Positions 1 through 64,000 of a stretch of DNA of 64,000 bases are shown here, piece after piece. The notes under the pieces were generated by a model. The model was not told where the DNA came from. It did not search any database and saw only the letters and a list, made by a program, of their open reading frames with translations. Origin of the DNA: Candidatus Thorarchaeota archaeon. GTDB taxonomy: Archaea; Asgardarchaeota; Thorarchaeia; Thorarchaeales; Thorarchaeaceae. Both the position numbers and the translations under genes were made by a program. The stretch's first letter is position 1; each line of letters opens with the position of its first letter. The stretch covers positions 3,518-67,517 of the forward strand of contig JBHIAE010000004.1 in NCBI GenBank assembly GCA_046758445.1. The letters run 5' to 3'.

Positions 1-357
1 TGAAACCCCTGTCCAGTAGAGTATTGTAAGCGAGATCATGTGAGGATGAAACTTGGCAAGCCTTCTGACCCAGATAATGAGGAGCATGACCACCATGGGG
101 ATGACCGCCCCTCCTATCAACAGAGCTCGGATCCTCAGCGTTTCCATTGTGTCTAGGACCACGCCAAGCGTGGTGAGTGATTGGACTAGCAGATTGAGGG
201 CTGCAGCAATCAATGTGACACCGAACATAAGTGGCATGTCAGTATAGAGGCGACCCTCCTGGCGGATCCAGAATGCCAGCAGATAGAAACCGGCAAATAG
301 TGACAAAAGCACACCAATAGGGCCTGTGATATTCTCGATAGTGATTGTCTGGTACAT
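1..357 (-). CDS. polytopic membrane protein, partial; the 3' end runs off the left edge of the window
   Basis: Hand translation of the minus strand gives an open frame with no stop from the Met at 357..355 to position 1. The product is hydrophobic and helix-rich (MYQTITIENITGPIGVLLSLFAGFYLLAFW...LIGGAVIPMVVMLLIIW). It lies in the same frame and strand as, and immediately downstream of, the GTPase gene. It is absent from the ORF track because it is truncated. Confidence 0.4.
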   Translation of the reverse strand, partial: MYQTITIENITGPIGVLLSLFAGFYLLAFWIRQEGRLYTDMPLMFGVTLIAAALNLLVQSLTTLGVVLDTMETLRIRALLIGGAVIPMVVMLLIIWVRRLAKFHPHMISLTILYWTGVS

Positions 358-423
358 AATGAACCAACCAGGGCTCTGTCCAGTAGTCGCCCTCAAAAAG
401 ACCCCCAAAGACTGAATGTGTTG

Positions 424-939
424 TCAGAAGAGCCATTCACTGATGCTCTTGCCAATCTTTGCGAAAGCTTGGTTCACGTTCTTGTCTAGTCTGACTGAAG
501 TTTCGATGTAGTCCATACCGAACTTTTCGGCCATGTTCAGACCCTCTTCCTCGGATACGACCCTCTCCACGACCAGATCTGTCTTGTTTCCAACGAGGAG
601 TGCTTTGTATTCGTCCACATTCCGATCAACCTCTTTCTTCCATTCGGGCACATCATTCAGGGACTCCCAAGATGTAACGTCATACATAATGATGACACCT
701 TGCGTTCCGCTGTAGTAGTTGCCCCTAACCCGCTCGAGGAAGTCTTGCGAACCGAGGTCCCAGATCTGTAGGTTCACTATGTTGTCGCCTAGCCTCATCT
801 TCTTGTATGCGAATCCAGTTCCGAGTGTTGGAGAATAATGTTCACGGAAGGCTCCTGTGGAATAACGAATAATTAGACTAGTCTTTCCGACTGACGCAGA
901 GCCTACTGTGACTACCTTGAAGAGATAGGTCGGACTCAT
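424..939 (-). CDS. Ras-superfamily small GTPase (Rab/Ras/MglA-like)
   Basis: G1 P-loop GSASVGKTS, switch II WDLGSQ, G4 GNKTD and G5 ETSV are present in canonical order and spacing in a 171-aa protein. Confidence 0.85.
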   Translation of the reverse strand: MSPTYLFKVVTVGSASVGKTSLIIRYSTGAFREHYSPTLGTGFAYKKMRLGDNIVNLQIWDLGSQDFLERVRGNYYSGTQGVIIMYDVTSWESLNDVPEWKKEVDRNVDEYKALLVGNKTDLVVERVVSEEEGLNMAEKFGMDYIETSVRLDKNVNQAFAKIGKSISEWLF

Positions 940-1043
940 TCTGTACCAACTCGTGGATTTGCGCGTATCTATGAGACGACGACTTAGATAATGGTTGTTC
1001 AGATAGATTTGCCTAGATTCGCGACCAGAAAGTGTGAGTTGAT

Positions 1044-2624
1044 TTAGTAGGCTTCCTTTGGCAATGATACTCGCAGTTGTCTTGAGAGAATCAATAGAGT
1101 CAGCCTGGCTGCATAACCTAGCTTCGCGTACTCTGCGAGAAGTTTCTCAATACTCTCTGCCTTTTGCCAGCCTGTCCAGAAGTCAGGAGGAACGTCGGTC
1201 AATGGAACACCGGCGGTGGTGCAGATCCTAGAGATGCGTTCCTGCCCGTGGATGACCTGTCCTCTGGTCACGAGAATGTACGCCAACTCTTCTGGACCAT
1301 CCTCGCCTGTAGGCTCAAGTGAACCGGTTCTGATGGCACGGGGTTGGGACAGTATCTCGGTACTCAATTGCTCCAGCCAAAACGAGAACTCTTCGAGCCC
1401 TCTCAAGTCACGCGGAGCATAACGGTTGACTATGCGTTCGTGAAACTCCTCTGTTATGATAGCAATGAATACGTACAGATTCTCTCGATCCAAGACTGCA
1501 ACAAACTGTGCCAGTATCTTCATCCATTCGCCATAGAGCAGCATAAGTCTTCGATGACTCAGACCTTCAAGAAGTTTGAAGTCAAAGTCGACTGACCATC
1601 TGTCGTCTACGAAACGAAGTTGACCCAGGGTTTCAGGAGTGACACTCCTGTTCACAACGGACCTCATAGCCTGTATAGACTGTGCTCGGTTGATGTCCTC
1701 CGCCACACGAAGCGAAATCTCCAGGGCCTCCTTGACAAGAAGAATGCGCCGTTTCTCGGAGGACAGTGCCTCGATGACGTCATTCTCGAGTAGATGGTCC
1801 AACACCCTCAGCACCTGGCGTTCGTCATATGATTCCCCAAGCTCAGCGACCATTTCTCGGATTGTTCGTCGTCCGTCCATGAGCCCGGCCAAGCGGGGCA
1901 GGACTTCTGCCATCTCGGGATGCAGACTTCGTAGTTCCTCTGTTTCTTGGGAGTCTGCCTGGATATATCGCAGGAAAGGTGTCTTTGCTCCTACAAAGTC
2001 GTCAAAGCTGAGCATGTTACGGAATCGGATTACTCTGTGCGCCCACAGCCTAGATGCTTCCATCAACATCTCACTCTGGGAAATCCCACTGACTTCTCTG
2101 ATCTCTTTCACGCTTCTTGACCCGTCGATGAATGGTATGATTGGGCCACTGGTCGTCGTCATCGTTTCCGGGTTGATGGTGAAGTATGGTATCCATGAGT
2201 CCGGAAGATCTTCGAGAGAGAGATTTTTCATGACACTCTCCCCGAACGACTCAAAGTATACGTCTTCGAGAAACGAACCGGGCTCAATGGACTTGGCGGC
2301 TGGAAGCCACTCGAGCTCAAATTCTGCCAGCAGCGAGTCCAAAACGTCCATGACCTCTAGACTCAGGCGTTTGGCACCTACAGCAATTAGATTGGTTTCC
2401 ACTCCCTTTAGGACAGTGAATATTCGAGGCCCATAGTCAAGATGAAACACAGGCTCGCTCTCTTCAAAGACCTCGTCGGAGAACATATCGAGAGCAGCGA
2501 AGAAGATAGATGCTTGCGCAGGATCCATTCCGAATGCACGTGGGTCAAGCTGCATGTAGAATCTGGTACTGCCTGTCTTGTCCGTTATCAGGATGGCCTC
2601 GATGGCATGACCAGTACTCGTCAA
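1044..2624 (-). CDS. roadblock/LC7 (MglB-like) domain protein with a roughly 400-aa C-terminal extension
   Basis: The N-terminal ~110 aa (AIEAILITDKTGSTRFY...NLIAVGAKRLSLEVMDVLDSL) resembles the roadblock/LC7 fold. It lies directly upstream of the small GTPase on the same strand. The C-terminal region shows no recognisable domain. Confidence 0.55.
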   Translation of the reverse strand: MTSTGHAIEAILITDKTGSTRFYMQLDPRAFGMDPAQASIFFAALDMFSDEVFEESEPVFHLDYGPRIFTVLKGVETNLIAVGAKRLSLEVMDVLDSLLAEFELEWLPAAKSIEPGSFLEDVYFESFGESVMKNLSLEDLPDSWIPYFTINPETMTTTSGPIIPFIDGSRSVKEIREVSGISQSEMLMEASRLWAHRVIRFRNMLSFDDFVGAKTPFLRYIQADSQETEELRSLHPEMAEVLPRLAGLMDGRRTIREMVAELGESYDERQVLRVLDHLLENDVIEALSSEKRRILLVKEALEISLRVAEDINRAQSIQAMRSVVNRSVTPETLGQLRFVDDRWSVDFDFKLLEGLSHRRLMLLYGEWMKILAQFVAVLDRENLYVFIAIITEEFHERIVNRYAPRDLRGLEEFSFWLEQLSTEILSQPRAIRTGSLEPTGEDGPEELAYILVTRGQVIHGQERISRICTTAGVPLTDVPPDFWTGWQKAESIEKLLAEYAKLGYAARLTLLILSRQLRVSLPKEAY

Positions 2625-2790
2625 CTATGCCCACTCGTCCAAATCTCTTGTTTAGAAAGAATATTAGCATTCTTCGGGGAAAGGTAGTGACTTCTTGTGT
2701 ACAATATGGTCTCTCAGGCGTCAAATTGAGGTGTCCTCATCAACAACTCTTTTATCATCAAGGTCACGAGAACCCAACTGTGGCCTTGTC

Positions 2791-3633
2791 ATGACCGAAT
2801 CACAACCAGTTCTCAGGCATCCAATGCAGAGATACATCCGAACAGATAGACAGCCTTTCATCTGGTGTCCAGGTTGCTCCCTCGGCGTGGTCACGCAGAT
2901 GATCGCACACGCAATAGACAATCTGGAGCTAGACTTCTCCAAGGTTGTAATTGTTTCAGGAATCGGATGTACTGGACGCATCTCAGGCTACTTCAAGACT
3001 GGCACCTATCACACCACGCATGGGCGCGCGATAGCCTTTGCAGAGGGCGTGAAGATTGCCAACCCAGAACTGGAAGTCATTGTGGTCAGTGGTGACGGAG
3101 ACATTGCTGCAATCGGTGGCAATCATCTCATTCACGCCTGTCGCAGAAACATCAATATGACTGTCATTTGTTTAAACAACTTTAACTATGGTATGACGGG
3201 TGGACAGTTCGGTCCCACAACCGAGCACGAAGCCTACTCACAGACCAGTCCGCGGCCCCTTGGTAATCCAGAACATCCATTCAACCTAGTGCAGCTCGCA
3301 GCGTCATCAGGGGCCACATACGTCTCTCGTTGGACCGCCGTTCAGGCACGTCGAGCAACGAAGTCTATCGAGAGGGGCATCAAGAAGGACGGATTCTCGT
3401 TCATTGAGATTGTTGGCGCATGCCCAGTCGAATATGGTCGAATGAACAGGCTCGGAGACGGCCTTGATATGCATCTTCATCTCTTACGCGTTTCTGACAT
3501 TCAGAATGGCCTGCCTCCTCACGAAGCAGAGTTGGACTATGATAACAGAATCGTCTGCGGAGAATTTGTCAACATTGAGAAGCCGGAGTACACTGCGGTC
3601 CTGAAGGAGATGCAGAAGAAGCTCAAGGAGTGA
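2791..3633 (+). CDS. 2-oxoacid:ferredoxin oxidoreductase beta subunit (TPP-binding; KorB/PorB family)
   Basis: Contains FIWCPGCSLG, GIGCTGR, the SGDGD TPP motif and NNFNYGMTGGQ. Start chosen at the ATG at 2791 inside the longer ORF. The stop overlaps the GTG start of the gamma subunit (GTGA). Confidence 0.85.
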   Translation: MTESQPVLRHPMQRYIRTDRQPFIWCPGCSLGVVTQMIAHAIDNLELDFSKVVIVSGIGCTGRISGYFKTGTYHTTHGRAIAFAEGVKIANPELEVIVVSGDGDIAAIGGNHLIHACRRNINMTVICLNNFNYGMTGGQFGPTTEHEAYSQTSPRPLGNPEHPFNLVQLAASSGATYVSRWTAVQARRATKSIERGIKKDGFSFIEIVGACPVEYGRMNRLGDGLDMHLHLLRVSDIQNGLPPHEAELDYDNRIVCGEFVNIEKPEYTAVLKEMQKKLKE

Positions 3634-4211
3634 ACAACTTGAGTGACTACGAGTCAGGTAGATACGAGGTCAGAATTGGTGGTTTCGGCGGCCAGGGAAT
3701 TGTGACAATGGCCGTCGTAATGGGGGAGACTGCCTCTTTGGTTGACAAGAAGCACGTCGTTCAGACTCAGTCGTATGGTCCTGAGGCACGTGGAGGTGCC
3801 AGTAAGAGCGAGCTAGTGATTAGCGACGAAGAAGTCGATTATCCGAAGGTCTTGGCACCCGACGTCTTCATCGCAATGAGCAGAGCTGCCTTTTTGGAGT
3901 ACGTTGAAGGCCTCAAAGAGAATGGTGTACTGATCGTGGACGAAGATCTCGTCGAGATCGAGGGTGACCTTCCTGAGGGAGTCAAGGTCTACAGAATTCC
4001 CGCTACCCACATCGCAGACAAAGATGTCGGCAATAAGCAGACGACCAATGTTGTGATGATTGGGGCATTCACCGCAATCACAAAGATGCTGTCGGTGAGG
4101 GGACTGAAGAAGAGAATCAAAGAGCGATGGCCGCGCTTTGCAGAACTGAATCTGAAAGCACTAGAGCTTGGGATGAAGGCTGGTAAGAAGGCTCTGTCCG
4201 CTCAGAAGTGA
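3630..4211 (+). CDS. 2-oxoacid:ferredoxin oxidoreductase gamma subunit
   Basis: Contains the RIGGFGGQGIVTMAVVMGE motif. The AAGGAG ribosome-binding site and GTG start are translationally coupled to the beta subunit. Confidence 0.85.
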   Translation: MNNLSDYESGRYEVRIGGFGGQGIVTMAVVMGETASLVDKKHVVQTQSYGPEARGGASKSELVISDEEVDYPKVLAPDVFIAMSRAAFLEYVEGLKENGVLIVDEDLVEIEGDLPEGVKVYRIPATHIADKDVGNKQTTNVVMIGAFTAITKMLSVRGLKKRIKERWPRFAELNLKALELGMKAGKKALSAQK

Positions 4212-4256
4212 AACCAATCCGCCAATCTTATTTCTCCACGAGTTCCACTTTGTGAT

Positions 4257-4718
4257 ATGATATCAACACCACTGGACACCTGGCATTTCCTTGTTGGCGA
4301 ATGGAAGGGATACTCCAAGGACCAGTTTGGCGGAGAAGGGGTTATAGAAACGTCCAACATATTCACATTGGAGATGAACGCTCGATATCTAATGTCTATA
4401 CATGAGGCGCGCAGGGAAGGGAAACTAGAGAATCAGAGCATGGCCCTAATGTTCTACGACAGTAGAAATAAGCGGTTTCTCAGGAAGACTTTCTTCTCAT
4501 ACGGGTTTGTGAACAACGAGGTAGAGTACGAAAGCAGCGACACTGAGATTCGTTTTGACATCATATCCGAACCCACTCCTGAACAGTCTGACAATACCAG
4601 ATGGAGGTCCTACATTCGAAAGATATCGGATGATGAGGTACGGATGGGACTAGAAGTGGCCAGAGATGGGAAGGAGTTTGAGAACTACGGAGAAACCTTC
4701 CTGACCAAACTGAAATGA
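4257..4718 (+). CDS. hypothetical protein, possible nitrobindin/lipocalin-like beta-barrel
   Basis: The N-terminal LVGEWKGYS...GGEG resembles the nitrobindin/DUF1794 signature. The match is weak. Confidence 0.45.
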   Translation: MISTPLDTWHFLVGEWKGYSKDQFGGEGVIETSNIFTLEMNARYLMSIHEARREGKLENQSMALMFYDSRNKRFLRKTFFSYGFVNNEVEYESSDTEIRFDIISEPTPEQSDNTRWRSYIRKISDDEVRMGLEVARDGKEFENYGETFLTKLK

Positions 4719-4726
4719 TGACTGGA

Positions 4727-5515
4727 TCACGCATCCTGCTCTTGCAGGGCGATTGTAGCTGCGCCAAGAGCTCCTGTCAGTTGTGGTTCTTCCGGCATCC
4801 AAAGCTCGGCCTCCAACTGTTCTCCAAGGTAATGGCGGAATGCAGGGTTTAGAGAAACCCCGCCAGTGATGCAGATTGGTCTAGCTGTACCTACACTCTT
4901 GGACAGGCTCGCGATCTTGGCAGCCATGGCCACATGCACACCGGCCGCAATATCAGCTGCTGACTCGCCGGAGCCAATTCGACCGATGACCTCACTCTCT
5001 GCAAACACAGTGCATGTGCTGCTGATTGTACAAGGAGATTTGGACTCTAGAGCCAACGGACCTAGTTCGTCAATGGATATTTCGAGTACACGAGCCATGA
5101 CTTCAAGAAACCTACCTGTGCCGGCACTGCATTTGTCCGAAATCGAAAAATCCTCAGGACGACCCATGGGCCCCACTCGTATGACCTTGGAGTCTTGACC
5201 ACCCACGTCAATGAGAAGACGAATCTCAGGGTTTAGCGAATGAACTCCAACACTGTGACAAGTTATCTCTGTGACGGTCTTGTAAGCGATTTCGACAATG
5301 TTGCGCCCATAGCCTGTTGCGATGATGTGACACCCATTCAGACCTTGTCCAGACTCTGAAGAGAGATGGTCCAACACGCGTTGAACAGCTTTGGATGCAG
5401 AGGCACCAGTGTTTATGAGATGAGTTGACAGGATTCGACCTTCAGAGTCGAGCATGACACCTTTGGTTGTCGTGGAGCCCACGTCGAGGCCAATCCCATA
5501 TGTCTTCTCAGTCAA
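4727..5515 (-). CDS. BadF/BadG/BcrA/BcrD-type ATPase; 2-hydroxyacyl-CoA dehydratase activase (HgdC-like)
   Basis: Contains GIGLDVGSTTTKGVML and IDVGGQDSKVI acetate/sugar-kinase-fold motifs. The length of ~260 aa matches HgdC. Confidence 0.8.
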   Translation of the reverse strand: MTEKTYGIGLDVGSTTTKGVMLDSEGRILSTHLINTGASASKAVQRVLDHLSSESGQGLNGCHIIATGYGRNIVEIAYKTVTEITCHSVGVHSLNPEIRLLIDVGGQDSKVIRVGPMGRPEDFSISDKCSAGTGRFLEVMARVLEISIDELGPLALESKSPCTISSTCTVFAESEVIGRIGSGESAADIAAGVHVAMAAKIASLSKSVGTARPICITGGVSLNPAFRHYLGEQLEAELWMPEEPQLTGALGAATIALQEQDA

Positions 5516-5527
5516 TCCGGGTTCACC

Positions 5528-6739
5528 CTATACAAACATTTCAAGTAGCGCATCCACGCGTGTCCGAATCTGGGCCTCGTTGAAGAGTCGACTGTCCACC
5601 ATATCGCCTTCGATGACGACACCAGGCACTCCAGTTCTCTCAGTGACTATCTCTTTGGACACAAGCTGGCCTAAGGAGTATCGCTTGCAGGAGCGCACAG
5701 AGAACATCATGAATCCGTCTAGGTCATACTCCTTGATCAGTTCGCTCATTTTGTCGACCTTTGCTTCAAGGCCCTTATTCAGGTAGACATTAGAATAGAT
5801 CTCGACTGCTCCATCAAGGTACGAATCCGTGTCCGCCCCCTGGATTGCGCCAGACCATGCATGTGTGTAAGTGTCCGCAGGAAATACGACTCCTCGCTCC
5901 GCTAGCCTGTTGAAGAACCGAAGAATGAACCATGGGGGAATGTTGTCCCATAGGAGACGCACCTTCTCTTCACGAATCGCACCGATGCCCTGTTTCACAC
6001 GGTCTTCGACCTCGGCAAGCAGTGCCTCGTAGAACTCAGTGCATTGCTTTAGACCACGACTTGAAACCACGGGTGCCATAGTCAGAAATCGATCTGCGCA
6101 GTTCAGTGGACTTGGTTTGTTCCGACAGGCCTTCAGAGACCCGATCCAGAGGTTTGTAGCCTTGCTTGATAGATCGGCCACCTCCCGAAACTTGTCGTCC
6201 TCAAGTGTTGTGTTGAATGTCTTCCCCAGGAACTCCACCAGACGATCAACGCCTTTACGAACGTAGGCTCTATGATGCGGCTGCTGTTCCTCATCTAGAG
6301 GAGGTGTGTCAAGAAGGAAGACAGGGGCTCCAGTCATCTCTGAGATTGCGTCATACCATTTGAGAACTGTTCCGCAGATGTTGTTACAGGCCAAGAGTGC
6401 TTGGGGAGTGGGGAGTGTCCCCATAGGAACTTCATCGGGTCTGTCGGTTGACCCAATGCTTGCTCGAGCATAAGAGCAGAGCTCCTGAGAGTATCCGAGG
6501 TCCTCAGCATACCCGCATACGTCCGGTCCTATCTTCTGTGCACCAATGATAGCTCCCGCTTGTTCAGGATATGTAGGAAAGACTCCCATTGCAAGCGGAA
6601 TCTCAACGGGGAAGCCTGAGGTCACCCAGGCTAGCTTGCCATCCTCACTCGCCGCTGCTGCCTCAAGTCCATGGCGGAATGCAATCTGCTGCAGCAATGC
6701 TTGGGTTTCCAATCGCCGGTACGGCTTATCTGCTGACAT
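5528..6739 (-). CDS. 2-hydroxyacyl-CoA dehydratase family subunit (HgdB/BcrB-like)
   Basis: Shows family-level similarity (WVTSGFPVEIPLAMGVFPTYPE). The start is set at the ATG at 6739, which is preceded by an AGGAG ribosome-binding site just after the upstream gene's stop. The longer ORF to 6808 would overlap the upstream gene. Confidence 0.7.
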   Translation of the reverse strand: MSADKPYRRLETQALLQQIAFRHGLEAAAASEDGKLAWVTSGFPVEIPLAMGVFPTYPEQAGAIIGAQKIGPDVCGYAEDLGYSQELCSYARASIGSTDRPDEVPMGTLPTPQALLACNNICGTVLKWYDAISEMTGAPVFLLDTPPLDEEQQPHHRAYVRKGVDRLVEFLGKTFNTTLEDDKFREVADLSSKATNLWIGSLKACRNKPSPLNCADRFLTMAPVVSSRGLKQCTEFYEALLAEVEDRVKQGIGAIREEKVRLLWDNIPPWFILRFFNRLAERGVVFPADTYTHAWSGAIQGADTDSYLDGAVEIYSNVYLNKGLEAKVDKMSELIKEYDLDGFMMFSVRSCKRYSLGQLVSKEIVTERTGVPGVVIEGDMVDSRLFNEAQIRTRVDALLEMFV

Positions 6740-6752
6740 TACTCTTACTCCT

Positions 6753-8102
6753 TCATTTGCTCTCGAGCGTTTCAATAAATGTCTGTATGCGACCCTCAAG
6801 TCTAGCACGATCTGACAATTCTGGGTCGATAGGTAGCTTCACAGTTGCGACACCCACTTCCTTAGCTGCTCTTTCAAGTGAGGGGGCCTCAAACTCATCT
6901 GGATCGCAGAATGACTGCTCACATATGATCAGTCCATGAATCGATAGCTTGGTCAAGATTGCCCTTAGAAAGGCTGTGCGTTCTGGAAGACCTTCCTGCG
7001 TTGGCTCACCCGGAGCTCCAAGTATTGAACGTGCCGCATTGTCAAACGGGTCGCCCCGCGTACTGACTGGTGGTGCGAAGACTGTCTTGAAGCCAAATGA
7101 GAGCAAGTCAAGTACAAGCGCCGAATCGGTGAATCCCTGAACACCGTTGACAAGTCCGGCAATTGTGCTTGGCTCAATCATTCCTCCGATGACAGCGATT
7201 CTTGGGCGAGTGTCCTCGAATTGTACCGTTAGACCTTCAAGATTCTGGCTGAGAAGTGCGTTCTTGAGCTTCTCTGGAGCACCCGAAAGTCCCTCCTCAA
7301 TGCTCGCAGATGCGGCGGCCAGTTCCCTTTCAATCCTATCTAACCCAGTATTGGTCGGGGAGGTCAAGAGATCGCCAACGAGCTCATACAGAGTATCACG
7401 AGAAACAAGGCTGGGTTGGATGAGTCTTGTTGCATAGAGTAATTGAAGACCATCTCTGATTCTCCGAATCAGAGTGGCTGCATCTTTGAAGGCGTCCTCG
7501 GAGAACGTGGTGCCATAGTTGGCTGAAAGCGTCCTGGATAGAGTCCTAATCTCTTCCGCAAGGAACTGAACAGCGGACTCCTTTGGCTTTCCTGCAGGGT
7601 ACGTAAGCCGAAACACACTATCCCCAGGAAACCGTAATCGCCAGACATCTCCAACATTCTGCAGAGCATCACAGGTATTCCCCGGGAATACAATCCCTGC
7701 CAGCTGAGGTAGACTATCATTGACCCTCTGGCTGAAGAGGTTTCGAGTGAGCGCGCAAGAGAATGTCTGAAGACTTGCCTCGTATGCACCAACGATTGAT
7801 GGACTCGTACGGACAAGTGAGGGCGTCAGTCCATGTGCCAACACAATCTCCAGAGGGAAGTGAGGATATATGTAGCCGAGGACTCGCTCTCCAGCGTCTA
7901 CAAGCTCTCTGAGCACCTGATTGGATTGTTCAATTACCTGTGGATAGCTCAAGCAGACACCCCTCAACTCTCTTTGTTGAGGACGAACGAATAGTATCGA
8001 ATCTCTCTCGTTCGCTTTCTTATTTGTTGTGCTGGAAGCACGCATAGCATGAGTATGGTGAAAGTGGGCATCTTGAAGCCAAGTTGAGCAAGAATCGAGC
8101 AA
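6753..8102 (-). CDS. 2-hydroxyacyl-CoA dehydratase family subunit (HgdA/BcrC-like)
   Basis: Contains YIYPHFPLEIVLAHGLTP, typical of the HgdA/BadD family. It is the first gene of the minus-strand hgdA-hgdB-hgdC order. The start could instead be an internal Met. Confidence 0.7.
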   Translation of the reverse strand: MLDSCSTWLQDAHFHHTHAMRASSTTNKKANERDSILFVRPQQRELRGVCLSYPQVIEQSNQVLRELVDAGERVLGYIYPHFPLEIVLAHGLTPSLVRTSPSIVGAYEASLQTFSCALTRNLFSQRVNDSLPQLAGIVFPGNTCDALQNVGDVWRLRFPGDSVFRLTYPAGKPKESAVQFLAEEIRTLSRTLSANYGTTFSEDAFKDAATLIRRIRDGLQLLYATRLIQPSLVSRDTLYELVGDLLTSPTNTGLDRIERELAAASASIEEGLSGAPEKLKNALLSQNLEGLTVQFEDTRPRIAVIGGMIEPSTIAGLVNGVQGFTDSALVLDLLSFGFKTVFAPPVSTRGDPFDNAARSILGAPGEPTQEGLPERTAFLRAILTKLSIHGLIICEQSFCDPDEFEAPSLERAAKEVGVATVKLPIDPELSDRARLEGRIQTFIETLESK

Positions 8103-8215
8103 ACAGAAGGAATATCAAGCAGTGTTGCCGTAAAAAGACGTCTATGCCAACTGCACGGCTTCTGGCCTAGTGCGGTGGATGAACGAATGAAGAGAGTAAT
8201 GGAGAGGAAATATCC

Positions 8216-9961
8216 ATGGATGAAATGCTCTGGCACAAACACAAGTGGCCAGAAACCGTAAAGAAATCAATAGAGTATCCTGATGAGCCGCTCTATGCAA
8301 TACTGGACAGGGCAGCAGACAATTATGGCGATGCGACGTCTACGATTTTTAGAGGCGTCACTCGGACCTTTGCGCAAGTCAGGGATGATGCGAACAAGAT
8401 TGCCAACTTCTTGACTACCCGCGGGGTTGGTAAGGGCGACCGCGTTGCAATCTTTCTGCCTAACCTACCTCAGTATCCTCCGATCTTCTTTGGAATCCTG
8501 AAGACAGGAGCGACAGTAGTCACCTGCAATCCGCAGTATAAGGCAGGTGAGTTGAACTTCCAGCTGAAAGATGCCGGGGTGAAAGCAGTCTTCTGTATGG
8601 ACCACCCCACGTTCACACCTACAACATATGAGGCAGTCAAAGGGACTGACGTGGATACCGTAGTCGTTTGCGGTACGAAATCTCAAGTTCCTAGGGCGGT
8701 GGGGATAATTGGAGGTCTGCTTGGCAGGATTCCAAAGAGTCCGTACTATGAAGAGGATTCTATCTTCTATGACGACATCATGACCGAGTTTGAGGCCAAG
8801 GCGCCAGAGGTCACAATAGATTCTGACAAGGACCTGGCACTCATCCTGTACACAGGAGGAACCACAGGCACTCCGAAGGGTGCTATGCTCACACACAAGA
8901 ATCTGTATGCAAACGTCAAGCAGATTGACGAGTGGACTCAAATGATACCTGAAGGTGGTGGTGCTCCAGAGAAACTCAAGCCCCTTGGCGAGGTGTATGT
9001 TGGTGCCCTTCCATGGTATCACAGCTATGGTCTCACACTGACAATGGTTGCCTCCTACGATTTGCCAGGGAGTCTAATCTGTATACCTGACCCAAGATCT
9101 GGAAAGCCCCCAATGTCTGATCTACTCTCAGACATTGAGAAGTACAAGGGCACCATACTACATTGTGTCCCTGCTCTCTACGCAGGAATTGTGAACCATC
9201 CAGAGCTCGGCAAGTACGACCTCTGTAGTATCAAGGCATGTGGTTCTGGCGCAGCTCCACTTCCACCGGAACTGGCCAGAGCCTTTGAGGCCAGTACTAG
9301 CGCGACGCTGTTTGAGGGCTACGGACTTACTGAAACCGCACCGCTCGCGACAGCCAACCCATCTTTGGTGGCCACTCGCAAGTTCGGTTCGATTGGTCTT
9401 CCCATATCAGACACGTACTTGACAGTCGTCGACATGGAAACTGGGAAGAAGGAACTGAAACAGGGTGAGACCGGTGAGATTGCCATTTCGGGACCTCAAG
9501 TGATGCCCGGTTACTGGAACAAACCAGATGAAACCAAGGTGGTCATGAGAAAAATCAAGGGTCGACGTTACTTCCTGACAGGCGATATTGGCCACATGGA
9601 CGAAGAGGGCTTCTTCTACATATCGGACCGCAAGAAGGACATGATCAATGTTTCCGGTCTGAAGGCATATCCAAGGGAGATCGAGGACACCCTTTTTGAG
9701 CATCCTAAGGTTGCTATGGCCGCGGTCATAGGACTCCCAAAGGATGATGGAACGACCGATGAGTACGTGAAGGCCTACGTTGTCCTCAAAGCTGGCGAAA
9801 CCGCCACTGAGGAGGAGTTCATCAAGTGGTCAAAGGAGAAGATGGCAGGCTACAAGAGGCCAAAGGAGGTCGTCTTTGTCGACTCGCTGCCCTTGACTTC
9901 AGTAGGCAAGGTTCTGAGAAGAGAATTGCGTGAGGCAGAACTGAAGAAAATGGGTAAGTAG
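8216..9961 (+). CDS. long-chain acyl-CoA synthetase (AMP-forming; FadD-like)
   Basis: Contains the AMP-binding motif YTGGTTGTPKGAMLTH and the C-terminal GYGLTETAP and GDIGHMDEEGFFYISDRKKDMI motifs. Confidence 0.85.
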   Translation: MDEMLWHKHKWPETVKKSIEYPDEPLYAILDRAADNYGDATSTIFRGVTRTFAQVRDDANKIANFLTTRGVGKGDRVAIFLPNLPQYPPIFFGILKTGATVVTCNPQYKAGELNFQLKDAGVKAVFCMDHPTFTPTTYEAVKGTDVDTVVVCGTKSQVPRAVGIIGGLLGRIPKSPYYEEDSIFYDDIMTEFEAKAPEVTIDSDKDLALILYTGGTTGTPKGAMLTHKNLYANVKQIDEWTQMIPEGGGAPEKLKPLGEVYVGALPWYHSYGLTLTMVASYDLPGSLICIPDPRSGKPPMSDLLSDIEKYKGTILHCVPALYAGIVNHPELGKYDLCSIKACGSGAAPLPPELARAFEASTSATLFEGYGLTETAPLATANPSLVATRKFGSIGLPISDTYLTVVDMETGKKELKQGETGEIAISGPQVMPGYWNKPDETKVVMRKIKGRRYFLTGDIGHMDEEGFFYISDRKKDMINVSGLKAYPREIEDTLFEHPKVAMAAVIGLPKDDGTTDEYVKAYVVLKAGETATEEEFIKWSKEKMAGYKRPKEVVFVDSLPLTSVGKVLRRELREAELKKMGK

Positions 9962-10059
9962 CAAAGAAGGGGGATCTTCCCCCGCCCCATCCTTTTTCCC
10001 CAACAGATATGAGTCACCTAGGCCATAATAGGCGACTAGTCTAGCCTAGTATTTGAGGT

Positions 10060-11823
10060 GTGGATGAAACTATGGATGAGATGTATTGGCAGAGTGGACC
10101 AAGATGGCCGGAGCATGCACGTAGGACGTTGGAGTACCCCAAAGAGCCTCTGTTCGCGATGCTGGACAGAACAGCAGAAGAAAGCGGCGAACTCCCGTAT
10201 ACGGTGTTCTCGGGTAAGTCCAATACTTATTCAGAGGTTCGAGAGTCTGCAGACCGGATCGCCAACTTCTTGGTCAGCCGAGGAGTCAAAAAGGGCGATC
10301 GCGTAGCATTGTTCCTTCCCAATGTACCTCATTTTCCTCCAGCGTTCTTTGGGGCTCTCAAGGCTGGAGCTAAGGTAGTCACGTGCAATCCAATGTACAA
10401 GGCAAGTGAATTGAGGTATCAGTTGACGGATACAGATGCCGTTGCAATCTTCGCGCTGGACCATCCTGTGTTTACGCCAACATGCTATGAAGCCACTAAG
10501 GATACCTCCGTCGAAACAGTTGTTGTATGTAGTGTCAAGTCATTCCTCCCAGGGGTCAAGGCGATTCTCGGAGGCTTGCTGGGAAGGATCCCTAAGAGTC
10601 CCTACTACGAGGACGACAAGACCTTCTTCTACGAGGACATAATTGATCAATATGAGCCGAAGGCACCAGATCTCACAATTGACCCGGAAGACACAGCCAT
10701 TCTCATCTACACCGGAGGCACAACAGGAACTCCAAAGGGGGCAGAACTATCACACACCAATCTAGTGTCAAATGTCCTACAGATCACTGAATGGGTGTAC
10801 CTAGAAGCTGAAGATGTTGACAATCCGGGAGGTGTGAGGTATGGAGAAGAGGTCTATGTGGGAGCAGTCCCATGGTACCACAGCTATGGTCTTACAGTGA
10901 CTCTCCTGATGGCAACTTGGCATGCTGGCCAACTTGTGTGCGTTCCGGACCCAAGAGCAGGAAAGCCACCACTGACGGACCTTCTCAGGGAACTACATGA
11001 TAACAGGGGAACCGTCTTGAATTGTGTGCCTGCGCTGTACGCAGCAATTGTCACCCATCCAGATGTTGGTAAGTACGACCTGACTTCAATCACAATCTGC
11101 ACCTCTGGTGCTGCTCCACTCCCACCAGAACTGGCGAAGAACTGGGAGGAAGTGACTGGAACACTACTGTTTGAGGGGTATGGCCTGACAGAAACCTCTC
11201 CCGTGACTCACACAAATCCAATGAACAGACGCAATCGCAAGTTCGGGTCGATTGGGCTCCCGATATCTGACACGGATTGCAGAATAGTCGATACAGAAAC
11301 CGGGACAAAGGAATTGCCCATTGGTGAAACTGGCGAGATTGCCCTCTCCGGACCCCAAGTGATGAAGGGTTACTGGAAGAAACCCGAAGAAACTGCAAAC
11401 GTGATACGAGAGATCTCCGGAAAGCGCTTCTTCCTCACCGGTGACATCGGACATATGGACGAGGATGGATACACCTACATCAGTGACAGAAAAAAACAGA
11501 TGATCATAGTCGGCGGCCTGAAAGCGTATCCGAGAGAGATTGAAGATGTCTTCTTCGAGCACCCAAAGGTGAAGATGGCTGCTGCTGTGGGGATTCCCAG
11601 GAAGGACGACCCCAGCAACGAGTTCGTAAAGGCATATGTCGTATTGAAGGATGGCGAGGAGGCCACATCTGAGGAATTCATCGAGTGGGCCCGCGACAAG
11701 ATGACAGGCTACAAGAGACCTAGAGAGGTTGACATAGTAGACTCGTTACCCCTGAGCCAGGTTGGCAAGGTTCTTCGGAGAGTCCTCAGAGATGAGGAGC
11801 TAAAGAAGAGAGGGATGGCGTGA
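10060..11823 (+). CDS. long-chain acyl-CoA synthetase, tandem paralog of the upstream gene
   Basis: Contains YTGGTTGTPKGAELSH and GDIGHMDEDGYTYISDRKKQMI. It is collinear with the upstream gene along the whole length. The true start may be a few codons downstream (MDEMYWQ). Confidence 0.85.
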   Translation: MDETMDEMYWQSGPRWPEHARRTLEYPKEPLFAMLDRTAEESGELPYTVFSGKSNTYSEVRESADRIANFLVSRGVKKGDRVALFLPNVPHFPPAFFGALKAGAKVVTCNPMYKASELRYQLTDTDAVAIFALDHPVFTPTCYEATKDTSVETVVVCSVKSFLPGVKAILGGLLGRIPKSPYYEDDKTFFYEDIIDQYEPKAPDLTIDPEDTAILIYTGGTTGTPKGAELSHTNLVSNVLQITEWVYLEAEDVDNPGGVRYGEEVYVGAVPWYHSYGLTVTLLMATWHAGQLVCVPDPRAGKPPLTDLLRELHDNRGTVLNCVPALYAAIVTHPDVGKYDLTSITICTSGAAPLPPELAKNWEEVTGTLLFEGYGLTETSPVTHTNPMNRRNRKFGSIGLPISDTDCRIVDTETGTKELPIGETGEIALSGPQVMKGYWKKPEETANVIREISGKRFFLTGDIGHMDEDGYTYISDRKKQMIIVGGLKAYPREIEDVFFEHPKVKMAAAVGIPRKDDPSNEFVKAYVVLKDGEEATSEEFIEWARDKMTGYKRPREVDIVDSLPLSQVGKVLRRVLRDEELKKRGMA

Positions 11824-11825
11824 GT

Positions 11826-12680
11826 CTAGACCCTCTCGAATGTTGCTCTGACTGAGGCCCCACAGTACTTGCATTCTGCCTCTAGAGGACCCACCCAATC
11901 AAGGGAGTCCGGAAACAATGAGGCCGCACAGTTCGGGCACTTCTGTGGCACACGAACTGTTCTGATCTCAGTCCCATCTGTCCGCTGCTGTCCACGATGC
12001 TCATCAGGGATTGCGTAGTCTGGGACGTCCATGGTGAAGTGTCGCATTCTTCGAAGCTGTCGTCCTCTGAACCGTCGTGCCATACGCATAGGGAGTCTGC
12101 CACGTCTTCTCAATGAGCTGAAGACGATGATCAGGACGCAGAATACGAATACAAATGGAATCAGAATGAAGGGCATGATCCAGCCCCAGATATCGAATCC
12201 TGGAAAGAAGCCACCATTCGGAGGTCCATGGGCGTCATCGTAAACTCCAATGTCGTAGGACCCACTTGTGTCGCCATAGACCGAGTTCTCTTGCACTCTG
12301 ATGTAGATCGTTTCACCTGTACTCAGGTCAAAGTCCGCTGAAGGGAAATGACCCCAACCACTGCCGCTCTCTGCAATGATGTCAGTGAATGCACTGTCGC
12401 GTGCAACTGTTACATTGAGCTCCGAGTCTGAGAGAACAGAGGTGCTCGCAACCACCGTCCAGTGTCCCGCTGTGAGAGTCACAGAGTAGTCGTTAGGTGC
12501 ATAGAACGAGTCTTCCCTTCCCCAGATGAACTCGCCCTCTTTGACCTCGTTAGGTATAAGGCTGGTCTGAGCAGCTACCGAGCTGGCAACGAACAGTACG
12601 GTCATGATCAATGCCAAGACGATAAGTGTGAAACGACGGCTGGTCTTCAACCTTCTTTCTCCTGGTGTATCACTCGTCAT
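11826..12680 (-). CDS. membrane protein with an extracytoplasmic domain and a cytoplasmic C-terminal zinc ribbon
   Basis: An N-terminal signal/TM segment (FTLIVLALIMTVLFVASSVAA) precedes a second TM (IMPFILIPFVFVFCVLIIVF), an Arg-rich stretch, then CPNC...CKYCG. Confidence 0.55.
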   Translation of the reverse strand: MTSDTPGERRLKTSRRFTLIVLALIMTVLFVASSVAAQTSLIPNEVKEGEFIWGREDSFYAPNDYSVTLTAGHWTVVASTSVLSDSELNVTVARDSAFTDIIAESGSGWGHFPSADFDLSTGETIYIRVQENSVYGDTSGSYDIGVYDDAHGPPNGGFFPGFDIWGWIMPFILIPFVFVFCVLIIVFSSLRRRGRLPMRMARRFRGRQLRRMRHFTMDVPDYAIPDEHRGQQRTDGTEIRTVRVPQKCPNCAASLFPDSLDWVGPLEAECKYCGASVRATFERV

Positions 12681-12792
12681 TCTATCATTTAGACTTGACG
12701 GGGATGCTCAGAAGGGCTGACTCGTCTTGTGCCTCGAGTTTATTAGGGGCGAGCCGCAGGTGTTGGGGTTACTGTTTGATTGCACCTAAGGT

Positions 12793-13410
12793 GTGGTGAA
12801 AGGATTGAATTGGAAGAGAATCGGAGCATGGTGCGGCATTTTCGCGGGCATTCAGTTTGTGATCATCACCTTTGGAATCATGATATTCTATCCTGAGGGA
12901 TACTCCTTCCTAGAGAACTCATTCAGCTCGTTGGGCCTGTCTGTCACTCGAGGGATTCCTACGCCTCTGAACTGGTTCATGTTTGCGACAGCTACCACAC
13001 TCGCTGGAGCACTCTCAATGCCATTCTGGGTTTCTCTACGTACCCTCTTCACGGAAACGACTCCGTTGAGAGCACTCGGTTGGCTTGGAACAGTACTGGG
13101 ACTCATTGCTGGACCCCTTCTGGCGGGGGTTGGTATCTTTGCGGGTGACGTATTCCCTGCACAGCATGGTTTTTCGACCATCTACTTCTTCCTGTTGTTT
13201 TCTTCAGCGATCATAATATACTCGATTGCGATATTGATCAACAAGGACTACGAGAATGTCTACGCTCTAATCGGGATCATCGTGGCTATCATCTGTTACA
13301 CATACGTCTTGGTTCCAGGTTTCGGAACAGCGGCAATGCAGAAGCTAGCAGTATACGCACTTGTCTTGTACTCCGCGTTCCAGGGATACAAGCTGCTGAA
13401 GGTCTACTAA
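12793..13410 (+). CDS. polytopic membrane protein, unknown function
   Basis: Hydrophobic helices run throughout the 205-aa product. No catalytic motif was recognised. Confidence 0.5.
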   Translation: MVKGLNWKRIGAWCGIFAGIQFVIITFGIMIFYPEGYSFLENSFSSLGLSVTRGIPTPLNWFMFATATTLAGALSMPFWVSLRTLFTETTPLRALGWLGTVLGLIAGPLLAGVGIFAGDVFPAQHGFSTIYFFLLFSSAIIIYSIAILINKDYENVYALIGIIVAIICYTYVLVPGFGTAAMQKLAVYALVLYSAFQGYKLLKVY

Positions 13411-13454
13411 CGGACAGGAAGTAGTGCCGTTCCAGAGGTGGAGTAGTGACTCCA

Positions 13455-13988
13455 CTACTCTCTTCCTACAGGTGACTCCTTGTGCCTGCGTCCGAGTTCG
13501 ACATAAAGTTCTGCGCCCATCATGAAGGCCTCTTTCATCCTGTCCGAAACCTCTTTGACTACCTTGCCGGGCATGCCAAGAACCAAGCTGTTGTCAGGGA
13601 TGATGGTATTCTCTGTGACCACTGATGCTGCTCCTATGACACAGTCGTTTCCAATCTTGGCACCTGTGAGAACAACTGCCCCCATTCCGATGGCAGTCCG
13701 GTCACCTATCTCACAAGCGTGAAGCACGCTGTTGTGGCCAACTGTGACGTAGTCCCCGATTGTAGTCGGGTTGAAGGGAGTGACGTGAACCGTGCAGTTG
13801 TCCTGCACAGACGACCCCCGACCGATGGTGATCTTATTGAAATCCCCCCTAAGAACTGCAGACTCCCAGATGCTACAATCCTCTCCTATATCCACGTTTC
13901 CAATCACTGATGCTCGAGGAGATATGTATGCTTTCGGATTGATTGTCGGCGTCATGCCTTCAAACTCATAGAGGCCCATATTGTGCAC
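13455..13988 (-). CDS. gamma-carbonic-anhydrase-like / hexapeptide-repeat (LbH) protein
   Basis: Contains AVLRGDFNKITIGRGSSVQDNCTVH followed by repeated hexapeptide (I/V-G-x) units. It has the YrdA/PaaY-like length. Confidence 0.75.
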   Translation of the reverse strand: MHNMGLYEFEGMTPTINPKAYISPRASVIGNVDIGEDCSIWESAVLRGDFNKITIGRGSSVQDNCTVHVTPFNPTTIGDYVTVGHNSVLHACEIGDRTAIGMGAVVLTGAKIGNDCVIGAASVVTENTIIPDNSLVLGMPGKVVKEVSDRMKEAFMMGAELYVELGRRHKESPVGRE

Positions 13989-14034
13989 CAGAGGCGTCAG
14001 TACAACTCATGGTCTTTAAGAGTATTGAAAAGGG

Positions 14035-14604
14035 GTGCTTCACCGAGAGTTTCGGATAACATTGCCTGTCACCCCTCTACACTATCCAGTTGGTTTCGCC
14101 CTCTCGAAATCAAGCAAGCGACTCTCTCTGCCCGGTCTTGTTGTCGGTTCGTTCATTCCAGACCTTGAAGTGCCCATCATGTGGTTCCTATTTCCTAGTC
14201 TTCCCGACCACCTAGTGCTTCACAGTCTGTTGGGCGTTGGGACTCTTGGAACCTTGGCGGCTGTCCTAATTACCAGATTCCTATATGCCCCTATCATCTC
14301 CACCATATTCAAGGTCGATAGAAACCAACTTAAAGAGGCCTGCAGACTCACCCCAGCTCTTGTGCTCTCATGTATGATCGGTGCAGTTCTCCATCTGATA
14401 CTTGACATCCCAATGCACCCTTACAATCCTGTACTGTGGCCTTGGGTCAATCCCGGCCAAGTTGTCGGCTTCCTCTTCGTTCTCTATGGATTTGAAGTGG
14501 CAAATCTCATACTGAATGTGATAATGGGGATTGCTGGACTGTTGATCCTGCTCAAATCCCTGAGCGATGACCTCTGGAAGAAGATCTGGATGGGCGACAC
14601 CTGA
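14035..14604 (+). CDS. putative membrane-bound metal-dependent hydrolase (YdjM/DUF457-like)
   Basis: A polytopic protein with conserved His residues in and near the helices (PLHYP, HLVLHSLLG, HLILDIPMHPYNP). The family assignment is tentative. Confidence 0.4.
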   Translation: MLHREFRITLPVTPLHYPVGFALSKSSKRLSLPGLVVGSFIPDLEVPIMWFLFPSLPDHLVLHSLLGVGTLGTLAAVLITRFLYAPIISTIFKVDRNQLKEACRLTPALVLSCMIGAVLHLILDIPMHPYNPVLWPWVNPGQVVGFLFVLYGFEVANLILNVIMGIAGLLILLKSLSDDLWKKIWMGDT

Positions 14605-14625
14605 CGTGTTCAATGGCCTAGACCA

Positions 14626-15579
14626 TTATCCTGATCTCTCAACTGGCACAAACCACTCCTCCAGGGAGATCTGTGACTGGGTGTCCACAATGCTCTCATT
14701 TGCGTAAAGTCGGCGAAGGAATTGATTGTAGCCTTCGACGCTCTCTGTACGGACAGTGGCAAACAGATTGTATTCCTCGCTTGTACGATGTAGATCCCAT
14801 ACCTCCTCCATCTCGCTGATTCTTAGTGCAGTTGGAGAAATGGTGCCGTGTCTTGACTTGATTTGGAGGAAGAACTTGATTGGGAGCCCGATATGCCTGA
14901 ACTGAATGTCTACGGAGTAGCCTGCGATTGCACCTCGGCTCTTGAGCCTTCTCATGGCTTTTGATACTGCTGGCTGACTGAGGGTCGGAGTCATCCGCTT
15001 TCCAACCTCGCTCTGGGCAAGAGGGAATGGATTGTCCTCATTCGGAGCATACCTATAGAGTGTCTTCATCAGCTCCCAGTCCTTGGCCGACACTGGTTCT
15101 GGACGGGCCTTCTCTCTCTTCAGGATGAACCCGTGCGTCTTGTACGTCGTCAGCACCTGCACAAGCTGATACTTCTCGGCTCCTGACTTTGCCACAACCC
15201 CGTCAACGTCATCAAGGAAATCTTCGAACTGGCCCTCCCCACGAAACCGGAAAAGTCCAAGGAGAGAGTGTTCTCCCGAGATTCCGTCCAAGGATTCAAG
15301 CTCCGGTATCTGCAGAAGCCCTCTACTCACCGCAAGCTCTCTAGGATTGGTCTTAATGAGTAGCATTGTACTCTTCTCAGGGAAGACCCGAGCAGGATCA
15401 AATACAGTCACGTACGCTTGAATGACCTCGTTTTGAACTAGCCGTCGAATGGCACGAGCGACCCAGTTGCGGCCTTTCCCTAATTGCTCAGCAAGACTGG
15501 CAAGACTCTCTCTAGAATCACGAAGCAGCCTTTTCAGAAGCTTCTGCTCGCTCTCTGTAATGGATTGCACGGCATGCAC
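14626..15579 (-). CDS. Lrp/AsnC-family transcriptional regulator with duplicated HTH+RAM modules
   Basis: There are two HTH-like segments (LASLAEQLGKGRNWVARAIRRL and LSQPAVSKAMRRLKSRGAI), each followed by a RAM-like beta-alpha-beta region. At 317 aa it is roughly twice the size of a single Lrp. Confidence 0.65.
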   Translation of the reverse strand: MHAVQSITESEQKLLKRLLRDSRESLASLAEQLGKGRNWVARAIRRLVQNEVIQAYVTVFDPARVFPEKSTMLLIKTNPRELAVSRGLLQIPELESLDGISGEHSLLGLFRFRGEGQFEDFLDDVDGVVAKSGAEKYQLVQVLTTYKTHGFILKREKARPEPVSAKDWELMKTLYRYAPNEDNPFPLAQSEVGKRMTPTLSQPAVSKAMRRLKSRGAIAGYSVDIQFRHIGLPIKFFLQIKSRHGTISPTALRISEMEEVWDLHRTSEEYNLFATVRTESVEGYNQFLRRLYANESIVDTQSQISLEEWFVPVERSG

Positions 15580-15614
15580 AGCCCACTAGTGCATCTGATT
15601 CCGAAACATGATGT

Positions 15615-15630
15615 AGGATTCATATAAACA
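15615..15630 (+). promoter_or_regulatory. putative archaeal BRE/TATA element upstream of ahcY
   Basis: An A/T-rich catataaaca lies ~30 nt upstream of the ATG at 15660, which fits the canonical SAHH N-terminus MADYKVKD. This is consistent with a leaderless or short-leader transcript. Confidence 0.25.
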
Positions 15631-15650
15631 GTATTGGTCAGTCGATTCGT

Positions 15651-16733
15651 GTGATGACAATGGCCGATTACAAGGTAAAGGACATTGGGCTTGCCGAAGA
15701 AGGCAGGATGCTAATCGACTATGCGGAGAAACACATGCCTGTGCTTATACATCTCAGGAAGAAGTACTCCAAGACAAAGCCACTCAAGGGTATGAAGATT
15801 GCTGGCTGTCTCCATGTGACAAAGGAAACAGCTGTACTCGTGGAAACTCTTCGAGAGGTCGGAGCTGAAGTGGCCTGGTCTGGCTGCAATCCACTGTCGA
15901 CGAACGACAAAGTGGCTGCAGGACTTGCCGCCAATGATGTTCCGGTGTATGCCTGGCACAATCTGAACACCGAGGAATACTACTGGTGCATTGAACAGAC
16001 CCTCAAGACTGAGCCAACGTTGACGCTTGATGACGGAGCGGATCTGATTTTTACGTTACACAACAAGCACCAAGAGTTGATACCCAATCTCTATGGAGGT
16101 TCTGAAGAAACCACAACTGGGGTGATTCGTGTCCGAGCAATGGCTGAAGATAGTGCCCTGAAGTACCCAATCATGGCCGTCAATGATGCAGACACCAAAC
16201 ACTTGTTCGACAACGTATACGGTACCGGACAGAGCGTTTTCGATGGTGTAATGAGAGCTTCTGCGATTCTGATTGCTGGTAAGACCGTAGTCATCGGTGG
16301 CTACGGGTTCTGTGGTCGCGGAATGGCGGAGCGTGCAAGAGGACTGGGTGCAAATGTGATTGTCACTGAAGTTGATCCAATTCGCGGACTACAGGCTCGA
16401 ATGGATGGTTTCAGGGTTATGCCTATGAATGATGCTGCACGTGAAGGCGACCTGTTTCTGACTGCCACTGGTATGAAGGACATCATCACTGGTACTCATA
16501 TCAAAGAGATGAAGGATGGAGCAATTCTGGGAAATGCTGGACATTACAATGTTGAGATCAATGAGCCAGACCTTGCCAAGCTTAGCACTGGGAAGAGAAG
16601 GGTTCGACCTTCTTTGGATGAGTATACATTGAAGGATGGCAGAATTGTGTACCTTCTCGGAGAAGGTAGGCTTGTCAATCTGGTCGCTGCGGAAGGTCAC
16701 CCCAGTGTCAGAAGAGCATTCGCTGCTCTCTAG
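15651..16733 (+). CDS. ahcY: S-adenosyl-L-homocysteine hydrolase, N-terminal ~360 aa (interrupted gene)
   Basis: Contains YKVKDIGLAEEGR, the NAD-binding GYGFCGRG motif and RLVNLVAAEGHPS. The frame then terminates prematurely (VRRAFAAL*) relative to canonical SAHH. Confidence 0.85.
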   Translation: MMTMADYKVKDIGLAEEGRMLIDYAEKHMPVLIHLRKKYSKTKPLKGMKIAGCLHVTKETAVLVETLREVGAEVAWSGCNPLSTNDKVAAGLAANDVPVYAWHNLNTEEYYWCIEQTLKTEPTLTLDDGADLIFTLHNKHQELIPNLYGGSEETTTGVIRVRAMAEDSALKYPIMAVNDADTKHLFDNVYGTGQSVFDGVMRASAILIAGKTVVIGGYGFCGRGMAERARGLGANVIVTEVDPIRGLQARMDGFRVMPMNDAAREGDLFLTATGMKDIITGTHIKEMKDGAILGNAGHYNVEINEPDLAKLSTGKRRVRPSLDEYTLKDGRIVYLLGEGRLVNLVAAEGHPSVRRAFAAL

Positions 16734-16741
16734 ATGGAAAG

Positions 16742-16948
16742 GTGATGGACCTCAGCTTTGCAGGCCAGCTGAATGCAATGATCTGGTTGACCAAGCATGG
16801 GAAGGACCTCAAACCAGCCGTGTATGAGTTTCCGAAGGAACTTGATCAGCAGACTGCCTTGGCAAAACTAGAAACCATGGGTATAAAGATAGACAAATGG
16901 ACCCCAGAGCAGGAGGCCTACGCAAAGGCTTACGCCGAGGGAACCTAG
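16742..16948 (+). CDS. ahcY: S-adenosyl-L-homocysteine hydrolase C-terminal fragment, in a different frame
   Basis: VMDLSFAGQLNAMIWL...AVYEFPKELDQQTALAKLETMGIKIDKWTPEQEAY aligns with the canonical SAHH C-terminus VMSNSFTNQVLAQIELW...LPKKLDE...LGVKLTKLT.EQAEY. Confidence 0.6.
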   Translation: MMDLSFAGQLNAMIWLTKHGKDLKPAVYEFPKELDQQTALAKLETMGIKIDKWTPEQEAYAKAYAEGT

Positions 16949-16958
16949 TCAAAGAGTA

Positions 16959-16996
16959 GAAGAGGCAGACAACTATGCCTCTTCACCTCTTTTTTT
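16959..16996. terminator. hairpin plus T-tract between convergent genes, possibly a bidirectional terminator
   Basis: A perfect 9-bp stem (gaagaggca / tgcctcttc) with an 8-nt loop is followed by ttttttt. It sits between the end of ahcY (+) and the end of the LAGLIDADG-like ORF (-). Confidence 0.4.
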
Positions 16997-18853
16997 CTAC
17001 CCAGAATCTTCAGCTTCCAATTCAGGCGATTTAGTCAATTCCAGCCACTTTTGCGTTTGCTCAATCTTATTTCGGGCTTCCTTCACTCTACGGGGATGAG
17101 CCTTCATCCACTTCTCCAGTATTCTTCGCTTTCTCTTGTCGTTGGGAGGTGCTTGAATCCCCCACATAGCAACATCCTCTTGACTACTAGTTGCCGTAGT
17201 CCATTTCACTGAAACTCGACCTGTCTGCTCAGAGTAGCTGATGTATGAAGGGTCCTGTTCCTTAGTCATAATACCATTGGCCAAACAGAGTTGTTTCTCG
17301 TCCTCAACAAAGCCTGAGGGATTGGTACGAACAATATAGTCCAACTCTTTCGCAGCCTTAGCGTCTGCTGAGTCCTCAGATTCCATCAAGCTCTCTAGCA
17401 TGGTAATAGACAACTCACGAAATCGGCCCTCAACAGCGTCCCTTCCGTATCTACGCTCAGTAGGTTTCCCATGCTTCTTAATGAAGTCAACTTGACTACC
17501 TGTCAGTCTTGACACGAATCTGTATTTGTCAGCCTTCAAAGGATCATGAAGAACTACAGAACGACTCCAAGTGATTCTTGCATAGTCCTTTGCATCCACT
17601 GCGACTGAGCCTTCTTCAGGAACTAGCTCACAAAGATACGCTAACTGAACCCGAGAAGAGCCATATTTAATCCAATCCGGTAGTCGGACTCCTTGCAGAA
17701 CCTTGTCCCCGACGGTCATTCCTAGTCTGGCCAAAAGACGCCCAATGATATTCGGAACGTGAAAACCACCCTCCGACTTGTTTCTGTTGCGTATAATTGG
17801 AGTTGCAACTTCTCCAATTCGCTGCAGCATCGATCTCACAATGGTGCGGCGAGTGGCATCGTTTTCATAGTAGAATATACGGTGACCAGATTCGATGCTC
17901 CCATCGGAAGCAACGATTGCAAAAAGCCTCGCCATCAATGTGATGAAATCCACTTCTATGAGGAACTTTGGTCTGACAATCTGCCTCCCTTGACCCAATC
18001 GAGTTATTCCAGACTCGACGTCTTTGAGCGACTTCCCTTGTGCGTCCATCAGCAGCTGAAGCGTTCTTCCTCGCAAATGAGCTGAGTTCGGAGTGAAATC
18101 GGAGATGATTCGCCCTTCTCGACCTGTTACCTTCTCTTGATAGTCAGCTAGCTGTCTTACGACGTTGCTGAGGTCATAATCCCCATTGAGGCCAAGAAAG
18201 TTACGTCCTTCGCGAGTAATTGGCTTTCTCTCTCTCTTGCCGAAGAAGAAGAGCTCATCCGCGAACAGGTTGAGATAGTTGAATTTGCGAGTGTCTTTGC
18301 GCCAAAAGTAGAGAAGCGATCCCACGACGGCTATCCGCATCTCCTCATCAGGGTTTACATCCAGCCCAAGATTCTTGTTCAGTTTCTCTTCTATCTGCTT
18401 ACGATTTGCTTGTATCGACTTTCGTACATCTAGCAGCCATCTTGGACCATGATTGTAGTTGTAGGGTTTCAAGTGAGCGAAGGCAACTCGTTGAATAGGA
18501 GTTCTGGCAAGAAGATGCTCTAGAGCCCTGGCCATCCTTCCCACACTGTGCCGTTTTCGGTTTCTAATTGAACGAAGAGCACGAAAGACTGTTGAGGAAT
18601 CGATAAGATTCTCGAGTGCTCTAGTTGGTTGTTTCGATTCTAGCTTCCTTCTCATGACCTCATTCTCGACCACTTGGTTGATCAATTCTGGAGTCCTTCT
18701 TCCTGAAACCCACGTCCTAGCAGTACCGAATGGCACGTCCTGAGCCATACGAGCCACTGCCGAATGAGAGAGCTCCGAGTCCTCTCTTCTAATACGCATG
18801 AGCCGAAAGTATTCCTTGACTGCATTCAACATCTTGGCGAACATCTTGGCCAA
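16997..18853 (-). CDS. large protein with two LAGLIDADG-like endonuclease motifs (homing-endonuclease-like core with long N- and C-terminal extensions)
   Basis: Motif 1 is LMARLFAIVASDGSIE. About 95 aa later, motif 2 is VQLAYLCELVPEEGSVAV, with a GGFHVPNIIGRLLARLG stretch between them. This spacing is typical of monomeric double-motif LAGLIDADG enzymes. There are no Hint/intein termini. Confidence 0.55.
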   Translation of the reverse strand: MAKMFAKMLNAVKEYFRLMRIRREDSELSHSAVARMAQDVPFGTARTWVSGRRTPELINQVVENEVMRRKLESKQPTRALENLIDSSTVFRALRSIRNRKRHSVGRMARALEHLLARTPIQRVAFAHLKPYNYNHGPRWLLDVRKSIQANRKQIEEKLNKNLGLDVNPDEEMRIAVVGSLLYFWRKDTRKFNYLNLFADELFFFGKRERKPITREGRNFLGLNGDYDLSNVVRQLADYQEKVTGREGRIISDFTPNSAHLRGRTLQLLMDAQGKSLKDVESGITRLGQGRQIVRPKFLIEVDFITLMARLFAIVASDGSIESGHRIFYYENDATRRTIVRSMLQRIGEVATPIIRNRNKSEGGFHVPNIIGRLLARLGMTVGDKVLQGVRLPDWIKYGSSRVQLAYLCELVPEEGSVAVDAKDYARITWSRSVVLHDPLKADKYRFVSRLTGSQVDFIKKHGKPTERRYGRDAVEGRFRELSITMLESLMESEDSADAKAAKELDYIVRTNPSGFVEDEKQLCLANGIMTKEQDPSYISYSEQTGRVSVKWTTATSSQEDVAMWGIQAPPNDKRKRRILEKWMKAHPRRVKEARNKIEQTQKWLELTKSPELEAEDSG

Positions 18854-18940
18854 CTAGCTAACTACATAGGGACCAACTCAGGAAGAGAAGTGGACAAGTC
18901 TGCATTGTTCAAGATATTCTATGGTGAAACAGAGGCTCCA

Positions 18941-19198
18941 ATGATTGAGGAGTGTATTCTCAACATGGAACTTGAGGTGAAGGAGATAATCGAGTTTCCA
19001 GATCACTTCATGGTTCTTGGAGATGCCGTGACATCTTATGTTGATGAAGAGAATATGACCGATAACAAACCAGACATGAAGAAGATGAATCCTGTCATAT
19101 ACACCGGAGCTGAAAAACGACCGACATATTGGGCACTGGGTGAAAAGCTTGGAGATGCGTTTCGAATAGCGAAGGACTTCAGGAAACTCAAGTCATAG
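18941..19198 (+). CDS. hypothetical small protein
   Basis: An ORF from the internal ATG at 18941 (MIEECILNMELEV...), which avoids overlap with the neighbouring gene start. No homology was recognised. Confidence 0.25.
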   Translation: MIEECILNMELEVKEIIEFPDHFMVLGDAVTSYVDEENMTDNKPDMKKMNPVIYTGAEKRPTYWALGEKLGDAFRIAKDFRKLKS

Positions 19199-19255
19199 AA
19201 CCGCATGTGGACATTAGCCATCTGATTCATGCTCTCGGTAAGGACTTTCTTTCTT

Positions 19256-19786
19256 CTAATCTCTGAGCTTCAGCTTGAAGACTCGCTCGAACTTGTCTAG
19301 TTTGGGCTTTATGACCAGCTGACAGTATCGTTGGTTTGGATTGCGACGGAAGTAGTCTTGGTGGTAGTCTTCAGCTTGGAAGAACTTGGTGAAAGGGACA
19401 ATCTCCGTCACAACTGGGTTATCCCAAACACCACTTTCATCGACACTCTTCTTGGCCCGTTCAGCTGCCTTTCTTTGTTCCTCATCGTGGAAGAAGATTA
19501 CCGAACGATACTGGGGACCTACATCGTTGCCTTGGCGGTTCGGTGTTGTGGGATCGTGAATCTCGAAGAACGCCTCGAGTAGCTCGTCGTAGCTTATTTG
19601 CTCTGGGTCATACTCGATCCGGCAGACTTCTGCATGACCAGTTCTGCCTGTGGTGACCTGTTTGTAGCTTGGATTCTCAACATGCCCACCTGAATATCCT
19701 GATACTACAGATTCTACTCCTTTCAGTTGCTGGAATGCTGCTTCTACACACCAGAAACAACCGGCTCCAAATGTAGCAACTTCCAT
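19256..19786 (-). CDS. msrA: peptide methionine sulfoxide reductase MsrA
   Basis: Contains the active-site ATFGAGCFWC motif and a conserved MsrA core (GYSGG, HDPTT, QGNDVGPQYRS). Confidence 0.9.
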   Translation of the reverse strand: MEVATFGAGCFWCVEAAFQQLKGVESVVSGYSGGHVENPSYKQVTTGRTGHAEVCRIEYDPEQISYDELLEAFFEIHDPTTPNRQGNDVGPQYRSVIFFHDEEQRKAAERAKKSVDESGVWDNPVVTEIVPFTKFFQAEDYHQDYFRRNPNQRYCQLVIKPKLDKFERVFKLKLRD

Positions 19787-19885
19787 GCTCTACACTCTCA
19801 TTTTGGGTTAATCAACTGCTGGAAAGGGGCAGAAGCATCCAGGCCAGCCGCTTCATACATCTTTTGCGGTCAATCATACACATAT

Positions 19886-21202
19886 TCAGAACCACTCAAC
19901 GTATTCTGGCGAGTTCATCACCCTGACGTCTGACGGCAGATGAATATGATTCCCAAAGAATCTTGAGAACTCCCGCGAACCGGATTCATATACCCAACCA
20001 CAAACGGCAAAGGACTTGTGACCGTTTATGGCCTCCACCCAGTAGCTCCTAACCACATCTGCGTCACCAATTGAATCATACCACTGGAGCTCATAGGTGA
20101 GCACTCCTTGGTCAGCAAGCGACATGATCACATCTATGGCAGTGACCACGCCATCCTGAAATGTATCGTTCCTGAGATTGCGGGCAGTCACAACAACATC
20201 TCGGCCATAGATCTCGACTTGTTCACTGCTGATGAACACCTCTGGTATGATTGCCTGACCGTTGTTGTCATTGAGTCTTGCCACTTCGTTTCTGAATACC
20301 GAGTATATCATGTCGATGCGAGATGGGATTTCAGGCATGAACCGAAGCTCTGTTCCCTCATTCCAGGGGTAGTGGTCCATGCGAAAGGCATTCATCTCGA
20401 ACCACCCACCGCTGTAGATTACTCCGTACCACCAGTTGGATTCGCCCTCTAGAGTGTCGATGACATGAGTGTTCATCGATTCATCAAAATGGTACTCCAG
20501 CTCAACAACACTTCGATTGGCGAGATGGACAAGAACATCAAACACCGAGAACTTGCCAGGTCTGAATATGTCCAGTCTGACTGTCGTCACTTGAGTCGAG
20601 TCGAACCCGTAAGTCGATGCTCCAATGGTCACCCGTGCATCCGGAGTATAGCCATTCGTAGGTACGGTGACAGGACCTCCCGGAAATGGGTTGGTATCTC
20701 TGGCCACATCCAAGTACACAGTGCTGAAGAGCAGAGAGATGGCCAGACCAGCAACAATCACCCCGACCAGAGGGCCCTTCATCCTTCTTCGCATCATAAG
20801 GAACCTGATACCGACTGCCACATGAATGATGATTGCACTCACAAGGAGGACGTCAAAGACTCGATGAAACTCGAAGGGTACTACATCTTCAAGGACTTGG
20901 GCAAAGACCTCGTAACCATTGAGCCCAGGAAGAACCATAGAGATTAGGAAGAGAACAATCAAAATAGCTGAAAGCCTTTGAATGATTCTAAGAGCATGAA
21001 CTGATGTAGCCCTTCGGGTCTTGACCTTTTCGACATTCTTACGCCAGTTGAACCCATAGAATCTCAATGTGATGCCGACATGAAGAATGAGAACTGAGAG
21101 AAAGACTATCTCGAAGAGCCGATGGACTAGGGAGAGAAGATGCCTGTCCTGAAACCACCCAGTCCCCTGGCTATACCCTGTAAAGATCGTCAGTGCGGAC
21201 AC
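19886..21202 (-). CDS. membrane protein with an N-terminal His-rich polytopic domain (possibly b-type cytochrome-like) and a C-terminal extracytoplasmic domain
   Basis: There are 4-5 N-terminal TM helices carrying intramembrane His residues (LHVGITL, VHALRI, FHRVFD, IHVAVG), followed by a ~250-aa soluble domain. Confidence 0.55.
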   Translation of the reverse strand: MSALTIFTGYSQGTGWFQDRHLLSLVHRLFEIVFLSVLILHVGITLRFYGFNWRKNVEKVKTRRATSVHALRIIQRLSAILIVLFLISMVLPGLNGYEVFAQVLEDVVPFEFHRVFDVLLVSAIIIHVAVGIRFLMMRRRMKGPLVGVIVAGLAISLLFSTVYLDVARDTNPFPGGPVTVPTNGYTPDARVTIGASTYGFDSTQVTTVRLDIFRPGKFSVFDVLVHLANRSVVELEYHFDESMNTHVIDTLEGESNWWYGVIYSGGWFEMNAFRMDHYPWNEGTELRFMPEIPSRIDMIYSVFRNEVARLNDNNGQAIIPEVFISSEQVEIYGRDVVVTARNLRNDTFQDGVVTAIDVIMSLADQGVLTYELQWYDSIGDADVVRSYWVEAINGHKSFAVCGWVYESGSREFSRFFGNHIHLPSDVRVMNSPEYVEWF

Positions 21203-21456
21203 TAGAGCGAGCTACCAAGAGAGAAGACGATGTAGTCGTATCGTTGGCTTCGTCATGGATTTCGGTTTCAAACTGTAACTACGATTAATAACCGTTGGCG
21301 GTGACATTGAACGATTTCTTTGTCGCCGGGAAGTGCCGGATGCAATCCTCTGCGTACCACGTTTCTGAAACCGTTCCATCACCCTGGCCAAAACCGTGAA
21401 ATGGGCTTTTGTACAACGACTCTCCGTCATTCCGTGCACAAGGAGGATGATTACTG

Positions 21457-22869
21457 TTGGAGCTTGATGATAGCGCTAAGATTCTATCTGACTTTGGGCT
21501 AACGCCCTATGAGGCCAAGGTCTACCTTGCTGCTGTCAGGCTTGGCCTGACCTCGGCGAGCAGAATCTCGAAAGTGACGAACATTAGAAGAGAAGAGGTC
21601 TATAGGACTCTCCCCAAACTCGAGAACGCCGGATTGATTGATAGAGTGCTTGGCAGGCCAGTCAAGGTGAGAGCTCTTCCAATGGAAGATGCCCTGACGA
21701 TGCTAATCAAGAGAAAGGAAGAGGAGGCAGAGAGAGAGAAATCTGAATTGATTGTGAGGAAGAAAGTCCTTCTCGATAGCCTCCAAGAAGAGAGTTTCAT
21801 GATTGAACCAGAGGAGCATGATTCTCATTTCATACTGGTATCTGAGAAGGATGCTGTCACAACTAGGATTACGTCTCTGATTAATGGCACTGAGAATGAG
21901 ATAGAAGTGGTGGATTCCAGTGACAACATCATACGATTCATCATGCAATATTCTGACGATTTGGAGAAGGCGCATAAGAGAAATGTCAGTTTGAGGATAC
22001 TCACTGAGTGTCCGGACGATGAGAGTCTGATACCGAATAGCTTTCAGAAACACCTGCCTGAAGGCTCCTTCATTCTCAAGTATGTCGATGACCTCCCCGG
22101 TCGTTACATACTCTTTGATGGTAGTGAAGCAATGCTCACTACATCAGCCAGAGGAACTTTCTCAGACAGTAAGTCTCTTTGGACAGACGATAGTAATCTG
22201 GTGGCACTAATCAGAAGCAACTTCCAGGATCAACTTGAGAGTGCTCAGGACTGGGAATCGTTTAGGTGGTCATCTTCTGAGAGAATGGACCGCATCCTTA
22301 GCCGACTGAAACCCAGAGACCATGCAATCCTTGTCTATGATTCTTCGAGTGCGAAGCACTACACGCTATTCAACTACATCAAGCAAGGTCTGGAGAACGG
22401 TGAGGCCGCCACGTACGTCTGTTACGAAGAGTCACCACGCCAGATTAGAGATGCAATGAGGGATTTTGGTCTGGAATTGAACAAGTGGGAGAAGGCTGGA
22501 GCTCTGAATGTGATCAACTATACTGACATCTACATACGTGATGGTCACTTTAGTATAGAAGACGTCATGGACTCTTGGGGAAGGCTCTACGAAGAGGCTA
22601 TCTCCAATGGTTTCAAGGGCATGAGAGTCACCGGCGAGATGGGCTGCTTCATGGAACATTCGTTGGTCGAGGAGTTGATAGAGTACGAGAAAGCGTTGCA
22701 CACTATCCTTGACATTCCGATGACCGCCATCTGTGCCTATAACGCCGAGATTCTAGCGAGAGTCGACAGACCTATTGACGTCTATTCGGAGCTCGTCAAG
22801 GCACATGGGAAGGTGCTGTTTGCCGAGAGAGGCGGCACCGCTGAAGAAATAGAGATTCGCATCACCTAA
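21457..22869 (+). CDS. TrmB-family HTH regulator fused to a MEDS-like sensory domain
   Basis: An N-terminal TrmB-type wHTH (LTPYEAKVYLAAVRLGLTSASRISKVTNIRREEVYRTLPKLENAGLI) precedes a C-terminal DcmR/MEDS-like region (HAILVYDSSSAKHYTLFNYIKQGLENGEAATYVCYEESP). The TTG start has an AAGGAGG ribosome-binding site. Confidence 0.65.
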   Translation: MELDDSAKILSDFGLTPYEAKVYLAAVRLGLTSASRISKVTNIRREEVYRTLPKLENAGLIDRVLGRPVKVRALPMEDALTMLIKRKEEEAEREKSELIVRKKVLLDSLQEESFMIEPEEHDSHFILVSEKDAVTTRITSLINGTENEIEVVDSSDNIIRFIMQYSDDLEKAHKRNVSLRILTECPDDESLIPNSFQKHLPEGSFILKYVDDLPGRYILFDGSEAMLTTSARGTFSDSKSLWTDDSNLVALIRSNFQDQLESAQDWESFRWSSSERMDRILSRLKPRDHAILVYDSSSAKHYTLFNYIKQGLENGEAATYVCYEESPRQIRDAMRDFGLELNKWEKAGALNVINYTDIYIRDGHFSIEDVMDSWGRLYEEAISNGFKGMRVTGEMGCFMEHSLVEELIEYEKALHTILDIPMTAICAYNAEILARVDRPIDVYSELVKAHGKVLFAERGGTAEEIEIRIT

Positions 22870-22889
22870 GACTTCGTTTCACCATGCGG

Positions 22890-23135
22890 CTACGCGGGAA
22901 TGTAGATGAATTGCCTCATGTCCATTAGACATGGTATACGTCTGACCAGATTGTTCTTGAGCAGCTTTCTTAGGGCGTACCTGACAGTCCTTGGTGCAAA
23001 AGACACCTCTTCCATGAGTTCCTTTGGAGTCACACCATTTCTGCCTCGCTTTCGCAAAAGATCAAGCACAATGCTCTGGCTCTTCGTCAGCTTGATGTAC
23101 TTGAGCTCCTCTGTCAGGCGTTCATTACTCATCAA
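22890..23135 (-). CDS. small winged-HTH DNA-binding protein
   Basis: An 81-aa protein. SIVLDLLRKRGRNGVTPKELMEEVSFAPRTVRYALRKLLKNNLV resembles a MarR/ArsR-like wHTH. It is a paralog of the ORF at 57735..58022. Confidence 0.5.
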   Translation of the reverse strand: MMSNERLTEELKYIKLTKSQSIVLDLLRKRGRNGVTPKELMEEVSFAPRTVRYALRKLLKNNLVRRIPCLMDMRQFIYIPA

Positions 23136-23332
23136 GGTTCAATCACCCCTTTTTACAGCTCCTTCGCTTTCTAAATTATGATTTAAGCATATGTGACTGT
23201 GTTGTCACAGATACATTCTCGGTATGAGGGTTAGTAACTTCAGAAATGCCGCTACGCAGCGAGTATTCACCGACAGGACTATGTGTCGGATTGCATTGAG
23301 AAACGAAGCAATCTGGAAGGAGGCGACACAAG

Positions 23333-23804
23333 TTGAAACTCAATGCGAAGAACCCAGAGACCCTTCTTGACTCCATCAATGTGGGAGTTGTCATGATTGA
23401 TCCTGATGACCGCATTGTCGTCTTCAACCGAATGGCAGGAGAAACGCTCCAACAGGATCATGGAAAGCAGAAATGGGACCTCGATTCTTCTTTGCCATCC
23501 AGAGAGATTGGAGGCTGAAGTCCTGAAGATGATTGGGTAGATGAGAATCGGTGAGCTGAAAGAGTATGAGGGCAGGGTCAACTTTGCGGGTAGAGTTCTA
23601 TACGAGTACGTCTATCCTCTATGGAGTGAGGACGGCGAAAACATGGGTGCCATAGCCGCGCTTCATGACGAGGGAGAGAGGGCAGAGTATCTGAAGAGCA
23701 AGGGTGAATGGAAAGCCCCAGAAATGTACGGGCTAGGTGAGAGCTCGCCGCGCAGTCCTCGTCCAGACTGCTCCGTTTTGATAATAGACACGCCACTTGA
23801 TTGA
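23333..23804 (+). pseudogene. PAS-domain sensor gene disrupted by a frameshift and an in-frame TAG
   Basis: The PAS N-terminus (LLDSINVGVVMIDPDDRIVVFNRMAGETL) is in one frame. The middle (GTSILLCHPERLEAEVLKMIG) is in a second frame and ends at a TAG. The C-terminus (MRIGELKEYEGRVNFAGRVLYEYVYPLWSEDGENMGAIAALHDE) continues in that same second frame after the TAG. Confidence 0.35.
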
Positions 23805-23806
23805 GT

Positions 23807-26194
23807 CTACCGATACTCTCCGTACTCCTTCAGAGTTTCAGCCATCTCTCGAAGGCGCTCGTTGACCATGTAACTAACGGTTCCCTCTTCAAAGGTTCCG
23901 TCGGGATTCCGTTGTCCAGCCTTGACACCTGTGAGAATCTCGATTCCTTCATCGATTGTTTCCACAGCAAAGATATGAAATTTGTCGGACTCGACTGCCT
24001 CAACGACCTCTTCCTTGAGCATCAGATTCTGAATATTGCTTCTCGGAATGATGACTCCTTGTTCGCCGGTTAGACCCTTTGCCTTACAGACCTCGAAGTA
24101 TCCCTCAATCTTCTCATTGACTCCGCCAATTGGTTGGACATCACCGTTCTGGTTGACTGAACCCGTGACTGCATAGCACTGCTTGATTGGAAGTCCCGAA
24201 AGGACTGAGAGAATAGCGTACAGCTCAGTGCTAGAGGCACTGTCACCATCGACGCCAGAGTAGCTCTGTTCAAAGACTAGGCGCGCTGAGAGCCCTAGAG
24301 GCTTGTCATGGGCATAAGTCTTGGAGAGGTAGCCACCAAGTATCATGACTCCCTTAGTATGGATAGGTCCGCCCAGGTTCGATTCTCTTGCAACATCAAC
24401 GATTCCATGTCTTCCGACACCAACACTAGCCGTGACCCTTGAAGGACCACCGAATCTGATATCGCCAAATGTCATGACAGTAAGTCCATTGATCTGCCCA
24501 ATCTTCTCACCTTCAGTGGCAATGAGAATAGTTCCTCGTTCGATCATCTCCTGAATCTTCTCTTGAATCAGGTTAGACCTGTACACCTTCTCCTCGATGG
24601 CCTTCTTCACGTGACTACCTTTGACATATTCAGAGTCGTCATTCTCTGCATAGAATGTAGCCTCGCGCACAATGTCAGCCACCTCTGCGAATTTCGTAGA
24701 CAACTTGTTCTGGTCGTCAGCAAGACGTGAGCTGTGCTCAACGACCTTTGAGATGGCATCGGCATCTAGGTGTTTCAAACCCTCTTTCCCACACACTGAG
24801 GCCATTGCTGATGCATACTTGAATATGTTCTCATCATTTCGTTCCATCGTCGTGTCGAAGTGAGCCTTGACCTTGAACAGTTCTTTGAAGTCCTCATCCC
24901 GAGTGTAGAGGAGTTCATAGATTGATGCACTGCCAATCAACACATCTTTGACCCTCAACTTGATTGGTTCTGGTTTCAGGCCCCTGGTTGATATGATGCC
25001 GGAGGACAGGGGTATGTCCTCAATGACAATTTCGCCGTTCTTCAGTGCTCTCTTGAGTCCTTCCCGTGCCATGGGGGTACGCAAGAGGTCCTCTGCAGGA
25101 ATCATCAAATACCCACCATTTGCTCTGTGAAGGCTGCCCGGTTGAATCATGGTGAAGTCAGTCATGAGAACACCGAATCTGGCCTCTTTCTCTACTCTGC
25201 CAAAAAGGTTCAGATAGGTTGGATTCAGCTCTGAGATAACAGGTGCCCCGCTTAGACCCTGATTGTCAACTAGAATATTCACTTCATACTTCTTGAAGAA
25301 CTGTTCCTTCGCCACAACACCCTCGCGAGAAGGAGGAGGAGCATCGGGAGCCTCCAGAAACTGCGAGATGTTCTCAAGGATGTCCTTCTCAACTGCATCG
25401 ATGTGCTGTACAACCTCTTTGTTGTCTGAGAACTTCTCTTTCAGATCCGTCACAAAGTGGTCAATAGCGTAGAGTGCAGATTCTTGGTTCAAGCGATCCA
25501 ACTCAGACTTGACCGTTTTGTCAATCTTCCGAAGTTCTCTCATTGCGTTTCGCAGGTCGATGTTCAGTTCATCTCGTTCCTTGGAGATCTCTTGGATTGC
25601 CTCCGGGCTCAGTGATCTCATGTCCTCATCACTGAGAGGTTGACCCTCTACCAAGGGAACAATCAATAGTCCACTCGGGGAGCTTTGGAGAACGAATCCC
25701 TTCTTCTGGGCGATCTTGTTAATCTGAGAGAAAAGCGTGTCTCGAGTTGTCTGTGCAGATCTTAGAACAGCCTCTCTTTTGGTGATGTATTCTTCACTCT
25801 CGAATACTTCTGGAAGGACCTTCCGGGCGTTCTCCAGTAATTCACTCATGTCCTTCTGAAACTCCCTGGCCATCCCTTGCGCAAGTTCGATTGCGTGAGG
25901 TTCAGATGAACTCTGGAAGTTGTGGACGTAGCACCAGTCTGAAGGTGCTGGTTCGTCTTTGGCCTTCTCTTCAAGGAATCCTGTCACGGTTGTCGTCTTG
26001 CCAGTACCCGGTTGTCCCGCAGCGAAAATGTTGAAACCATGTTCACCAATACCCAAGCCGAATGTCATTGCCTTCAGTGCTCTCTCTTGCCCAATCATCT
26101 CATCAAGAGGCGAGAGCTCGGCAGTCGTCTTGCATGGCAAGAGCTCAGGCCTCTGAGTTCTTCTCAAACTCTCAAGAGGAAGTTCTTCAGTCAT
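23807..26194 (-). CDS. Lon-related ATP-dependent protease (COG1067-type; AAA+ module plus S16 Lon proteolytic domain)
   Basis: Contains the Walker A motif AAGQPGTGKTT and a C-terminal Lon S16 domain (VDGDSASSTELYAILSVLSGLPIKQCYAVTGSVNQNGDVQPIGGVNEKIEG). The length is 795 aa. Confidence 0.8.
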   Translation of the reverse strand: MTEELPLESLRRTQRPELLPCKTTAELSPLDEMIGQERALKAMTFGLGIGEHGFNIFAAGQPGTGKTTTVTGFLEEKAKDEPAPSDWCYVHNFQSSSEPHAIELAQGMAREFQKDMSELLENARKVLPEVFESEEYITKREAVLRSAQTTRDTLFSQINKIAQKKGFVLQSSPSGLLIVPLVEGQPLSDEDMRSLSPEAIQEISKERDELNIDLRNAMRELRKIDKTVKSELDRLNQESALYAIDHFVTDLKEKFSDNKEVVQHIDAVEKDILENISQFLEAPDAPPPSREGVVAKEQFFKKYEVNILVDNQGLSGAPVISELNPTYLNLFGRVEKEARFGVLMTDFTMIQPGSLHRANGGYLMIPAEDLLRTPMAREGLKRALKNGEIVIEDIPLSSGIISTRGLKPEPIKLRVKDVLIGSASIYELLYTRDEDFKELFKVKAHFDTTMERNDENIFKYASAMASVCGKEGLKHLDADAISKVVEHSSRLADDQNKLSTKFAEVADIVREATFYAENDDSEYVKGSHVKKAIEEKVYRSNLIQEKIQEMIERGTILIATEGEKIGQINGLTVMTFGDIRFGGPSRVTASVGVGRHGIVDVARESNLGGPIHTKGVMILGGYLSKTYAHDKPLGLSARLVFEQSYSGVDGDSASSTELYAILSVLSGLPIKQCYAVTGSVNQNGDVQPIGGVNEKIEGYFEVCKAKGLTGEQGVIIPRSNIQNLMLKEEVVEAVESDKFHIFAVETIDEGIEILTGVKAGQRNPDGTFEEGTVSYMVNERLREMAETLKEYGEYR

Positions 26195-26278
26195 ATAGAA
26201 TCATCTTCGATGTAAAACCATCGTCAATACACCGTCTTCCGAAGAGTTTCTAACGTCAGCAACGTGATGCAGAATCTG

Positions 26279-27229
26279 TCACTCTCGTTTTTCTCGTTCT
26301 AGAATCCCGGTCAGACAGCCGATTCCTCCTGCTGCCTTTGCGAGCTCACTGGTTTCGACGGTCTTACACTTGATTCCTACATCCCCATAAAAGGACTGAG
26401 ATGTAGGATTTCCGGCTGCCATGAGGATTCGACCGGGGCCTAGGGTCACAAAGTTCAGAGCCATTCCCTTTGCTGCCTCCTCTTCATCTGGGGCAAAGAC
26501 TAGTGAGTAACCTCTTTCGCGTAATGCGTTCATCGCGGTGTAAGGAGTTCTACCGGATCTGCAAACAGCTAAGTCGCGACCCGGGAATCGCAGGCTGCCC
26601 ATCAGGTGCATAGCTCCATGGGCCAGATCAACAGGAATGGCCTCCACATCCATCTCATGAAGAAGACCGGCTACCTGAGATGCACCCTCTTTGTTGGTGC
26701 GGAGCCCTACGCCAATCAGTACTGTTTCCGGATCTATCCATGCTGCATCGGCTCCCTCGAATGTTCCAGTCCCCCTGACACTGAGCAGAATCGGAATCCC
26801 AAGCTCTGCCAGTCTTCGTGCCACAAATCTCTCTTCGCCGGCACGGACAGTTGAAGCTGGACGCGAAAGGATCACACCTTCAGGTGTCATGAATAGAAGA
26901 TCGGCCATGAACATAAGATTGGAAGGAGGTGTTTCGGGCGGTTCTGCATAGAACACTGATACTCCAACATCCCTATAGGCATCTGCCAAGGCATCATGTT
27001 GTTCACGGACTATGTCGTAGTCGGGAACTTCCAACATCTGAACTCTGTTAGGTTCCGTGATGTCATCCATCTCTTGGCCTGGACAATGTAATATGACTGA
27101 CTTGAGCGGAGCCCACTCTGATTCGACTCCGCACTGACCCCAGACAACTCCGATTTCATCACGCAGAGATTCCTCCCGTGGTGACCAGCCTGCACCCCCA
27201 TAGGCCGAGGCCTTTGACCTTTCTGTCAT
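26279..27229 (-). CDS. amidinotransferase-superfamily protein (DDAH/arginine-deiminase-like)
   Basis: The ~316-aa length, a C-terminal catalytic Cys motif GGIGCLTG, and mid-region motifs (TVLIGVGLRTN) are typical of the DDAH/amidinotransferase fold. Confidence 0.65.
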   Translation of the reverse strand: MTERSKASAYGGAGWSPREESLRDEIGVVWGQCGVESEWAPLKSVILHCPGQEMDDITEPNRVQMLEVPDYDIVREQHDALADAYRDVGVSVFYAEPPETPPSNLMFMADLLFMTPEGVILSRPASTVRAGEERFVARRLAELGIPILLSVRGTGTFEGADAAWIDPETVLIGVGLRTNKEGASQVAGLLHEMDVEAIPVDLAHGAMHLMGSLRFPGRDLAVCRSGRTPYTAMNALRERGYSLVFAPDEEEAAKGMALNFVTLGPGRILMAAGNPTSQSFYGDVGIKCKTVETSELAKAAGGIGCLTGILEREKRE

Positions 27230-27484
27230 TCTTGGACGAACCTTCCTTTACTATGATTGCCAATATCGGGAATACTGCCGACTTGTTGTTATCTCTTCTG
27301 CAAGACAGCTATTGCAGGTCTAATGAAAGGCCCTCGACTGGGGACTACTGATCGTAGGTACTCCATTCAGTGAAAAATGCCCCTCATGTAGAATCATCCG
27401 TTCCAGTCAATAGATGTTATGATCACAAGGCAATCCTTAAGATATGATTCCAGCTCGGCCGGCGCATCGGCGAGCTGAGTTTGA

Positions 27485-27766
27485 ATGGCCTATTGTGTGA
27501 TGATACACGGACCATGCAGAGGGAGAATGTGTGATTTCTGGGCCAGAGTGAGAATCAGGAAATTGGATGAGAATAGACTAATCCTTGATCTTAGGGAGGG
27601 CATATCCAGCTGCAAGGAAGGTAGAGTGGAAGACCTTGAGTCTGCCTTTGCTCAACATTGGATTGATCTTGGGGTGAGGGATATCAGAAGACTGTGTGAA
27701 GAGGAACCGGACCTTTGCTCCAAGATCAGGCACGTTGAAGAACGGGTTCGCCATATGGTCCTCTGA
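27485..27766 (+). CDS. hypothetical small Cys-containing protein
   Basis: A 93-aa ORF in a 500-nt gap, containing six Cys. No family was recognised, so the coding status is uncertain. Confidence 0.25.
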   Translation: MAYCVMIHGPCRGRMCDFWARVRIRKLDENRLILDLREGISSCKEGRVEDLESAFAQHWIDLGVRDIRRLCEEEPDLCSKIRHVEERVRHMVL

Positions 27767-27885
27767 GTGAAGACTTGGAACATGTTGTATAGTCCAGCGT
27801 CAATCACATCAAAAAGAAAAGGATACCAGAGGGGCAGCAGGGAAATCCCACTGCCCGCCTGGTCCTCGACTCTATTGTCCAAATT

Positions 27886-29625
27886 CTAGGGTAGCCAGAA
27901 TGAGGCCATAAGCACCTCGTGGTCCGAGCTCCGCACTCCAGTAGTTGAATCTCCACTCCAGAGAGACTCCGGGAAGTCCACATTGAAGTGAACAATCCTT
28001 GACCTCAGGAACGACCCCCTTAGTGAGGGTGTGATCAGTATGTGATCAAGGACCTCGGAAACTCCACGGTAGATGTAGGTGTACCGACTATACTTGGGAA
28101 CGCGGAGGACTAGGTTCTTCAGTCCACCAGTCTTCAACACCTTCAATGGAGCCTCATTGGTGAACGAGTTGAGATCGCCAATCACTATGACCTTTGCGCG
28201 TCGGTGACTATCCTGAATCTCATCGACCAGTGCTCCTACCCACTCAGCCTGCTGAATACGGCGGGGTTCTGTGTCAGCATACGTGGGACCGTATACCGAC
28301 TTCGACTTGAAGTGGTTGATGATTAGCCATAGGTCTGTGCCAGATCTATGCCTGTGCCATCTGTTCCACCAACTGCACTTGGCCTTGGTCCTGAGATGAA
28401 CCACCAGAGGTGGTCGTGAAAAGAGCGGATTATAGCCCTCAGGACATGGGAAGTTGGGGTCCGTTCCAGGCCCGTAGCCATCATCCAAGTCCGTGCACGT
28501 CTGCCGCGCCTCAGCACTCACAACCTCCACACGATCCAGCTTATAGAGTAGAGCAACGTCAACGGCCCGGTAGTACGGCCCTTCAATGAGTACTACTCCG
28601 TATACTCCGTCGATTGGCGGAGTGTTCGCTAGTCTCTCGAGGATCTCGATGTTCTCCACCTCTTGTACTGCGATTAGATCAGGCATTCTAAGAAGGTCGT
28701 GGATAGCTAGAGCATGCTTTGTGAGCTGCAGCTCGACCTCCCAAAGGGGTGGAGGCGGATCATGCTTGTCCGGGTCATCGAACTCGTCGAAGAGGTTGTA
28801 CATGTTATAGGTGGCAACAGTGAGGCCAAACCTCAATCCGAGCGGCCACACCCAATCAGATTCGGCCCACCATTCGGGTATGACCTCTGGTGGTGCATCT
28901 GGGCTGGGCAGCACCTTGTATTCATCGTAGGTGTAGTCAAGGGGGCCAACGAGATCCTTGATGTAGTTGCCCGTCCTTGCAACGACTTCGTATCCTCCCG
29001 CATCGTCTGTGAAGATTATGTTACCTGTGCCCACAGGGTCATCCTGAAAGACTCGTTTCATGTGTGAGTCTGCGACAACGCCGGCAGCCTCGCCATATTG
29101 GTTAGTGCCAGCAATCGCCCTCATGCATGCAACTGTAACGAGCATTCCCTCCAGTGCTTCATAGTAGACGTCAGATGCATAGTCGTCGCGTGGCGGGTCG
29201 AGCTCAACCGGGTCAGGAAGTGGATTGTCCCAAGACAGTACCGTAACTGAGGGTCCAGACAGTTCAGTCAGGCCATAGTATTCCACGACCTTACCTGATA
29301 GCCAGACCTCATCGCCTACACTCACGTCACTCCAGAAATTCCACACAAAGATACCATCTGAGGTGTCAGGATTGTCATCACCCGCTACATCTTGCACAAA
29401 GAAGCCACTCTTCTCGTAGTAGCCTTGGTATACTGCCGTCACAACACCCCAAGTGTCAACATACTGGTTCTTGAACGGACTGACAAAACCATCGCCTTGG
29501 ATTTCAGGAATGGAATGGTCTGGATTGTCATAGGCTTGAACCATTCCTGGGACAAAGCCTAACGTCATCACAAAAATACTCAGAAAGCAGACTGTGAGTA
29601 GTCTGTGTTTCTTTGTCAGTGTCAT
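27886..29625 (-). CDS. secreted extracellular nuclease, ExeM/NucH-like (endonuclease/exonuclease/phosphatase fold)
   Basis: A signal peptide is followed by IQGDGFVSPF...GVVTAVYQG...GFFVQD. Then comes an EEP domain (TVATYNMYNLFD, IAVQEVEN, IGDLNSF, SDHEVL). Confidence 0.75.
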   Translation of the reverse strand: MTLTKKHRLLTVCFLSIFVMTLGFVPGMVQAYDNPDHSIPEIQGDGFVSPFKNQYVDTWGVVTAVYQGYYEKSGFFVQDVAGDDNPDTSDGIFVWNFWSDVSVGDEVWLSGKVVEYYGLTELSGPSVTVLSWDNPLPDPVELDPPRDDYASDVYYEALEGMLVTVACMRAIAGTNQYGEAAGVVADSHMKRVFQDDPVGTGNIIFTDDAGGYEVVARTGNYIKDLVGPLDYTYDEYKVLPSPDAPPEVIPEWWAESDWVWPLGLRFGLTVATYNMYNLFDEFDDPDKHDPPPPLWEVELQLTKHALAIHDLLRMPDLIAVQEVENIEILERLANTPPIDGVYGVVLIEGPYYRAVDVALLYKLDRVEVVSAEARQTCTDLDDGYGPGTDPNFPCPEGYNPLFSRPPLVVHLRTKAKCSWWNRWHRHRSGTDLWLIINHFKSKSVYGPTYADTEPRRIQQAEWVGALVDEIQDSHRRAKVIVIGDLNSFTNEAPLKVLKTGGLKNLVLRVPKYSRYTYIYRGVSEVLDHILITPSLRGSFLRSRIVHFNVDFPESLWSGDSTTGVRSSDHEVLMASFWLP

Positions 29626-29814
29626 CTTCTTCTCTCTCTCTCCCTTTACGAAATGTCATGACATCCCTCTAGGTTGAATCGTCAGACATCGGATTGCTGT
29701 AGATGTTCACGTGGTATATGTCTGTTATGCCTCAATCTCTCTAAACTTCGGAGACTGGGACTGAATACGGTGAAACCTGGTAGATTTTTGGACGCTGCTA
29801 GTAATGCTTGAACC

Positions 29815-31482
29815 TTACACCTGGCTAAGAGCCTCAGGGACAGCAATCATGTTACCACGATTTAGAAGCCACTTGGAATCCAAAGAGAGCTTCACTGCCT
29901 GCATTTCTTGAATTCCTCTCTTACCATACATGACCTCGAGGAATGCACGCTTGAGCTTGCCTATCCCGTGCTCGGCTGCGACTGTCCCGCCAATCTCTAC
30001 AGCCCTCTTTGCAAAGAGCATGTAGTTGTCCATGCCTTGATGGACCTCCTCGTTGTTCCGAGGAAGCATGTTCACGTGAAGGTGATTGTCACCAATATGG
30101 CCGAAGATGACATATTCCATCCCTTGAGCTTCAAGGGTTTCTCGGTAGAATCTGAGATAGTCACGTAGAGCCTCATCCGGAACAGCCATGTCTGTACCAA
30201 TCTTATGGACCTCGTGGTACTCCGCCTTCCTCTGAGCAATCAGAGCATTCACAGTTTCAGGAACGAAGTGGCGAACTGTCTTCATCTTCTTGAGTTCCGA
30301 CCTGTCCATGCCTGCCCAGCTTGACTCGGAGGAGGTGTTGTTCTTGTTGAGAGCCTCCTCAAGACCCATGACCATCGACTCCATGGTTTCATCCGTGTAC
30401 GAGAACTCGAAGAAGACTATGGCCTTGGTTTCTGGCGACATTGCTGGAACCTTGATTCCTGAAGCGGCTGCCTTCTCCTTTATCATCTCTATTGCATTCG
30501 GACCGAAATACTCTATGAAATTCATAGGAACAGGCGAGTCGGGAGCTCTGACGTCATATACGAAATTAACAGCATCCTCTTCGCCGGGAAAGAATGCCAT
30601 TACGGTCATAATGTTATCTGGCATCTTGATGAGACCAAGTTCAACCTCTGTTATGGCTCCAAGGATTCCCTCACACCCAATGAAGAGATCAATAAGGTCC
30701 ATGTCTGGCTTTGCGAAGAGTCCGGCTGCATTCTTAGTATTTGGCATCTTGTAGCTAGGGATTGGAACCTCAATCATACTCCCGTCGCTAAGTGTTATCT
30801 CGAACTTCCCGTCTTGCGCGAACACCTTCCCCCGTTCGATCTCAAGGATGTCTCCGTTCATCAGTACCACTTGAACTCTACAGACCCAATCGCGCACAGA
30901 TCCATGCCTGAAGGTCCTGGCGCCAGAGGCATTACATGCCACAATTCCACCGAGCCAAGCACTCATTTCGGTGGGGTCAATTGGAAATGTGAAACCGTCC
31001 GATTCTGCAAGAAACTTCTCAAGAGCCTTCTTTTGGTCTGGCGTTCCTTTGCCTTCTAAAGCATCAAGACTCTTCGATGTCACTGCGCTGACCATGTCTT
31101 CTAGCAGCATTCCTGCCTGCGCGCATATAGAGTAGAGTCCATCTTTAGTACTGAAGTCCATATAGAGCAAGTCAGTCATCTTCTCCAGGTTTAAAGTCAT
31201 GCCGCCGAGTGGGACCGCCGCTCCGGTGAGACCAGTTCTCCCACCTTGAATTGTGACTGGTGTTCCGGCTTCATTAGCTTCCTTCAGGATTGCCGCTACC
31301 TGTTCCGTTGAGTCAGGGAATGCTATCTTGTCTGTCTGGCCTTCGAAGGAGTGACTCTCATCGTCGAGGTAGAGAGCATAAGTGTCTGTGATCTCGGTTT
31401 GGTCTGTTGCCACCTTCATTTCAGAGAGGTCTGCGTCGGCAGGTGCCAACGCTTTGATTTGATTCGTCATGATGGGTTTCAC
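29815..31482 (-). CDS. FAD-linked oxidoreductase (GlcD/D-lactate dehydrogenase family)
   Basis: An FAD-binding PCMH domain (FPDSTEQVAAILKEANEAGTPVTIQGGRTGLTGAAVP) precedes a C-terminal FAD-oxidase domain (VAAEHGIGKLK). Confidence 0.8.
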   Translation of the reverse strand: MKPIMTNQIKALAPADADLSEMKVATDQTEITDTYALYLDDESHSFEGQTDKIAFPDSTEQVAAILKEANEAGTPVTIQGGRTGLTGAAVPLGGMTLNLEKMTDLLYMDFSTKDGLYSICAQAGMLLEDMVSAVTSKSLDALEGKGTPDQKKALEKFLAESDGFTFPIDPTEMSAWLGGIVACNASGARTFRHGSVRDWVCRVQVVLMNGDILEIERGKVFAQDGKFEITLSDGSMIEVPIPSYKMPNTKNAAGLFAKPDMDLIDLFIGCEGILGAITEVELGLIKMPDNIMTVMAFFPGEEDAVNFVYDVRAPDSPVPMNFIEYFGPNAIEMIKEKAAASGIKVPAMSPETKAIVFFEFSYTDETMESMVMGLEEALNKNNTSSESSWAGMDRSELKKMKTVRHFVPETVNALIAQRKAEYHEVHKIGTDMAVPDEALRDYLRFYRETLEAQGMEYVIFGHIGDNHLHVNMLPRNNEEVHQGMDNYMLFAKRAVEIGGTVAAEHGIGKLKRAFLEVMYGKRGIQEMQAVKLSLDSKWLLNRGNMIAVPEALSQV

Positions 31483-31636
31483 TCTCAGCTTGATGGTCTA
31501 GGGCCTGTAGTGTCCTCAATATCAAGCATTTGGTATGTTTGGAGCCATGTGATTGTGCAGACGTTTTTTATGACCTGGCTGCATTGTCAATTCCTCTCTC
31601 ATCTGCAGATTACTGCTTGCTAGGTGGTGATGAGGA

Positions 31637-32542
31637 ATGAGGATTGCGGCTCTTTCCGATCTTCACGTTCATCCAGACCAGGGTGATGAGTTCCTTCTTC
31701 AGGAGATTCATCATCGTGTTCAAGAGATTTCTCCAGATGTCCTTGTCATCGCGGGAGACGTGAGCAGCAAGTTGGACATTCTCTCTGATGCCCTATCTAA
31801 GCTCCACATTCCAAATGCAGCTAACCTGTTTGTTTCTGGCAACCACGACATCTGGTTCGAAGAGAAGATTGGACTAGGGTCACTGGAGAAGTATTCTAGG
31901 TACATAGGGGACGTTTGCAGAGAGAATGGGTTCTTTCATCTTCCAGATGCCCCCCACATCGAGGAGGATGTCGCCTTCATCGGTTCTTTGGGATGGTATG
32001 ACTACTCGTTCAGACGCACAGACATGGACATCCCAGAACATGCATACGAGCAGAAGGAGTATGGAGGGAGTGTGTGGTACGATGTGCTCTGCGTCGACTG
32101 GGAGTTTACGGACAAGGAGGCCACTGATCTTTTCAACCAGAAGCTCGAGTATGACCTTTCTGTACTTCCAGACAGTGTTTCCAGAGTAGTCTACGTTTCA
32201 CATCATCTTCCATTCCGTGACCTCACTCTATACAAGAATCGACTTCCTTGGGACTTCTTCTCCGCGTTCATGGGTGCGGCAAGCACTGGCGATATCTTGT
32301 TGAACGACGGGAGAGTTGTCCTAACCATATCAGGTCATAGCCACGTGAGAATGAACAAGACGTTCGATGGCATAACCTCGATTACAGTACCACTTGGTTA
32401 CGGGCGTCCAGCTGACGACGAGATTCCGGAGCTTGCTCAAGCCACAGTCGCCAACATCGAGCTCGTCGACAACACGGTTCAAGTTCATGATTTTGTCGAG
32501 GGAGATATCTGCGAGGGAATGCCATATAGAAATGCCAGATAG
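31637..32542 (+). CDS. calcineurin-like metallophosphoesterase
   Basis: Contains the motifs SDLHVH, AGDVSSK, SGNHD and SGHSHV. Confidence 0.75.
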   Translation: MRIAALSDLHVHPDQGDEFLLQEIHHRVQEISPDVLVIAGDVSSKLDILSDALSKLHIPNAANLFVSGNHDIWFEEKIGLGSLEKYSRYIGDVCRENGFFHLPDAPHIEEDVAFIGSLGWYDYSFRRTDMDIPEHAYEQKEYGGSVWYDVLCVDWEFTDKEATDLFNQKLEYDLSVLPDSVSRVVYVSHHLPFRDLTLYKNRLPWDFFSAFMGAASTGDILLNDGRVVLTISGHSHVRMNKTFDGITSITVPLGYGRPADDEIPELAQATVANIELVDNTVQVHDFVEGDICEGMPYRNAR

Positions 32543-32626
32543 GCTCTCTGATACGACACATTAATGAGCAGGACCCAGACACACCCTACTCAGTTGCCCT
32601 CCTGAAGTCATTCAGTAGGTAGAAGC

Positions 32627-34036
32627 ATGAATGGTGTGAGCACAACAATGAAGATGCCGGGATGGGAAGTCATCGGCGCACTCCTTGTCGCGGTGATGAC
32701 CATCTGTGCACTCGTTTTGACTGCGGTCTTCAGCGAACTCAAAATCCCTGTCCTCATTGTGTTCGTAGGAACATACGTTCTAATCAGTACTGAGAAGGTG
32801 AACAGGACCGCCATGTCACTCTTGGGCTTGGCCATTGTTGGCGTGGTTCTATGGGTTGGCCTTGAGATGGGGCTCGGGGGAGGCGAGGATTTTGAACACC
32901 TGATTGTGGGTATCGATTGGACAACCATCATCTTTGTCATCGCCATGAGCGTCATCGTGTCGGTTTCTGCGGCCTCTGGCCTGTTCCAGTACATTGCACT
33001 CAGGATTGCTGCACCCAGTGCGGGGGACCACAAGGCTCTGTTCACAACCTTCTTGGTTATTGTGGCCAGCATTAGTCTCTTCTTTGATACAGTTTCAACG
33101 ATGCTAATAGCGGCTCCGTTCACAATCGAAATATGCAAGGCCCTCGAGATTGACTTCAAGCCCTTTCTGGTGTCTGAGGCAATAGTGTGCAACTTCTCCT
33201 CGATACCCTCAATCGTTGGCGCAGTGCCAAATCTCGTCATCGCAGGTGTGACTGACCTCGATGTCGGATTCCTGTTTGTTGCATTCATGCCGTTATCCAT
33301 CATTCTGTTCTTGGTCAGCCTTCCGATACTGCACCGTTGGTACGGAAGCAAATTCGGCACATCAGACGAGCATCGGGTAGATGCGATTTTCTCAATCGAC
33401 CCTGAAACAATGATAAAGGACCGCTGGGACTTCAAAGTATCAATAGTTGCCATTGTGTTTCTTGTAATTGGCTTTGCACTTGGCCCGACCTTTGGACTCG
33501 TGCCCCCGATGACTGCGTTGATCGTTGCTTCCATCATGCTCCTGATAGCGCATGAGAGAGCAAATGAGTTCTTGAACCGGATAGGATGGCCAACTGTCTT
33601 CTTCCTAGTGGGCCTCTTTGGTCTAGTTGTAGCCTTGGAAGTCACTGGCCTGATTAATGATCTAGCGCTTCTCGTGGGCGAGATCATAGGCGACAATTCG
33701 GCCTTTGCAACAGTCTTCCTTGTCTGGATACCTGCTATCCTCTCGGCCTTCTTGGACAACCTGCCAGTATCAGCCGTGCTAGCACCGATTGCTCAGCAGT
33801 ACGCCGCTGTCAGCCCTGTACTTCCACTGGCGTTGGTGTTCGCAGTGAACATTGGCGGCTATATCTTCACACCTTTGGGGTCTCCAGCCAATATGGTTGT
33901 AATAGGACTGTCTGAGATTGAACATGATCCGATACCATTCATAGATTTCATCAAGATTGGCACATTACTGGGCATGATTCATCTCATCATTGGTAGCGGA
34001 TATCTCCTGTTAATACTGGCTCTGCTAGGGGGCTGA
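32627..34036 (+). CDS. ArsB/NhaD-superfamily permease (Na+/anion or citrate transporter-like)
   Basis: A polytopic protein with a characteristic internal repeat. The complementary-strand ORF at 32608..33759 is low-complexity and judged spurious. The start may be at MKMPGWEV (32648). Confidence 0.7.
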   Translation: MNGVSTTMKMPGWEVIGALLVAVMTICALVLTAVFSELKIPVLIVFVGTYVLISTEKVNRTAMSLLGLAIVGVVLWVGLEMGLGGGEDFEHLIVGIDWTTIIFVIAMSVIVSVSAASGLFQYIALRIAAPSAGDHKALFTTFLVIVASISLFFDTVSTMLIAAPFTIEICKALEIDFKPFLVSEAIVCNFSSIPSIVGAVPNLVIAGVTDLDVGFLFVAFMPLSIILFLVSLPILHRWYGSKFGTSDEHRVDAIFSIDPETMIKDRWDFKVSIVAIVFLVIGFALGPTFGLVPPMTALIVASIMLLIAHERANEFLNRIGWPTVFFLVGLFGLVVALEVTGLINDLALLVGEIIGDNSAFATVFLVWIPAILSAFLDNLPVSAVLAPIAQQYAAVSPVLPLALVFAVNIGGYIFTPLGSPANMVVIGLSEIEHDPIPFIDFIKIGTLLGMIHLIIGSGYLLLILALLGG

Positions 34037-34216
34037 GTTTTACAAGAACGCTTGGAACACGTCTGATGAGTTGAAGTCAGGGGCATCTTAATTGGCCCAT
34101 TATAGAGCGTCCCAAGCAGACGAGTTATCAAGACGGAGAAATGCACTAGTGGACGTGGTAGCTGCAGTAGTACTGATCGTCTTCGGTGGCACATACATTG
34201 CCATCTCGTCCAGAAA

Positions 34217-35431
34217 GTGAACAGAACCGCTACTGAATTGTTGGGAATGGGAGTAGTCGGGATAATCCTCTGGACACCCGGGACAATAGAGCCTTTCTCT
34301 CAAATCGTGCACGAGATTGAATGGGCGACCATTCTATTTGTGACGGCCATGTTCATTGTCGTCACTATCGCTGCGTCCTCGGGAATGTTTCAGTATCTCG
34401 CAATTGAACTCACTAGGCCCACGCATGGCGAAACGAAGCGCCTATTCGTCGCTCTGCTCGGTTTTGTGTTTATCATCTCCTTGTTCTTTGACACCACCTC
34501 TACGATGCTGATAATGGCACCACTTACGATTGAGCTCTGCAAGGCTCTTGAGATTGATTTCAGACCGTTCCTAATCTCAGAGGCGATTACCAGTAATTTC
34601 GCATCGATTCCTTCAGTTGTCGGTGCAGTGTCCAACCTCATTGTGGCAGACGAGGCATCTGTGGATCCTGCCTTCCTCTTCGAGATTCTAATGCCGCTCT
34701 CTGTCATTCTCTTCGTAGTTTCTGTACCACTTCTGCTCAAGTTCTTCGAGAATCAGCTTGAACCCTCTGAGGAGTATCTTGTTTCACAGACGATGCGCAT
34801 TAGTTCGAAGTATATGATTCGCTCTCGGTCTGACTTCTATCTATCCATTGTCGCGATGTTCACGCTTGTGATAGGTTTCACTCTCGGGCCCGCATACGGA
34901 CTCGAGCCTGCTGTGATTGCAATCACTGTGGCGGCTGCATTTCTGATAGTTTCACGCGAATGGGTAGACGAGATCTTGAAGCGGGTGAACTGGGGCACGA
35001 TATTCTTTCTGGTCGGCCTCTTCGGGCTGATTGCAGCTCTCGAGCTCACTGGGGTGATCGAAATGCTGGGAGCAGGCATACAGGCGTTCATCCAAGGGAA
35101 CGATGTCTTGGGGATAGTTTTCATGACGTGGGTGCCTGCATTGCTCTCAGCAGTCATCGACAATATCCCCATCTCCGCAGTCCTGTCACCTATTGCGGTA
35201 CAGTTCGCTACTCTGAGCCCCCTTCTGCCAGTGGCCTTGATCTTCGCAGTTAACGTTGGTGGCTTCATACTGCCAATTGGATCACCGGCGAACATTCTTG
35301 CATTGGCTCTCTCTGAGAAAGAGCGCAGGCCAATCAGAATGCGGGAATTTGCGAAGATAGGAGCTCCACTTGGGCTCCTGATGCTTGGTATTGGAACTGG
35401 GTGGTTACTCTTGGCAGGAATGTTAGTCTAG
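34217..35431 (+). CDS. ArsB/NhaD-superfamily permease, tandem paralog with its N-terminal helix displaced into another frame
   Basis: Collinear with the upstream paralog from KVNRTA onward. The segment ALVDVVAAVVLIVFGGTYIAISSRK, homologous to the paralog's PVLIVFVGTYVLISTEK, is encoded at 34143..34217 in the +2 frame and ends in a TGA overlapping the GTG at 34217. Confidence 0.55.
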   Translation: MNRTATELLGMGVVGIILWTPGTIEPFSQIVHEIEWATILFVTAMFIVVTIAASSGMFQYLAIELTRPTHGETKRLFVALLGFVFIISLFFDTTSTMLIMAPLTIELCKALEIDFRPFLISEAITSNFASIPSVVGAVSNLIVADEASVDPAFLFEILMPLSVILFVVSVPLLLKFFENQLEPSEEYLVSQTMRISSKYMIRSRSDFYLSIVAMFTLVIGFTLGPAYGLEPAVIAITVAAAFLIVSREWVDEILKRVNWGTIFFLVGLFGLIAALELTGVIEMLGAGIQAFIQGNDVLGIVFMTWVPALLSAVIDNIPISAVLSPIAVQFATLSPLLPVALIFAVNVGGFILPIGSPANILALALSEKERRPIRMREFAKIGAPLGLLMLGIGTGWLLLAGMLV

Positions 35432-35566
35432 AAAGAGGGTGGTGCCCGCCCCCGTCTTGTGCCGCCGGGAGGACAGAACTCAACGGAGACAGGACACCGA
35501 ACAGCTAGTTGTAACTGAATGCTAATTAGGTGTTTGGTAGGGACAGCCACACAAAGAAACAGGGGT

Positions 35567-36070
35567 ATGAGATTGCCAAAGCGTGCTCGTTGTCCACACT
35601 GCGACAGGTTGTTCAATCGTTCTGCATTGGATAATCATGTCATAAAGTGTAGAGCACGACGTAGGGTTGATGGTTCACATCGAGAGATTTCGAGAAGCTC
35701 CACTGTGATAGTTGATGGGAACAACGTAGCCTATCATTTGGCACCTAATGGAAATCCCAGGGTGGCAAACTTGATTCTCGCAAGCCGGAGTCTGACTAGA
35801 GCGGGATATAGACCCATCATAGTAGTTTCAGCTGCCTTGATTCATTCGGTTGACGACCCAGAAGCTCTACAGCAGATGATAGACAACAGAAAGGTCGTTC
35901 AGGCCGCTAGGGGCACCAATGACGACTTGACCATAATTCGCATGGCCCAGCGCAACAATGCTGATGTGGTCAGCAATGACAGATTCCTCGACTGGCGTGA
36001 CAGACATCCATGGCTGGCATCTAGGCTCAAAAGGTACAGAATGACACCATCAGGTATCATCTTGGTCTGA
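35567..36070 (+). CDS. Zc3h12a/N4BP1-type NYN ribonuclease with an N-terminal C2HC zinc finger
   Basis: The zinc finger CPHCDRLFNRSALDNHVIKC is followed by an NYN domain containing VIVDGNNVA, GTNDDLTII and DVVSNDRFLDWRD. These match the catalytic Asp positions of the Zc3h12a-like RNase family. The ATG at 35567 is preferred over the upstream start. Confidence 0.65.
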   Translation: MRLPKRARCPHCDRLFNRSALDNHVIKCRARRRVDGSHREISRSSTVIVDGNNVAYHLAPNGNPRVANLILASRSLTRAGYRPIIVVSAALIHSVDDPEALQQMIDNRKVVQAARGTNDDLTIIRMAQRNNADVVSNDRFLDWRDRHPWLASRLKRYRMTPSGIILV

Positions 36071-36149
36071 GTTCCTGTGTTTCAGCAAAAGCGTTAAAAT
36101 GATACAGGCAAAGCCCTCGTGAAACACTCCTGCTGAGAGGTGAAAGAGT

Positions 36150-37937
36150 ATGCGTATTGACGAGCTTCGGAAGACATACTTGCGGTTCTTCAAGGAAAAG
36201 GATCACGCAATATTAGGCTCGTCATCGCTTCTTCCGGAAACTGATCCGACTGTTTTGTTCACCATGGCAGGAATGCATCCGCTTGTACCTTTTCTACTCG
36301 GCCAACCGCATCCTCAAGGAACTCGACTCGCAAACTGTCAGAAATGCATTCGGACCACTGATATCGATGAGGTTGGTGACACTACCCACCTCACGTTCTT
36401 GGAGATGCTTGGAAACTGGAGTCTTGGAGACTATTGGAAGGAAGAGGCAATAACCTGGAGCTATGAGTTCCTGACCTCCAAGGAGTGGCTTGGATTCGAT
36501 CCAGAGAAACTGTCTGTCACAGTATTTGAAGGGGATAGAGACGCTCCACGAGATGATGAAGCGGCTAAAGTATGGAAGAGTGTTGGTGTACCAGCGGAGC
36601 GCATCTACTATCTGCCAAAGAAGGATAATTGGTGGGGACCCCCGGGAGAAGTGGGCCCTTGTGGACCCAGCACAGAGATGTTCATTGAAGTAGATGAGAT
36701 ACCAAAGTGCGGTCCAGATTGCCAACCCGGCTGCAACTGTGGGCACTTTGTGGAGATTTGGAATGACGTCTTCATGGAGTACAACAGGACGAAGGACGGC
36801 ACATACGAGAAACTAGACCGAAAGAACGTTGACACAGGAATGGGCATGGAACGGACTGCAGCCATGCTCCAAGGAGTAGGCAGTGTCTACGAAACAGAAG
36901 GATTCCAGCCCCTCGTTGAGTGTGTAAAGCGGCTATCAGGGAAAGACGAGTTTGACGAGGAAGAGGTAAGACTTGTCCGGATAATCACGGATCACGTGAA
37001 GGCTTCCGTGATGATAATGGCTGATGACGCACAGATTGCTCCCTCAAATGTCGAACATGGGTACATAGTACGAAGACTCCTGAGAAAGGCCATCCTGAGC
37101 GCAGACAAGATGGGTATTGGGAAGGGTTTCATGAATGACTTGGCAGACATCGTGATTGACATCTACAGGGACGTCTACGATGAGGTGACAAGGAATCGCG
37201 ACTTCATTCATGAGAACCTTGAAGCAGAGGAAACCAAGTTCAGGAAGACTCTCAAGAAGGCTCTAGGCAAGTTCGACAGGATTCTGAAGGAAACGGGTTC
37301 CATAACAGGCACTGATGCCTTTTTGCTCTTCACGAGCTTTGGCCTCCCTCTAGAGATGACAAGGGATCTCGCCGAAGAGAATGGCATTGAGATAGATATG
37401 GAAGAGTTTCGGCGTCAATTCGAACATCATCGAGAGATCTCAAGAACTGCCACAGAAGGGAAGTTCAAGGGCGGCCTTGCTGACCACAGCGAAGAGATTA
37501 CAATGCTTCATACTGCGACTCATCTTCTACAGGCGGCACTCAGAATAGTCCTTGGGGATTCGGTTCGTCAGAATGGAAGCAACATTACTAGGGAGCGACT
37601 GCGCTTCGACTTCACCTTCCCGAGGAAACTCACTCCTGAAGAAGTTCAACAAGTGGAAGACTTGGTGAATGAAGTCATCGAGCAGGATCTGGAGGTTGAA
37701 CACAGGTTCATGCCCTACGATGAAGCGATTGAACAGGGAGCTCTGGCATTCTTCAGAGAAACATACGGGGATGAGGTTTCTGTGTACAAAGTAGGCGACT
37801 TCAGCATGGAACTGTGCGGAGGCCCTCATGTAGTACGGACTGGGGTACTGGGCCGCTTCAAGATCACAAAGCAGAAGAGCATCGGGTCAGGACTGATGCG
37901 AATCCGTGCTGTGATTAGTCCCGAAGGGTCACCATAG
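36150..37937 (+). CDS. alaS: alanyl-tRNA synthetase, short bacterial-type (catalytic + tRNA-recognition + editing domains; no C-Ala domain)
   Basis: Contains the class II AlaRS motifs [41 protein letters not shown] and [8 protein letters not shown].FIE. The editing domain has HTATHLL and MELCGGPHV. The ORF ends at 595 aa. Confidence 0.8.
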   Translation: [595 protein letters not shown]

Positions 37938-38051
37938 TCATAGAATGCGAAGGTCTATTTGCCCTGCCACTGTAAGAGCGGCCAAGTGGGAGTCTTAGCT
38001 CCTTTTCAATTCAGGAATATGAGATAAACGGTTCAACATGAGTGAAAGAAA

Positions 38052-38714
38052 ATGGGAACGTTCTCTAGGATTTTCGGACTGGGAGACAAGGACCTGCAGA
38101 AGCAGGCAGATGAGCTTCTCCTAAGACTCAGCAAGGCGCTTCAATCCGCGAGTGCAAAGCTGAACGTCTGTGCAGACGACTGGGATGAGGGAAAGACGAA
38201 GAACCTTGATGACCTTGAGTCGGAGATCATCAGCCTTGAGAGAGAGGCTGACGTCGTGAAGGACGAGCTCTTTGAGAAGATATTCTCTAAACGGGCATAC
38301 CTTCCGCAGCAGACTCAGGAGCGGCATGAACTAGTCATACATATGGACAGCGTCATAGACGCAGCAGAGGAAGCTGTGAGAATGATGCTGATAGGCCGCA
38401 AGTATGAGCCACCCAAGGAGATACATGAGATAGCCGAGAAAGGCTGGATTTGCACTGACCTTCTACAAGACGCAGTGAAGTATCTCTTTACTGACTTCAA
38501 GAAATCAGTTGAGTATACTATCAAGCTTGACAGAGTCAGAGAGGAAGCGAGAGATCTCCAGTTTGCGCTCCTAGAGAGGCTCTTCAACGATGAGAGATTC
38601 AGTCCGAAGGAAGTAAGTCTGTTCCGTGCCATCTCGGAGAGAATTCTTCGCGTGGCCATTAGGGCTGAGGAAACAGGCGATTTCATCCGAACGCTCGCTG
38701 TGAAGTACTCATAG
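38052..38714 (+). CDS. DUF47 / PhoU-like putative phosphate-transport regulator
   Basis: A ~220-aa helical protein immediately upstream of the PiT transporter on the same strand. This pairing is typical for DUF47 (YkaA-like) proteins. Confidence 0.65.
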   Translation: MGTFSRIFGLGDKDLQKQADELLLRLSKALQSASAKLNVCADDWDEGKTKNLDDLESEIISLEREADVVKDELFEKIFSKRAYLPQQTQERHELVIHMDSVIDAAEEAVRMMLIGRKYEPPKEIHEIAEKGWICTDLLQDAVKYLFTDFKKSVEYTIKLDRVREEARDLQFALLERLFNDERFSPKEVSLFRAISERILRVAIRAEETGDFIRTLAVKYS

Positions 38715-38731
38715 ACGGAGGGCCTTTTGGT

Positions 38732-39760
38732 ATGGACCCCCTCCTGTTAGGAGCCCTGCTCATCATCAGTTTTCTAGTTGCCTTTGCAATAGGGAGCAAT
38801 GATGAGGCCATGGCTCCTGCTGTTGGGGCGCAGGTGTTCACAGTGCGGGCTGCTGTAGCCATAGGAGCCTTGATCACAGTATTTGGAGCGGTGTCCATGG
38901 GGGGCAATGTATCTGAAAAGGTGGGGTCAGACCTAGTAGGAGGAATGACACTCACCACTGGAATGGTATTTGCCATCCTAATCTCAATGGCTATGTGGCT
39001 ACTGATTGCATCAGCGACAAAAGGTCTGCCAATTAGCACAACTCAATGTATCGTGGGTTCAGTGATTGGTGTCGCAATATTCGCTCCAGTCGCGGGCTAT
39101 TCCGATTGGGGGTTACAAACAATTGACTGGCTTGTAGTCCTTGAGGTCTTTGCAGGTTGGATCATCTCTCCAGTGATTGGATTCTTAATTGCCGCCGCTG
39201 TCTTCGCATTCGTAAGACGCATTCAGAAGAGAGCACAAGGGTTCACAGCTCTTGAGAGGCAGGAGAGAATCGCATCCTACGGGCTTGCCGTCTTTCTCAT
39301 TATCACGTCACTTGCCAGGGGAGGGAATGATGTCGCCAATGCGATAGCACCCTTGATAGTGCTGCCAGAGTTTGCAGGGACATTTGACGTGGCAATCGCC
39401 GTCGTGCCAGCGATAATCATCCCATTACTGGTTGGTGGAATCGGTATGGCAATTGGCCTCATAGTGATTGGTCGGAAAGTAATCAGGACTCTAGCTACAG
39501 AAGTAGTGACTCTATCTCCATCATCGGCACTCTCGGCAAGTGTATCAGTAGCCCTTGTGATGTTTGTGGGTACGCTTCTAGGACTGCCCTTGAGTGGAAC
39601 ACATGTACTAGTGGCAGCGTTGATTGCAGTCGGTTGGGTGTCAGAAACACCAGTTCAGATGACGCAAGTGAAAGAAATCCTGATTTCCTGGGTAGTCACT
39701 GTTCCCATATCAGCTCTGTTTGGAGTGGCTGTGCTTTGGATTCTTCAGGGTCTAGTCTGA
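38732..39760 (+). CDS. inorganic phosphate transporter, PiT family
   Basis: Contains GSNDEAMAPAVG and the second GGNDVANAIAPL signature repeat of the PHO4/PiT family. Confidence 0.8.
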   Translation: MDPLLLGALLIISFLVAFAIGSNDEAMAPAVGAQVFTVRAAVAIGALITVFGAVSMGGNVSEKVGSDLVGGMTLTTGMVFAILISMAMWLLIASATKGLPISTTQCIVGSVIGVAIFAPVAGYSDWGLQTIDWLVVLEVFAGWIISPVIGFLIAAAVFAFVRRIQKRAQGFTALERQERIASYGLAVFLIITSLARGGNDVANAIAPLIVLPEFAGTFDVAIAVVPAIIIPLLVGGIGMAIGLIVIGRKVIRTLATEVVTLSPSSALSASVSVALVMFVGTLLGLPLSGTHVLVAALIAVGWVSETPVQMTQVKEILISWVVTVPISALFGVAVLWILQGLV

Positions 39761-39827
39761 GTTTGGCTAGGGCGAGAATCCTGTGAAGCGCGAATCTCAT
39801 CAGAACGCTCATGAGCTCTTAGTGACC

Positions 39828-40580
39828 CTACCGATCGACTTGTGGAATCCTATGAATCAGGATATACTCCTTGGCCAGTTGTCCGATTTGCCTAGCCTCA
39901 TCCTTGGAAAGATGGACCCTTCGCTCTGATTGAGGGGTTTCTTTTCTGGTGGCCTCTATGATAGCAAGGTCTGTGCCGCGTGCCACAGTTTCGGCACCAA
40001 GGCAAGGTCTTGTGTCACCGGTGTAACCAATTATGGTGTCCCCAACGCGTACCCTATAACCCAGAGCTGGCATGAATACATCTCCTTCTGCAGCATTCTC
40101 CATGCCGTAATGCTCTACTCGGATTCCTTTCACCTTGAAGAAATCGGTGTCGAATTCTGAATCTGGTTTCAGCTCATGATACCAGAAACTGAAAGGAAGA
40201 GTGTCGCTGTAGGCCTTCCTAAAACCTCTGATTGCATCTATTGCCTCTTTGCAGCCCTCTGGTAGGAGAATGTGCAACTGTTCTGTCCTCTTCATCATGC
40301 GTAAAAAGCCGAGGAGCGAATGAATTCCACCCATGTGATCAAAATGACCGTGAGTGATTGATACTAGGTCAAGATCATGCACGAGTTGAGTACCGCCCCA
40401 TTCAAGCAGATCCCTGAGCGCACCATCACCCACATCCAACAGCATAATCTTGCCAGTGAATCTAGAGGTGAGAATGATGGTAGTGCCTACGCCCGCTGCA
40501 CTGAAGGGTATATGGACCTCAACCTCATCATTCTCCCAATGGAAGGGTCCTTGTTCAGATTCTTGATTCATTTGAATCAC
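39828..40580 (-). CDS. metallo-beta-lactamase-fold hydrolase
   Basis: Contains the HGHFDH metal-binding motif in LVSITHGHFDHMGG, plus downstream His/Asp ligands. Confidence 0.7.
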   Translation of the reverse strand: MIQMNQESEQGPFHWENDEVEVHIPFSAAGVGTTIILTSRFTGKIMLLDVGDGALRDLLEWGGTQLVHDLDLVSITHGHFDHMGGIHSLLGFLRMMKRTEQLHILLPEGCKEAIDAIRGFRKAYSDTLPFSFWYHELKPDSEFDTDFFKVKGIRVEHYGMENAAEGDVFMPALGYRVRVGDTIIGYTGDTRPCLGAETVARGTDLAIIEATRKETPQSERRVHLSKDEARQIGQLAKEYILIHRIPQVDR

Positions 40581-40660
40581 ATGCGTCTTGAAGTTCGAGA
40601 GTGCGGTGAGGTTCCTCGTGGAGGAATCTTGGGCGACTCCTCCATACTGGAACCGATAGA

Positions 40661-41884
40661 CTAGGATTGGTCATAGCCTAGCTTTGGAACTCGCGCAAGC
40701 CAGTTCAGGAAGTAACCTATGATAACTGAGATCACGAGGCCGCCTGATGCAAGGAGAAGCGTGTCAAAGAGCGTTGGAGTAGCCCCACTCAGAATCTGCA
40801 TCCAGCTCCAGTAGAATCCTGCCAGAGTCATTCCTGAGAAAGCCACCTTCTTCAGCGGCACCTTGACGCGCTTGGTCTGGAAGACGTCCATATCTGTCAG
40901 TGCGGCGGCCAGTGCGCCACCTTTGTCAGGCTTGAGTTTGAGGCGCTTCGAGAAGACGCCAACTGTCACCTTGCTCTTTGGCTTGACCACTTTCAATGCT
41001 TTTGGAGCGTAATCCGCAATGTCATCCGAGAAGTATCGCACAGCGCTTGGTACATCAATGCCACACTTCTGACACTCCACTGCGTTCTTCTTCCACTTCT
41101 TTCCACACTGTGGACACCTCTTGTGATCCCATGCGCTCCCAGCAGCCTCACTGACACGTTTCACGACCTCCTCTTTGCCTACCTTTTCAGCTTGTTTCTT
41201 TGGACTTCTCCTTAGCACGACCGCTGGTGGGAAGATCCCCACGTCTGAGGCGCTCTTTGCTCCTCGAAGCTTGCGTGCAGCAAATATCCCCCCTTGGAAA
41301 TCATCAAGTGCCATAATGAGGGAGAAGACAGCCATTATCGTGAACGTTAGTGTAAGGAGCCCGTTCAGTGAGAGTATTGCTCCGAAGCCCGTGGCTCCAA
41401 GTTGCATAATGAAATCCTGATTGAGTGCGGTATAGTTGCCTGGGTCCGCATCAAGCGTGTAGTTGAGCCCGAAGGATCCAAGCAACGTGCCTGACAAGAG
41501 ATCAATTCCGCCATAGGTTAGTGAGGCCAGGGGGACTGACGCATTCATTAGACTCGCTGTGTATCCTGACGGCACAGATGCACCTATTGAGAACGGTTGG
41601 TTGATGATTGGGACTCCGAGGTAGGTCATCATGAGGATTCCCGAGTGAAGTGTCATGTTCGCAGCCACATCTATTGTGATCTCAATGGTCATGCCTTCTG
41701 TCAGGTTTACTGGAATCTGGTTCGTTTCACTCGAGTCTGCAGCAGAAATACCATTCACTTCAAGTAGAAAGGACAGATTCCCATCATCCGTCCATGTCTG
41801 TGCCTGCACCGGTAACATCAGTGGCGCACACAGAGTGTACGCTAGAAACAGCAAGAGCGCAATCTGTGGTAGCGTCTTCTTCAT
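40661..41884 (-). CDS. membrane protein with a signal peptide, an extracytoplasmic domain, and a cytoplasmic segment carrying a zinc ribbon
   Basis: The signal peptide MKKTLPQIALLLFLAYTLCAPL precedes a TM (LLTLTFTIMAVFSLIMAL), then CPQCGKKWKKNAVECQKCG, and a C-terminal TM. Confidence 0.55.
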   Translation of the reverse strand: MKKTLPQIALLLFLAYTLCAPLMLPVQAQTWTDDGNLSFLLEVNGISAADSSETNQIPVNLTEGMTIEITIDVAANMTLHSGILMMTYLGVPIINQPFSIGASVPSGYTASLMNASVPLASLTYGGIDLLSGTLLGSFGLNYTLDADPGNYTALNQDFIMQLGATGFGAILSLNGLLTLTFTIMAVFSLIMALDDFQGGIFAARKLRGAKSASDVGIFPPAVVLRRSPKKQAEKVGKEEVVKRVSEAAGSAWDHKRCPQCGKKWKKNAVECQKCGIDVPSAVRYFSDDIADYAPKALKVVKPKSKVTVGVFSKRLKLKPDKGGALAAALTDMDVFQTKRVKVPLKKVAFSGMTLAGFYWSWMQILSGATPTLFDTLLLASGGLVISVIIGYFLNWLARVPKLGYDQS

Positions 41885-41987
41885 TCAAGACTATCCTCCT
41901 ATTGCCAAAGCATCGAAACGTGCTAAGTCTGCGTCACTTTAATGATTATCGAGTCTGTAATAGAGGGCGGGCATGACATGTCCATTC

Positions 41988-42365
41988 TCAGTACTTGCTC
42001 TTGAATGCGTCTTCTATCTCCCTATCAAACTCCTCGTCGTCATCAAGCTCGAAAACTACGCGACGCTTTGGTGGAGGAGGCGGCGGCATCTCCCAGTGCA
42101 AGGCTGCACCCAGCGCAATCCCACCAAAGGTGGAGAAGATACTAAGCATGACCTCGAAAGTCCCAACATCTGTAAAGAATCCAGACCCTGCATAGGCAAA
42201 GGCGATGATGGCCCCTCCAAAGAGTCCAAAGACGATGCTTAGCATTGCACGATCCCGAACTCTGAAACTCTTGTACCCTCCCAAAGAGTAGCCGATAACG
42301 AACCCAATCAGTAGACCGGGAAGACCCCAGATGAGTGCATCAAAGGGTGTGATGGCCTGCAGCAA
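41988..42365 (-). CDS. small membrane protein with a Pro-rich acidic tail
   Basis: Two or three predicted helices are followed by PPPPPPKRRVVFELDDDEEF. Confidence 0.4.
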   Translation of the reverse strand: MLQAITPFDALIWGLPGLLIGFVIGYSLGGYKSFRVRDRAMLSIVFGLFGGAIIAFAYAGSGFFTDVGTFEVMLSIFSTFGGIALGAALHWEMPPPPPPKRRVVFELDDDEEFDREIEDAFKSKY

Positions 42366-42380
42366 GACTCAATCCACTCG

Positions 42381-43043
42381 ATGGATGAATATGAAGTCAG
42401 CTCACATAATACTTACCATTTCAGATTTGGCCATCAAAACAGTTTTACTCTGCGAGAAGTAGCTGCGATAAGGTGCATTTCGTTGAGCGCGAGGACCGAG
42501 CTAATCCTTGGGGAGATATTAAGGCGTAGAAGTGGCCGGGCGTATTCGGATGAGCCAGTACCTGATGATATGTTAGAGTCAATCCTAGAGGCAGGCCGTA
42601 GAGCACCATCCTGTGGCAACACTCAAGCATGGAACTTCATTGTCTTGAAGGACAGAAACGTCTTGGAAACTGCACACGAAGCCTTGAGCCGAGGTAACTC
42701 ATGGTGTAAGAGAGCTCCAATCATGCTCATCGTCGCTGCAAGAGAGGACGGTGGATGTTCTTCACATGGACTACCCTATTTCATGATGGACATCGGTCTC
42801 ACTACTGAGAACATCCTTCTTCAGGCGTTTCATCTCGGACTGATGGCTCATCCCACTGCAGGCTGGAGTGAAAAGAAGCTGAAGGAGATAACGGGAATTC
42901 CTGAGGAGTATCGGATTGGAACTGTGATCTTCATTGGATATGAAGGAAACATAGAAGAGCTAAATGAAAGAAACCGTGAGAAGGAGAAGACTCCCTCTAC
43001 TAGAAGACCACTCTCTGAGATTGTACACTGGGACAGATGGTAA
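42381..43043 (+). CDS. nitroreductase-family protein
   Basis: Contains RRRSGRAYSDEPVPDDMLESILEAGRRAPSCGNTQAWNFIV, the nitroreductase FMN-binding signature. The true start is probably downstream of 42381. Confidence 0.7.
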   Translation: MDEYEVSSHNTYHFRFGHQNSFTLREVAAIRCISLSARTELILGEILRRRSGRAYSDEPVPDDMLESILEAGRRAPSCGNTQAWNFIVLKDRNVLETAHEALSRGNSWCKRAPIMLIVAAREDGGCSSHGLPYFMMDIGLTTENILLQAFHLGLMAHPTAGWSEKKLKEITGIPEEYRIGTVIFIGYEGNIEELNERNREKEKTPSTRRPLSEIVHWDRW

Positions 43044-43044
43044 T

Positions 43045-43212
43045 CTACGGCTTGTACTCCATGTATTCTCCACAGTGCTCCGGCACCGATTGACTACCAC
43101 AAGTTGCACCCATCCAACAGACTAGTTGGTCTCCCTCTTGGTGCATTTCCTTGCCGCAATGTATGGGAACGGCGATCTTCTCGCCGCACTTGGGACAGAC
43201 TAGGCTTGCCAC
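43045..43212 (-). CDS. small 55-aa zinc-ribbon protein, absent from the ORF track
   Basis: Hand translation gives (V/M)ASLVCPKCGEKIAVPIHCGKEMHQEGDQLVCWMGATCGSQSVPEHCGEYMEYKP, with Cys/His pairs in the CPKCG, HCG and CGS..EHCG arrangement. A GTG start is preceded by GGAGGA at 8-nt spacing. Confidence 0.35.
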   Translation of the reverse strand: MASLVCPKCGEKIAVPIHCGKEMHQEGDQLVCWMGATCGSQSVPEHCGEYMEYKP

Positions 43213-43312
43213 TACATTGTTCCTCCATGAGACTACTAAAAGGCTCGATCGTCTAAGCCTCTTAACTATCGTGAACGGTTTTGCTGCTATAAAGCTTTGC
43301 CTGAGGCCTCAG

Positions 43313-44611
43313 TCATTTGGACTTCGGATAGTACTTCTTCGGGTCCTCGCTGAATACTTTCTCGGCTGTCTTGTGAGCACCAGGGGTGTCAAGCTCAATG
43401 TCCCGCTTCAATGACCGGTCTTCTTCTAGGACCTCCTTGAATACTTCATTCTGAATTATGAGCCTTTGAACTTCGTTGCTCCCAGTCCATATCGTCGCGA
43501 GCCTTGCATCTCGAAAGAGCCGCTCGATTGGATAGACATCCGTGTACCCAATTCCGCCAAGAATCTGCATAGACTCATGGACTGCATTATAACCCGCCTC
43601 GGTGCAAAATGCCTTGGCCATGGAAACCTCCTTCCTACACCAAGCGCCTGTGTCTGCAACCTTTGCAGCCCGGTACGCAAGACCTCGGGCCGCATCGAGC
43701 TCCATTGTACAATCGGCGACTTTGAAACTAATCCCCTCAAACCTTCTGATTTGTCGACCAAAAGCTTCTCTCTTGTTTGCATATCGAATAGCGATCTCAA
43801 GGGCGGCTCTTCCCATACCTATGCAACCCGCAGCAGACGTCAGTCGTTCTGGAACCATCATCGCATTGAAGACATCATTTCCGCTGTTGAGCTCACCCAG
43901 AAGATTGTCCTCAGGAATCTCTACATCCTCCATGACGATCCTCGCGGCACCCATCCCTCTACATCCTAATAGTTCATACTCTTCCTCGACGCGGACTCCG
44001 TGGTTCCGGTCCACGAGAAACGCGCTGAGAGACTCGTGAGGCTTGGCTTCGAGGGCAGTCTTTGCATAGATTAGGAAGTAGTCAGCACCCACTCCTCCCG
44101 CAACAAAGCGCTTCTCACCATTGATGACGAACTTATCCTTCTCTCGAACTGCAGTGGTTATGGTTCCAAAGAAGTCTGATCCACTTCGCGGTTCAGTCAG
44201 TCCCTCGCCTCCGATTCTGTCACCTTTTAGTGTTGGAAGAAGATAGCCGCGTTTCTGTTCCTCAGTGCCGAACTTGTCGATTCCTTCTCCAATGATACTG
44301 GGGAGCGAATACGCGCAGCCGAGTGAGATTCCCAGAACGCCTATCTCTTCGATTGCGGCCATCTCAGATACCCACCCAAGACCACGTCCGCCGTACTCCT
44401 TCGGGAATCTTAGGCCAAGAATATTCTCCTTCCCAGCCGCCTTGACGAACTCGTATGGATACTCCTTTTCCCTCGAGTCCATCTTCAGGATAAGGTCACG
44501 ATCCACCTTGTCACGGACAAACGCTCGAACTTCGTCACGAACCTTCCTCTCTTTGTCGCTCAATAATACATCAAACACGATCCTAACCTCACGACTTGTA
44601 CCACTATGCAC
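43313..44611 (-). CDS. acyl-CoA dehydrogenase
   Basis: ACAD fold motifs are present (GLTEPRSGSD, FINGEKRFV, the C-terminal helical domain with IWTGSNEVQRLII). Confidence 0.85.
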   Translation of the reverse strand: MHSGTSREVRIVFDVLLSDKERKVRDEVRAFVRDKVDRDLILKMDSREKEYPYEFVKAAGKENILGLRFPKEYGGRGLGWVSEMAAIEEIGVLGISLGCAYSLPSIIGEGIDKFGTEEQKRGYLLPTLKGDRIGGEGLTEPRSGSDFFGTITTAVREKDKFVINGEKRFVAGGVGADYFLIYAKTALEAKPHESLSAFLVDRNHGVRVEEEYELLGCRGMGAARIVMEDVEIPEDNLLGELNSGNDVFNAMMVPERLTSAAGCIGMGRAALEIAIRYANKREAFGRQIRRFEGISFKVADCTMELDAARGLAYRAAKVADTGAWCRKEVSMAKAFCTEAGYNAVHESMQILGGIGYTDVYPIERLFRDARLATIWTGSNEVQRLIIQNEVFKEVLEEDRSLKRDIELDTPGAHKTAEKVFSEDPKKYYPKSK

Positions 44612-44948
44612 CCCGCAATAAAGAGTCTAGGGTGTCACCGGATCCACCTTCTCTCTTGACATGAATGGCATCTGATGGACACAGTAGTTCGCAGACAAAG
44701 CAGAGTATGCAATCGACCTCGCGGGCTGGGTCCACAACCTCACCCCACTCATCAGTAGCCCAACGATTGAAGACGTCTGTAGGACATGCCTCAACGCATT
44801 TCATGCAGCTGACGCAGGACTCCATGTGGACCCCGACAACGTCTCCGTGAATCGTGCCATCGGTTTCGCTGGACCCCCTCCAGACGGGATGGGCTTCATG
44901 ATGGGTCTGAACTGACCAGGTAGTTCTGAAGTCCCTGTCAATTGGCAC
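44604..44948 (-). CDS. 2x[4Fe-4S] ferredoxin
   Basis: Contains two cluster motifs, CVSCMKCVEACP and CILCFVCELLCP. The start may be the internal Met (MESCVSC). Confidence 0.7.
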   Translation of the reverse strand: MPIDRDFRTTWSVQTHHEAHPVWRGSSETDGTIHGDVVGVHMESCVSCMKCVEACPTDVFNRWATDEWGEVVDPAREVDCILCFVCELLCPSDAIHVKREGGSGDTLDSLLRGA

Positions 44949-45229
44949 GTCGCGTGAGGTAACGTCGCTTCTTATAGCACCTGTGCTCCTGCGGCTTCAA
45001 AGGCCTCTGCTACCGAGATGGTCCATCATTCTTCCGCTGGATCTGTGTTCTTTCGCCACTGAGCTCTTCCTAAACTGGAAGGTGTCGAACTATGCTCTGT
45101 CGGCGTACTGTTGCGGCTGTTCCTGAACCGATGGAATACCTTGAGTAGATAATCGATCTTCGTGTCTCATATGAATGACGTTGAAGCCTTGCTTCAATGA
45201 ACAGGACGTCATCATTGTGAAAGGATTAG

Positions 45230-45990
45230 TGAGCAAGAGACTTGGTACCGTGACACCTCAGTTCGGAGTTGTCTTTCTACTGCTACTTCTGTCATTCGCC
45301 GCAGAACCCTGCAATGCGCAGAGGTGTGGTCGGACAACTTCGATGACGGTAATCACGATGGTTGGACAGCAAGTAGCTGCTCGGTCACTGCGGGTACTTT
45401 GCGAACAACGAGTGCCTCTGGATCTGCGTACCATGAGAGCACAGTCGCCGATGGCACATGGAGTTTTGATCTGGAGCACACAAACTTGGCAGTAGGGGTA
45501 TAGATTGGGGATGGCACGGTTACATTCTCCCAACGGTCTTCTTTGTGAGTACGCACCCTGAGGAAACGCCTTGGTACTTCTACTGTGTTGTCGCCACTCA
45601 AGCATCAACGCAGACAGGATACAAGCCCGTTTTAGAGGCCCGCAAGAATGCTCCCGATGGAGCCGGAGCGTTCTACACTTGGGCCAAGATTGCCAGCTAT
45701 GATGGTGAGGACGGTGACTTTGGTTGGAAACATGTCGACATAGCTCGAACGATAGGTGGGCAGATAACTGTCTGGATTAACGGCACTCTTGTCATTCAGG
45801 TGGTAGACACGGACATTGACACGTCGGAGTACTTCGTGTTCATGGCAGGAAATGATAGGGGGCATAGACAACGTGGTTGTGGACAACGTGCCAATTGCAG
45901 CTGGAGTGCCTCTGGAGCTACTGGCGCTTGGAATCTGCGTGCCGGTCGTCATTGCCGGGACCGTAGTCTGGACTCGTAGAAGAGGTGCAT
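45230..45990 (+). pseudogene. secreted concanavalin-A-like/DUF1080-like lectin-glucanase domain protein split across three frames
   Basis: Hand translation shows three segments in three frames: a signal peptide (VVFLLLLLSFAAEPCNAQ), then VWSDNFDDGNHDGWT...ADGTWSFDLEH, then ...GQITVWINGTLVIQVVDTD...FVFMAGNDRGH. A C-terminal TM (VPLELLALGICVPVVIAGTVVWTRRR) follows, also frame-shifted. One junction sits at a ggggg run (~45858). Confidence 0.3.
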
Positions 45991-46194
45991 AGAACAGGTC
46001 ATTTTCTGGCCTGGAGCAACAATCCACTACCACAGACTGCGGCAACTTGACACTATGTTGTTGTAACTCCCTAGCAATGCCCGGTCCTCAATCTACTACT
46101 GAGTCCTCACGACTTATATACACAACTACAGATAGGTTGCGGCACAACTTCGCGAAGAATACGCTTTTGCGGGTTGACACAGGAGGTTAACTTC

Positions 46195-47874
46195 GTGGAA
46201 AGAAACCAAACAATCGCGATAGTGGTGATTATCGTTATCATAGCGGGAGCAGCCGTTGGCTACTATATGTTTATGATCCCGCCAGAAGGCGGCCCTGTCG
46301 AGCAGGTTCTCATCATGGGAACAACTGACTCGGTGGAGTCTAGTCTCGATATCGCCCAATCGTATGACTACTTCGGTTGGGAGATAATAGGATCTCTCAG
46401 TTCAGGATTAGTCGAAATACAACCCGGCTCTGAAGCAGGAGCCGATGACATAAACCCGGCTCTAGCCCTAAGTTGGGTACCGAGCTCGGGAGGAACAGTA
46501 TGGGACTTCACCCTTAGAGAGGGTGTGTTATTCGAAGATGGTAGAGAGTTCAACGCCACCGATGTCGTATACACGTTCGAAAGGAACTGCAACCTCACTG
46601 GTGACGGTCTCTATGAAGGGGACGGACCTCAGCTCAACATGGGCTATGGTGACATCATCGACAACGTGACAGCCACAGGCGAGTTCACGGTTAGATTCGA
46701 ACTCAACATCGCCTTTGCACCATTCCTTCAATTGATGGCTGCACAATCATCCTTCATGGTCGACAGAGTACATGCACCTAAGGCTACCCTAGTGGCCTAC
46801 ACTCAGGGTGAGAACCGCACAAGTCATCCTGGAGGCCTAGGTCCATTCCTCTTGGAAGAATGGTCCAGAATTGGCGGAACCGATGAAAGGATAGTCTTGG
46901 TGAAGAACCCCGACTATTGGAATGCTGCTGCGGGACTGCCCAAGGCTGACAAGATCACTATCGTCATGTATGCGTCCGATACAGCATTGGCGTCAGCGAT
47001 GACATCAGGTGAGATTGACATCGCATACAGGCAGCTCACTGCACCACAGATTGAGTCATTCAGAGCCAATCCGAATGTGCGTGTCTGGGATGGTATTGGT
47101 GCTCAGATCCAGTACATGTGCTTCCAGCAGGCCACATATCCCTACAACATAACTGGAGTCAGGCAGGCCATCACTGCTGCTCTAAACAGGAGTCGTGTAA
47201 CAGAAACTGTCTTCCTTGGAACGTTCACCCCACTGTTCAGCATGATTCCAGCTGGAATGGCATACCACAAGCCGTCCTTCGAGGTACACGGGTCTGCAAA
47301 CTACACGTTCACTCAGACCGAGCTTGCAAAATACGGGTACAACTCGACTAACAAGCTGGTCATTGAATTCTGGTATGAGAGCTCAGGGCACTACCCACAG
47401 AGTGCTGAACAGGCGCTTGTCTATGAGGAGGACTTGGAAGCGAGTGGAGTCATTCAGGTCAACCTGAATAATGCCGAATGGTCCTCATACAGAGACCACA
47501 GGAACGCGGGCGACATGGAAGTGTTCATCTACGGCTGGTATCCGGACTTCATAGATCCGGACAACTACGAGTTCTTGCCGTTTGCCTCGTGGCTCAACAT
47601 GGGTTACAACGCGACCTACCCTGTGGGAGGCGGAGGCGAACAGCAAGCAGCCCTTTGGAACGATGGGCGCGCTGCTACTACAGATGCTGCTAGGCAGGCT
47701 GCATACTATGCTTTGCAGGACCTGCAAGCCCAAGAGGCCTCTGTAGTTCCACTCTGGCAGAGTGCAACGACTGCGGTGACCAAGCCCACCGTCCATGGTG
47801 TTGTGCTAGACATCACTGTGACATGGCGCCACTGGCTCCTTTACCTCGGTGATGCAGCGACGACTGGTCCATAA
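46195..47874 (+). CDS. ABC transporter substrate-binding protein, family 5 (peptide/nickel; DppA/OppA-like), N-terminally membrane-anchored
   Basis: An N-terminal TM anchor (IAIVVIIVIIAGAAVGYY) precedes an SBP_bac_5-like domain. The GTG start at 46195 is preceded by AGGAGG at 8-nt spacing (the longer TTG ORF starts at 46174). Confidence 0.8.
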   Translation: MERNQTIAIVVIIVIIAGAAVGYYMFMIPPEGGPVEQVLIMGTTDSVESSLDIAQSYDYFGWEIIGSLSSGLVEIQPGSEAGADDINPALALSWVPSSGGTVWDFTLREGVLFEDGREFNATDVVYTFERNCNLTGDGLYEGDGPQLNMGYGDIIDNVTATGEFTVRFELNIAFAPFLQLMAAQSSFMVDRVHAPKATLVAYTQGENRTSHPGGLGPFLLEEWSRIGGTDERIVLVKNPDYWNAAAGLPKADKITIVMYASDTALASAMTSGEIDIAYRQLTAPQIESFRANPNVRVWDGIGAQIQYMCFQQATYPYNITGVRQAITAALNRSRVTETVFLGTFTPLFSMIPAGMAYHKPSFEVHGSANYTFTQTELAKYGYNSTNKLVIEFWYESSGHYPQSAEQALVYEEDLEASGVIQVNLNNAEWSSYRDHRNAGDMEVFIYGWYPDFIDPDNYEFLPFASWLNMGYNATYPVGGGGEQQAALWNDGRAATTDAARQAAYYALQDLQAQEASVVPLWQSATTAVTKPTVHGVVLDITVTWRHWLLYLGDAATTGP

Positions 47875-47894
47875 ACACATGACTTGTTGAGAAT

Positions 47895-47930
47895 GCAGGC
47901 TCAATGCCTGCTTCTCTCTCTTCTTTTTTC
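47895..47930 (+). terminator. stem-loop plus T-rich tract downstream of the substrate-binding-protein gene
   Basis: The hairpin gcaggc-tcaat-gcctgc is followed by cttctctctcttcttttttc. It sits between the SBP gene and the permease genes and may act as an intra-operon attenuating terminator. Confidence 0.35.
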
Positions 47931-48094
47931 AAGAATAGCTCATCTAGTGAGCTCCATTAACTTGCCCTCTTCATTTGGCGGAGCATATAGAGACCCTCAC
48001 CACTGGGTGAGTACCGATTTCGAAGACCTTAAGTTGGCTTCACCAGCAGGCTCTTAGTACCGTCCTTCATGCCAAAGGACAAGAGGTGATCCGG

Positions 48095-49105
48095 ATGTCC
48101 CTGAGGTCCTACATTGTCACCCGTATACTGATGACGATTCCAATGATCATGCTTCTGCTCACATTCGTGTTTGTCATAATCCGTGTCATTCCAGGTGATC
48201 CAGCCCTTCTGCACTTCGAGAAGAATGTAGATCCTGCGGTCTTAGAAGCGTTTCGTACAAGGCTGGGACTGGACAAACCAATACACGAACAGTTCATTGA
48301 CTACCTAGTGGGACTGCCTCAAGGAGATTTCGGACTGTCAATGCAGGACTACAGCCCAATCAGCTCTCATATCGTTGCTAGGTTCCCAGCAACACTCGAG
48401 CTGACTATATACTCGATGCTCTTTGCTGTGCTTTTAGGAGTCGCCCTTGGGGTTCAAGCCTCAAAGAACTATGACACTATGAAGGACTACACGATCAGGA
48501 CTTTCGGAATCGTGACCTATGCGATTCCAGTCTTCTTTCTGGGCATGATTCTCCAGTTCATCTTCTCAATATACCTCGGGATACTGCCTACCGGGACCCG
48601 CTTCTCTCCACGGTATACGCCGCCAGATACGATAACTGGCCTCTATACTATTGACAGCATTCTCACGGGCAACTTCGAGGCGTTTATAATCTCGTTCAGA
48701 TACTTGTTGTTGCCTGCAGTTACACTGGGTACAGTACTATGTGGCATCTTCATCCGACTGACGCGTACAAACATGCTTGAAACTCTCAGGATGGACTTTG
48801 TTGTAGCGGCTAAGGCCCGAGGGCTGTCAGAAGGCACTGTAACATACAGCTACGCTCTCAAGAATGCGTTTCTTCCAGTCTTGACTATGATCGGCCTACA
48901 ATTCGCCGCCCTGTTGGCAGGAGCAATTCTTACAGAAACAACCTTCAGCTGGCCCGGACTTGGAACGTACCTTGTGCAGAGGATTGCCCACCGTGACTAT
49001 ACGGCCATCCAAGGCACCGTGGTCTTCTTTGGGATTCTTGTCAGCTTGGTCACGCTGTTCGTTGACATACTGTATGCGTACCTAGACCCGCGCATAAGGC
49101 TCTAA
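48095..49105 (+). CDS. ABC transporter permease (DppB/OppB-like)
   Basis: A BPD_transp_1-type permease. The ATG at 48095 is preceded by AGAGGTGA. The N-terminal motif IPGDPA is typical of DppB. Confidence 0.85.
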   Translation: MSLRSYIVTRILMTIPMIMLLLTFVFVIIRVIPGDPALLHFEKNVDPAVLEAFRTRLGLDKPIHEQFIDYLVGLPQGDFGLSMQDYSPISSHIVARFPATLELTIYSMLFAVLLGVALGVQASKNYDTMKDYTIRTFGIVTYAIPVFFLGMILQFIFSIYLGILPTGTRFSPRYTPPDTITGLYTIDSILTGNFEAFIISFRYLLLPAVTLGTVLCGIFIRLTRTNMLETLRMDFVVAAKARGLSEGTVTYSYALKNAFLPVLTMIGLQFAALLAGAILTETTFSWPGLGTYLVQRIAHRDYTAIQGTVVFFGILVSLVTLFVDILYAYLDPRIRL

Positions 49106-49117
49106 GGAGGACTTGCT

Positions 49118-50377
49118 GTGGAAAACGAGAAGATAGTAAGTGGAATGTTCTTCCGGGTTGGAAGAGTTCGGGACACTCTCAAGGACCGATCGAGAAAGTG
49201 GTGGGTTGGATTCATCGTCATTGTCGGGGGATCGCTAGTCCTGATCTCATCCTTCATCGGGCTCGCCGCGAGCTCGGGCAGTGGGGTTGGAGTTCAAGTC
49301 GTCATTATCACAATCGTAATAGGGCTTCTAGTCTTGATGGGTAGGTGGCTTGGGAGTGGTATAGAATCAGAAAGAAAGCTGATTGCTCGATTGGTGACGC
49401 TCCTGCCTCTCATACTCTTCGGACTGATTGCAGTGATCACTCTGCCGGTCATATTTGACCCTATTGGCGGTCTGGGACTCTATCTAGCCCTCCTAGAAGG
49501 GGGCTTTGTAATGTTTCTGATAATGCTGGTTCTGCACGATGGCTATCCCATGCTCAAGGATAGAGGCACTCCTGGCCTCATCACAATGGCCGGTTTCCTG
49601 ATCGTCTTCGCAGTGTTATACATGACTGCGATATCACTCTGGATTGTTCCGTATAATCCCGGACAACTGACCGTTGGGCCACTGTTGGGACCACCCTCGC
49701 CGAATTATCCACTGGGAACGACGTCACTGGGCCAAGACCTACTCAGTCGAACGGTATCAGGCGGGGCAGTCATGCTTCAGGTTGCGGCCGTGTCAGTGGC
49801 CGTATGTTTCTCGATTGGAGTACCACTAGGACTCGCCACTACATACAGAGGGGGAAACGTGGAGAAAGGGACAGGAATTGTGATGGACAGTATCTTCGCG
49901 TTTCCAGGCCTTGTCCTTGCCATCGCCATCTCTGCGATGCTTGGACCAGGTGTGGTCAACATGGCACTGGCTATAGCTGTTGTCTACATTCCCTCGTACT
50001 ACAGAGTAGTACGGAGCCAAGTGCTCAGCATCAAAGAACTCCCGTACGTTGAGGCGGCAGTGGTAATGGGGGCCAGAAACCGAGACATCATCTTCCGATA
50101 CATTCTGCCGAATCTACTTCCCTCAGCTGTTGTGGTGATGTCAATCAACTTCGCTGATGCGGTCCTCACGGCAGCAGGACTGACCTTCATCGGTCTGGGA
50201 TTGCCTGTCAATGTGCCAGACTGGGGCTGGGATCTCACGTTTGGTTCCCACCAGTACATAACGGGCGCCTGGTGGGTAATCACCTTCCCAGGAGTCATGA
50301 TAGTGATTCTTGCTCTTGGATTCACCCTCGCGGGAGAGGGCCTCAACGAGCTTCTTACGCCCAAGCTGGAGGAGTGA
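49118..50377 (+). CDS. ABC transporter permease (DppC/OppC-like) with an extended N-terminus
   Basis: The GTG start follows AAGGAGG. It has a DppC-type C-terminal half (ALAIAVVYIPSYYRVVRSQVLSIKELPYVEAA). Confidence 0.85.
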   Translation: MENEKIVSGMFFRVGRVRDTLKDRSRKWWVGFIVIVGGSLVLISSFIGLAASSGSGVGVQVVIITIVIGLLVLMGRWLGSGIESERKLIARLVTLLPLILFGLIAVITLPVIFDPIGGLGLYLALLEGGFVMFLIMLVLHDGYPMLKDRGTPGLITMAGFLIVFAVLYMTAISLWIVPYNPGQLTVGPLLGPPSPNYPLGTTSLGQDLLSRTVSGGAVMLQVAAVSVAVCFSIGVPLGLATTYRGGNVEKGTGIVMDSIFAFPGLVLAIAISAMLGPGVVNMALAIAVVYIPSYYRVVRSQVLSIKELPYVEAAVVMGARNRDIIFRYILPNLLPSAVVVMSINFADAVLTAAGLTFIGLGLPVNVPDWGWDLTFGSHQYITGAWWVITFPGVMIVILALGFTLAGEGLNELLTPKLEE

Positions 50378-50383
50378 GGACCC

Positions 50384-51394
50384 ATGGCTGACATTCTCTC
50401 AATAAACGACCTCACAGTGGAGTACGTCACACGTAGAGGCACAGCACGTGCCGTAGACAAGGTGTTCCTAACGCTAGAGGAGAACAAGACCTTGGGTCTG
50501 GCGGGCGAATCGGGATGTGGAAAATCCACTCTGGGCCGTTCGATAATGCGCCTTGTTCCTCATCCTGGTCGAATCGTTAAAGGGAGCATTGTCTTCAACA
50601 TCAAGGAGGAAATTCAGTTCAATAAGCATTCTATCGAGAAAGGCAACGTAAACCTCATGGAGTTGAATGAGGATCAGATGAGGAGACTCCGCGGAGAGGA
50701 GATTGCCTACATCTTCCAAGACCCGATGACATCTCTCAACCCGATGTTGAGTATAGGTGAACATTTCACACAGCTCATGAAGGCACACGATCCAACCATC
50801 GAGAAAGAAGCTGCTATCGATAGAGCACAAGAGATCCTTGATAGCCTGGGAATACTTCCAGAAAGAACAATCGATTATCCTCACCAATTCTCTGGAGGTA
50901 TGAGACAGAGAGTGATGATAGGCCTGGGGCTGGCCCTGCGACCAAAGCTCCTAATCTCGGATGAGCCAACTACCTCTCTGGATGTCATCGTCGAGGCTCA
51001 GATACTAGAGGAGATGGCTGCACTCAAGGATGAGTTCAATCTCACAATGATTCTAATAACACACAACCTTGGCGTTCTGGCGCAGACAGCGGACGACATA
51101 GCCATCATGTATACAGGAAGACTGATGGAGTTGGCACCTACGGATGTGCTGTTCGCGGAACCCTTGCATCCATATACTCAGGAGCTGCTGAAGGCCGTTC
51201 CCGATGTTACGAAGCCTGAGAAGAAACTATCCTGGATTCCAGGTGCACCACCAGACCTTGTTGACCCGCCACCAGGTTGCATGTTTCACCCAAGATGCCC
51301 CTATGTCATGGACATATGTAAGGTGGAAGTACCGCCTCTGATACCGAGCAAGACAGGCGGGGTGGTTGCTTGTCACCTGTATAATGGAGGCTGA
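50384..51394 (+). CDS. ABC transporter ATP-binding protein (DppD/OppD-like)
   Basis: Contains Walker A GESGCGKST, the signature FSGGMRQRV, Walker B LLISDEPTTSLD, and a C-terminal oligopeptide-ABC extension with CxxC. Confidence 0.9.
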   Translation: MADILSINDLTVEYVTRRGTARAVDKVFLTLEENKTLGLAGESGCGKSTLGRSIMRLVPHPGRIVKGSIVFNIKEEIQFNKHSIEKGNVNLMELNEDQMRRLRGEEIAYIFQDPMTSLNPMLSIGEHFTQLMKAHDPTIEKEAAIDRAQEILDSLGILPERTIDYPHQFSGGMRQRVMIGLGLALRPKLLISDEPTTSLDVIVEAQILEEMAALKDEFNLTMILITHNLGVLAQTADDIAIMYTGRLMELAPTDVLFAEPLHPYTQELLKAVPDVTKPEKKLSWIPGAPPDLVDPPPGCMFHPRCPYVMDICKVEVPPLIPSKTGGVVACHLYNGG

Positions 51395-51397
51395 ACC

Positions 51398-52375
51398 TTG
51401 AAGATCATAGAGGTGAAAGACGTCAAGAAGTACTTTCCAGTACAGAAGAGCTTCCTTGATTCGCTGGTTTCAAAGGATAAGGAATATGTGAGGGCAGTGG
51501 ACGATGTTTCCTTTGCCGTGGAGAAGGGAGAAGTCCTGGGCCTGGCGGGGGAGAGTGGTTCGGGTAAGACCACGACTGGGAGACTCTGTGTACGCCTCAT
51601 CGAGCCAACAGAGGGTCAGATCTTGTTCGATGGGAAGGACATCGCGAAGCTTCGAGGTAAGGAGCTTCGCCTCATGAGAAGGAGAATACAGTTCACCTTT
51701 CAAGATCCCACATCCTCTCTGAATCCTCGACGAAAGATTGGTGATGCTATTGGAGATGCACTCAAGCTGCAACAGATCGGCACGCCTGATGAGAGGAAGG
51801 AGCGAGTGGAAGAGGTACTGGATAGAGTAGGACTCTCACCTGCGAGTTCCTTTATTGACAGACTGCCACACCAGCTGAGCGGTGGTCAGAAGCAGCGTGT
51901 CGTCTTTGGCAGAGCGATTGTGTTGAATCCTGAGTTCGTCGTCACTGATGAGCCCGTTGCCATGGTCGATGTCTCAATAAAGGCGCAGATTCTGGAACTG
52001 ATGATGGATCTGAAGAAAGAGTACGGACTGACATATCTGTTCATTTCTCACGACCTTGCGACATCCAGACACGTGTGCGACAGAATTGGCATCATGTATC
52101 TTGGGAAGATAGTCGAAGTGGGTGACAAGGATAGCATCTACGAGGATCCATTGCATCCATACGCCGTCGGCCTAATCAGTGCCATCCCTGTGCCAGACCC
52201 GAAAGTGAAGAAATCAGAGGCGATACCTCGCGGGGAGATTCCAAGCCCGATCAATCCCCCCAGTGGCTGCAGGTTCCATCCTCGATGCCCCAAGGCATTT
52301 GATAGGTGTCCGCTGGAAGAGCCGGAACTGCGAGATGTTGGCAACGGTCGTCTTGTTGCATGCCATCTGTATTGA
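51398..52375 (+). CDS. ABC transporter ATP-binding protein (DppF/OppF-like)
   Basis: The TTG start follows GGAGG. It contains GESGSGKTT, LSGGQKQRV and VVTDEPVAMVD. Confidence 0.9.
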   Translation: MKIIEVKDVKKYFPVQKSFLDSLVSKDKEYVRAVDDVSFAVEKGEVLGLAGESGSGKTTTGRLCVRLIEPTEGQILFDGKDIAKLRGKELRLMRRRIQFTFQDPTSSLNPRRKIGDAIGDALKLQQIGTPDERKERVEEVLDRVGLSPASSFIDRLPHQLSGGQKQRVVFGRAIVLNPEFVVTDEPVAMVDVSIKAQILELMMDLKKEYGLTYLFISHDLATSRHVCDRIGIMYLGKIVEVGDKDSIYEDPLHPYAVGLISAIPVPDPKVKKSEAIPRGEIPSPINPPSGCRFHPRCPKAFDRCPLEEPELRDVGNGRLVACHLY

Positions 52376-52422
52376 GTTCAGAGCCAGTCATCATTCGTGT
52401 GCTCGATATCCACTGCAAGATC

Positions 52423-53307
52423 TCATCCCCTCTTTCCGGCCTCGTCGAGCATGCAGTCCAGAACACTCTGCCAGATGGTCCCGTCATCACGCATCTTGTT
52501 CTCGAAGTTGTTGGTGTTGATCCATTCTTGAAGGGCTCCGTCAGCCTTCGAGGTGAAAGCATCGTCCACGGAATCAAGATAGCCCAGTGTCTTCAATGCT
52601 TCCTGAATCTTGACGGCCAAGTCGCCCTCTATTCGAAGAAGCCTACTCGGATCCTCTCTACTGAGGAGTGTCATGTCATAGAGAGAGAAGACGCGTTCAA
52701 GCTCCTCAATTGGACTCGGATGATCGTCGACCCTGACGTCAACGTATCTGTCATTCCCGCCTTCGTATCCGCCCGCCTCTCGTACAACCAGAATGGCCGC
52801 AGACTGCATTCCTCTCCTGTCACCGCCTGCCGCTTGCCCAGCCCTCAGACTTGCAAGCAATCTGTCTATCAAGTCACCGTCTGTTCCTTCGTACGCGTCT
52901 GCCATGTTCTTTACAACGGCTTCTCCTGCGAGGATGTTTCCTTGGCATGCATAACCATCACCTACTATGTGACCCGCCCACTCCATGCACTCGCTTCCCG
53001 TGTGTGCAACTGCACGTCCTTTGGCGTCGACAATCCCGACCTGACGATGCTCAGCCTTTTCGTCATCGCTGAGAAGTGCCTTCAGTGTTTCAGAGGCACT
53101 CTTTCCAGCCAGCATTAACTCTAGCCCTCTTGGACCATAAGACGAATTGGCCCAGGCCTGAGTAGCAACGGCTCCAACCTCGGCCGCGGCCCAAGGCACG
53201 ATTGCTCCGACGGCCGGAAACTTCGACTGCACGACGATTCCTAGGTCTCCATTAGTAGGGTCCCTTGCTACGATGGAGAACGTGCAGAGGTTGCTAACTT
53301 CCTTCAT
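52423..53307 (-). CDS. DUF1028-family (Ntn-hydrolase-like) protein with a C-terminal putative peptidoglycan-binding-like domain
   Basis: CTFSIVARDPTNGDLGIVVQSKFPAVGAIVPWAAAEVGAVATQAWANSSYGPRG matches the DUF1028 N-terminal signature. Confidence 0.65.
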   Translation of the reverse strand: MKEVSNLCTFSIVARDPTNGDLGIVVQSKFPAVGAIVPWAAAEVGAVATQAWANSSYGPRGLELMLAGKSASETLKALLSDDEKAEHRQVGIVDAKGRAVAHTGSECMEWAGHIVGDGYACQGNILAGEAVVKNMADAYEGTDGDLIDRLLASLRAGQAAGGDRRGMQSAAILVVREAGGYEGGNDRYVDVRVDDHPSPIEELERVFSLYDMTLLSREDPSRLLRIEGDLAVKIQEALKTLGYLDSVDDAFTSKADGALQEWINTNNFENKMRDDGTIWQSVLDCMLDEAGKRG

Positions 53308-53388
53308 GGTTCGTTGTCCTCCTTTTCATGGTTGACGCATGAATCTTCGTTCCTCTTTAGCCCATCGGTGAAAGTGACTAGAGTTCCA

Positions 53389-53976
53389 ATGCAGAACAAG
53401 CAATTCTTAAGAGATGGAACTGCCTGTGGTCTGGTTGCCGTTCCAGCCATGTGCCAGGACTTACTGAGAGGTCTGCTCTCAATGGCCGAGATCCACATCA
53501 GGTATGTCACAAGCACCGGACTTGAGAAGAGTCTAGAGATCAGAGCCAGCGAAACATACGTCAATCTGGACCTGCGTGACATCGCATCAATAGACTTGCT
53601 CCCTCTAATCTGGTGCACTGGCCTCGAAGAGCTCAGCATTCGGAATAACAAGATCTCATCTGTGGACCTGTCACCGTTGAGTAAGTGTAAGAAACTGCAG
53701 TCCCTCAGACTGAGCAACAATCAGTTGGAAGAAATCGATCTCACTCCACTTGGATCTTGTCCGGAACTTGCGGAGCTGGCACTCCAGGGTAACCGATTTA
53801 GAAGGGTTGACATATCAGCTCTCTTTCATTGCCAAGATCTGACCGACCTCAAGCTTGACGACTCAGTCACACTTCTAGCAGACCTCACGCTGAAGTCTGT
53901 GGGCAGTTGGCCGGAAGTTCTGGTGGAGCGATTTCATAGAATCCTCTGGAAGGTTCCTGAACCTCTGCGAGGTTAG
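53389..53976 (+). CDS. leucine-rich-repeat (LRR) protein
   Basis: There are at least five ~22-residue LRR units (LEELSIRNNKISSVDLSPLSKC / KKLQSLRLSNNQLEEIDLTPLGSC / PELAELALQGNRFRRVDISALFHC / QDLTDLKLDD...). The start is set at the internal ATG at 53389. Confidence 0.55.
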   Translation: MQNKQFLRDGTACGLVAVPAMCQDLLRGLLSMAEIHIRYVTSTGLEKSLEIRASETYVNLDLRDIASIDLLPLIWCTGLEELSIRNNKISSVDLSPLSKCKKLQSLRLSNNQLEEIDLTPLGSCPELAELALQGNRFRRVDISALFHCQDLTDLKLDDSVTLLADLTLKSVGSWPEVLVERFHRILWKVPEPLRG

Positions 53977-54048
53977 ATGAAGAAAGACGGATCCGGGATT
54001 TCGTTCCGGGTCCGAACGTTGTCATGATTCTGACAGAGATTGAGGATA

Positions 54049-55020
54049 CTAACGCCGGGCTCTGACTATGACTACTAGTGCAACCGCAGTGACTCCTCCA
54101 GCTAGTACCAGCAACTGAATGTAGTCTATTCCGAAGAACGTCCAAGTTGTCGCTAGTTGAGAGAGTCCAATCGTTGGGTCGTAGTCTAGGTCATCACTGC
54201 CGAAGTTCTCGAATGCCAGGTAGATTGACTTACCTTCCTGAGGTCCCAATGCGTCACCATGTGAGGCGTGCACTTGAACCTGATGGCTCGCGTTGCCGGC
54301 AAAAGCATTCTGAGCGTACTCCATCCAACCATGCCCGAATGTGAACCTATTACCTTCGTGCTCAATGATGTCCACCTCCCGAGGTGATTGAATACGATTA
54401 TGCTCGGATTCAGACACAGTGAACTGGAAGACAAGGATTGAGTCGTTGTATGTCCACTCCCATCCTGAGATGCGCAAGTCGAACTTGAATTGGTCCGGAG
54501 TTGCTAGGTAGAAGTGTACTCGGATTTGAATCTCAACAACCATTGGATTCATGTGACCGGGCATTCCTGGCATTCCAGGCATTGTCGTGGTCATTCCAGC
54601 GCCTTGATGCGAGTAGGTTTCCGTGCTTGTGAAGTTGAAGTGTATTGCCGTGACAACACCGTTCTGTTCCTCTTCCACAAATCCATTGAACTCCCAACCT
54701 GCTACAGGCAACACAAACATGGCACCAACCAACCGATCCTCACCAGGTACGAACATACCATCGCCATTCGTGTCATTTGCCTCGAATAGTCTGAGGAACA
54801 TTATGTGGTAGTCAGTACCAGGGTCAGTTTCGTTCCACCAACGAAAGTGCGGGACCTCACCATTGGAGCTGACCATCACACCAATCTCACCTGTTGTGAT
54901 GGTGGCAACTCCCATCGAGTACTGGTGTTGCATTCCGCGATGGGGCTGTGCAACTGCAAAAGGCGCTGACACAAGAAGCACCAATGCAGCAAGCGTGACT
55001 AATACTCCTTTGTTGAACAT
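54049..55020 (-). CDS. secreted/surface protein with a signal peptide and a C-terminal TM anchor
   Basis: The signal peptide MFNKGVLVTLAALVLLVSAPFAVAQ precedes a Met/Pro/Gly-rich linker (MPGMPGMPGHMNPM) and a C-terminal TM (LLVLAGGVTAVALVVIVRARR). Confidence 0.5.
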   Translation of the reverse strand: MFNKGVLVTLAALVLLVSAPFAVAQPHRGMQHQYSMGVATITTGEIGVMVSSNGEVPHFRWWNETDPGTDYHIMFLRLFEANDTNGDGMFVPGEDRLVGAMFVLPVAGWEFNGFVEEEQNGVVTAIHFNFTSTETYSHQGAGMTTTMPGMPGMPGHMNPMVVEIQIRVHFYLATPDQFKFDLRISGWEWTYNDSILVFQFTVSESEHNRIQSPREVDIIEHEGNRFTFGHGWMEYAQNAFAGNASHQVQVHASHGDALGPQEGKSIYLAFENFGSDDLDYDPTIGLSQLATTWTFFGIDYIQLLVLAGGVTAVALVVIVRARR

Positions 55021-55124
55021 CTTAGACGTCACCAAGATGTGACTCATCAAATATGTATATAATAGTTCTATTCCACGTCTATAGAATTCGGACTTCGATA
55101 CCTCTCGAAGTGATTTTCATCAAC

Positions 55125-55982
55125 TCAAGGTATCGGAGCCGAGCTAATCAAGGCCAAGAGTAGAAGATTAAGATTCATCACAACCAGTGTCACAATCGCG
55201 GCCCTCGAGTATCTCACTGCCTTGGCCCTCGCGACAGCTACTGTCAGAATGAGGATACTCCAACATATGATTGCGGTCAAGAGTATGGTGAGGGGCCACC
55301 CGCTGAGTATCTCAACGGATGGGATGAAGTAGAACATCATCTCTACGAGAATGTGTGGCACAAACGCTAGGGGAACTGACGCGAATAGACCCTTGGAAAG
55401 GCCTTGTTTGCGAAGGATTGGAGCCGAGAGTGCTTCAACGAGTAGGTAGGTAGAAATCCAAGATCCCAGTGCTGCTAGGATAGTGACTCCGGCGTCAAAC
55501 CCTCCCTGAAGGAAGAATAGGAAGACGGGCAGAAGTCCTACCTCGGAGGCAAAGTAACCGTAAAGACCAAGGAATATTACAGTCTCAAAGAAGAATCGCC
55601 AGGGATCGGATTGAATTCGCACTACAATTGGCTTCAACGCGGTGAGGTCAACAATGATGGCTCGGTTGGTGCTAGATTGCTCTATATCCTTTATAGCCAT
55701 ACCTGCCTGGTCCTCGCCTTGTAGAATGATTTCGTATGCGGCCTGGCCCAGTTCTGTAAGCGCATACAACTTGTTACCTGTACGCTTCAACAAAGGCTCT
55801 TCAGACTTCGCCAGATGATCTAAATGAAAATAGAGCGTCCCTGGCTCAAGATCTAGCTCAGTCAAGTCAGTGTAGGAAACGGCCCCTTGGTCGCCAATCA
55901 TTACGATGATCTGTCTTCGGATGGTGTGTGACAGAGCACTAAACACTGAGTCCAACACCGAGTCCTTGTCGATCAGATTCAT
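55125..55982 (-). CDS. ArsR-like winged-HTH domain fused to a polytopic membrane domain
   Basis: From the internal Met (MNLIDKD...), SVFSALSHTIRRQIIVMIGDQGAVSYTDLTELDLEPGTLYFHLDHLAKS resembles an ArsR/SmtB wHTH. It is followed by ~5 TM helices. Confidence 0.55.
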   Translation of the reverse strand: MNLIDKDSVLDSVFSALSHTIRRQIIVMIGDQGAVSYTDLTELDLEPGTLYFHLDHLAKSEEPLLKRTGNKLYALTELGQAAYEIILQGEDQAGMAIKDIEQSSTNRAIIVDLTALKPIVVRIQSDPWRFFFETVIFLGLYGYFASEVGLLPVFLFFLQGGFDAGVTILAALGSWISTYLLVEALSAPILRKQGLSKGLFASVPLAFVPHILVEMMFYFIPSVEILSGWPLTILLTAIICWSILILTVAVARAKAVRYSRAAIVTLVVMNLNLLLLALISSAPIP

Positions 55983-56038
55983 CCCTCGTTGCAATTCTCT
56001 TGGTTCGCAGGCACGACCGCATCCACTTATTCGTTTCT

Positions 56039-56800
56039 CTACATTCGTGTTGCGTTGACCACGAGATTCCTCGAACTCTCCGGTTTGAAGGGACTTCGAT
56101 TGTAGTCTGAGAAGAACTCTGTCCGTCCAAAGCCAGCCTTGGTCAACATACTCTTCACAACTTCCAGATTTGTGTGCAGGATGGGCTGAGTAGAGATACT
56201 TGTGACCCACTCCTTGCCTTGCCTGACAAAGGAGGAGGCAACCAGAGTCGAATGGGGTCCCTTGCCGTGTTCGTACAATCTGGAGAAGATTACTTCCTCG
56301 CCACTGCTCGTGACTCCACCCTTGAGTGGGAAAAACCGAAAGCCCGAGAGAAGGATCTCTTGGAAGTTGAGTACTTGGATGATGAATATGCCCTGAGGGC
56401 TTAGAGAAGAGTAGACATCCTCAACCACACTCTCGAGAGTTTCCTTATTGGGCAAAAGCGCAAGTGAGTTTCCAAGGCAGATCACTACATCAAACTGTTC
56501 CTCAATCACGGAGCGGAAAGTCATCATTTCTGCTACACGGAAATCAACAGCTACGCCGCGTTCCTTAGCTAGCCTCTTGGCGAAGTCTATCATGACTGGG
56601 CTGATGTCAAAACCAACAACTTCCATTCCATTCGCGGCCATCTCTACTGAGTGCCGGCCACTTCCGCATGCCATATCGAGAACGCGACTCAGACCTGACT
56701 TGGGAATGCCTTCGAGCAAGAACGGCATCTCTCGCTTGAGCCGCGCATCCCAGTCAATCGAGTTGTTGTAGGCCAATGCAATCTCATCAAACGAACTCAT
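56039..56800 (-). CDS. class I SAM-dependent methyltransferase
   Basis: Contains motif I VLDMACGSGRHS and a post-I acidic residue (VVGFDISP). Confidence 0.8.
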   Translation of the reverse strand: MSSFDEIALAYNNSIDWDARLKREMPFLLEGIPKSGLSRVLDMACGSGRHSVEMAANGMEVVGFDISPVMIDFAKRLAKERGVAVDFRVAEMMTFRSVIEEQFDVVICLGNSLALLPNKETLESVVEDVYSSLSPQGIFIIQVLNFQEILLSGFRFFPLKGGVTSSGEEVIFSRLYEHGKGPHSTLVASSFVRQGKEWVTSISTQPILHTNLEVVKSMLTKAGFGRTEFFSDYNRSPFKPESSRNLVVNATRM

Positions 56801-56805
56801 TAGTT

Positions 56806-57648
56806 CTAGCCTCTCGAACGAGATGGATCTATCTCATCATGGCTGAAAAGTACCCGACCTTCCATTCCACCGGCTACGTTGATTGTCTGCCCGCTGACGT
56901 GGCCCGAGAGTTGTTCGGAAGACAGGTAGAGTACTGTGTTTGCAATGTCCTCGGCCGAGGCGACTTTGCGCATTGGTATCGTTTGAAGGATTCTTCTCAC
57001 CTTTTCATGGTCTTTGAGTGCGTAATCTGCCATTGGAGTGATAGTCCATCCTGGGTTCACCAGGTTTACTCTACCCTTACGTGCAAGATGAACTATCTCG
57101 TTCTTCAGACTCAGCATGAGACCATTGAGTGCTGCTTTCGAAGTCGCGTAGTCACAATACCATGCCTCTCCAAAGAAACCTGCCGTGGAGCCCATCAAGA
57201 CCAGTGATGCGAATTCTCCGGGATGGCGTTCAAGATTGGCAAAGAAGTGTTTGACACAGAGGAATGTGCCTGTCAGGTTCACAGAGAGTGTATTCTCCCA
57301 TTGCTCAAGGCTCATTTCTTGTACGCCCTTTCTTTCGGGGTTGACAATGCCCGCGCTTGGCACCATTATGTCAACCCTCCCAAAGGCAGCGTTTGCGTTG
57401 CGGAAGAGTAGCTCTACCTCATCCTCTTGGGACACGTCAGTCTGGCTGATAATCAAATCATCCGGCCATTTCTCCTGCAGGTCAACTAGCCCTCTCTTGG
57501 AAGTCCTGTAGGACGCTGTTACTCTGGCATCCTCCTCAAGGAAGACTCGAGTAATCTCGATTCCAATTCCCCCGGAAGCTCCGGATACAACGGCATGTCG
57601 ATTCTGAAGACCAGTGTCCAAGGTATCGCCTCCATGTGGTAAGTGCAT
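56806..57648 (-). CDS. short-chain dehydrogenase/reductase (SDR)
   Basis: Contains the cofactor motif VVSGASGGIG and the catalytic YxxxK (YATSKAAL), with a central NAG-type motif. Confidence 0.85.
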   Translation of the reverse strand: MHLPHGGDTLDTGLQNRHAVVSGASGGIGIEITRVFLEEDARVTASYRTSKRGLVDLQEKWPDDLIISQTDVSQEDEVELLFRNANAAFGRVDIMVPSAGIVNPERKGVQEMSLEQWENTLSVNLTGTFLCVKHFFANLERHPGEFASLVLMGSTAGFFGEAWYCDYATSKAALNGLMLSLKNEIVHLARKGRVNLVNPGWTITPMADYALKDHEKVRRILQTIPMRKVASAEDIANTVLYLSSEQLSGHVSGQTINVAGGMEGRVLFSHDEIDPSRSRG

Positions 57649-57734
57649 CTAAGACTGGCAGATATCTCCCTTTCAAGGGTTATGACGGTCTTGGTAATGC
57701 CCTGTTCTCATTCTTCTCATGGTTATGAATCAAG

Positions 57735-58022
57735 CTACTTTCTCAGAAGCAAAGTCAACTGTGCACCAATCATTGAGTCGGTTCCATGCACATTGACCAT
57801 TCTACAGGCTACTTCGAGATTAAGACTGTAGAGGCATAGACGCATGTTCATGAGATTGGGGACTCTGATAACCAGTTGTTTCTTCATGAGCCGACGTAGT
57901 GCATCAGTCACAGTCCGGGATGGAATCTTGGATTTCCGGCCAATCTCCTTCGGAGACATAGGACCATGTCTGACAAGACTCTGGAGCACTGTGAGCGCAC
58001 TCGCCGACAGGCCATACGACAT
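57735..58022 (-). CDS. small winged-HTH DNA-binding protein
   Basis: ALTVLQSLVRHGPMSPKEIGRKSKIPSRTVTDALRRLMKKQLVIRVPNLMNMR is a paralog of the 22890..23135 protein. They share the C-terminal R(I/V)P.LM(D/N)MR motif. Confidence 0.45.
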   Translation of the reverse strand: MSYGLSASALTVLQSLVRHGPMSPKEIGRKSKIPSRTVTDALRRLMKKQLVIRVPNLMNMRLCLYSLNLEVACRMVNVHGTDSMIGAQLTLLLRK

Positions 58023-59512
58023 TATCCCGACCTCCTGCGACGTGCTAAGACGGCTAGAGAGATGACAACGATTGCGCCTGCTGACGTAATCATTGAATGA
58101 GGCAGTTCAATTGCTCCTAAGAGTGCGGACTCCAATGAACTAGCTGCGGCATTCCATAAGTCAGCAATGGCAATGAGATGTCCTCTGATCTCGCTGAGCT
58201 CTTCATCAGAATCGGCGAGAGCAGCGTTGAGGTCTCCAGACTCACGATAGGCTTCTGCAACTCGACTGAAGGTTTCCGTAACGATGGTCGCATTGCCGCT
58301 GTAGCCTATCTCAATGAGACTTGAGTTGTCACTGAGAACTTCAAAGTGAGGAAGAGCTTCGAGTCCTCGTTCTAGGAACTCGTCTAAATCAAGATCTGAG
58401 AGTATTCCTGGTAGAGCTTTGAGGCCCTCCCGGAAGGAGAGATATTGGAGGGCCAGCATGCCCTCCATCTGCATGCCAATTCCAATCAGTCCGTAGTATC
58501 TTTCTTCAACATTGGAACTGAAGTCATCAAGATAGGCGGCGATCTCATCTGGTGTGAGATCGTAGGCAAGGCCTCTGAATGAGTCGGCTCCGAAGTTCGC
58601 GAAGAAAATGTTCTCCAAACCCTCGCCGTAGGAGGCCCGGTCGCCGCGGAGTCTCTCACAGATGTAAGAGGCCAGTCTGGATACGAAGTCCTCTGGAGGA
58701 CCTGTGTTTGGCCTCACTACTATGCATCCATACCCTATCGGATTCATGGCATGTTTCAAAGAGATATAGTCGACCTCGTAATGCCAGCGGCCGTCATCGG
58801 GAAAGCCAAAGTACTCACCGAATGCGCCCACTCCGGGATCCATGACCTCCGCAGTGCCTGCAGTATCATTGTATCCGACAAGTAGAACAGCATGTCCCGA
58901 GCCTGTGTCTTCTGATTGAAGTCCAAGGTCTCTAGCTATGTCGTAGTCTATTGCAGGTAGGTAGTACGGGTCGGTCCATACCACAATTGGATATCCCTCA
59001 TCTATGGTCGTTCGTATCAAGTTGATAGTGTCCGTCCATCCATTGGTGTCTGTATAGTTCAACCCCCACGCGTCCATCGCAGGACCGTAGAAACTACCGA
59101 AGCCCGAGTCATCATCATAGTAGATGTCAATATCAAGGCCATAGAGGTCTGCTAGAGTGGGCAGCGGTTCCATTTGTCTCAAGGCGGCTCCGGGGAGGAA
59201 GACCGCAAGTTCCTCATAGCGTATGTATCCTGCTGAGAATCCGATACCAGATGCTGCAAAGAGGTTCCGGAGGTCAAGCGGAGCACCAGCGTATTGTAGA
59301 GCCATTGATAGGGCAGACCAGTGACAGAAACCATTGATTTCCTGCCACTGGTAGGGAACTCCTGAAATGTGTCCATATCCCTCGATTGCGGGACTATGAA
59401 CATGGTCGGTTGTGACAATATCTGGTGCGATGGCTGGTGTTGTGAGTTGCAGAGCGGTCAGACAGATGATGACAGCAAGCGCCGCTGTTTTGTAGCTCGA
59501 ATTCACTTTCAT
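58022..59512 (-). CDS. secreted peptidase-C39-like (papain-fold) domain protein with a C-terminal TM anchor
   Basis: A signal peptide precedes GVPYQWQEINGFCHWSALSMALQYAG (the Gln/Cys catalytic region of C39-like peptidases) and a downstream His (SGHAVLLVGY). There is a C-terminal TM (AIVVISLAVLARRRR). Confidence 0.55.
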   Translation of the reverse strand: MKVNSSYKTAALAVIICLTALQLTTPAIAPDIVTTDHVHSPAIEGYGHISGVPYQWQEINGFCHWSALSMALQYAGAPLDLRNLFAASGIGFSAGYIRYEELAVFLPGAALRQMEPLPTLADLYGLDIDIYYDDDSGFGSFYGPAMDAWGLNYTDTNGWTDTINLIRTTIDEGYPIVVWTDPYYLPAIDYDIARDLGLQSEDTGSGHAVLLVGYNDTAGTAEVMDPGVGAFGEYFGFPDDGRWHYEVDYISLKHAMNPIGYGCIVVRPNTGPPEDFVSRLASYICERLRGDRASYGEGLENIFFANFGADSFRGLAYDLTPDEIAAYLDDFSSNVEERYYGLIGIGMQMEGMLALQYLSFREGLKALPGILSDLDLDEFLERGLEALPHFEVLSDNSSLIEIGYSGNATIVTETFSRVAEAYRESGDLNAALADSDEELSEIRGHLIAIADLWNAAASSLESALLGAIELPHSMITSAGAIVVISLAVLARRRRSG

Positions 59513-59530
59513 TCTAAATCACTCCCATAA

Positions 59531-61162
59531 TCAATCAGGTCTTGCCAGCCTCCTTGTGCCGACAGTTGTGAAGACGCTACCCAGTGAGATCATGACTGCA
59601 CTGGGACCAAGAATCATCAAGATTAGGCTTTGAAACCCCGTCAGGAGTCCAATGGGTATCGCTAATTGTGTCGTTATCATGATGACCAACATTGAGGCCC
59701 CAGTGTTGTCCTTGAACGTCTTGCTCTGCTGGTCATCATAGTTGGGATTGTTGGCTGTGATGCCAGTACTGACGAGAATCGAACCAGTTACCGCAAGACA
59801 AGCATTTGTGAGTGTCATCAGTGCATCAAAGCCATGAAGTCCAATCATCATGCAGACGAAGGTTGATGAAGTCCAGGCCATTGGAAGAGCGAACATCATG
59901 GATTCAACTATTCTGGCTCTCACGAAGTTTGTGACCCCATTGGGGGCACTCTTTAGCATCCATAGTTGGTCCTTTGAATCTAGGAATCCAACTCCACCGA
60001 ATGTCATAGCTCCAATCATGGCCAACATCACCCCTGCAGTGAGGGCAGAATAGAATGCGACAATCCCCGGGTCGTTTCCTCCGATACCTGATACATTTAG
60101 CATCAGGGGAAAGACCACAGCAAGTACGACTCCAAAGGCAATCTTTGATGTGTTCTGGGCTTTCCTTGTGAAGTCCTTCAAGACGGAAACGACTAGTATC
60201 CCGAAAGAACCAGGAAACAGTTGCCGCATGCCTCTGAGGACTATATTCTCTTTTCCAACAGTGGTCACCCTCTCGCTTCGGGCTCCGGCCTCGATTCTGA
60301 AGAGTCGGTCAGCAGTCACCAAGGCAACAGTGACTGTACACATGGAGAATGTTACAAGTAGAGCAAGGTCCACTGCCGGTCCGAACCCGAGGATTGACTC
60401 AAACGCAACAATGGAAGAGGGACTCAAGCCGATTCCATTAAACAGTACAATCACCCAGGTAACGAGGTCCGCGCCCCAAGTGAAGGGGAATATCAGGAAG
60501 ATATCGAGCCCCATGAATTCGGAAAACGGCTCTGCCAAGAAGATGATCCCATACAATGGTATGAGCGTGACCAGACCGACGAACATTGATAGCGCTCTGG
60601 CGACATCATTTCCTCTTGGAGACTCACCAAGCTTCGCCTGAATAGCAGTGCAGAGCAAGTTAGAGAACCAGAGTGTACTCAGTGCAACACCAATCAGAGT
60701 GAGATACATGAGCAGCTGCCCAGCCAGTGATACTTGGTAGACTATGGCATAGGGAGAAACGATGATAGACGTAAGGAACAGGATTCCAAGGCCATACACA
60801 GGGATCTTGCCCACAAATGTGCCAGTCATTATGTCCCTAGTGCTAACGTCGCTGCTCAGCATAATCTCCCATTGGCCAATCTTGAGCTCTTCCAGTGCGT
60901 AGCTGATGGGGTAGAAGAGGAAGGTGACCCATAAGAAGAGAACAAAGGACCGCATGAATCCCGGGAGTCCAATCATCAACAAGGCATTGACTTCGGTACC
61001 CATCCACCCAAGGATGTATGACATGATAGAGGGGACCAAGAAGAGGGCCCAGACAAGAGTGAATACCAAGATACCTAGAAGCATTATTCGACGTCTGCGA
61101 CGGAATCGTGACGTCAGCACTAGGAACTCAGCCTTTGCTATGTGGTACCAGGCCCCCTTCAA
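59531..61162 (-). CDS. large polytopic ABC-type permease
   Basis: About 12 predicted TM helices. It is a paralog of the 62073..63761 protein and lies downstream of an ABC ATPase gene. Confidence 0.65.
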   Translation of the reverse strand: MKGAWYHIAKAEFLVLTSRFRRRRRIMLLGILVFTLVWALFLVPSIMSYILGWMGTEVNALLMIGLPGFMRSFVLFLWVTFLFYPISYALEELKIGQWEIMLSSDVSTRDIMTGTFVGKIPVYGLGILFLTSIIVSPYAIVYQVSLAGQLLMYLTLIGVALSTLWFSNLLCTAIQAKLGESPRGNDVARALSMFVGLVTLIPLYGIIFLAEPFSEFMGLDIFLIFPFTWGADLVTWVIVLFNGIGLSPSSIVAFESILGFGPAVDLALLVTFSMCTVTVALVTADRLFRIEAGARSERVTTVGKENIVLRGMRQLFPGSFGILVVSVLKDFTRKAQNTSKIAFGVVLAVVFPLMLNVSGIGGNDPGIVAFYSALTAGVMLAMIGAMTFGGVGFLDSKDQLWMLKSAPNGVTNFVRARIVESMMFALPMAWTSSTFVCMMIGLHGFDALMTLTNACLAVTGSILVSTGITANNPNYDDQQSKTFKDNTGASMLVIMITTQLAIPIGLLTGFQSLILMILGPSAVMISLGSVFTTVGTRRLARPD

Positions 61163-61296
61163 GGGTGTTCACCTCCGCACAATGGCCCTATAGTCTGGTG
61201 TGACTAGTTTCCCGGTCTTTCTCCGGTTTCGGAACCAGATGGCAATGACTGACCGCTCGGCCTTTCTTGCATGATAGCTCCTCCCCCTCAATGCTT

Positions 61297-62070
61297 CTAC
61301 CTCCATGTCAAGAGTTTACTTCGGTCTACCTGACCGCCAACAATCTTGAGGTAGGCATCCTCAAGGTCTTCTGCTCCAGTTGATTCCACGATGCCGCCGG
61401 GAGAATCGACAATTACGAGTGTACCGTCGTTGATAATGCCTACTACGTCACAGACGTCCTCTGCAAAGGAGGTCTGGTGCGTGCAGATGAAGAAGGTAGT
61501 TTCAGTTTCCTCTGCCAACACCAAGATTAGGTCCTTCACAAGAGCACCGGCGCTTGGATCAAGCCGAGATGTCGGCTCATCAAGGAAGACAAGTCTTGGT
61601 TCGTGGAGAAGTGTGGAAGCCACAAGCACCTTCTGTTTCATTCCGCTGGAGTATGTGTCTAGGAGGTCATCTTGACGACCTTCCAGACCTAGCATCGAGA
61701 GCAGGCTATCGATTCGCCTGCTCAGAACCACGCCCGTAAGCCCATTGAGAGCCCCGATGAAGTCAAGGAACTCCACTGCCGATAGCTTTGAGTATAGGCC
61801 AGGGGTTTCAGGTAGGAGGCCAGTCATTGACTTGATCTCTCCCGCTTGAGATACGATGTCCATGCCGAGGACCGTTGCCGTGCCACTTGTGGGCTTCATC
61901 AACCCAGAAAGTATGCGCACTGTCGTCGTTTTTCCTGCCCCGTTAGGCCCCAGGAAGCCAAAGCGGCCTCCTGAGGACACTTCTAGGTTGAGATGCCTGA
62001 CAGCATGAACCGGACCGAAGGTCTTGTTCAGCTCGAGAGTCTGGATGGAGATACCGCTGTTGCTCACCAC
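61297..62070 (-). CDS. ABC transporter ATP-binding protein (ABC-2/exporter type)
   Basis: Contains Walker A GPNGAGKTTT, the signature YSSGMKQKV and Walker B LVFLDEPTSRLD. Confidence 0.85.
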   Translation of the reverse strand: MVSNSGISIQTLELNKTFGPVHAVRHLNLEVSSGGRFGFLGPNGAGKTTTVRILSGLMKPTSGTATVLGMDIVSQAGEIKSMTGLLPETPGLYSKLSAVEFLDFIGALNGLTGVVLSRRIDSLLSMLGLEGRQDDLLDTYSSGMKQKVLVASTLLHEPRLVFLDEPTSRLDPSAGALVKDLILVLAEETETTFFICTHQTSFAEDVCDVVGIINDGTLVIVDSPGGIVESTGAEDLEDAYLKIVGGQVDRSKLLTWR

Positions 62071-62072
62071 AA

Positions 62073-63761
62073 TCAGACCTCCACCTTGCCCAGGCTCCTA
62101 ATGCCCAAGTTGAGCATCAAAGCGCCTACAAGCAGGAGCGCTATCGGCCCGAGAAGCATCTCCACAACCATGAAACCATCAAGGCCAAAGATGCTCTCCA
62201 TGGCTGCAAAGAGATTGATGCCAAGCCCCATGTCAAGGAAGATTGCCGCAAAGAGAGGGCCGATGAGTGTGAACTGGGTCAGCATCATTGCCGACATGAG
62301 CACGGTCTGGTGCGCTGAGGACTTTGTATCCTCATAGTTCGGATTCTGAGCGGTTATGCCCATACTCACCATCACTGCGCCGCAGACAACGATATAGGAC
62401 ACGATGAATAGCTGCAACATCATGAGAGGGCCTGTGTTGAAGATGATGCCAATCGCTATGCTTGGAGCCAGACTCAATGGAATTGCCATAAGGAAACCTG
62501 ATGCCAAGCGCGCCCTCATGAAACGTGATGCGCCCTTCGGTGCACTCCGAATTATCCATAGCTGATCCTTGCTTTCCAGAAAGCCCGTTCCTGCAAACGG
62601 GAACACACCAACAATGCCAATCATTATGCTGACCATGGGCAGGATTTCCATCAGAACATATTCGCCTCCCTCCACCAGGACCACCTGCTGCATGATTACG
62701 GGAAGAAACACTGCCAGTACGACCCCGTAGAAGATCTTCGAGATGTTCTGAGCCTTTCTGCCAAAGTCCTTCAGACTCACGATAGTCAGAGCACCGAATG
62801 AACCACTGCTTATGCTCCGGATTCCCCGCAGGATGATGTTTTCTCGTCCTACTGTGGTGACCGTTTCAGTCCGTACACCGGCACTGACGGTGAAGACTCT
62901 ATCAGCAGCGCCAATTGCTATGGGCACCCATGCTAGACCGAATGCCGCCATTAGGAGTGCGCTAGTCAACATGTCCAGCTGTAGAATTGTTCCAAATGCC
63001 AGTATCTGAGAACCAGTCAGACCGATTCCGTTGAATGTGATTGCAGTCCAGCTCACCAAGTCTGCAGGCCAGGTGAAAGGCATCAGTAGGAATGCGTTCA
63101 TTCCAAGCACATCAGATAGCTGCGGAAGGAAGAACATCAGACCATACATGGGCACAATGACGATTATTGCGATCACTACTGAGATTGCCTTGGCGATGTC
63201 GTTGCCTCGAGATGAGTTTCCAAGTCTGGCCTGAACAACTGCTGTGATGAAGTTGGAGAGCCAGATGGTAGACAGCACCATTAGTGCGATAACTGTGTAT
63301 ACTAGTGCTTGACCCAGAAATGACACCTCAAAGGCTAGCATGAATGGGGAGATTAACAGTGGGGCTAGAAGGACCACAATCAACCCGTACATGGGTATCT
63401 TGCCGACGAATGTCCCGGTGAGAATGTCTCTTGTCTTCACGTTGTTGGATAGGAATATCTCCCACTGGCCGATCTTGATCTCCTGAAGCGCGTATGATAG
63501 TGGGAACAGTAACAGCAATGCCCACAGGAAAAGCATCACCGTGCGCATCAGCCCCGGAAACATCACCATCAGGAGAGTACGCATGGTCGACATGGGCATG
63601 AGCAGCCCCAGGAATCCACCTATAATCATGGGAGCAACGTAGGCTGCCCATACAATGGCTAGGGCGTATAGTAGAACTGTAACAGCTCGTCTGTACCTTC
63701 TCATGCCAGAAGTCAGAACGTAGTATTCCGCCTTTGCGATGTGATACCACTTACGAGTCAT
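62073..63761 (-). CDS. large polytopic ABC-type permease, paralog of 59531..61162
   Basis: The start is set at the internal Met (MTRKWYHIAKAEYYV), which aligns with the paralog's N-terminus MKGAWYHIAKAEFLV. There are about 12 TM helices. Confidence 0.65.
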   Translation of the reverse strand: MTRKWYHIAKAEYYVLTSGMRRYRRAVTVLLYALAIVWAAYVAPMIIGGFLGLLMPMSTMRTLLMVMFPGLMRTVMLFLWALLLLFPLSYALQEIKIGQWEIFLSNNVKTRDILTGTFVGKIPMYGLIVVLLAPLLISPFMLAFEVSFLGQALVYTVIALMVLSTIWLSNFITAVVQARLGNSSRGNDIAKAISVVIAIIVIVPMYGLMFFLPQLSDVLGMNAFLLMPFTWPADLVSWTAITFNGIGLTGSQILAFGTILQLDMLTSALLMAAFGLAWVPIAIGAADRVFTVSAGVRTETVTTVGRENIILRGIRSISSGSFGALTIVSLKDFGRKAQNISKIFYGVVLAVFLPVIMQQVVLVEGGEYVLMEILPMVSIMIGIVGVFPFAGTGFLESKDQLWIIRSAPKGASRFMRARLASGFLMAIPLSLAPSIAIGIIFNTGPLMMLQLFIVSYIVVCGAVMVSMGITAQNPNYEDTKSSAHQTVLMSAMMLTQFTLIGPLFAAIFLDMGLGINLFAAMESIFGLDGFMVVEMLLGPIALLLVGALMLNLGIRSLGKVEV

Positions 63762-63765
63762 TCCT

Positions 63766-64000
63766 TCACCTCCAGGCCAACAGGACCTCGCGATCGACCT
63801 TGCCACCGACTATCTTGAGATAGGCATCTTCCAGGTTCCTTGCTCCGGCAGACTCAATGACCTCTTGGGGAGAACCACGGGTGACGAGCTCACCTTCATT
63901 GAGGATTCCCATCACATCACAGACATCTTCTGCAAAACCTGTCATGTGAGTACAGATGAAGAAGGTAGTTTCAGTTTCCTCTGCAAGAATCATAATCATG
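63766..64000 (-). CDS. ABC transporter ATP-binding protein, partial (C-terminal part only; continues beyond the window)
   Basis: The C-terminal 77 aa (…LAEETETTFFICTHMTGFAEDVCDVMGILNEGELV…AYLKIVGGKVDREVLLAWR) are near-identical to the C-terminus of the 61297..62070 ATPase. Confidence 0.8.
   Translation of the reverse strand, partial: MIMILAEETETTFFICTHMTGFAEDVCDVMGILNEGELVTRGSPQEVIESAGARNLEDAYLKIVGGKVDREVLLAWR

What the first reader, a model, noticed from the sequence alone, without database searches (positions are those of the whole stretch)
15651..16948. S-adenosylhomocysteine hydrolase gene interrupted by a 32-nt insert carrying stop codons
ahcY reads canonically up to ...RLVNLVAAEGHPS. 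The canonical continuation (F)VMDLSFAGQLNAMIWL... then resumes 35 nt later in a different frame (0 to +2). The intervening gtcagaagagcattcgctgctctctagatggaaag stretch contains TAG and TGA. This is a discrete insertion rather than a single-base indel. It would produce a 360-aa enzyme lacking the C-terminal ~70 residues (part of the cofactor/oligomerisation region), plus a separate 68-aa fragment. The possibilities are a split but functional two-piece enzyme, a recent pseudogene, or an assembly artefact.
Basis: seen in the sequence. Interest (0 to 1): 0.5.

Follow-up and report, generated by a model that had tools for sequence, protein, structure and literature searches.

The report
Small archaeal intron inside ahcY gene
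The 32-base interruption in this Thorarchaeota S-adenosylhomocysteine hydrolase gene is very probably a bulge-helix-bulge intron cut out of the mRNA by the tRNA-splicing enzymes, and in the literature I could search only one other archaeal gene (cbf5) is known to carry such an intron in its coding sequence.

Summary
ahcY reads to ...AAEGHPS, then 35 nt later resumes as VMDLSF... in another frame. Removing 32 nt (16708-16739) restores GHPS-E-VMD, the sequence of uninterrupted relatives.

It is not an artefact, a pseudogene or a two-piece enzyme. The same codon is interrupted in 10 of about 66 Thorarchaeota species genomes and in 15 metagenome contigs. Insert lengths are 28, 31, 32, 33, 50, 57 and 59 nt, and every insert has an in-frame stop.

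[quoted passage not shown] Cutting after the second base of each bulge gives the in-frame junction every time. Seven base pairs show compensatory changes, including one between the third base of an exon proline codon and an intron base. Exon 2 is under strong purifying selection (dN/dS 0.07).

The best reading is an archaeal BHB intron, removed by the splicing endonuclease EndA and the ligase RtcB. The papers I could search report only cbf5 (Crenarchaeota) as a coding-sequence precedent. Splicing itself is inferred, not shown.

Also noticed: the intron sits in a frequently replaced 3' module of ahcY, next to a free-standing LAGLIDADG homing-endonuclease-like gene.

The parts
15660..16707 (+). 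ahcY exon 1. Alternative starts are ATG 15654 and GTG 15651. It ends with the first base (G) of the junction codon.
   Evidence: ORF list and translation. Pfam AdoHcyase and AdoHcyase_NAD. 94% identical to uninterrupted Thorarchaeota SAHH.
16708..16739 (+). 32-nt intron (UCAGAAGAGCAUUCGCUGCUCUCUAGAUGGAA)
   Evidence: Removing it restores GHPS-E-VMD. The boundaries follow from cleavage after the 2nd base of each 3-nt bulge, the rule stated in PMC2738675. Homologous inserts of 28-59 nt sit at the same codon in 25 other loci.
16740..16948 (+). ahcY exon 2. It begins with AG of the junction codon GAG, and the stop is TAG 16946-16948.
   Evidence: Pfam AdoHcyase profile positions 226-291. dN/dS 0.067 among intron-bearing lineages.
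16696..16701 (+). Outer helix h, 5' strand (GUCACC, in exon 1). It pairs with 16741-16746.
   Evidence: MFE folds. The three innermost pairs are kept in 13-15 of 15 sequences.
16702..16705 (+). Central 4-bp helix H, 5' strand (CCAG, covering the Pro and Ser codons). It pairs with 16734-16737.
   Evidence: RNAalifold predicts this helix on its own. Pair col12-col46 covaries: C-G in 8, U-A in 6, 1 mismatch. In the window the fourth pair is a G.A mismatch.
16706..16708 (+). Bulge 1 (UGU). The 5' splice site is between 16707 and 16708.
   Evidence: Geometry worked out. Cleavage rule from PMC2738675.
16709..16733 (+). Inner helix h' plus hairpin. The conserved core is GCAUUCGCUGC and the loop UUCGC is at 16719-16723. 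It contains the in-frame stop TAG 16731-16733.
   Evidence: Folds. 6 of its 9 pairs have changes on both sides, and 92-95% of cells are paired.
16734..16737 (+). Central helix H, 3' strand (AUGG, the end of the intron)
16738..16740 (+). Bulge 2 (AAA). The 3' splice site is between 16739 and 16740.
   Evidence: AAA or AGA in all 18 distinct sequences folded.
16741..16746 (+). Outer helix h, 3' strand (GGUGAU, in exon 2)
16997..18853 (-). Neighbouring gene 'p618', a free-standing LAGLIDADG homing-endonuclease-like protein. It may be linked to the intron's spread but is not part of the intron.
   Evidence: AF2 model with pLDDT 85. All 50 listed PDB fold matches are LAGLIDADG-domain proteins: intein-associated and intron-encoded homing endonucleases such as I-Tsp061I and I-DmoI, plus a LAGLIDADG maturase and WhiA. 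It lies with the ahcY 3' end in one block that is diverged from the closest relative L001.

Best explanation
The 32 nt at 16708-16739 are an archaeal bulge-helix-bulge (BHB) intron inside the coding sequence of ahcY, the gene for S-adenosylhomocysteine hydrolase, in a Thorarchaeota (Asgard) genome.

Proposed mechanism. In the pre-mRNA, the last ~10 nt of exon 1, the intron and the first ~6 nt of exon 2 fold into an outer helix, a 3-nt bulge, a 4-bp helix, a second 3-nt bulge and an inner hairpin. The tRNA-splicing endonuclease EndA cuts after the second base of each bulge, that is after 16707 and after 16739. In Asgard archaea EndA is the broad-specificity (alpha-beta)2 type. The RNA ligase RtcB then joins the exons. 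This creates the codon G|AG (Glu) and an mRNA for a normal 418-aa enzyme reading ...GHPSEVMD.... Unspliced mRNA would stop at TAG 16731, eight codons after the splice site.

Shown here: the structure, its conservation and covariation, the exact in-frame boundaries, and purifying selection on exon 2. Inferred: that EndA and RtcB perform the reaction, and that splicing occurs in vivo.
For: 1. Recurrence. The same codon is interrupted in 10 of about 66 Thorarchaeota species-representative genomes and in 15 metagenome contigs. At least 8 further truncated ~358-aa 'adenosylhomocysteinase' database proteins do not map to any fetched locus.

2. Insert lengths. They are 28, 31, 32, 33, 50, 57 and 59 nt. 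Most are not multiples of 3, and every insert has a stop in the exon-1 frame. Removal at the RNA level is the only single rule that repairs all of them.

3. BHB geometry. On 15 distinct sequences the BHB structure has 86.7% of cells paired, against 25-49% when partners are slid by 1-3 columns. Seven pairs change on both sides, and 0 of 500 shuffles reach the observed covariation score. RNAalifold finds the central and inner helices without guidance. The unconstrained MFE fold is the BHB itself in 5 sequences and within about 3 kcal/mol in 9 more; four, including L085, cost 3.4-6.1 kcal/mol.

4. Exon-intron covariation. The third base of the Pro codon (C or U) pairs with an intron base (G or A): 8 C-G, 6 U-A, 1 mismatch.

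5. Codon constraint. All 10 loci found without any DNA pattern use AGY for Ser, which the helix and bulge need. Intronless loci use 31 AGY and 23 TCN. The Pro third base is never A in intron-bearing loci, against 19 of 54 intronless loci.

6. Cleavage rule. Cutting after the 2nd bulge base, the rule stated for cbf5 in PMC2738675, gives GHPS-E-VMD in every case.

7. Selection. dN/dS is 0.067 for exon 2 and 0.081 for exon 1.

8. Precise absence. An allele 96.5% identical over 6.6 kb (L103 against L066) lacks the intron exactly.

9. Covariance model. A model built from the short introns also recovers the three long ones that were not in its seed, at 41-65 bits.

10. Enzyme. Asgard archaea carry (alpha-beta)2 EndA with the L1 loop, which gives broad substrate range (PMC5829648).
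Against: - There is no transcript evidence. None of 10 predicted spliced proteins is in the 15-billion-protein collection. That result is uninformative, not negative.
- In the window's own 32-nt class the fourth pair of the central helix is G.A, an extra A sits in the inner helix, and the BHB is 1.5 kcal/mol above the MFE. It is therefore a relaxed motif, not a strict one.
- The outer helix is only 3 bp in many relatives.
- EndA and RtcB genes were not looked for in this genome.
- The metagenome set was collected with a DNA pattern that fixes AGY and parts of the exons, so only the 10 genome-derived loci are free of that bias.
Confidence: 0.85

Rival explanations
1. Split gene. The two ORFs are translated separately, and a 360-aa N-fragment and a 68-aa C-fragment assemble into an active enzyme.
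For: The two-ORF arrangement is conserved in many lineages. Exon 2 starts at a universally conserved Met (VMD) preceded by a purine-rich stretch (GGAAAGG). Exon 2 is under purifying selection.
Against: - The purine stretch is bulge 2 plus the junction, and it lies only 2-3 nt from the ATG.
- Apart from the A-F-x-A-A stretch fixed by the conserved hairpin loop, the tails of fragment 1 differ in sequence and length, while their RNA pairing is kept by compensatory changes.
- Separate translation does not explain covariation between the third base of the Pro codon and a base about 30 nt downstream, nor the AGY-only Ser codon.
- The break falls inside the conserved GHPSEVMD motif and would remove its Glu.
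Confidence: 0.05
2. Translational recoding. The ribosome frameshifts or hops over the insert, as in phage T4 gene 60.
For: In the window the exon-2 frame is open from 16670, so a shift before TAG 16731 could in principle give a fusion protein (read). A stable hairpin sits in the gap.
Against: - The inserts have lengths of all three residues modulo 3. Two (33 and 57 nt) are in frame but carry stops, so no single shift direction works.
- There are no matched take-off and landing codons.
- Reading through would add about 10 variable residues inside a conserved motif.
- The staggered 3-nt bulges separated by 4 bp have no role in recoding.
Confidence: 0.04
3. Pseudogene. A recent insertion has killed ahcY.
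For: The ORF is interrupted by a stop. Elsewhere in the window another gene (45175-45992) does carry simple frameshifts.
Against: - Exon 2 has dN/dS 0.067, equal to exon 1.
- The interruption persists across lineages only 81-91% identical in protein.
- None of the 10 intron-bearing assemblies contributes a second ahcY locus to the 80 best loci kept, which reach down to 57% identity.
Confidence: 0.02
4. Assembly or sequencing artefact.
For: The source is a metagenome-assembled genome, and homopolymer frameshifts occur elsewhere in the window.
Against: The same site is interrupted in 25 other contigs from different projects and assemblers, with related but distinct sequences. An identical truncated protein is on record from 3 contigs (P0076).
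Confidence: 0.01

Closest known systems
cbf5 (pseudouridine synthase) pre-mRNA intron of Crenarchaeota (Watanabe 2002; Yoshinari 2006; Yokobori 2009, PMC2738675)
   Same: - Both are tiny introns (cbf5 16-44 bp; here 28-59 nt) inside a protein-coding sequence.
- Both are bounded by a BHB or relaxed BHB, with predicted cleavage between the 2nd and 3rd bulge residues.
- In both, the hosts carry heterotetrameric, broad-specificity EndA.
- Both have a patchy distribution suggesting gain and loss.
- Both are routinely mis-annotated as truncations or frameshifts.
   Different: - The gene differs: a metabolic enzyme here, an RNA-modification enzyme there.
- The phylum differs: Asgard/Thorarchaeota against Crenarchaeota.
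- There is no sequence relationship.
- cbf5 splicing is shown by cDNA and in vitro cleavage, whereas here splicing is inferred.
- Here the intron lies in a recombination-prone 3' module next to a homing-endonuclease-like gene.
BHB intron in the 5' UTR of HVO_1309 mRNA, Haloferax volcanii (PMC7714728)
   Same: It is an mRNA substrate of the archaeal splicing endonuclease.
   Different: It lies in an untranslated region, so it does not interrupt a reading frame. The host is a euryarchaeon with homodimeric EndA.
Archaeal tRNA and rRNA BHB introns
   Same: They share the recognition motif and presumably the same enzymes (EndA, RtcB). Some Asgard lineages have introns in 92-95% of their tRNA genes, often at non-canonical positions (PMC11291895).
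   Different: The substrate here is an mRNA, and the exon halves of the motif are constrained by codons.
HAC1/XBP1 unconventional mRNA splicing in eukaryotes (my own knowledge, not tested here)
   Same: A short frame-switching intron (26 nt in XBP1) is cut from an mRNA by an endonuclease at stem-loops and rejoined by a tRNA ligase (RtcB in animals), which changes the C-terminus of the protein.
   Different: The endonuclease is different (IRE1), it is stress-regulated, and there is no evidence of regulation here. This is an analogy only.
Collaborative homing of an intron and a free-standing homing endonuclease (cyanophage psbA, T-even phages; my own knowledge)
   Same: An endonuclease gene sits beside the intron-containing gene, and the intron interrupts a conserved coding site that could be the enzyme's target.
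   Different: Those are self-splicing group I introns. Here the link is only circumstantial.

Membership tests
Archaeal BHB (EndA-dependent) intron | Two 3-nt bulges on opposite strands separated by a 4-bp helix at the exon-intron boundaries | tested here: met
   The 31-nt class is canonical (CUAG/CUAG, bulges UGA and AAA). The window's 32-nt class has CCAG/AUGG, that is 3 bp plus G.A, with bulges UGU and AAA, so it is relaxed. The central helix is 86.7% paired across 15 sequences.
Archaeal BHB (EndA-dependent) intron | Cleavage after the 2nd base of each bulge yields a functional product | tested here: met
   It gives GHPS-E(GAG/GAA)-VMD in frame in all 18 complete intron-bearing genes reconstructed. 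The remaining contigs are cut but share the same exon-intron boundary pattern. The rule is stated in PMC2738675.
Archaeal BHB (EndA-dependent) intron | Flanking helices: outer h between the exons, inner h' within the intron | tested here: met
   h' is 92-95% paired, with 6 pairs changed on both sides. h is 3-6 bp and weaker (76.7% paired), and it is limited by codons.
Archaeal BHB (EndA-dependent) intron | The structure is conserved by compensatory substitutions | tested here: met
   7 pairs and 34 cells have double changes, and 0 of 500 shuffles reach the observed score. The slid controls are far lower.
Archaeal BHB (EndA-dependent) intron | The host encodes a splicing endonuclease able to cut relaxed BHBs outside a tRNA context, and an RtcB ligase | not tested
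   These genes were not searched for in this genome. The literature reports that Asgard archaea, including a Thorarchaeota genome, have (alpha-beta)2 EndA with the L1 loop (PMC5829648).
Archaeal BHB (EndA-dependent) intron | A spliced RNA (and circular intron) exists in vivo, or the transcript is cleaved in vitro | not testable with these tools
   The exact look-up of 10 predicted spliced proteins found none, which is uninformative.
cbf5 intron family (Crenarchaeota) | Located in the cbf5 gene at its catalytic-site codon, with homologous sequence | tested here: not met
   The host gene is ahcY. It is the same kind of element but not the same family.
Split (two-polypeptide) gene | A conserved independent translation start (start codon plus ribosome-binding signal at proper spacing) for the downstream piece | tested here: inconclusive
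   The ATG is the invariant Met of VMD. The purine run lies 2-3 nt upstream and coincides with bulge 2 and the junction.
Pseudogene | Relaxed selection downstream of the lesion | tested here: not met
   dN/dS of exon 2 is 0.067 against 0.081 for exon 1.
Programmed frameshift / bypass | One consistent shift with a slippery site or matched take-off and landing codons | tested here: not met
   Insert lengths cover all residues modulo 3, and the in-frame inserts carry stops.
Rfam families | A match at the gathering threshold | tested here: not met
   There were no Rfam hits anywhere in the window.

The most novel reading that the evidence does not exclude
The micro-intron may be part of a mobile system, not merely a tolerated passenger.

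The 3' ~240 nt of ahcY, from about 30 nt upstream of the intron site to the stop, is repeatedly replaced among Thorarchaeota, and decayed extra copies of it lie downstream. In this window the diverged block relative to the closest relative L001 is exactly [ahcY 3' end with intron + the free-standing LAGLIDADG homing-endonuclease-like gene p618].

On this reading p618-type endonucleases cut the conserved GHPSEVMD-coding site of ahcY. Repair then co-converts the 3' module. The BHB intron, like the Glu-to-Ser (TCN) site variants, is an allele that splits or alters the target and so resists cutting. This would be collaborative homing with an enzyme-spliced archaeal intron in place of a self-splicing one.

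Support: none of the 7 loci with long p618 copies has the canonical xAAEGHPSE site without an intron, against about 38 of 73 loci without p618 (not corrected for relatedness).
Probability: 0.2. Interest if true: 0.85.

Novelty: new member of a known kind. Interest (0 to 1): 0.7.

Why it matters
- **Rarity.** In the literature I could search, cbf5 of Crenarchaeota is the only reported archaeal BHB intron that interrupts a coding sequence, plus one 5'-UTR case in Haloferax (PMC7714728). A second, well-populated family would show that endonuclease-dependent mRNA splicing is not a one-gene curiosity. This one has 25 loci, 17 distinct intron sequences, seven lengths, and sits in a central metabolic gene.
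- **Lineage.** It occurs in Asgard archaea, the closest known relatives of eukaryotes. There an enzyme-spliced, frame-switching mRNA intron joined by RtcB parallels HAC1/XBP1 splicing.
- **Annotation.** Public databases list these genes as truncated ~358-aa 'adenosylhomocysteinase' proteins. Metabolic reconstructions that count them as broken or partial would be wrong.
- **Method.** The exon-intron covariation gives a template for finding further mRNA introns.
- **Mobility.** The link to a homing-endonuclease-like neighbour and to a replaceable 3' module makes intron gain and loss in archaea directly testable.

Tried and rejected
1. A home-made scanner for BHB geometry plus ORF rescue over the whole window gave 351 hits and missed the true intron, because of the extra A in the inner helix. 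It was abandoned as non-specific.
2. A search for the conserved hairpin core GCRTTYGNYGC found only the ahcY site in the window (1.6 expected by chance), and nothing convincing outside ahcY in 624 kb of related loci.
3. The covariance model R1, run without filters on the window, found only the ahcY site (84 bits; the next hit is 12.5 bits at E 0.38). This intron family is therefore not in another gene here.
4. Pfam on ten adjacent or overlapping ORFs, looking for other split genes, gave none with a discrete insert. The one broken gene (45175-45992) has plain 1-nt frameshifts.
5. The exact look-up of ten predicted spliced proteins, as a proxy for cDNA, found none.
6. I tested whether the intron travels with exon 2. 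The three nearest neighbours are intron-bearing 48% of the time by exon 2 and 41% by exon 1 (background 25%), so there is no clear signal.
7. The viral-contig scan with the ahcY C-terminus found one unrelated full-length ahcY at 48% identity and no att-like fragments.
8. No extra copy of the ahcY 3' end exists in the window itself.
9. ARAGORN and Rfam found no tRNA or other RNA family in the window.
10. p618 is present next to both intron-bearing and intronless ahcY, so a simple intron-p618 association is rejected.
Full report
**1.

On the + strand, ORF 15651..16733 (360 aa) ends ...RLVNLVAAEGHPS-VRRAFAAL-TAG. ORF 16742..16948 (68 aa) begins (V)MDLSFAGQLNAMIWL... in a different frame. Pfam places the first piece on AdoHcyase/AdoHcyase_NAD. 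It places the second on the C-terminal part of AdoHcyase, profile positions 226-291 of 299.

Between the Ser codon (ends 16706) and the Val codon (starts 16742) lie 35 nt. Deleting 32 nt, 16708-16739, gives one continuous 418-aa protein reading ...GHPSEVMD.... That protein is 94% identical to the best uninterrupted database protein. All strong hits are Thorarchaeota (Asgard archaea) adenosylhomocysteinases of 418-421 aa.

- The residue at the junction is Glu, not Phe.
- The TGA lies at 16743-16745, just outside the insert.
- The probable start codon is ATG 15654 or 15660.

**2. The interruption is conserved, so it is neither an artefact nor recent decay**

The protein search returned a dozen distinct clusters of ~353-388-aa 'adenosylhomocysteinase' proteins. 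All stop a few residues after GHPS, with tails such as EKLAFVAAS, VYAAFAAA and VKSAFVAAA.

A scan of one genome per species found 68 Thorarchaeota ahcY loci. About 66 of them cover the site. Ten have extra DNA at exactly this codon: L055-L061 and L064-L066.

A DNA pattern describing the interrupted site hit those ten and none of the seventy others. Its expected count in shuffled windows is 0.00. In the metagenome collection it found 19 stretches, of which 15 are genuine ahcY loci and 4 are chance hits.

Across these loci there are 17 distinct intron sequences, with lengths of 28, 31, 32, 33, 50, 57 and 59 nt. Most lengths are not multiples of three. The two that are (33 and 57 nt) carry in-frame stops, as do all the others.

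None of the ten intron-bearing assemblies contributes a second ahcY locus to the 80 best loci kept, which reach down to 57% identity.

Among intron-bearing lineages, dN/dS is 0.067 for exon 2 and 0.081 for the end of exon 1. The downstream piece is therefore translated in its own frame as part of a constrained protein.

**3. What the inserts share is an RNA structure**

In the window the elements are:

| Element | Coordinates | Sequence |
|---|---|---|
| Outer helix h | 16696-16701 with 16741-16746 | GUCACC / GGUGAU |
| Central helix H | 16702-16705 with 16734-16737 | CCAG / AUGG (3 bp plus G.A) |
| Bulge 1 | 16706-16708 | UGU |
| Bulge 2 | 16738-16740 | AAA |
| Inner hairpin h' | 16709-16733 | loop UUCGC at 16719-16723 |

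This is the bulge-helix-bulge (BHB) layout that the archaeal splicing endonuclease recognises.

[quoted passage not shown] Applied here, that rule cuts after 16707 and after 16739. It removes exactly 32 nt and creates the codon G|AG, Glu.

The same rule gives GHPS-E-VMD in all 18 complete intron-bearing genes I could reconstruct, whatever the intron length.

The 31-nt class is a textbook BHB, with CUAG/CUAG and bulges UGA and AAA. The window's 32-nt class is slightly relaxed. It has a G.A closing pair and one extra A in the inner helix. Its BHB fold is 1.5 kcal/mol above the minimum free energy.

**4. Covariation supports the structure**

On a MAFFT alignment of 15 distinct short sequences (A1), I counted pairs for the BHB structure.

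| Measure | BHB structure | Controls |
|---|---|---|
| Cells forming a standard pair | 86.7% | 25-49% when 3' partners are slid 1-3 columns |
| Pairs changed on both sides | 7 | 1-5 when slid |
| Cells changed on both sides | 34 | 3-9 when slid |
| Shuffles reaching the observed covariation score | n/a | 0 of 500 |

- RNAalifold, given no structure, predicts the central and inner helices.
- The most telling pair joins the third base of the exon Pro codon to an intron base four positions before the 3' splice site. It is C-G in 8 sequences, U-A in 6 and mismatched in 1. Nothing at the protein level links these two positions.
- Exon codons are constrained as the structure requires. All ten loci found without any DNA pattern use AGY for Ser. 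Intronless loci use 31 AGY and 23 TCN.
- The Pro third base is never A in intron-bearing loci, against 19 of 54 intronless loci.
- A covariance model built from the short introns scores the three long ones, which were not in its seed, at 41-65 bits. It finds no other site in 631 kb of loci or in the window.

**5. Mechanism**

The pre-mRNA forms the BHB. EndA cuts both bulges, RtcB ligates the exons, and the intron is released, probably as a circle.

Asgard archaea, including a Thorarchaeota genome, are reported to carry the (alpha-beta)2 endonuclease with the L1 loop. That loop confers a broad substrate range (PMC5829648). The same enzyme class has been linked to cbf5 pre-mRNA splicing.

I did not look for endA or rtcB in this genome, and I have no transcript data. 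Ten predicted spliced proteins are absent from the protein collection, which says nothing either way. The enzymatic steps are therefore inferred.

**6. Rival explanations**

- **Two-piece enzyme.** This leaves the exon-intron covariation and the codon constraints unexplained. The tails of the N-fragment vary in sequence and length apart from the stretch fixed by the hairpin loop, while their RNA pairing is preserved. The purine run before the conserved Met is bulge 2 plus the junction, only 2-3 nt from the ATG.
- **Frameshifting or ribosome hopping.** This cannot cover inserts of every length class modulo 3, including in-frame ones that carry stops.
- **Pseudogene and assembly artefact.** Both are excluded by section 2.

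**7. Distribution**

On a neighbour-joining tree of ahcY, the intron is scattered. Intron-bearing genes are often sisters of intronless ones: window/L001, L058/L023, L060/L024, L056/L018 and L083/L031.

L066 and L103 are 96.5% identical over 6.6 kb. They differ by the precise presence or absence of the 31 nt, plus a cluster of substitutions around the site. One of these is a switch of the Ser codon from AGT to TCG.

The conserved hairpin core (GCAUUCGYUGC) argues for a common origin, followed by repeated precise loss, transfer by recombination, or both.

**8. Surroundings and a possible link to mobility**

The 3' end of ahcY behaves as a replaceable module.

- Partial, often decayed, extra copies of codons ~338/348-418 lie 0.5-2 kb downstream of ahcY in L001, L007, L016, L020, L065, L096 and L055/L097.
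- Against its closest relative L001, the window is 90% identical over the last 600 nt of exon 1 but 72.5% identical in exon 2. Mismatch density jumps about 30 nt upstream of the intron site.
- The intronless pair L025/L030 shows the same jump. L061/L100 drops from 93% to 82% at the site.
- In the window, homology to L001 resumes only at 18851, inside a flavin-reductase-like gene whose first ~230 nt are missing here.
- The diverged block is therefore the ahcY 3' end with the intron, plus ORF 16997-18853 (minus strand, 618 aa, 'p618').

p618 has no Pfam hit. The evidence for what it is:
- It has two LAGLIDADG-like motifs that are invariant among its 8 homologues.
- One homologue has a precomputed PF14528 hit, which by my recollection is a LAGLIDADG-like domain.
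- A confident AlphaFold model (pLDDT 85) gives fold matches that are all LAGLIDADG-domain proteins. They include the archaeal intron-encoded homing endonucleases I-Tsp061I and I-DmoI, intein-associated endonucleases, a LAGLIDADG maturase and WhiA. The best E-value is only 4e-4.

p618 homologues sit beside both intron-bearing and intronless ahcY. However, none of the seven loci with long copies has the canonical xAAEGHPSE site without an intron. Three have the intron and four have site variants. About 38 of 73 loci without p618 have the canonical site. This comparison is not corrected for relatedness.

One reading consistent with these data is that a homing endonuclease targets this conserved site and the intron is one of the resistant alleles. 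I rate that reading at about 0.2.

**9. Comparison with what is known**

The closest precedent is the cbf5 intron of Crenarchaeota. It has the same size range, motif, cleavage rule, enzyme class and patchy distribution, and the same history of mis-annotation. A 2020 study states that it was then the only BHB intron reported in an archaeal mRNA, and that study added a 5'-UTR case in Haloferax (PMC7714728).

Five searches of the held literature found nothing linking ahcY/SAHH, Thorarchaeota or Asgard archaea with an mRNA BHB intron. The library is incomplete, so prior description cannot be excluded.

I file this as a new member of a known kind. It is not a member of the cbf5 family itself, because the gene differs and there is no sequence relationship.

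**10. Verdict**

The best explanation is a BHB intron in ahcY mRNA, with confidence 0.85. Interest is 0.7.

Noticed in passing
window 16997-18853 (- strand): A 618-aa ORF with no Pfam hit lies tail-to-tail with ahcY. It has two invariant LAGLIDADG-like motifs (LFAIVASDGSI and LAYLCELVPEEGSV). Its AF2 model has pLDDT 85, and all listed PDB fold matches are LAGLIDADG-domain proteins, including the archaeal intron-encoded homing endonucleases I-Tsp061I and I-DmoI. Only 8 homologues are known, those with a source name all Thorarchaeota. Where I could see context, they lie next to ahcY.
   Followed up: yes
L001 3649-3783; L007 6312-6554; L016 5314-5520; L020 4801-5013; L065 3983-4198; L096 3-143; L055 4981-5058; L097 2051-2128: Extra partial copies of the ahcY 3' end (codons ~338/348, 374 or 393 to 418) lie 0.5-2 kb downstream of the intact gene, and some have stops. 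The left edge of most copies is within about 30 nt of the intron site. The ahcY 3' end looks like a hot spot for cassette insertion or gene conversion. The window itself has no such copy.
   Followed up: partly
window 16680-18850 versus L001 2720-3275: This is a mosaic block. Identity to the closest relative drops from about 90% to 72% some 30 nt upstream of the intron and recovers only at 18851. The block holds the intron, exon 2 and the LAGLIDADG-like gene.
   Followed up: partly
window 18764-19198 (+): A flavin-reductase-like gene matches only Pfam profile positions 58-138 of 153. Compared with the intact 189-aa gene in L001 (3048-3617), its first ~230 nt are missing, replaced by the 5' end of the LAGLIDADG-like gene.
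   Followed up: partly
junction codon, window 16707 + 16740-16741; compare L001, L005, L031, L033, L045, L049, L051, L052, L062: The codon at the intron site is GAR (Glu) in most Thorarchaeota but TCN (Ser, all three bases different) in nine scattered species. The preceding Ser codon also switches between AGY and TCN. The polymorphism is as patchy as the intron itself.
   Followed up: partly
window 45175-45992 (+): A secreted, membrane-anchored protein gene with a weak 3keto-disac_hyd (PF06439) match is broken into four frames by three apparent 1-nt shifts. The second and third fall in G runs (near 45500 and 45860) and the first in a G-rich stretch (near 45320). This looks like ordinary decay or homopolymer sequencing error, in contrast with the discrete structured insert in ahcY.
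   Followed up: partly
public protein records P0107-P0120 and P0076 (NCBI, JGI, Logan): At least a dozen database clusters annotate the interrupted gene as a 353-388-aa 'adenosylhomocysteinase'. Eight of them come from lineages not among the loci I fetched, so the intron is more widespread than the 25 loci analysed.
   Followed up: partly
window 14626-15579 (-): An Lrp/AsnC-type regulator with two HTH-like regions is divergently placed upstream of ahcY. It is syntenic in nearly all Thorarchaeota loci (49-93% identity), whether or not the intron is present.
   Followed up: no
window 5528-6808 and 6753-8102 (-): Two adjacent paralogous 2-hydroxyglutaryl-CoA dehydratase D-component genes overlap by 56 nt. 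Each covers the full Pfam profile, so this is not a split gene.
   Followed up: yes
window 1-64000: ARAGORN and Rfam (gathering thresholds) found no tRNA, rRNA or other RNA family in 64 kb. ARAGORN was run in bacterial mode and could miss intron-rich archaeal tRNA genes.
   Followed up: no

What the first reader, a model, noticed from the sequence alone, without database searches (positions are those of the whole stretch)
16997..18853. Free-standing 618-aa protein with a double LAGLIDADG-like endonuclease core and large flanking extensions
Two LAGLIDADG-type motifs (LFAIVASDGSI and AYLCELVPEEGSV) lie ~95 aa apart with a GG...LLARLG stretch between them, the spacing of monomeric homing endonucleases. 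The ORF is not inside an intron or intein: there are no Hint termini and it has its own start. It also carries a ~290-aa N-terminal region and a ~180-aa basic C-terminal tail (KRKRRILEKWMKAHPRRVKEARNK). It lies convergent with the interrupted ahcY gene, separated by a strong hairpin. It may be a domesticated or mobile LAGLIDADG nuclease, or a novel DNA-targeting protein. The LAGLIDADG-like motifs are degenerate enough that the catalytic acidic residues (D in the first motif, EE in the second) need checking.
Basis: partly seen in the sequence, partly recalled or inferred. Interest (0 to 1): 0.55.

Follow-up and report, generated by a model that had tools for sequence, protein, structure and literature searches.

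The report
Free-standing archaeal LAGLIDADG homing endonuclease gene
The 618-codon gene encodes a real two-domain LAGLIDADG DNA endonuclease from a large, unannotated Asgard-archaeal family that behaves as a selfish "homing" gene. It inserts beside housekeeping genes, here next to an ahcY gene that carries a 32-base archaeal-type intron.

Summary

The gene is optional. A close relative (L023) has ahcY followed directly by a flavin-reductase gene. Other copies are flanked by a duplicated 3' part of the neighbouring gene: ahcY in two independent events, scpB in one. One strain series shows a co-conversion tract.

The "interrupted" ahcY carries a 32-nt bulge-helix-bulge intron (16708-16739). Splicing it restores GHPSEVMD. 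It occurs in 32-, 33- and 50-nt versions with compensatory changes.

Best reading: a free-standing homing endonuclease that travels as a cassette with a replacement ahcY 3' exon and often the mini-intron. The window copy has lost its first ~25 codons and its promoter to a deletion, so it may be decaying. DNA cleavage, RNA splicing and any protective role of the intron are inferred, not shown.

The parts
16997..18853 (-). 618-aa ORF: free-standing single-chain LAGLIDADG endonuclease, 5'-truncated relative to its family
17378..17968 (-). Double LAGLIDADG nuclease core (aa 296-492), two alpha-beta-beta-alpha-beta-beta-alpha halves
17894..17926 (-). LAGLIDADG motif 1 (LFAIVASDGSI); catalytic D317 is codon 17903-17905
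   Evidence: D in 147/148 relatives
17603..17641 (-). LAGLIDADG motif 2 (AYLCELVPEEGSV); catalytic E414 is codon 17612-17614
   Evidence: D or E in 147/147 relatives
17702..17710 (-). GDK motif (aa 382-384). The Lys aligns with the conserved lysine between the two LAGLIDADG motifs of intein endonucleases
   Evidence: (K/R 99%)
17969..18850 (-). Family-specific N-terminal region (aa 2-295): a helix-turn-helix-like segment followed by an alpha/beta domain with no known fold match
17000..17377 (-). Family-specific C-terminal domain with a basic tail (aa 493-618); conserved E519, R546, W551, K575
   Evidence: survives alone as an ORF in the L029 remnant
16959..16984 (.). Hairpin terminator shared by the convergent ahcY and endonuclease genes
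   Evidence: also present in L003
15660..16707 (+). ahcY exon 1 (ends ...GHPS + G)
16708..16739 (+). 32-nt bulge-helix-bulge mini-intron in ahcY
16740..16948 (+). ahcY exon 2 (AG|GTG ATG GAC ... stop). This is the part that is duplicated around the endonuclease gene in L003 and L029
18827..18850 (-). Tandem 12-nt duplication (GCCAAGATGTTC/GCCAAGATGTTG) at the deletion junction that truncated the endonuclease gene
18851..19198 (+). 5'-truncated flavin-reductase-like gene. It is full length and directly follows ahcY in the empty-site relative L023

Best explanation
The ORF encodes a monomeric, two-domain LAGLIDADG endonuclease from a previously unannotated Asgard-archaeal family. That family behaves as free-standing homing endonuclease genes (HEGs).

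Shown:
- The fold.
- Conservation of both metal-binding acidic residues and of a lysine equivalent to the one between the two motifs in intein endonucleases.
- Purifying selection on the ORF.
- Optional presence of the gene between ahcY and a flavin-reductase gene.
- Duplicated, sequence-diverged 3' parts of the neighbouring gene (ahcY or scpB) flanking other copies.
- A mosaic or co-conversion tract at the ahcY site.

Inferred mechanism:
- The protein binds a long asymmetric site in the conserved GHPSEVMD region of an ahcY allele that lacks the cassette. The LAGLIDADG saddle does the core binding, and the N-terminal HTH region and C-terminal basic domain extend the contacts.
- It cuts both strands. 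Repair copies the donor's ahcY 3' exon, and often the HEG, into the broken chromosome.
- When no downstream homology exists, the broken end is joined non-homologously and leaves a displaced copy of the old 3' exon. That copy begins in codon Gly346, about 11 nt upstream of the intron site.
- In one lineage the cassette also carries a 32-nt BHB intron. The tRNA-splicing endonuclease would remove it, restoring ...GHPS-E-VMD....
- I propose that the intron, together with substitutions such as E350S in intron-less HEG-bearing genomes, makes the resident allele uncleavable. The intron stays behind when the HEG is lost by recombination between the duplicated exons.

The window copy has lost its first ~25 codons and its upstream region to a deletion. 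It may therefore be an early-decay copy.
For: Fold:
- AF2 mean pLDDT is 85.2.

Active site:
- D317 is conserved in 147/148 relatives, position 414 is D/E in 147/147, K384 is K/R in 99% and R335 in 100%.
- The core profile aligns SDG, GDK and EDG to ADG, K and CDG of the TliVMA intein endonuclease.

Family and selection:
- 797 cluster representatives at E<=1e-3, and 226 at E<=1e-30.
- Names given by sources are Thor-, Hermod- and Promethearchaeota 'hypothetical'.
- dN/dS is 0.14-0.17.

Optional gene:
- L023 has ahcY, then 105 nt, then a full-length Flavin_Reduct gene with no HEG.
- Nine intron-bearing ahcY loci have no HEG or remnant.

Footprints:
- L003 has ahcY exon 2 twice around the HEG, about 85% identical at the nucleotide level.
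- L029 has exon 2A, a HEG C-terminal remnant, cargo, then exon 2B.
- L008 and L033 have a scpB 3' remnant upstream of a HEG that is convergent with scpB.
- The HEG is the only gene common to these cassettes.

Co-transfer:
- L029's exon 2A and its HEG remnant both resemble the L006/L001 clade, whereas exon 2B is 100% identical to the sister strain L021.
- L021 matches copy A through the intron plus ~40 nt, then matches copy B.

Intron:
- BHB geometry and frame restoration.
- Versions of 32, 33 and 50 nt, with 5 pairs changed on both sides and 0/500 shuffles reaching the observed score.

Literature:
- Asgard EndA is the broad-specificity (alpha-beta)2 type (PMC5829648).
- Free-standing HEGs are defined as optional genes between conserved genes, and collaborative homing is described (PMC6083498).
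Against: - No cleavage, splicing or expression data exist; everything rests on comparative sequence.
- Pfam gives no hit for the window protein at E<=10. Only one relative reaches LAGLIDADG_3.
- The gene sits at the same place in several diverged genomes: next to ahcY in 5-6 loci and next to scpB in 6. With purifying selection, this also fits a vertically inherited cellular gene.
- Three HEG-bearing genomes have an intron-less ahcY, and nine intron-bearing loci have no HEG. Intron and HEG are therefore separable.
- The inferred break (Gly346 codon) lies about 11 nt from the intron site, so the intron may lie outside a 20-22 bp core target.
- The loci come from metagenome contigs, and the intron loci were found with a pattern that fixed helix 1 and helix 2.
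- The window copy is truncated and may be inactive.
Confidence: 0.7

Rival explanations
1. A domesticated LAGLIDADG protein, similar to WhiA or other host-recruited LAGLIDADG folds. In this reading it is a vertically inherited DNA-binding regulator or chromosomal factor of Asgard archaea that keeps the fold but no longer functions as a mobile nuclease.
Against: Both catalytic acidic residues are retained in 99-100% of 148 diverged members, whereas WhiA lacks them (established knowledge of WhiA). There is presence/absence polymorphism between close relatives. Duplicated target-gene 3' ends flank the gene in three loci. A decayed remnant exists. The flanking exon and the gene were co-transferred from a different lineage.
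Confidence: 0.15
2. The family is mobile, but the window copy is a dead relic. The deletion at 18851 removed its promoter and first ~25 codons, so in this genome it is an unexpressed pseudogene awaiting loss.
For: Homology with the empty-site relative resumes exactly at the ORF's first codon. The neighbouring flavin-reductase gene is also 5'-truncated (Pfam profile 58-138 of 153). The conserved N-terminal module PxTYxxF..RHPYL is missing. The start codon is TTG, at a junction with a 12-nt duplication. Another locus (L029) shows more advanced decay.
Against: 618 codons remain open with every conserved catalytic residue. In-frame ATG codons lie at residues 4 and 8. No frameshift or stop has accumulated, so the truncation is either recent or tolerated.
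Confidence: 0.4
3. The endonuclease is only a passenger on a larger integrative element that enters ahcY or scpB by a site-specific recombinase. The duplicated 3' ends would then be att-site duplications.
For: L003 carries six other genes between the two ahcY exon-2 copies. Integrative elements of archaea typically restore the 3' end of their target gene (established knowledge).
Against: No integrase or transposase is present in the L003, L029 or L008 cassettes. The two exon copies share no long identical core at their boundaries. The cargo differs completely between loci, and the LAGLIDADG gene is the only shared component. In L008/L033 the cassette is essentially the endonuclease gene alone.
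Confidence: 0.05
4. The ahcY interruption is unrelated to the endonuclease. The intron would be an old, vertically inherited BHB intron, or the break a pseudogenising indel, and the adjacency is coincidental.
For: Nine intron-bearing loci lack the HEG and three HEG-bearing loci lack the intron. The inferred break point is about 11 nt away from the intron site.
Against: The displaced exon copies begin within 11-12 nt of the intron site in two independent events. The native allele preserved in L029 is intron-less, while its sister strain L021 has the donor-type intron plus about 40 nt of donor exon. That shows recent DNA-level introduction of the intron at this site. An indel artefact is excluded by the 32-, 33- and 50-nt versions with compensatory changes.
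Confidence: 0.3

Closest known systems
Archaeal single-chain LAGLIDADG homing endonucleases, both from rRNA BHB introns and intein-embedded (I-DmoI, I-Tsp061I, PI-PfuI, TliVMA intein endonuclease)
   Different: The gene lies neither inside an intron nor inside an intein. The protein is three times larger than I-DmoI, with about 295 aa of family-specific N-terminal sequence (HTH plus an unknown fold) and a ~125-aa C-terminal domain. It is not recognised by Pfam or NCBIfam models. It sits next to protein-coding housekeeping genes rather than rRNA genes.
Free-standing phage homing endonucleases and 'collaborative homing' (F-CphI with the psbA group I intron in cyanophage S-PM2; T4 MobA with the gene 60 bypass insert; Seg and Mob enzymes)
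   Same: An optional gene lies between conserved genes, next to the gene it presumably cuts. An ORF-less intervening sequence sits in the neighbouring gene close to the inferred break. Flanking sequence is co-converted (PMC6083498).
   Different: The nuclease family is different: LAGLIDADG rather than EndoVII, GIY-YIG or HNH. The host is a cellular Asgard archaeon, not a phage. The intervening sequence is a protein-spliced BHB intron, not a ribozyme or a bypass element. Protection by the intron is not shown here.
BHB introns in archaeal protein-coding genes (cbf5 of Crenarchaeota)
   Same: A very short ORF-less intron (16-44 nt in cbf5, 32-50 nt here) with a BHB-like motif at the exon-intron boundaries. 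The host lineage has a heteromeric, broad-specificity EndA (PMC2738675, PMC5829648).
   Different: The gene (ahcY) and the phylum (Thorarchaeota, Asgard) are different. Here the intron is linked to a mobile endonuclease cassette and shows a DNA-level conversion tract. The cbf5 paper notes that its intron is too short to encode a homing endonuclease (PMC2738675).
WhiA / DUF199 (bacterial LAGLIDADG-plus-HTH transcription factor)
   Different: WhiA has lost the catalytic acidic residues and is a universal vertically inherited gene. Here the residues are invariant and the gene is optional. The HTH is N-terminal rather than C-terminal.

Membership tests
LAGLIDADG endonuclease (single-chain, two-domain) | Two alpha-beta-beta-alpha-beta-beta-alpha domains packed through the two LAGLIDADG helices | tested here: met
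LAGLIDADG endonuclease (single-chain, two-domain) | An acidic metal-binding residue at the C-terminal end of each LAGLIDADG helix | tested here: met
   D317 (147/148) and D/E414 (147/147) across diverged relatives. They align to the Asp residues of both motifs of the TliVMA intein endonuclease.
LAGLIDADG endonuclease (single-chain, two-domain) | Significant match to the curated sequence models LAGLIDADG_1/2/3 | tested here: not met
   No Pfam hit for the window protein at E<=10. Only one relative matches LAGLIDADG_3 (3.9e-6; 1.3e-4 for a core segment). There is a weak NCBIfam hit to the endonuclease part of an RtcB intein model (2.3e-4). This is a limit of model sensitivity rather than a structural failure.
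LAGLIDADG endonuclease (single-chain, two-domain) | Site-specific cleavage of a 14-40 bp target leaving 4-nt 3' overhangs | not testable with these tools
   Needs biochemistry. The only indirect clue is that displaced exon copies start in the same codon (Gly346) in two independent events.
Free-standing homing endonuclease gene | Own ORF, not embedded in an intron or intein | tested here: met
   No Hint or intein families in Pfam or NCBIfam. The gene is convergent with ahcY and has its own terminator. The nearby intron is only 32 nt.
Free-standing homing endonuclease gene | Optional insertion between conserved genes (filled and empty sites in related genomes) | tested here: met
   Window: ahcY, HEG, then a truncated flavin reductase. 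L023: ahcY, 105 nt, then a full-length flavin reductase, with 88% nt identity in the shared gene. L029 (remnant) versus L020/L021/L030 (none).
Free-standing homing endonuclease gene | Mobility by gene conversion with co-conversion of flanking markers | tested here: met
   Indirect evidence only. L021 is identical to donor-type copy A through the intron plus ~40 nt, and then identical to native copy B. Exon 2A and the HEG remnant share the same foreign affinity. Duplicated 3' exons are only ~85% identical.
Intein-associated homing endonuclease (PI-SceI, PI-PfuI, HO type) | Hint (protein-splicing) domain flanking the endonuclease, inserted in frame in a host protein | tested here: not met
WhiA-like domesticated LAGLIDADG protein | Loss of the catalytic acidic residues with retention of the scaffold; universal vertical inheritance | tested here: not met
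   The acidic residues are invariant, and the gene is absent from close relatives.
Archaeal bulge-helix-bulge intron (the ahcY interruption) | Two 3-nt bulges separated by a 4-bp helix, with cleavage in each bulge; exon ligation restores function | tested here: met
   The bulges are UGU and AAA. The central helix is CCAG/AUGG (three Watson-Crick pairs plus one G-A), flanked by helices GUCACC/GGUGAU and the intron hairpin. Cutting after the 2nd bulge nucleotide on both sides removes 16708-16739 and yields a 418-aa AhcY with GHPSEVMD. One central pair is non-canonical, and helix 1 is only 3 bp in most relatives, so this is a relaxed BHB.
Archaeal bulge-helix-bulge intron (the ahcY interruption) | Structure conserved through compensatory change | tested here: met
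   Five pairs have changes on both sides. The covariation score is 0.208 against 0.085 for shuffles (0/500 reach it), and it collapses when partners are slid. Length variants of 32, 33 and 50 nt keep the same boundaries. Helices 1 and 2 could not vary because the search pattern fixed them.
Archaeal bulge-helix-bulge intron (the ahcY interruption) | Excision by the tRNA-splicing endonuclease and ligation in vivo | not testable with these tools
   Needs RT-PCR or RNA-seq, or an EndA assay. The literature says Asgard EndA is the broad-specificity (alpha-beta)2 type (PMC5829648).
Collaborative homing (intron protects, free-standing HEG mobilises) | The HEG cleaves the intron-less allele at or near the intron insertion site, and the intron prevents cleavage | not testable with these tools
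   Only positional evidence: the inferred break is about 11 nt upstream of the intron site, and the intron lies inside the converted tract.

The most novel reading that the evidence does not exclude
[quoted passage not shown] The endonuclease breaks intron-less alleles, and repair copies in the intron plus a replacement 3' exon, and sometimes the endonuclease gene. The intron then shields the allele and persists after the endonuclease gene is lost. This would be an archaeal, protein-spliced counterpart of phage 'collaborative homing'. It would also give a concrete route by which short introns can invade protein-coding genes in the archaeal lineage closest to eukaryotes.
Probability: 0.4. Interest if true: 0.8.

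Novelty: new variant of a known kind. Interest (0 to 1): 0.66.

Why it matters
LAGLIDADG homing endonucleases in archaea are known from rRNA introns and inteins. Here the nuclease is free-standing, about 600-1600 aa long, carries family-specific DNA-binding extensions, and belongs to a family of hundreds of diverged members restricted so far to Asgard archaea and invisible to Pfam and NCBIfam. These genes appear to remodel the 3' ends of essential genes (ahcY, scpB) and to drive recombination between lineages. This matters for interpreting Asgard MAGs, where split or duplicated housekeeping genes can look like assembly errors or pseudogenes.

The linked 32-nt BHB intron is, within the literature I could search, the first described outside crenarchaeal cbf5 in a protein-coding gene, and it comes with evidence of DNA-level transfer. 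Long-target, monomeric LAGLIDADG enzymes with extra recognition modules are also of practical interest as genome-engineering scaffolds.

Tried and rejected
- **Sequence libraries.** Pfam, NCBIfam and PDB sequence searches with the protein gave nothing usable. The whole-family profile against PDB gave only noise plus an MBF-like HTH hint.
- **Other collections.** There are no relatives in IMG/VR viral contigs, and a first attempt with a too-diverse alignment failed. No Rfam family covers the intron or hairpin.
- **Second copy.** The window holds no second family copy, and the HEG-less loci hold no remnant.
- **Frameshift or bypass.** Programmed frameshifting and gene-60-like translational bypass were considered for the ahcY interruption and rejected. 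There are stops in frame and no matching take-off and landing codons, and lengths of 32, 33 and 50 nt with constant BHB boundaries cannot be served by one shift.
- **Sequencing or assembly error.** Rejected because the insert recurs in 12 contigs with compensatory changes.
- **Integrase-type att duplication.** Rejected because there is no recombinase gene and no identical core repeat.
- **Pattern-scan false positives.** About half of the 22 metagenome pattern hits were unrelated repeats and were discarded.
- **dS saturation.** dS was saturated for the window-L003 pair, so dN/dS comes only from the L001/L005/L006 pairs.
Full report
**1. Observation**

The ORF at 16997..18853 on the minus strand (618 aa, TTG start) is present as described. 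It is identical to a protein that NCBI lists as 'hypothetical' from a Candidatus Thorarchaeota MAG. The gene is convergent with ahcY. A 9-bp G+C-rich hairpin followed by a T-run lies between them at 16959-16984. ahcY is split into a 360-aa ORF and a 68-aa ORF.

**2. Is it a LAGLIDADG protein?**

Sequence libraries almost fail:
- Pfam gives nothing at E<=10.
- NCBIfam gives only a weak hit (2.3e-4) to the endonuclease segment of an intein-containing RtcB model.
- PDB sequence search gives nothing.

The core runs from about aa 296 to 492. Helix 300-317 and helix 400-413 are the two LAGLIDADG helices.

A profile of 26 diverse core segments aligns weakly (E 0.035) to the same TliVMA intein endonuclease. 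That alignment puts the family's SDG on the intein's ADG, its GDK lysine on the intein's lysine between the motifs, and its EDG on the intein's CDG. From established knowledge of intein endonuclease blocks C, D and E, these correspond to the two metal-binding aspartates and the auxiliary lysine.

**3. The family**

The word-indexed search found only eight relatives. The exhaustive profile search found 797 cluster representatives at E<=1e-3 and 226 at E<=1e-30, ranging from 600 to 1600 aa. Where sources give a name, it is 'hypothetical protein' from Thorarchaeota, Hermodarchaeota or Promethearchaeota. None was found in IMG/VR.

Across 148 representatives aligned to the family HMM:
- D317 is Asp in 147/148.
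- Position 414 is Asp or Glu in 147/147.
- G415 is conserved in 95%, R335 in 100%, K384 is K/R in 99%, and K575 is conserved in 99%.

Where dS is not saturated, dN/dS between orthologues is 0.14-0.17.

**4. The gene is optional**

Upstream synteny (hexapeptide transferase, a membrane protein, an AsnC-type regulator, ahcY) is shared by many Thorarchaeota contigs. What follows ahcY varies.

In L023, ahcY is followed after 105 nt by a full-length flavin-reductase-like gene of 191 aa (Pfam Flavin_Reduct, 4e-24). In the window the same gene is 88% identical at the nucleotide level, but only from position 18851 onward. It covers only profile positions 58-138 of 153. The 1.9 kb between ahcY and 18851 is the endonuclease gene. 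The window is therefore a filled site and L023 an empty site.

In the window a later deletion removed the 5' ends of both divergently oriented genes. Three things show this:
- The endonuclease ORF begins exactly at the junction.
- It lacks the ~22-25 N-terminal residues (PxTYxxF...RHPYL...) present in its relatives.
- A 12-nt tandem duplication sits at the junction, 18827-18850.

Nine other ahcY loci have no copy or remnant of the family downstream.

**5. Footprints of insertion**

*L003.* The endonuclease is 67% identical to the window's. The ahcY 3' part (aa 347/351-418) occurs twice: once attached to the gene, and once 6.4 kb away beyond the endonuclease gene and six other genes. The displaced copy abuts the homologue of the window's 438-aa membrane-protein gene. 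The two copies are 97% identical in protein but only about 85% identical in DNA, so they have different origins.

*L029.* The order is: ahcY exon 1, intron, exon 2A, a 157-codon ORF that matches only the C-terminal domain of the family (a decayed endonuclease gene), unrelated genes, and a second exon 2. Both displaced copies begin in the Gly346 codon. The cargo and junction sequences differ between L003 and L029, so these are independent events.

*L008 and L033.* In a different clade the gene is convergent with scpB in six loci. In L008 and L033 a remnant of the scpB 3' end (LAQLKFKMK...) lies about 58 nt upstream of the endonuclease start.

The LAGLIDADG gene is the only component shared by all these cassettes. 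None contains an integrase, and the repeats have no identical att-like core.

**6. Co-conversion**

L029's displaced exon 2B is 100% identical to exon 2 of the contigs L020/L021/L030. Its exon 2A is only 75-80% identical to them. Exon 2A is closest to L006 (0.80), and the endonuclease remnant is also closest to L006/L001/L005 (66-71%, against 52% for the window). The 3' exon and the endonuclease gene therefore arrived together from another lineage.

L021 itself is identical to L029's copy A through the end of exon 1, the intron and about 40 nt of exon 2. From there it switches to being identical to copy B. The start of copy B preserves the native allele, which is intron-less and of the GHPS-S-VMD type. 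L021 is thus one of two things:
- the product of recombination between the duplicated exons, which deletes the endonuclease gene; or
- a homing event with a short conversion tract.

Either way, the intron entered this background as DNA, at this site, in company with the endonuclease cassette.

**7. The ahcY interruption is a bulge-helix-bulge intron**

Between ...CAC CCC AGT G and AG GTG ATG GAC... lie 32 nt (16708-16739). The surrounding RNA can form the following:
- helix 1, GUCACC/GGUGAU (exon-exon);
- a 4-position central helix, CCAG/AUGG, with three Watson-Crick pairs and one G-A;
- two 3-nt bulges, UGU and AAA;
- an intron hairpin with loop UUCGC.

Cutting after the second nucleotide of each bulge is the position implied by the canonical 37/38 tRNA intron (my knowledge; the 3-nt/4-bp geometry is stated in PMC5829648). 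It joins G16707 to A16740, creates a GAG codon and yields a 418-aa AhcY with the archaeal consensus GHPSEVMD.

A pattern scan of metagenome contigs found ten further ahcY loci with an insert at the same place. The inserts are 32, 33 or 50 nt long, and the 50-nt version has an extra hairpin. The intron hairpin shows five pairs with changes on both sides. The covariation score is 0.208 against 0.085 in shuffles (0/500 reach it), and it collapses when partners are slid. Helices 1 and 2 were fixed by the search pattern, so they say nothing either way. In most relatives helix 1 is only 3 bp, so this is a relaxed BHB.

Frameshifting, translational bypass and sequencing error do not fit the length variants and in-frame stops. 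According to PMC5829648, Asgard archaea have the (alpha-beta)2 EndA with the L1 loop that confers broad substrate range. The only archaeal pre-mRNA introns that paper cites are the crenarchaeal cbf5 ones. PMC2738675 notes that those introns are too short to encode a homing endonuclease.

**8. How it most likely works**

*Shown:* the fold, the active-site conservation, optional presence, duplicated and diverged target-gene 3' ends, co-transfer of exon and endonuclease gene, and a conversion tract around the intron.

*Inferred:*
- The protein recognises a long asymmetric site in the conserved GHPSEVMD-encoding region of alleles that lack the cassette, and cuts both strands.
- Repair from a cassette-bearing chromosome copies the donor's sequence rightward.
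- If synthesis resolves inside exon 2, only the intron and a short tract are transferred. This would explain the many intron-positive loci without the endonuclease gene.
- If synthesis runs on and finds downstream homology, the endonuclease gene is transferred cleanly (the window ancestor, L001, L006).
- If there is no downstream homology, the end is joined illegitimately and leaves a displaced exon 2 (L003, L029; scpB in L008/L033).
- Resident alleles must be uncleavable. Candidates for that are the intron, and the E350S change (TCT) seen in all three intron-less alleles that sit next to the endonuclease gene.

This is the logic of free-standing phage endonucleases and of 'collaborative homing' (PMC6083498). 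The difference is that the nuclease is LAGLIDADG and the intron is protein-spliced.

*Weak point:* the displaced copies start about 11 nt upstream of the intron site. The intron may therefore lie at the edge of, or outside, a 20-22 bp core target, and protection would then depend on the extra DNA-binding domains.

**9. Rivals**

- A WhiA-like domesticated factor fits the conserved positions and purifying selection. It does not fit the invariant catalytic residues, the empty sites, the remnant or the foreign origin of the flanking exon.
- A larger integrative element with its own recombinase is not supported by gene content.
- That the window copy itself is dead is quite possible, because of the truncated 5' end and lost promoter. 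However, 618 codons and all key residues are intact.
- That the intron and the endonuclease are unrelated cannot be excluded, but it is disfavoured by the shared break region and the conversion tract.

**10. Caveats**

- All comparison loci are metagenome or MAG contigs.
- The AF2 alignment is shallow (8 sequences), although confidence is high and the fold match is unambiguous.
- The intron loci were ascertained with a pattern that fixes the BHB core.
- No expression, splicing or cleavage data exist.

**Verdict**

The gene belongs to a new, large, Asgard-specific family of free-standing LAGLIDADG homing endonucleases. It is probably linked to a mobile BHB mini-intron in ahcY, and the copy in this window is 5'-truncated.

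Noticed in passing
window 16708-16739 (ahcY 15660-16948): ahcY is interrupted by a 32-nt bulge-helix-bulge intron. Splicing restores a 418-aa AhcY with GHPSEVMD. Ten more metagenome loci carry it in 32-, 33- or 50-nt versions with compensatory changes. In the literature I could search, archaeal protein-coding BHB introns are otherwise described only for crenarchaeal cbf5.
   Followed up: yes
window 18764-19198 (+), real homology from 18851: The 144-aa ORF that overlaps the endonuclease start is a 5'-truncated flavin-reductase-like gene (Pfam profile positions 58-138 of 153). It is full length (191 aa) in L023. One deletion removed the 5' ends of both divergent genes.
   Followed up: yes
window 18827-18850 (-): Tandem 12-nt duplication GCCAAGATGTTC/GCCAAGATGTTG (AKMF-AKML) lies directly at the deletion junction. 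It may be a repair scar.
   Followed up: partly
L008 1601-1654 and L033 5881-5943: A 20-27-codon remnant of the scpB 3' end (LAQLKFKMK[KR]ILE...) is conserved about 58 nt upstream of the endonuclease start in two genomes whose endonucleases are only 58% identical. It could simply be a scar, or it could be a retained target-like operator for autoregulation.
   Followed up: partly
L014 1219-1292 (-): A 50-nt version of the ahcY intron has an additional hairpin (GCUAC-UUUAC-GUAGC) inserted in the intron stem, making a three-way junction while keeping the same BHB boundaries.
   Followed up: partly
L003 1317-5434; window 54052-55982: The six genes carried between the two ahcY exon-2 copies in L003 include an HTH-membrane protein and a secreted or membrane protein. 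Their homologues (48% and 40% identity) lie 36 kb away from the endonuclease gene in the window, which indicates rearrangement at this locus.
   Followed up: no
L001/L007, L005, L006 (ahcY codon 350): All three intron-less ahcY alleles that sit next to an endonuclease gene encode GHPS-S-VMD (TCT) instead of the archaeal consensus GHPS-E-VMD. This is a possible target-immunity substitution. The native allele preserved in L029 copy B is also S-type.
   Followed up: partly
L005 and L001/L007 (same MAG, OWC2): One MAG holds two versions of the ahcY-endonuclease pair: ahcY 94% identical and the endonuclease 84% identical. This means either strain heterogeneity or a duplicated locus. The same MAG also holds a more distant family member (RDE11813.1).
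   Followed up: no
L009 and L010 (Hermodarchaeota): These loci have extremely strand-skewed, A/C-rich coding sequence that gives long open frames in several phases. The family member there carries a very long N-terminal extension with internal repeats and is followed by a large membrane-protein gene in both genomes.
   Followed up: no
L011, L015, L017, L022, L024, L026-L028, L031, L032: The intron pattern also hit an unrelated repeated element rich in CCATGGAA units in several contigs from two metagenomes. These hits were discarded as irrelevant.
   Followed up: no

Follow-up and report, generated by a model that had tools for sequence, protein, structure and literature searches.

What does a compact zinc-finger nuclease do in an archaeon, and does anything encoded beside it belong to the same function? 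The question is raised by an open reading frame (ORF) of 167 amino acids at 35567–36070 on the plus strand (stop codon included) of the window, by which is meant the whole 64,000-nucleotide stretch of Thorarchaeota DNA analysed here. The initial annotation had read this ORF as a Zc3h12a-type NYN ribonuclease with a zinc finger and had offered, among other roles, that of a toxin-like or defence RNase. Of this reading the observation and the domain identity stood, and the toxin or defence option was abandoned.

Domain architecture and catalytic residues

The ORF was defined from the ORF list, Pfam matches, its homologues and an alignment (A1) of 26 sequences that are 55–86% identical to the query. 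An alternative ATG at 35519 would give a longer reading frame. However, the 26 aligned homologues open with MPKRARCP, which matches a start at 35567, and the codons from 35519 would cross a conserved A/T-rich promoter-like box; the start at 35567 is therefore preferred. All of the motifs that had been quoted for the protein are present, namely C9-x2-C12-x11-H24-x3-C28, IVDGNNVA, NDD and VVSNDRFLD.

Pfam matched residues 45–157 to RNase_Zc3h12a (PF11977) with a score of 57.4 bits (E 1.9e-15; cut-off 23), and 26 of 26 homologues matched the same family. The Zc3h12a-like NYN/PIN-like nuclease domain as a whole extends over residues 45–167 (35699–36067, plus strand), as judged from Pfam, the alignment, a structural model and Foldseek. 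It contains D50, N53, D119, D120, S136 and D138 and a conserved C-terminal beta-hairpin, RYRMTPSGLIL. The domain is preceded, as had been claimed, by an N-terminal basic C2HC zinc finger at residues 7–29 (35585–35653, plus strand), which is identified by its ligands, by the model and by matches to zf-C2HC_2 (PF13913). The ligand pattern C-x2-C-x11-H-x3-C is invariant in A1. The PF13913 score of the window protein is 20.6 bits, below the cut-off of 27, while 23 of the 26 homologues matched at E≤0.01 (best 6.3e-6) and the match is precomputed for several homologues, so that by its sequence the finger appears to be a borderline member of zf-C2HC_2. Searches of NCBIfam and PADLOC with the NYN protein returned nothing relevant.

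An AlphaFold2 model was built on the 26 homologues, with a mean pLDDT of 85.7. The finger adopts a beta-beta-alpha fold, with strands at residues 6–8 and 15–17 and a helix at 18–34, and is followed by a disordered linker of about 10 residues (35–43) and then by the alpha/beta nuclease domain. When the model was compared with the PDB by Foldseek, the top ranks were taken by ZC3H12C, ZC3H12B and Regnase-1/MCPIP1, and KHNYN and PRORP were likewise matched at E below 1e-4. The fold is thus of the Regnase PIN-like type, and the assignment to the Zc3h12a-type NYN nucleases is borne out by both the Pfam and the structural matches.

The invariant residues in A1 include the finger ligands C9, C12, H24 and C28, the basic finger residues K5, R6, R8 and R18, and D50, G51, N53, S88, D119, D120, S136, N137 and D138 of the nuclease domain; D142 varies among D, E, S, T and N. 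In a profile alignment the NYN residues fall on the DGSN, DD and SND-x3-D motifs of ZC3H12C, and their spacings are the same as those of MCPIP1 D141/N144, D225/D226 and D244/D248. In MCPIP1, D226 is a direct Mg2+ ligand and D141, D225 and D244 act via water; each of these four is essential, and N144 and D248 are dispensable (PMC3413151). The equivalents of D141, D225, D226 and D244 are D50, D119, D120 and D138. Given their invariance and the mutational data on MCPIP1 (PMC3413151), the essential acidic tetrad is intact and the sole variable position is a dispensable one. The claim that these Asp residues correspond to the Mg2+ ligands of MCPIP1 is therefore upheld, and the suspicion that the tetrad might not be conserved is refuted.

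Relatives and gene neighbourhood

Among 5.8 billion proteins searched, 281 homologues were found. Nearly all of the best 120 of the 281 are 163–197 aa long and 55–86% identical to the query, and the named hosts among these best 120 are Thorarchaeota MAGs, with a few labelled 'Promethearchaeota' or Hodarchaeota. Some homologues are already labelled 'NYN domain-containing protein' by NCBI. A genome scan that took one genome per GTDB species gave 60 NYN loci, of which nearly all bear the label Thorarchaeota and each of which has a single copy; the isolates MP5_2600 and TM1S.7 have two NYN loci each. Database proteins of 121–148 aa, considered as a finger-less second NYN paralogue, were found to be short calls of the same gene from an internal codon. 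One of them, P0352, is L056 6130–6492, a short gene call of the zinc-finger NYN (ZnF-NYN) gene.

In a library clustered at 50% identity, the Thorarchaeota family is a single representative with a score of 245 bits. The broad NYN superfamily comprised 1724 proteins at E≤1e-3, of which the best 150 scored 74–204 bits with the Thorarchaeota profile, whereas human ZC3H12A–C and KHNYN scored 26–31 bits. Because the prokaryotic relatives score 74–245 bits and the human proteins 26–31, the NYN protein is assigned, on these profile scores, to the compact prokaryotic Zc3h12a branch. The scores give no support to a special closeness to eukaryotic Regnase that might have been taken as a eukaryotic signature. 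The prokaryotic RNase_Zc3h12a branch was described with 154 bacterial and 23 archaeal members of unknown function (Matelska et al. 2017, PMC5499597), and it shares with the Thorarchaeota protein the compact NYN domain of about 120 aa. Other relatives differ in that they carry a transmembrane region, a PQQ propeller, a STAND NTPase or ChaB instead of the finger.

More distant proteins of about 170 aa, whose named hosts are Kariarchaeaceae and Hodarchaeota, have the same architecture but with a C2H2 finger. The combination of a single N-terminal C2HC or C2H2 finger with an NYN domain in about 165–175 aa was found only in Asgard archaea, by name in Thorarchaeota, Hodarchaeota and Kariarchaeaceae. 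A literature search gave no description of this architecture; for archaeal members it turned up neither biochemistry nor expression measurements, and the 2017 PIN classification was the only source on Asgard or archaeal Zc3h12a-like NYN proteins.

The nearest relatives of this NYN domain are varied in architecture. Among P0124, P0130, P0150, P0223/P0363 and P0133, which come from other metagenomes, is a tandem NYN-NYN protein of 303 aa, and P0150 joins a STAND-like NTPase to an NYN domain in about 900 aa, possibly for defence. A membrane-anchored relative of 669 aa occurs in Heimdallarchaeota, PQQ beta-propeller and NYN combinations occur in Promethearchaeota, and a ChaB and NYN fusion is found among the nearest relatives. 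This variety suggests that Zc3h12a-like nucleases have expanded in Asgard archaea.

The protein differs from each of the better-known systems with a related fold. Regnase/MCPIP proteins (ZC3H12A–D; PDB 3V33, 7NDJ) are only about 20% identical to it, score the same 26–31 bits against the family profile, and contain eukaryotic insertions that it lacks. Moreover, Regnase has a UBA-like N-terminal domain, a C-terminal CCCH finger and a C-terminal regulatory region, whereas the Thorarchaeota protein has its C2HC beta-beta-alpha finger at the N-terminus, ends 10 residues after the domain and has no zf-CCCH match in Pfam. The KH domains upstream and the CUE-like ubiquitin/NEDD8-binding domain downstream that mark N4BP1 and KHNYN are absent from the 167 residues, in which only PF11977 and the weak zf-C2HC_2 were matched. 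PRORP has PPR RNA-binding repeats and a central split zinc domain, both missing here, and the Pfam PRORP model did not match. Nob1, the archaeal and eukaryotic PIN and zinc-ribbon endonuclease of the rRNA D-site, is likewise a small archaeal PIN-like nuclease with a zinc module and a role in RNA maturation. However, it belongs to the PIN_6 family and has a C-terminal zinc ribbon; neither PIN_6 nor NOB1_Zn_bind was matched in the Thorarchaeota protein by Pfam, and Nob1 was not among the top structural hits.

The conserved neighbours of the gene were inspected across the 60 Thorarchaeota loci. The order that is kept comprises an FAD-linked oxidase, a metallophosphatase, two CitMHS/ArsB-type permeases, NYN, alaS, a PhoU-like protein, a PiT phosphate transporter and a metallo-beta-lactamase-fold protein. 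The two permeases (32627–34036 and 34217–35431, both plus strand) are tandem paralogues about 50% identical to each other, and their number upstream of NYN varies among related loci from two to one or none. Further downstream, a 407-aa ORF at 40661–41884 (minus strand) is conserved and syntenic in Thorarchaeota loci (41–92% identity) and is matched by neither Pfam nor NCBIfam.

The most stable link is that from NYN to alaS (36150–37937, plus strand), which encodes a short alanine-tRNA ligase of 595 aa. This gene was identified by Pfam (tRNA-synt_2c, tRNA_SAD), by a full-length match to NCBIfam NF002436 at 851 bits and by synteny; its N-terminus looks bacterial-type. It follows NYN in about 52 of 55 loci, even in L044 and L047, which are rearranged on either side. 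The junction is broken only in L026, L032 and L059: a 1.66-kb insert separates the two genes in L026 (6504–8161), a relocated CitMHS2 gene lies between them in L032 (6504–7979), and no alaS was found within 6 kb after NYN in L059.

The NYN–alaS spacer is 79 nt in the window and 76–100 nt across loci. It contains a conserved BRE/TATA-like motif (CAGCAAAAGCGTTAAAAT) at 36083–36100 (plus strand), 13 nt past the NYN stop; nearly all 55 intergenic regions have the motif in the form [CG]AAAGCGTTAAAAT together with a GGTGA Shine-Dalgarno sequence, and the distance from TATA to ATG is 46–55 nt in nearly all loci. The conserved motif indicates that alaS has its own promoter-like element. A NYN–alaS operon was considered and is unlikely in view of this motif and the GGTGA sequence in the spacer and of the loss of adjacency in distant ZnF-NYN loci, where the neighbours are unrelated. 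A palindrome or operator after the alaS TATA box, visible in some clades, was also rejected, as its stem averages 4 bp and does better than shuffled sequences (p<0.1) in just 18% of loci.

Around the NYN gene the window shows no ORF of antitoxin size, no tRNA gene, no match to Rfam and no anomaly in GC content, and no conserved small ORF was found in the flanking spacers of 135 nt upstream and 79 nt downstream. What these spacers carry is promoter-like motifs and an RNA element, and there are separate promoter-like motifs for NYN, alaS and the RNA. The evidence favours a vertically inherited, single-copy Thorarchaeota gene in a housekeeping neighbourhood.

A candidate small RNA gene beside the NYN gene

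Upstream of the NYN gene and divergent from it, positions 35438–35499 on the minus strand are a candidate small RNA gene, recognised by conservation, folding, covariation and a covariance model. The predicted RNA is a GC-rich extended hairpin of 61–62 nt with the loop CUCCC, its 5' and 3' ends paired and a short 3' overhang; the loop region reads GUCCUCCCGG. A palindromic A/T-rich TATA-like box, CTAATTAG, occupies 35522–35529. Read on the minus strand, it precedes the 5' end of the RNA by 23 nt; read on the plus strand, it precedes the NYN ATG by 38 nt. From its sequence and from boxes at the same distance in other loci, it is a putative promoter element: an A/T-rich box occurs about 22–24 nt upstream of the RNA 5' end across loci, as CUAUUUAAU in most clades, and in other clades a box of the TTTATAC type precedes the NYN start by about 45 nt. 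Right after the RNA 3' end, at 35430–35437 (minus strand), is a U-rich tract (CUCUUUCU), a putative archaeal terminator, and such tracts follow the RNA in nearly all loci.

A stretch of about 60 nt upstream of NYN is nearly invariant where the NYN proteins are only 61–68% identical. Compared with the window copy, the RNA element has a mean nucleotide identity of 0.73 and the adjacent NYN coding sequence one of 0.62. An nhmmer profile, and later the covariance model, located the RNA in 48 of the 60 genome loci with one match each; the match invariably lies on the strand opposite to NYN, 130–240 nt ahead of the NYN start. CitMHS2, the metallophosphatase and the FAD-oxidase all occur as the next gene upstream, and the pair is kept with each of them. 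In metagenomes, a scan with a pattern of 25 positions taken from the RNA element found 24 contigs, all of the same locus, and NYN adjoins the RNA in all 21 that have enough flank.

Twelve genome loci gave no RNA match. Four of these end too near NYN to be tested (L049, for one, has only 347 nt of upstream sequence), and in L021 a permease abuts the NYN start. In the seven testable loci (L009, L014, L016, L027, L047, L056 and L059) the covariance model found no RNA despite enough upstream sequence and an intact ZnF-NYN gene, which could reflect loss, divergence or relocation. The distant Heimdall-type ZnF-NYN loci likewise have no match to the covariance model, and their upstream spacers contain no GC-rich hairpin.

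Folding of the minus strand gave the same extended hairpin in eight of nine copies, with folding energies between -28 and -37 kcal/mol and z-scores between -2.5 and -4.8; the ninth copy had a z-score of -1.3. The structure is an imperfect hairpin of about 25–28 bp with a flush 5' end and a 2–3-nt 3' overhang. Its stems include P1 (7 bp), which joins both ends, P2 (7 bp) and P4 (5 bp), which closes the invariant CUCCC loop. Pairing in P1, P2 and P4 was found in 95.3% of 702 cells vs. 40–66% in slid controls, and five pairs showed compensatory double changes, a number reached in none of 500 shuffles. The plus strand was considered as well, as a CitMHS2 3' UTR or a NYN leader. However, folding of the plus strand is weaker (z from +0.4 to -2.1), U-G pairs, about a quarter of the paired cells on the minus strand, would become A.C mismatches, and the positions of the TATA-like box and the U-tract fit the minus strand. 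The RNA is therefore placed on the minus strand.

The element was also compared with known RNA classes. ARAGORN found no tRNA in the window, and Rfam gave no match at gathering score over the window and none at E≤10 over 35380–35620. On inspection of the RNA alignment (A5), H/ACA and C/D signatures were not seen: the 3' tail is ACC, GCC, UCC or ACU and not ACA, and there is no conserved tandem G.A motif or K-turn and no C or D box. These analyses give no support to a tRNA, a split tRNA, an H/ACA or C/D RNA or an Rfam family. Conservation, fold, covariation, the box and U-tract, and the constant place and strand together make 35438–35499 a candidate gene for an undescribed Thorarchaeota small RNA, tightly linked to the ZnF-NYN gene as far as the sequences tell.

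Proposed function of the nuclease and its possible RNA partner

Taken together, the ORF probably encodes a minimal two-domain housekeeping endoribonuclease, not a toxin or defence enzyme, with the hairpin RNA as its likeliest specific partner. The basic C2HC finger would be tethered by the disordered linker to a Zc3h12a-like (PRORP-group) NYN domain, in which D50, D119, D120 and D138 would coordinate a Mg2+/water cluster for RNA cleavage, in the manner of MCPIP1/Regnase; Mg2+-dependent endoribonuclease activity is thus predicted. The finger would supply RNA affinity or selectivity, since Zc3h12a and PRORP nucleases obtain their specificity from appended RNA-binding modules (PMC5499597), although it could instead bind protein or DNA. 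Vertical inheritance, single copy and the gene's own promoter-like motif point to a constitutive cellular enzyme, which would serve in RNA processing or RNA turnover. The hairpin RNA may be its substrate, regulator or cofactor. It is the best candidate for a partner because the family prefers stem-loops and cleaves miRNA precursors, the RNA forms a hairpin of about 25–28 bp whose 3' end overhangs slightly, and the two genes have kept their divergent arrangement throughout the class. An obligatory role of the RNA can be discounted, as the seven testable loci keep ZnF-NYN with no RNA match. Furthermore, adjacency by itself is weak evidence of functional coupling, because synteny over the whole region is high in Thorarchaeota.

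A stronger version of this proposal is that the nuclease and the RNA form one dedicated functional unit, in which the hairpin is a specific substrate (cut in the loop, for example, to give small RNAs), an inhibitor or a guide. The RNA was found only beside NYN, in the 48 genome loci and in all 21 testable metagenome matches; the pair is preserved across changes of the gene further upstream; and the two putative promoters diverge from within some 70–130 nt of DNA. Zc3h12a enzymes favour stem-loops and cut miRNA precursors (PMC5499597), and the RNA folds as an imperfect hairpin whose 3' end overhangs slightly. However, what links the two is synteny, some clades hold NYN with no detectable RNA, and the RNA is absent from ZnF-NYN loci outside Thorarchaeota. 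In addition, the C-rich CUCCC loop would equally fit a trans-acting small RNA that pairs with G-rich ribosome-binding sites independently of NYN. A dedicated unit is accordingly regarded as a tentative proposal, with perhaps one chance in its favour for several against. Somewhat more doubtful still is a class-wide Thorarchaeota RNase–RNA system in which the nuclease would cut the CUCCC loop or the stem to release small RNAs, or the hairpin would act as a stoichiometric regulator or guide.

Two analogies bear on such a partnership. Y RNAs, with their paired ends, are small RNAs encoded beside the gene for an RNA-metabolism protein, Ro60 (rsr), and the hairpin RNA may be likened to them as an end-paired long stem beside an RNA-metabolism gene. 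It may also be likened to a pre-miRNA, being of similar size, with a short 3' overhang, beside a nuclease of the Zc3h12a type, the type of MCPIP1, which cleaves miRNA precursors (PMC5499597). The hairpin RNA has no sequence or family relationship to either, as there is no Rfam match, and the genes flanking NYN in the window include no Ro60, Dicer or Argonaute gene.

A further alternative is that the nuclease is coupled to alanyl-tRNA synthetase or its tRNA, either by processing tRNA(Ala) or its precursors or by regulating the alaS mRNA, in analogy with the PRORP-type NYN RNase P. This is improbable. The BRE/TATA-like motif and Shine-Dalgarno sequence of alaS make an operon unnecessary, the adjacency is broken in L026, L032 and L059 and absent from the distant ZnF-NYN loci, the window holds no tRNA gene, the supposed operator is not significant, and the protein has no PPR or other domain that could measure a tRNA.

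A toxin-antitoxin or anti-phage defence RNase, possibly with the hairpin as RNA antitoxin, is the least credible of the alternatives and was already disfavoured: PIN-like nucleases are common as toxins, a related Asgard NYN domain is fused to a STAND-type NTPase in the typical defence architecture of P0150, and a small RNA beside an endoRNase superficially resembles a type III toxin-antitoxin pair, but PADLOC-DB 2.0 gave 0 families at E≤1, there is no antitoxin ORF and the synteny is class-wide, all of which argues for a cellular role. VapC-type PIN toxins do share the PIN-like Rossmannoid core with its acidic residues; the spacers contain no small ORF that could be a missed antitoxin gene, and PIN (PF01850-type) is not the closest match, so that an ordinary PIN toxin was dismissed as well.

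The ZnF-NYN protein is a new compact architectural variant of a family already labelled in databases, and on its own it adds little, since the nuclease family is known and this member uncharacterised. What is genuinely new at the locus is the hairpin RNA. The analysis nonetheless describes a compact Zc3h12a-type NYN RNase with a single zinc finger that is conserved and single-copy in one Asgard class, with C2H2 forms in Heimdall-group lineages, and that offers a simple prokaryotic model for nucleases of the Regnase, N4BP1 and KHNYN type. Beside its gene there is nearly always a small RNA gene that is conserved, structured and of no known class; to our knowledge, conserved small RNAs beyond the classical ones are hardly known in Asgard archaea. 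A functional pair would be a new archaeal RNA-processing or regulatory module; if the pair is not functional, the locus still yields a candidate RNA family that is new and a housekeeping RNase with a correct annotation. A true RNase–RNA system would represent a ribonucleoprotein or small-RNA pathway not described before in archaea, and it would rest on the nuclease family that in eukaryotes acts in stem-loop-directed mRNA decay and pre-miRNA destruction.
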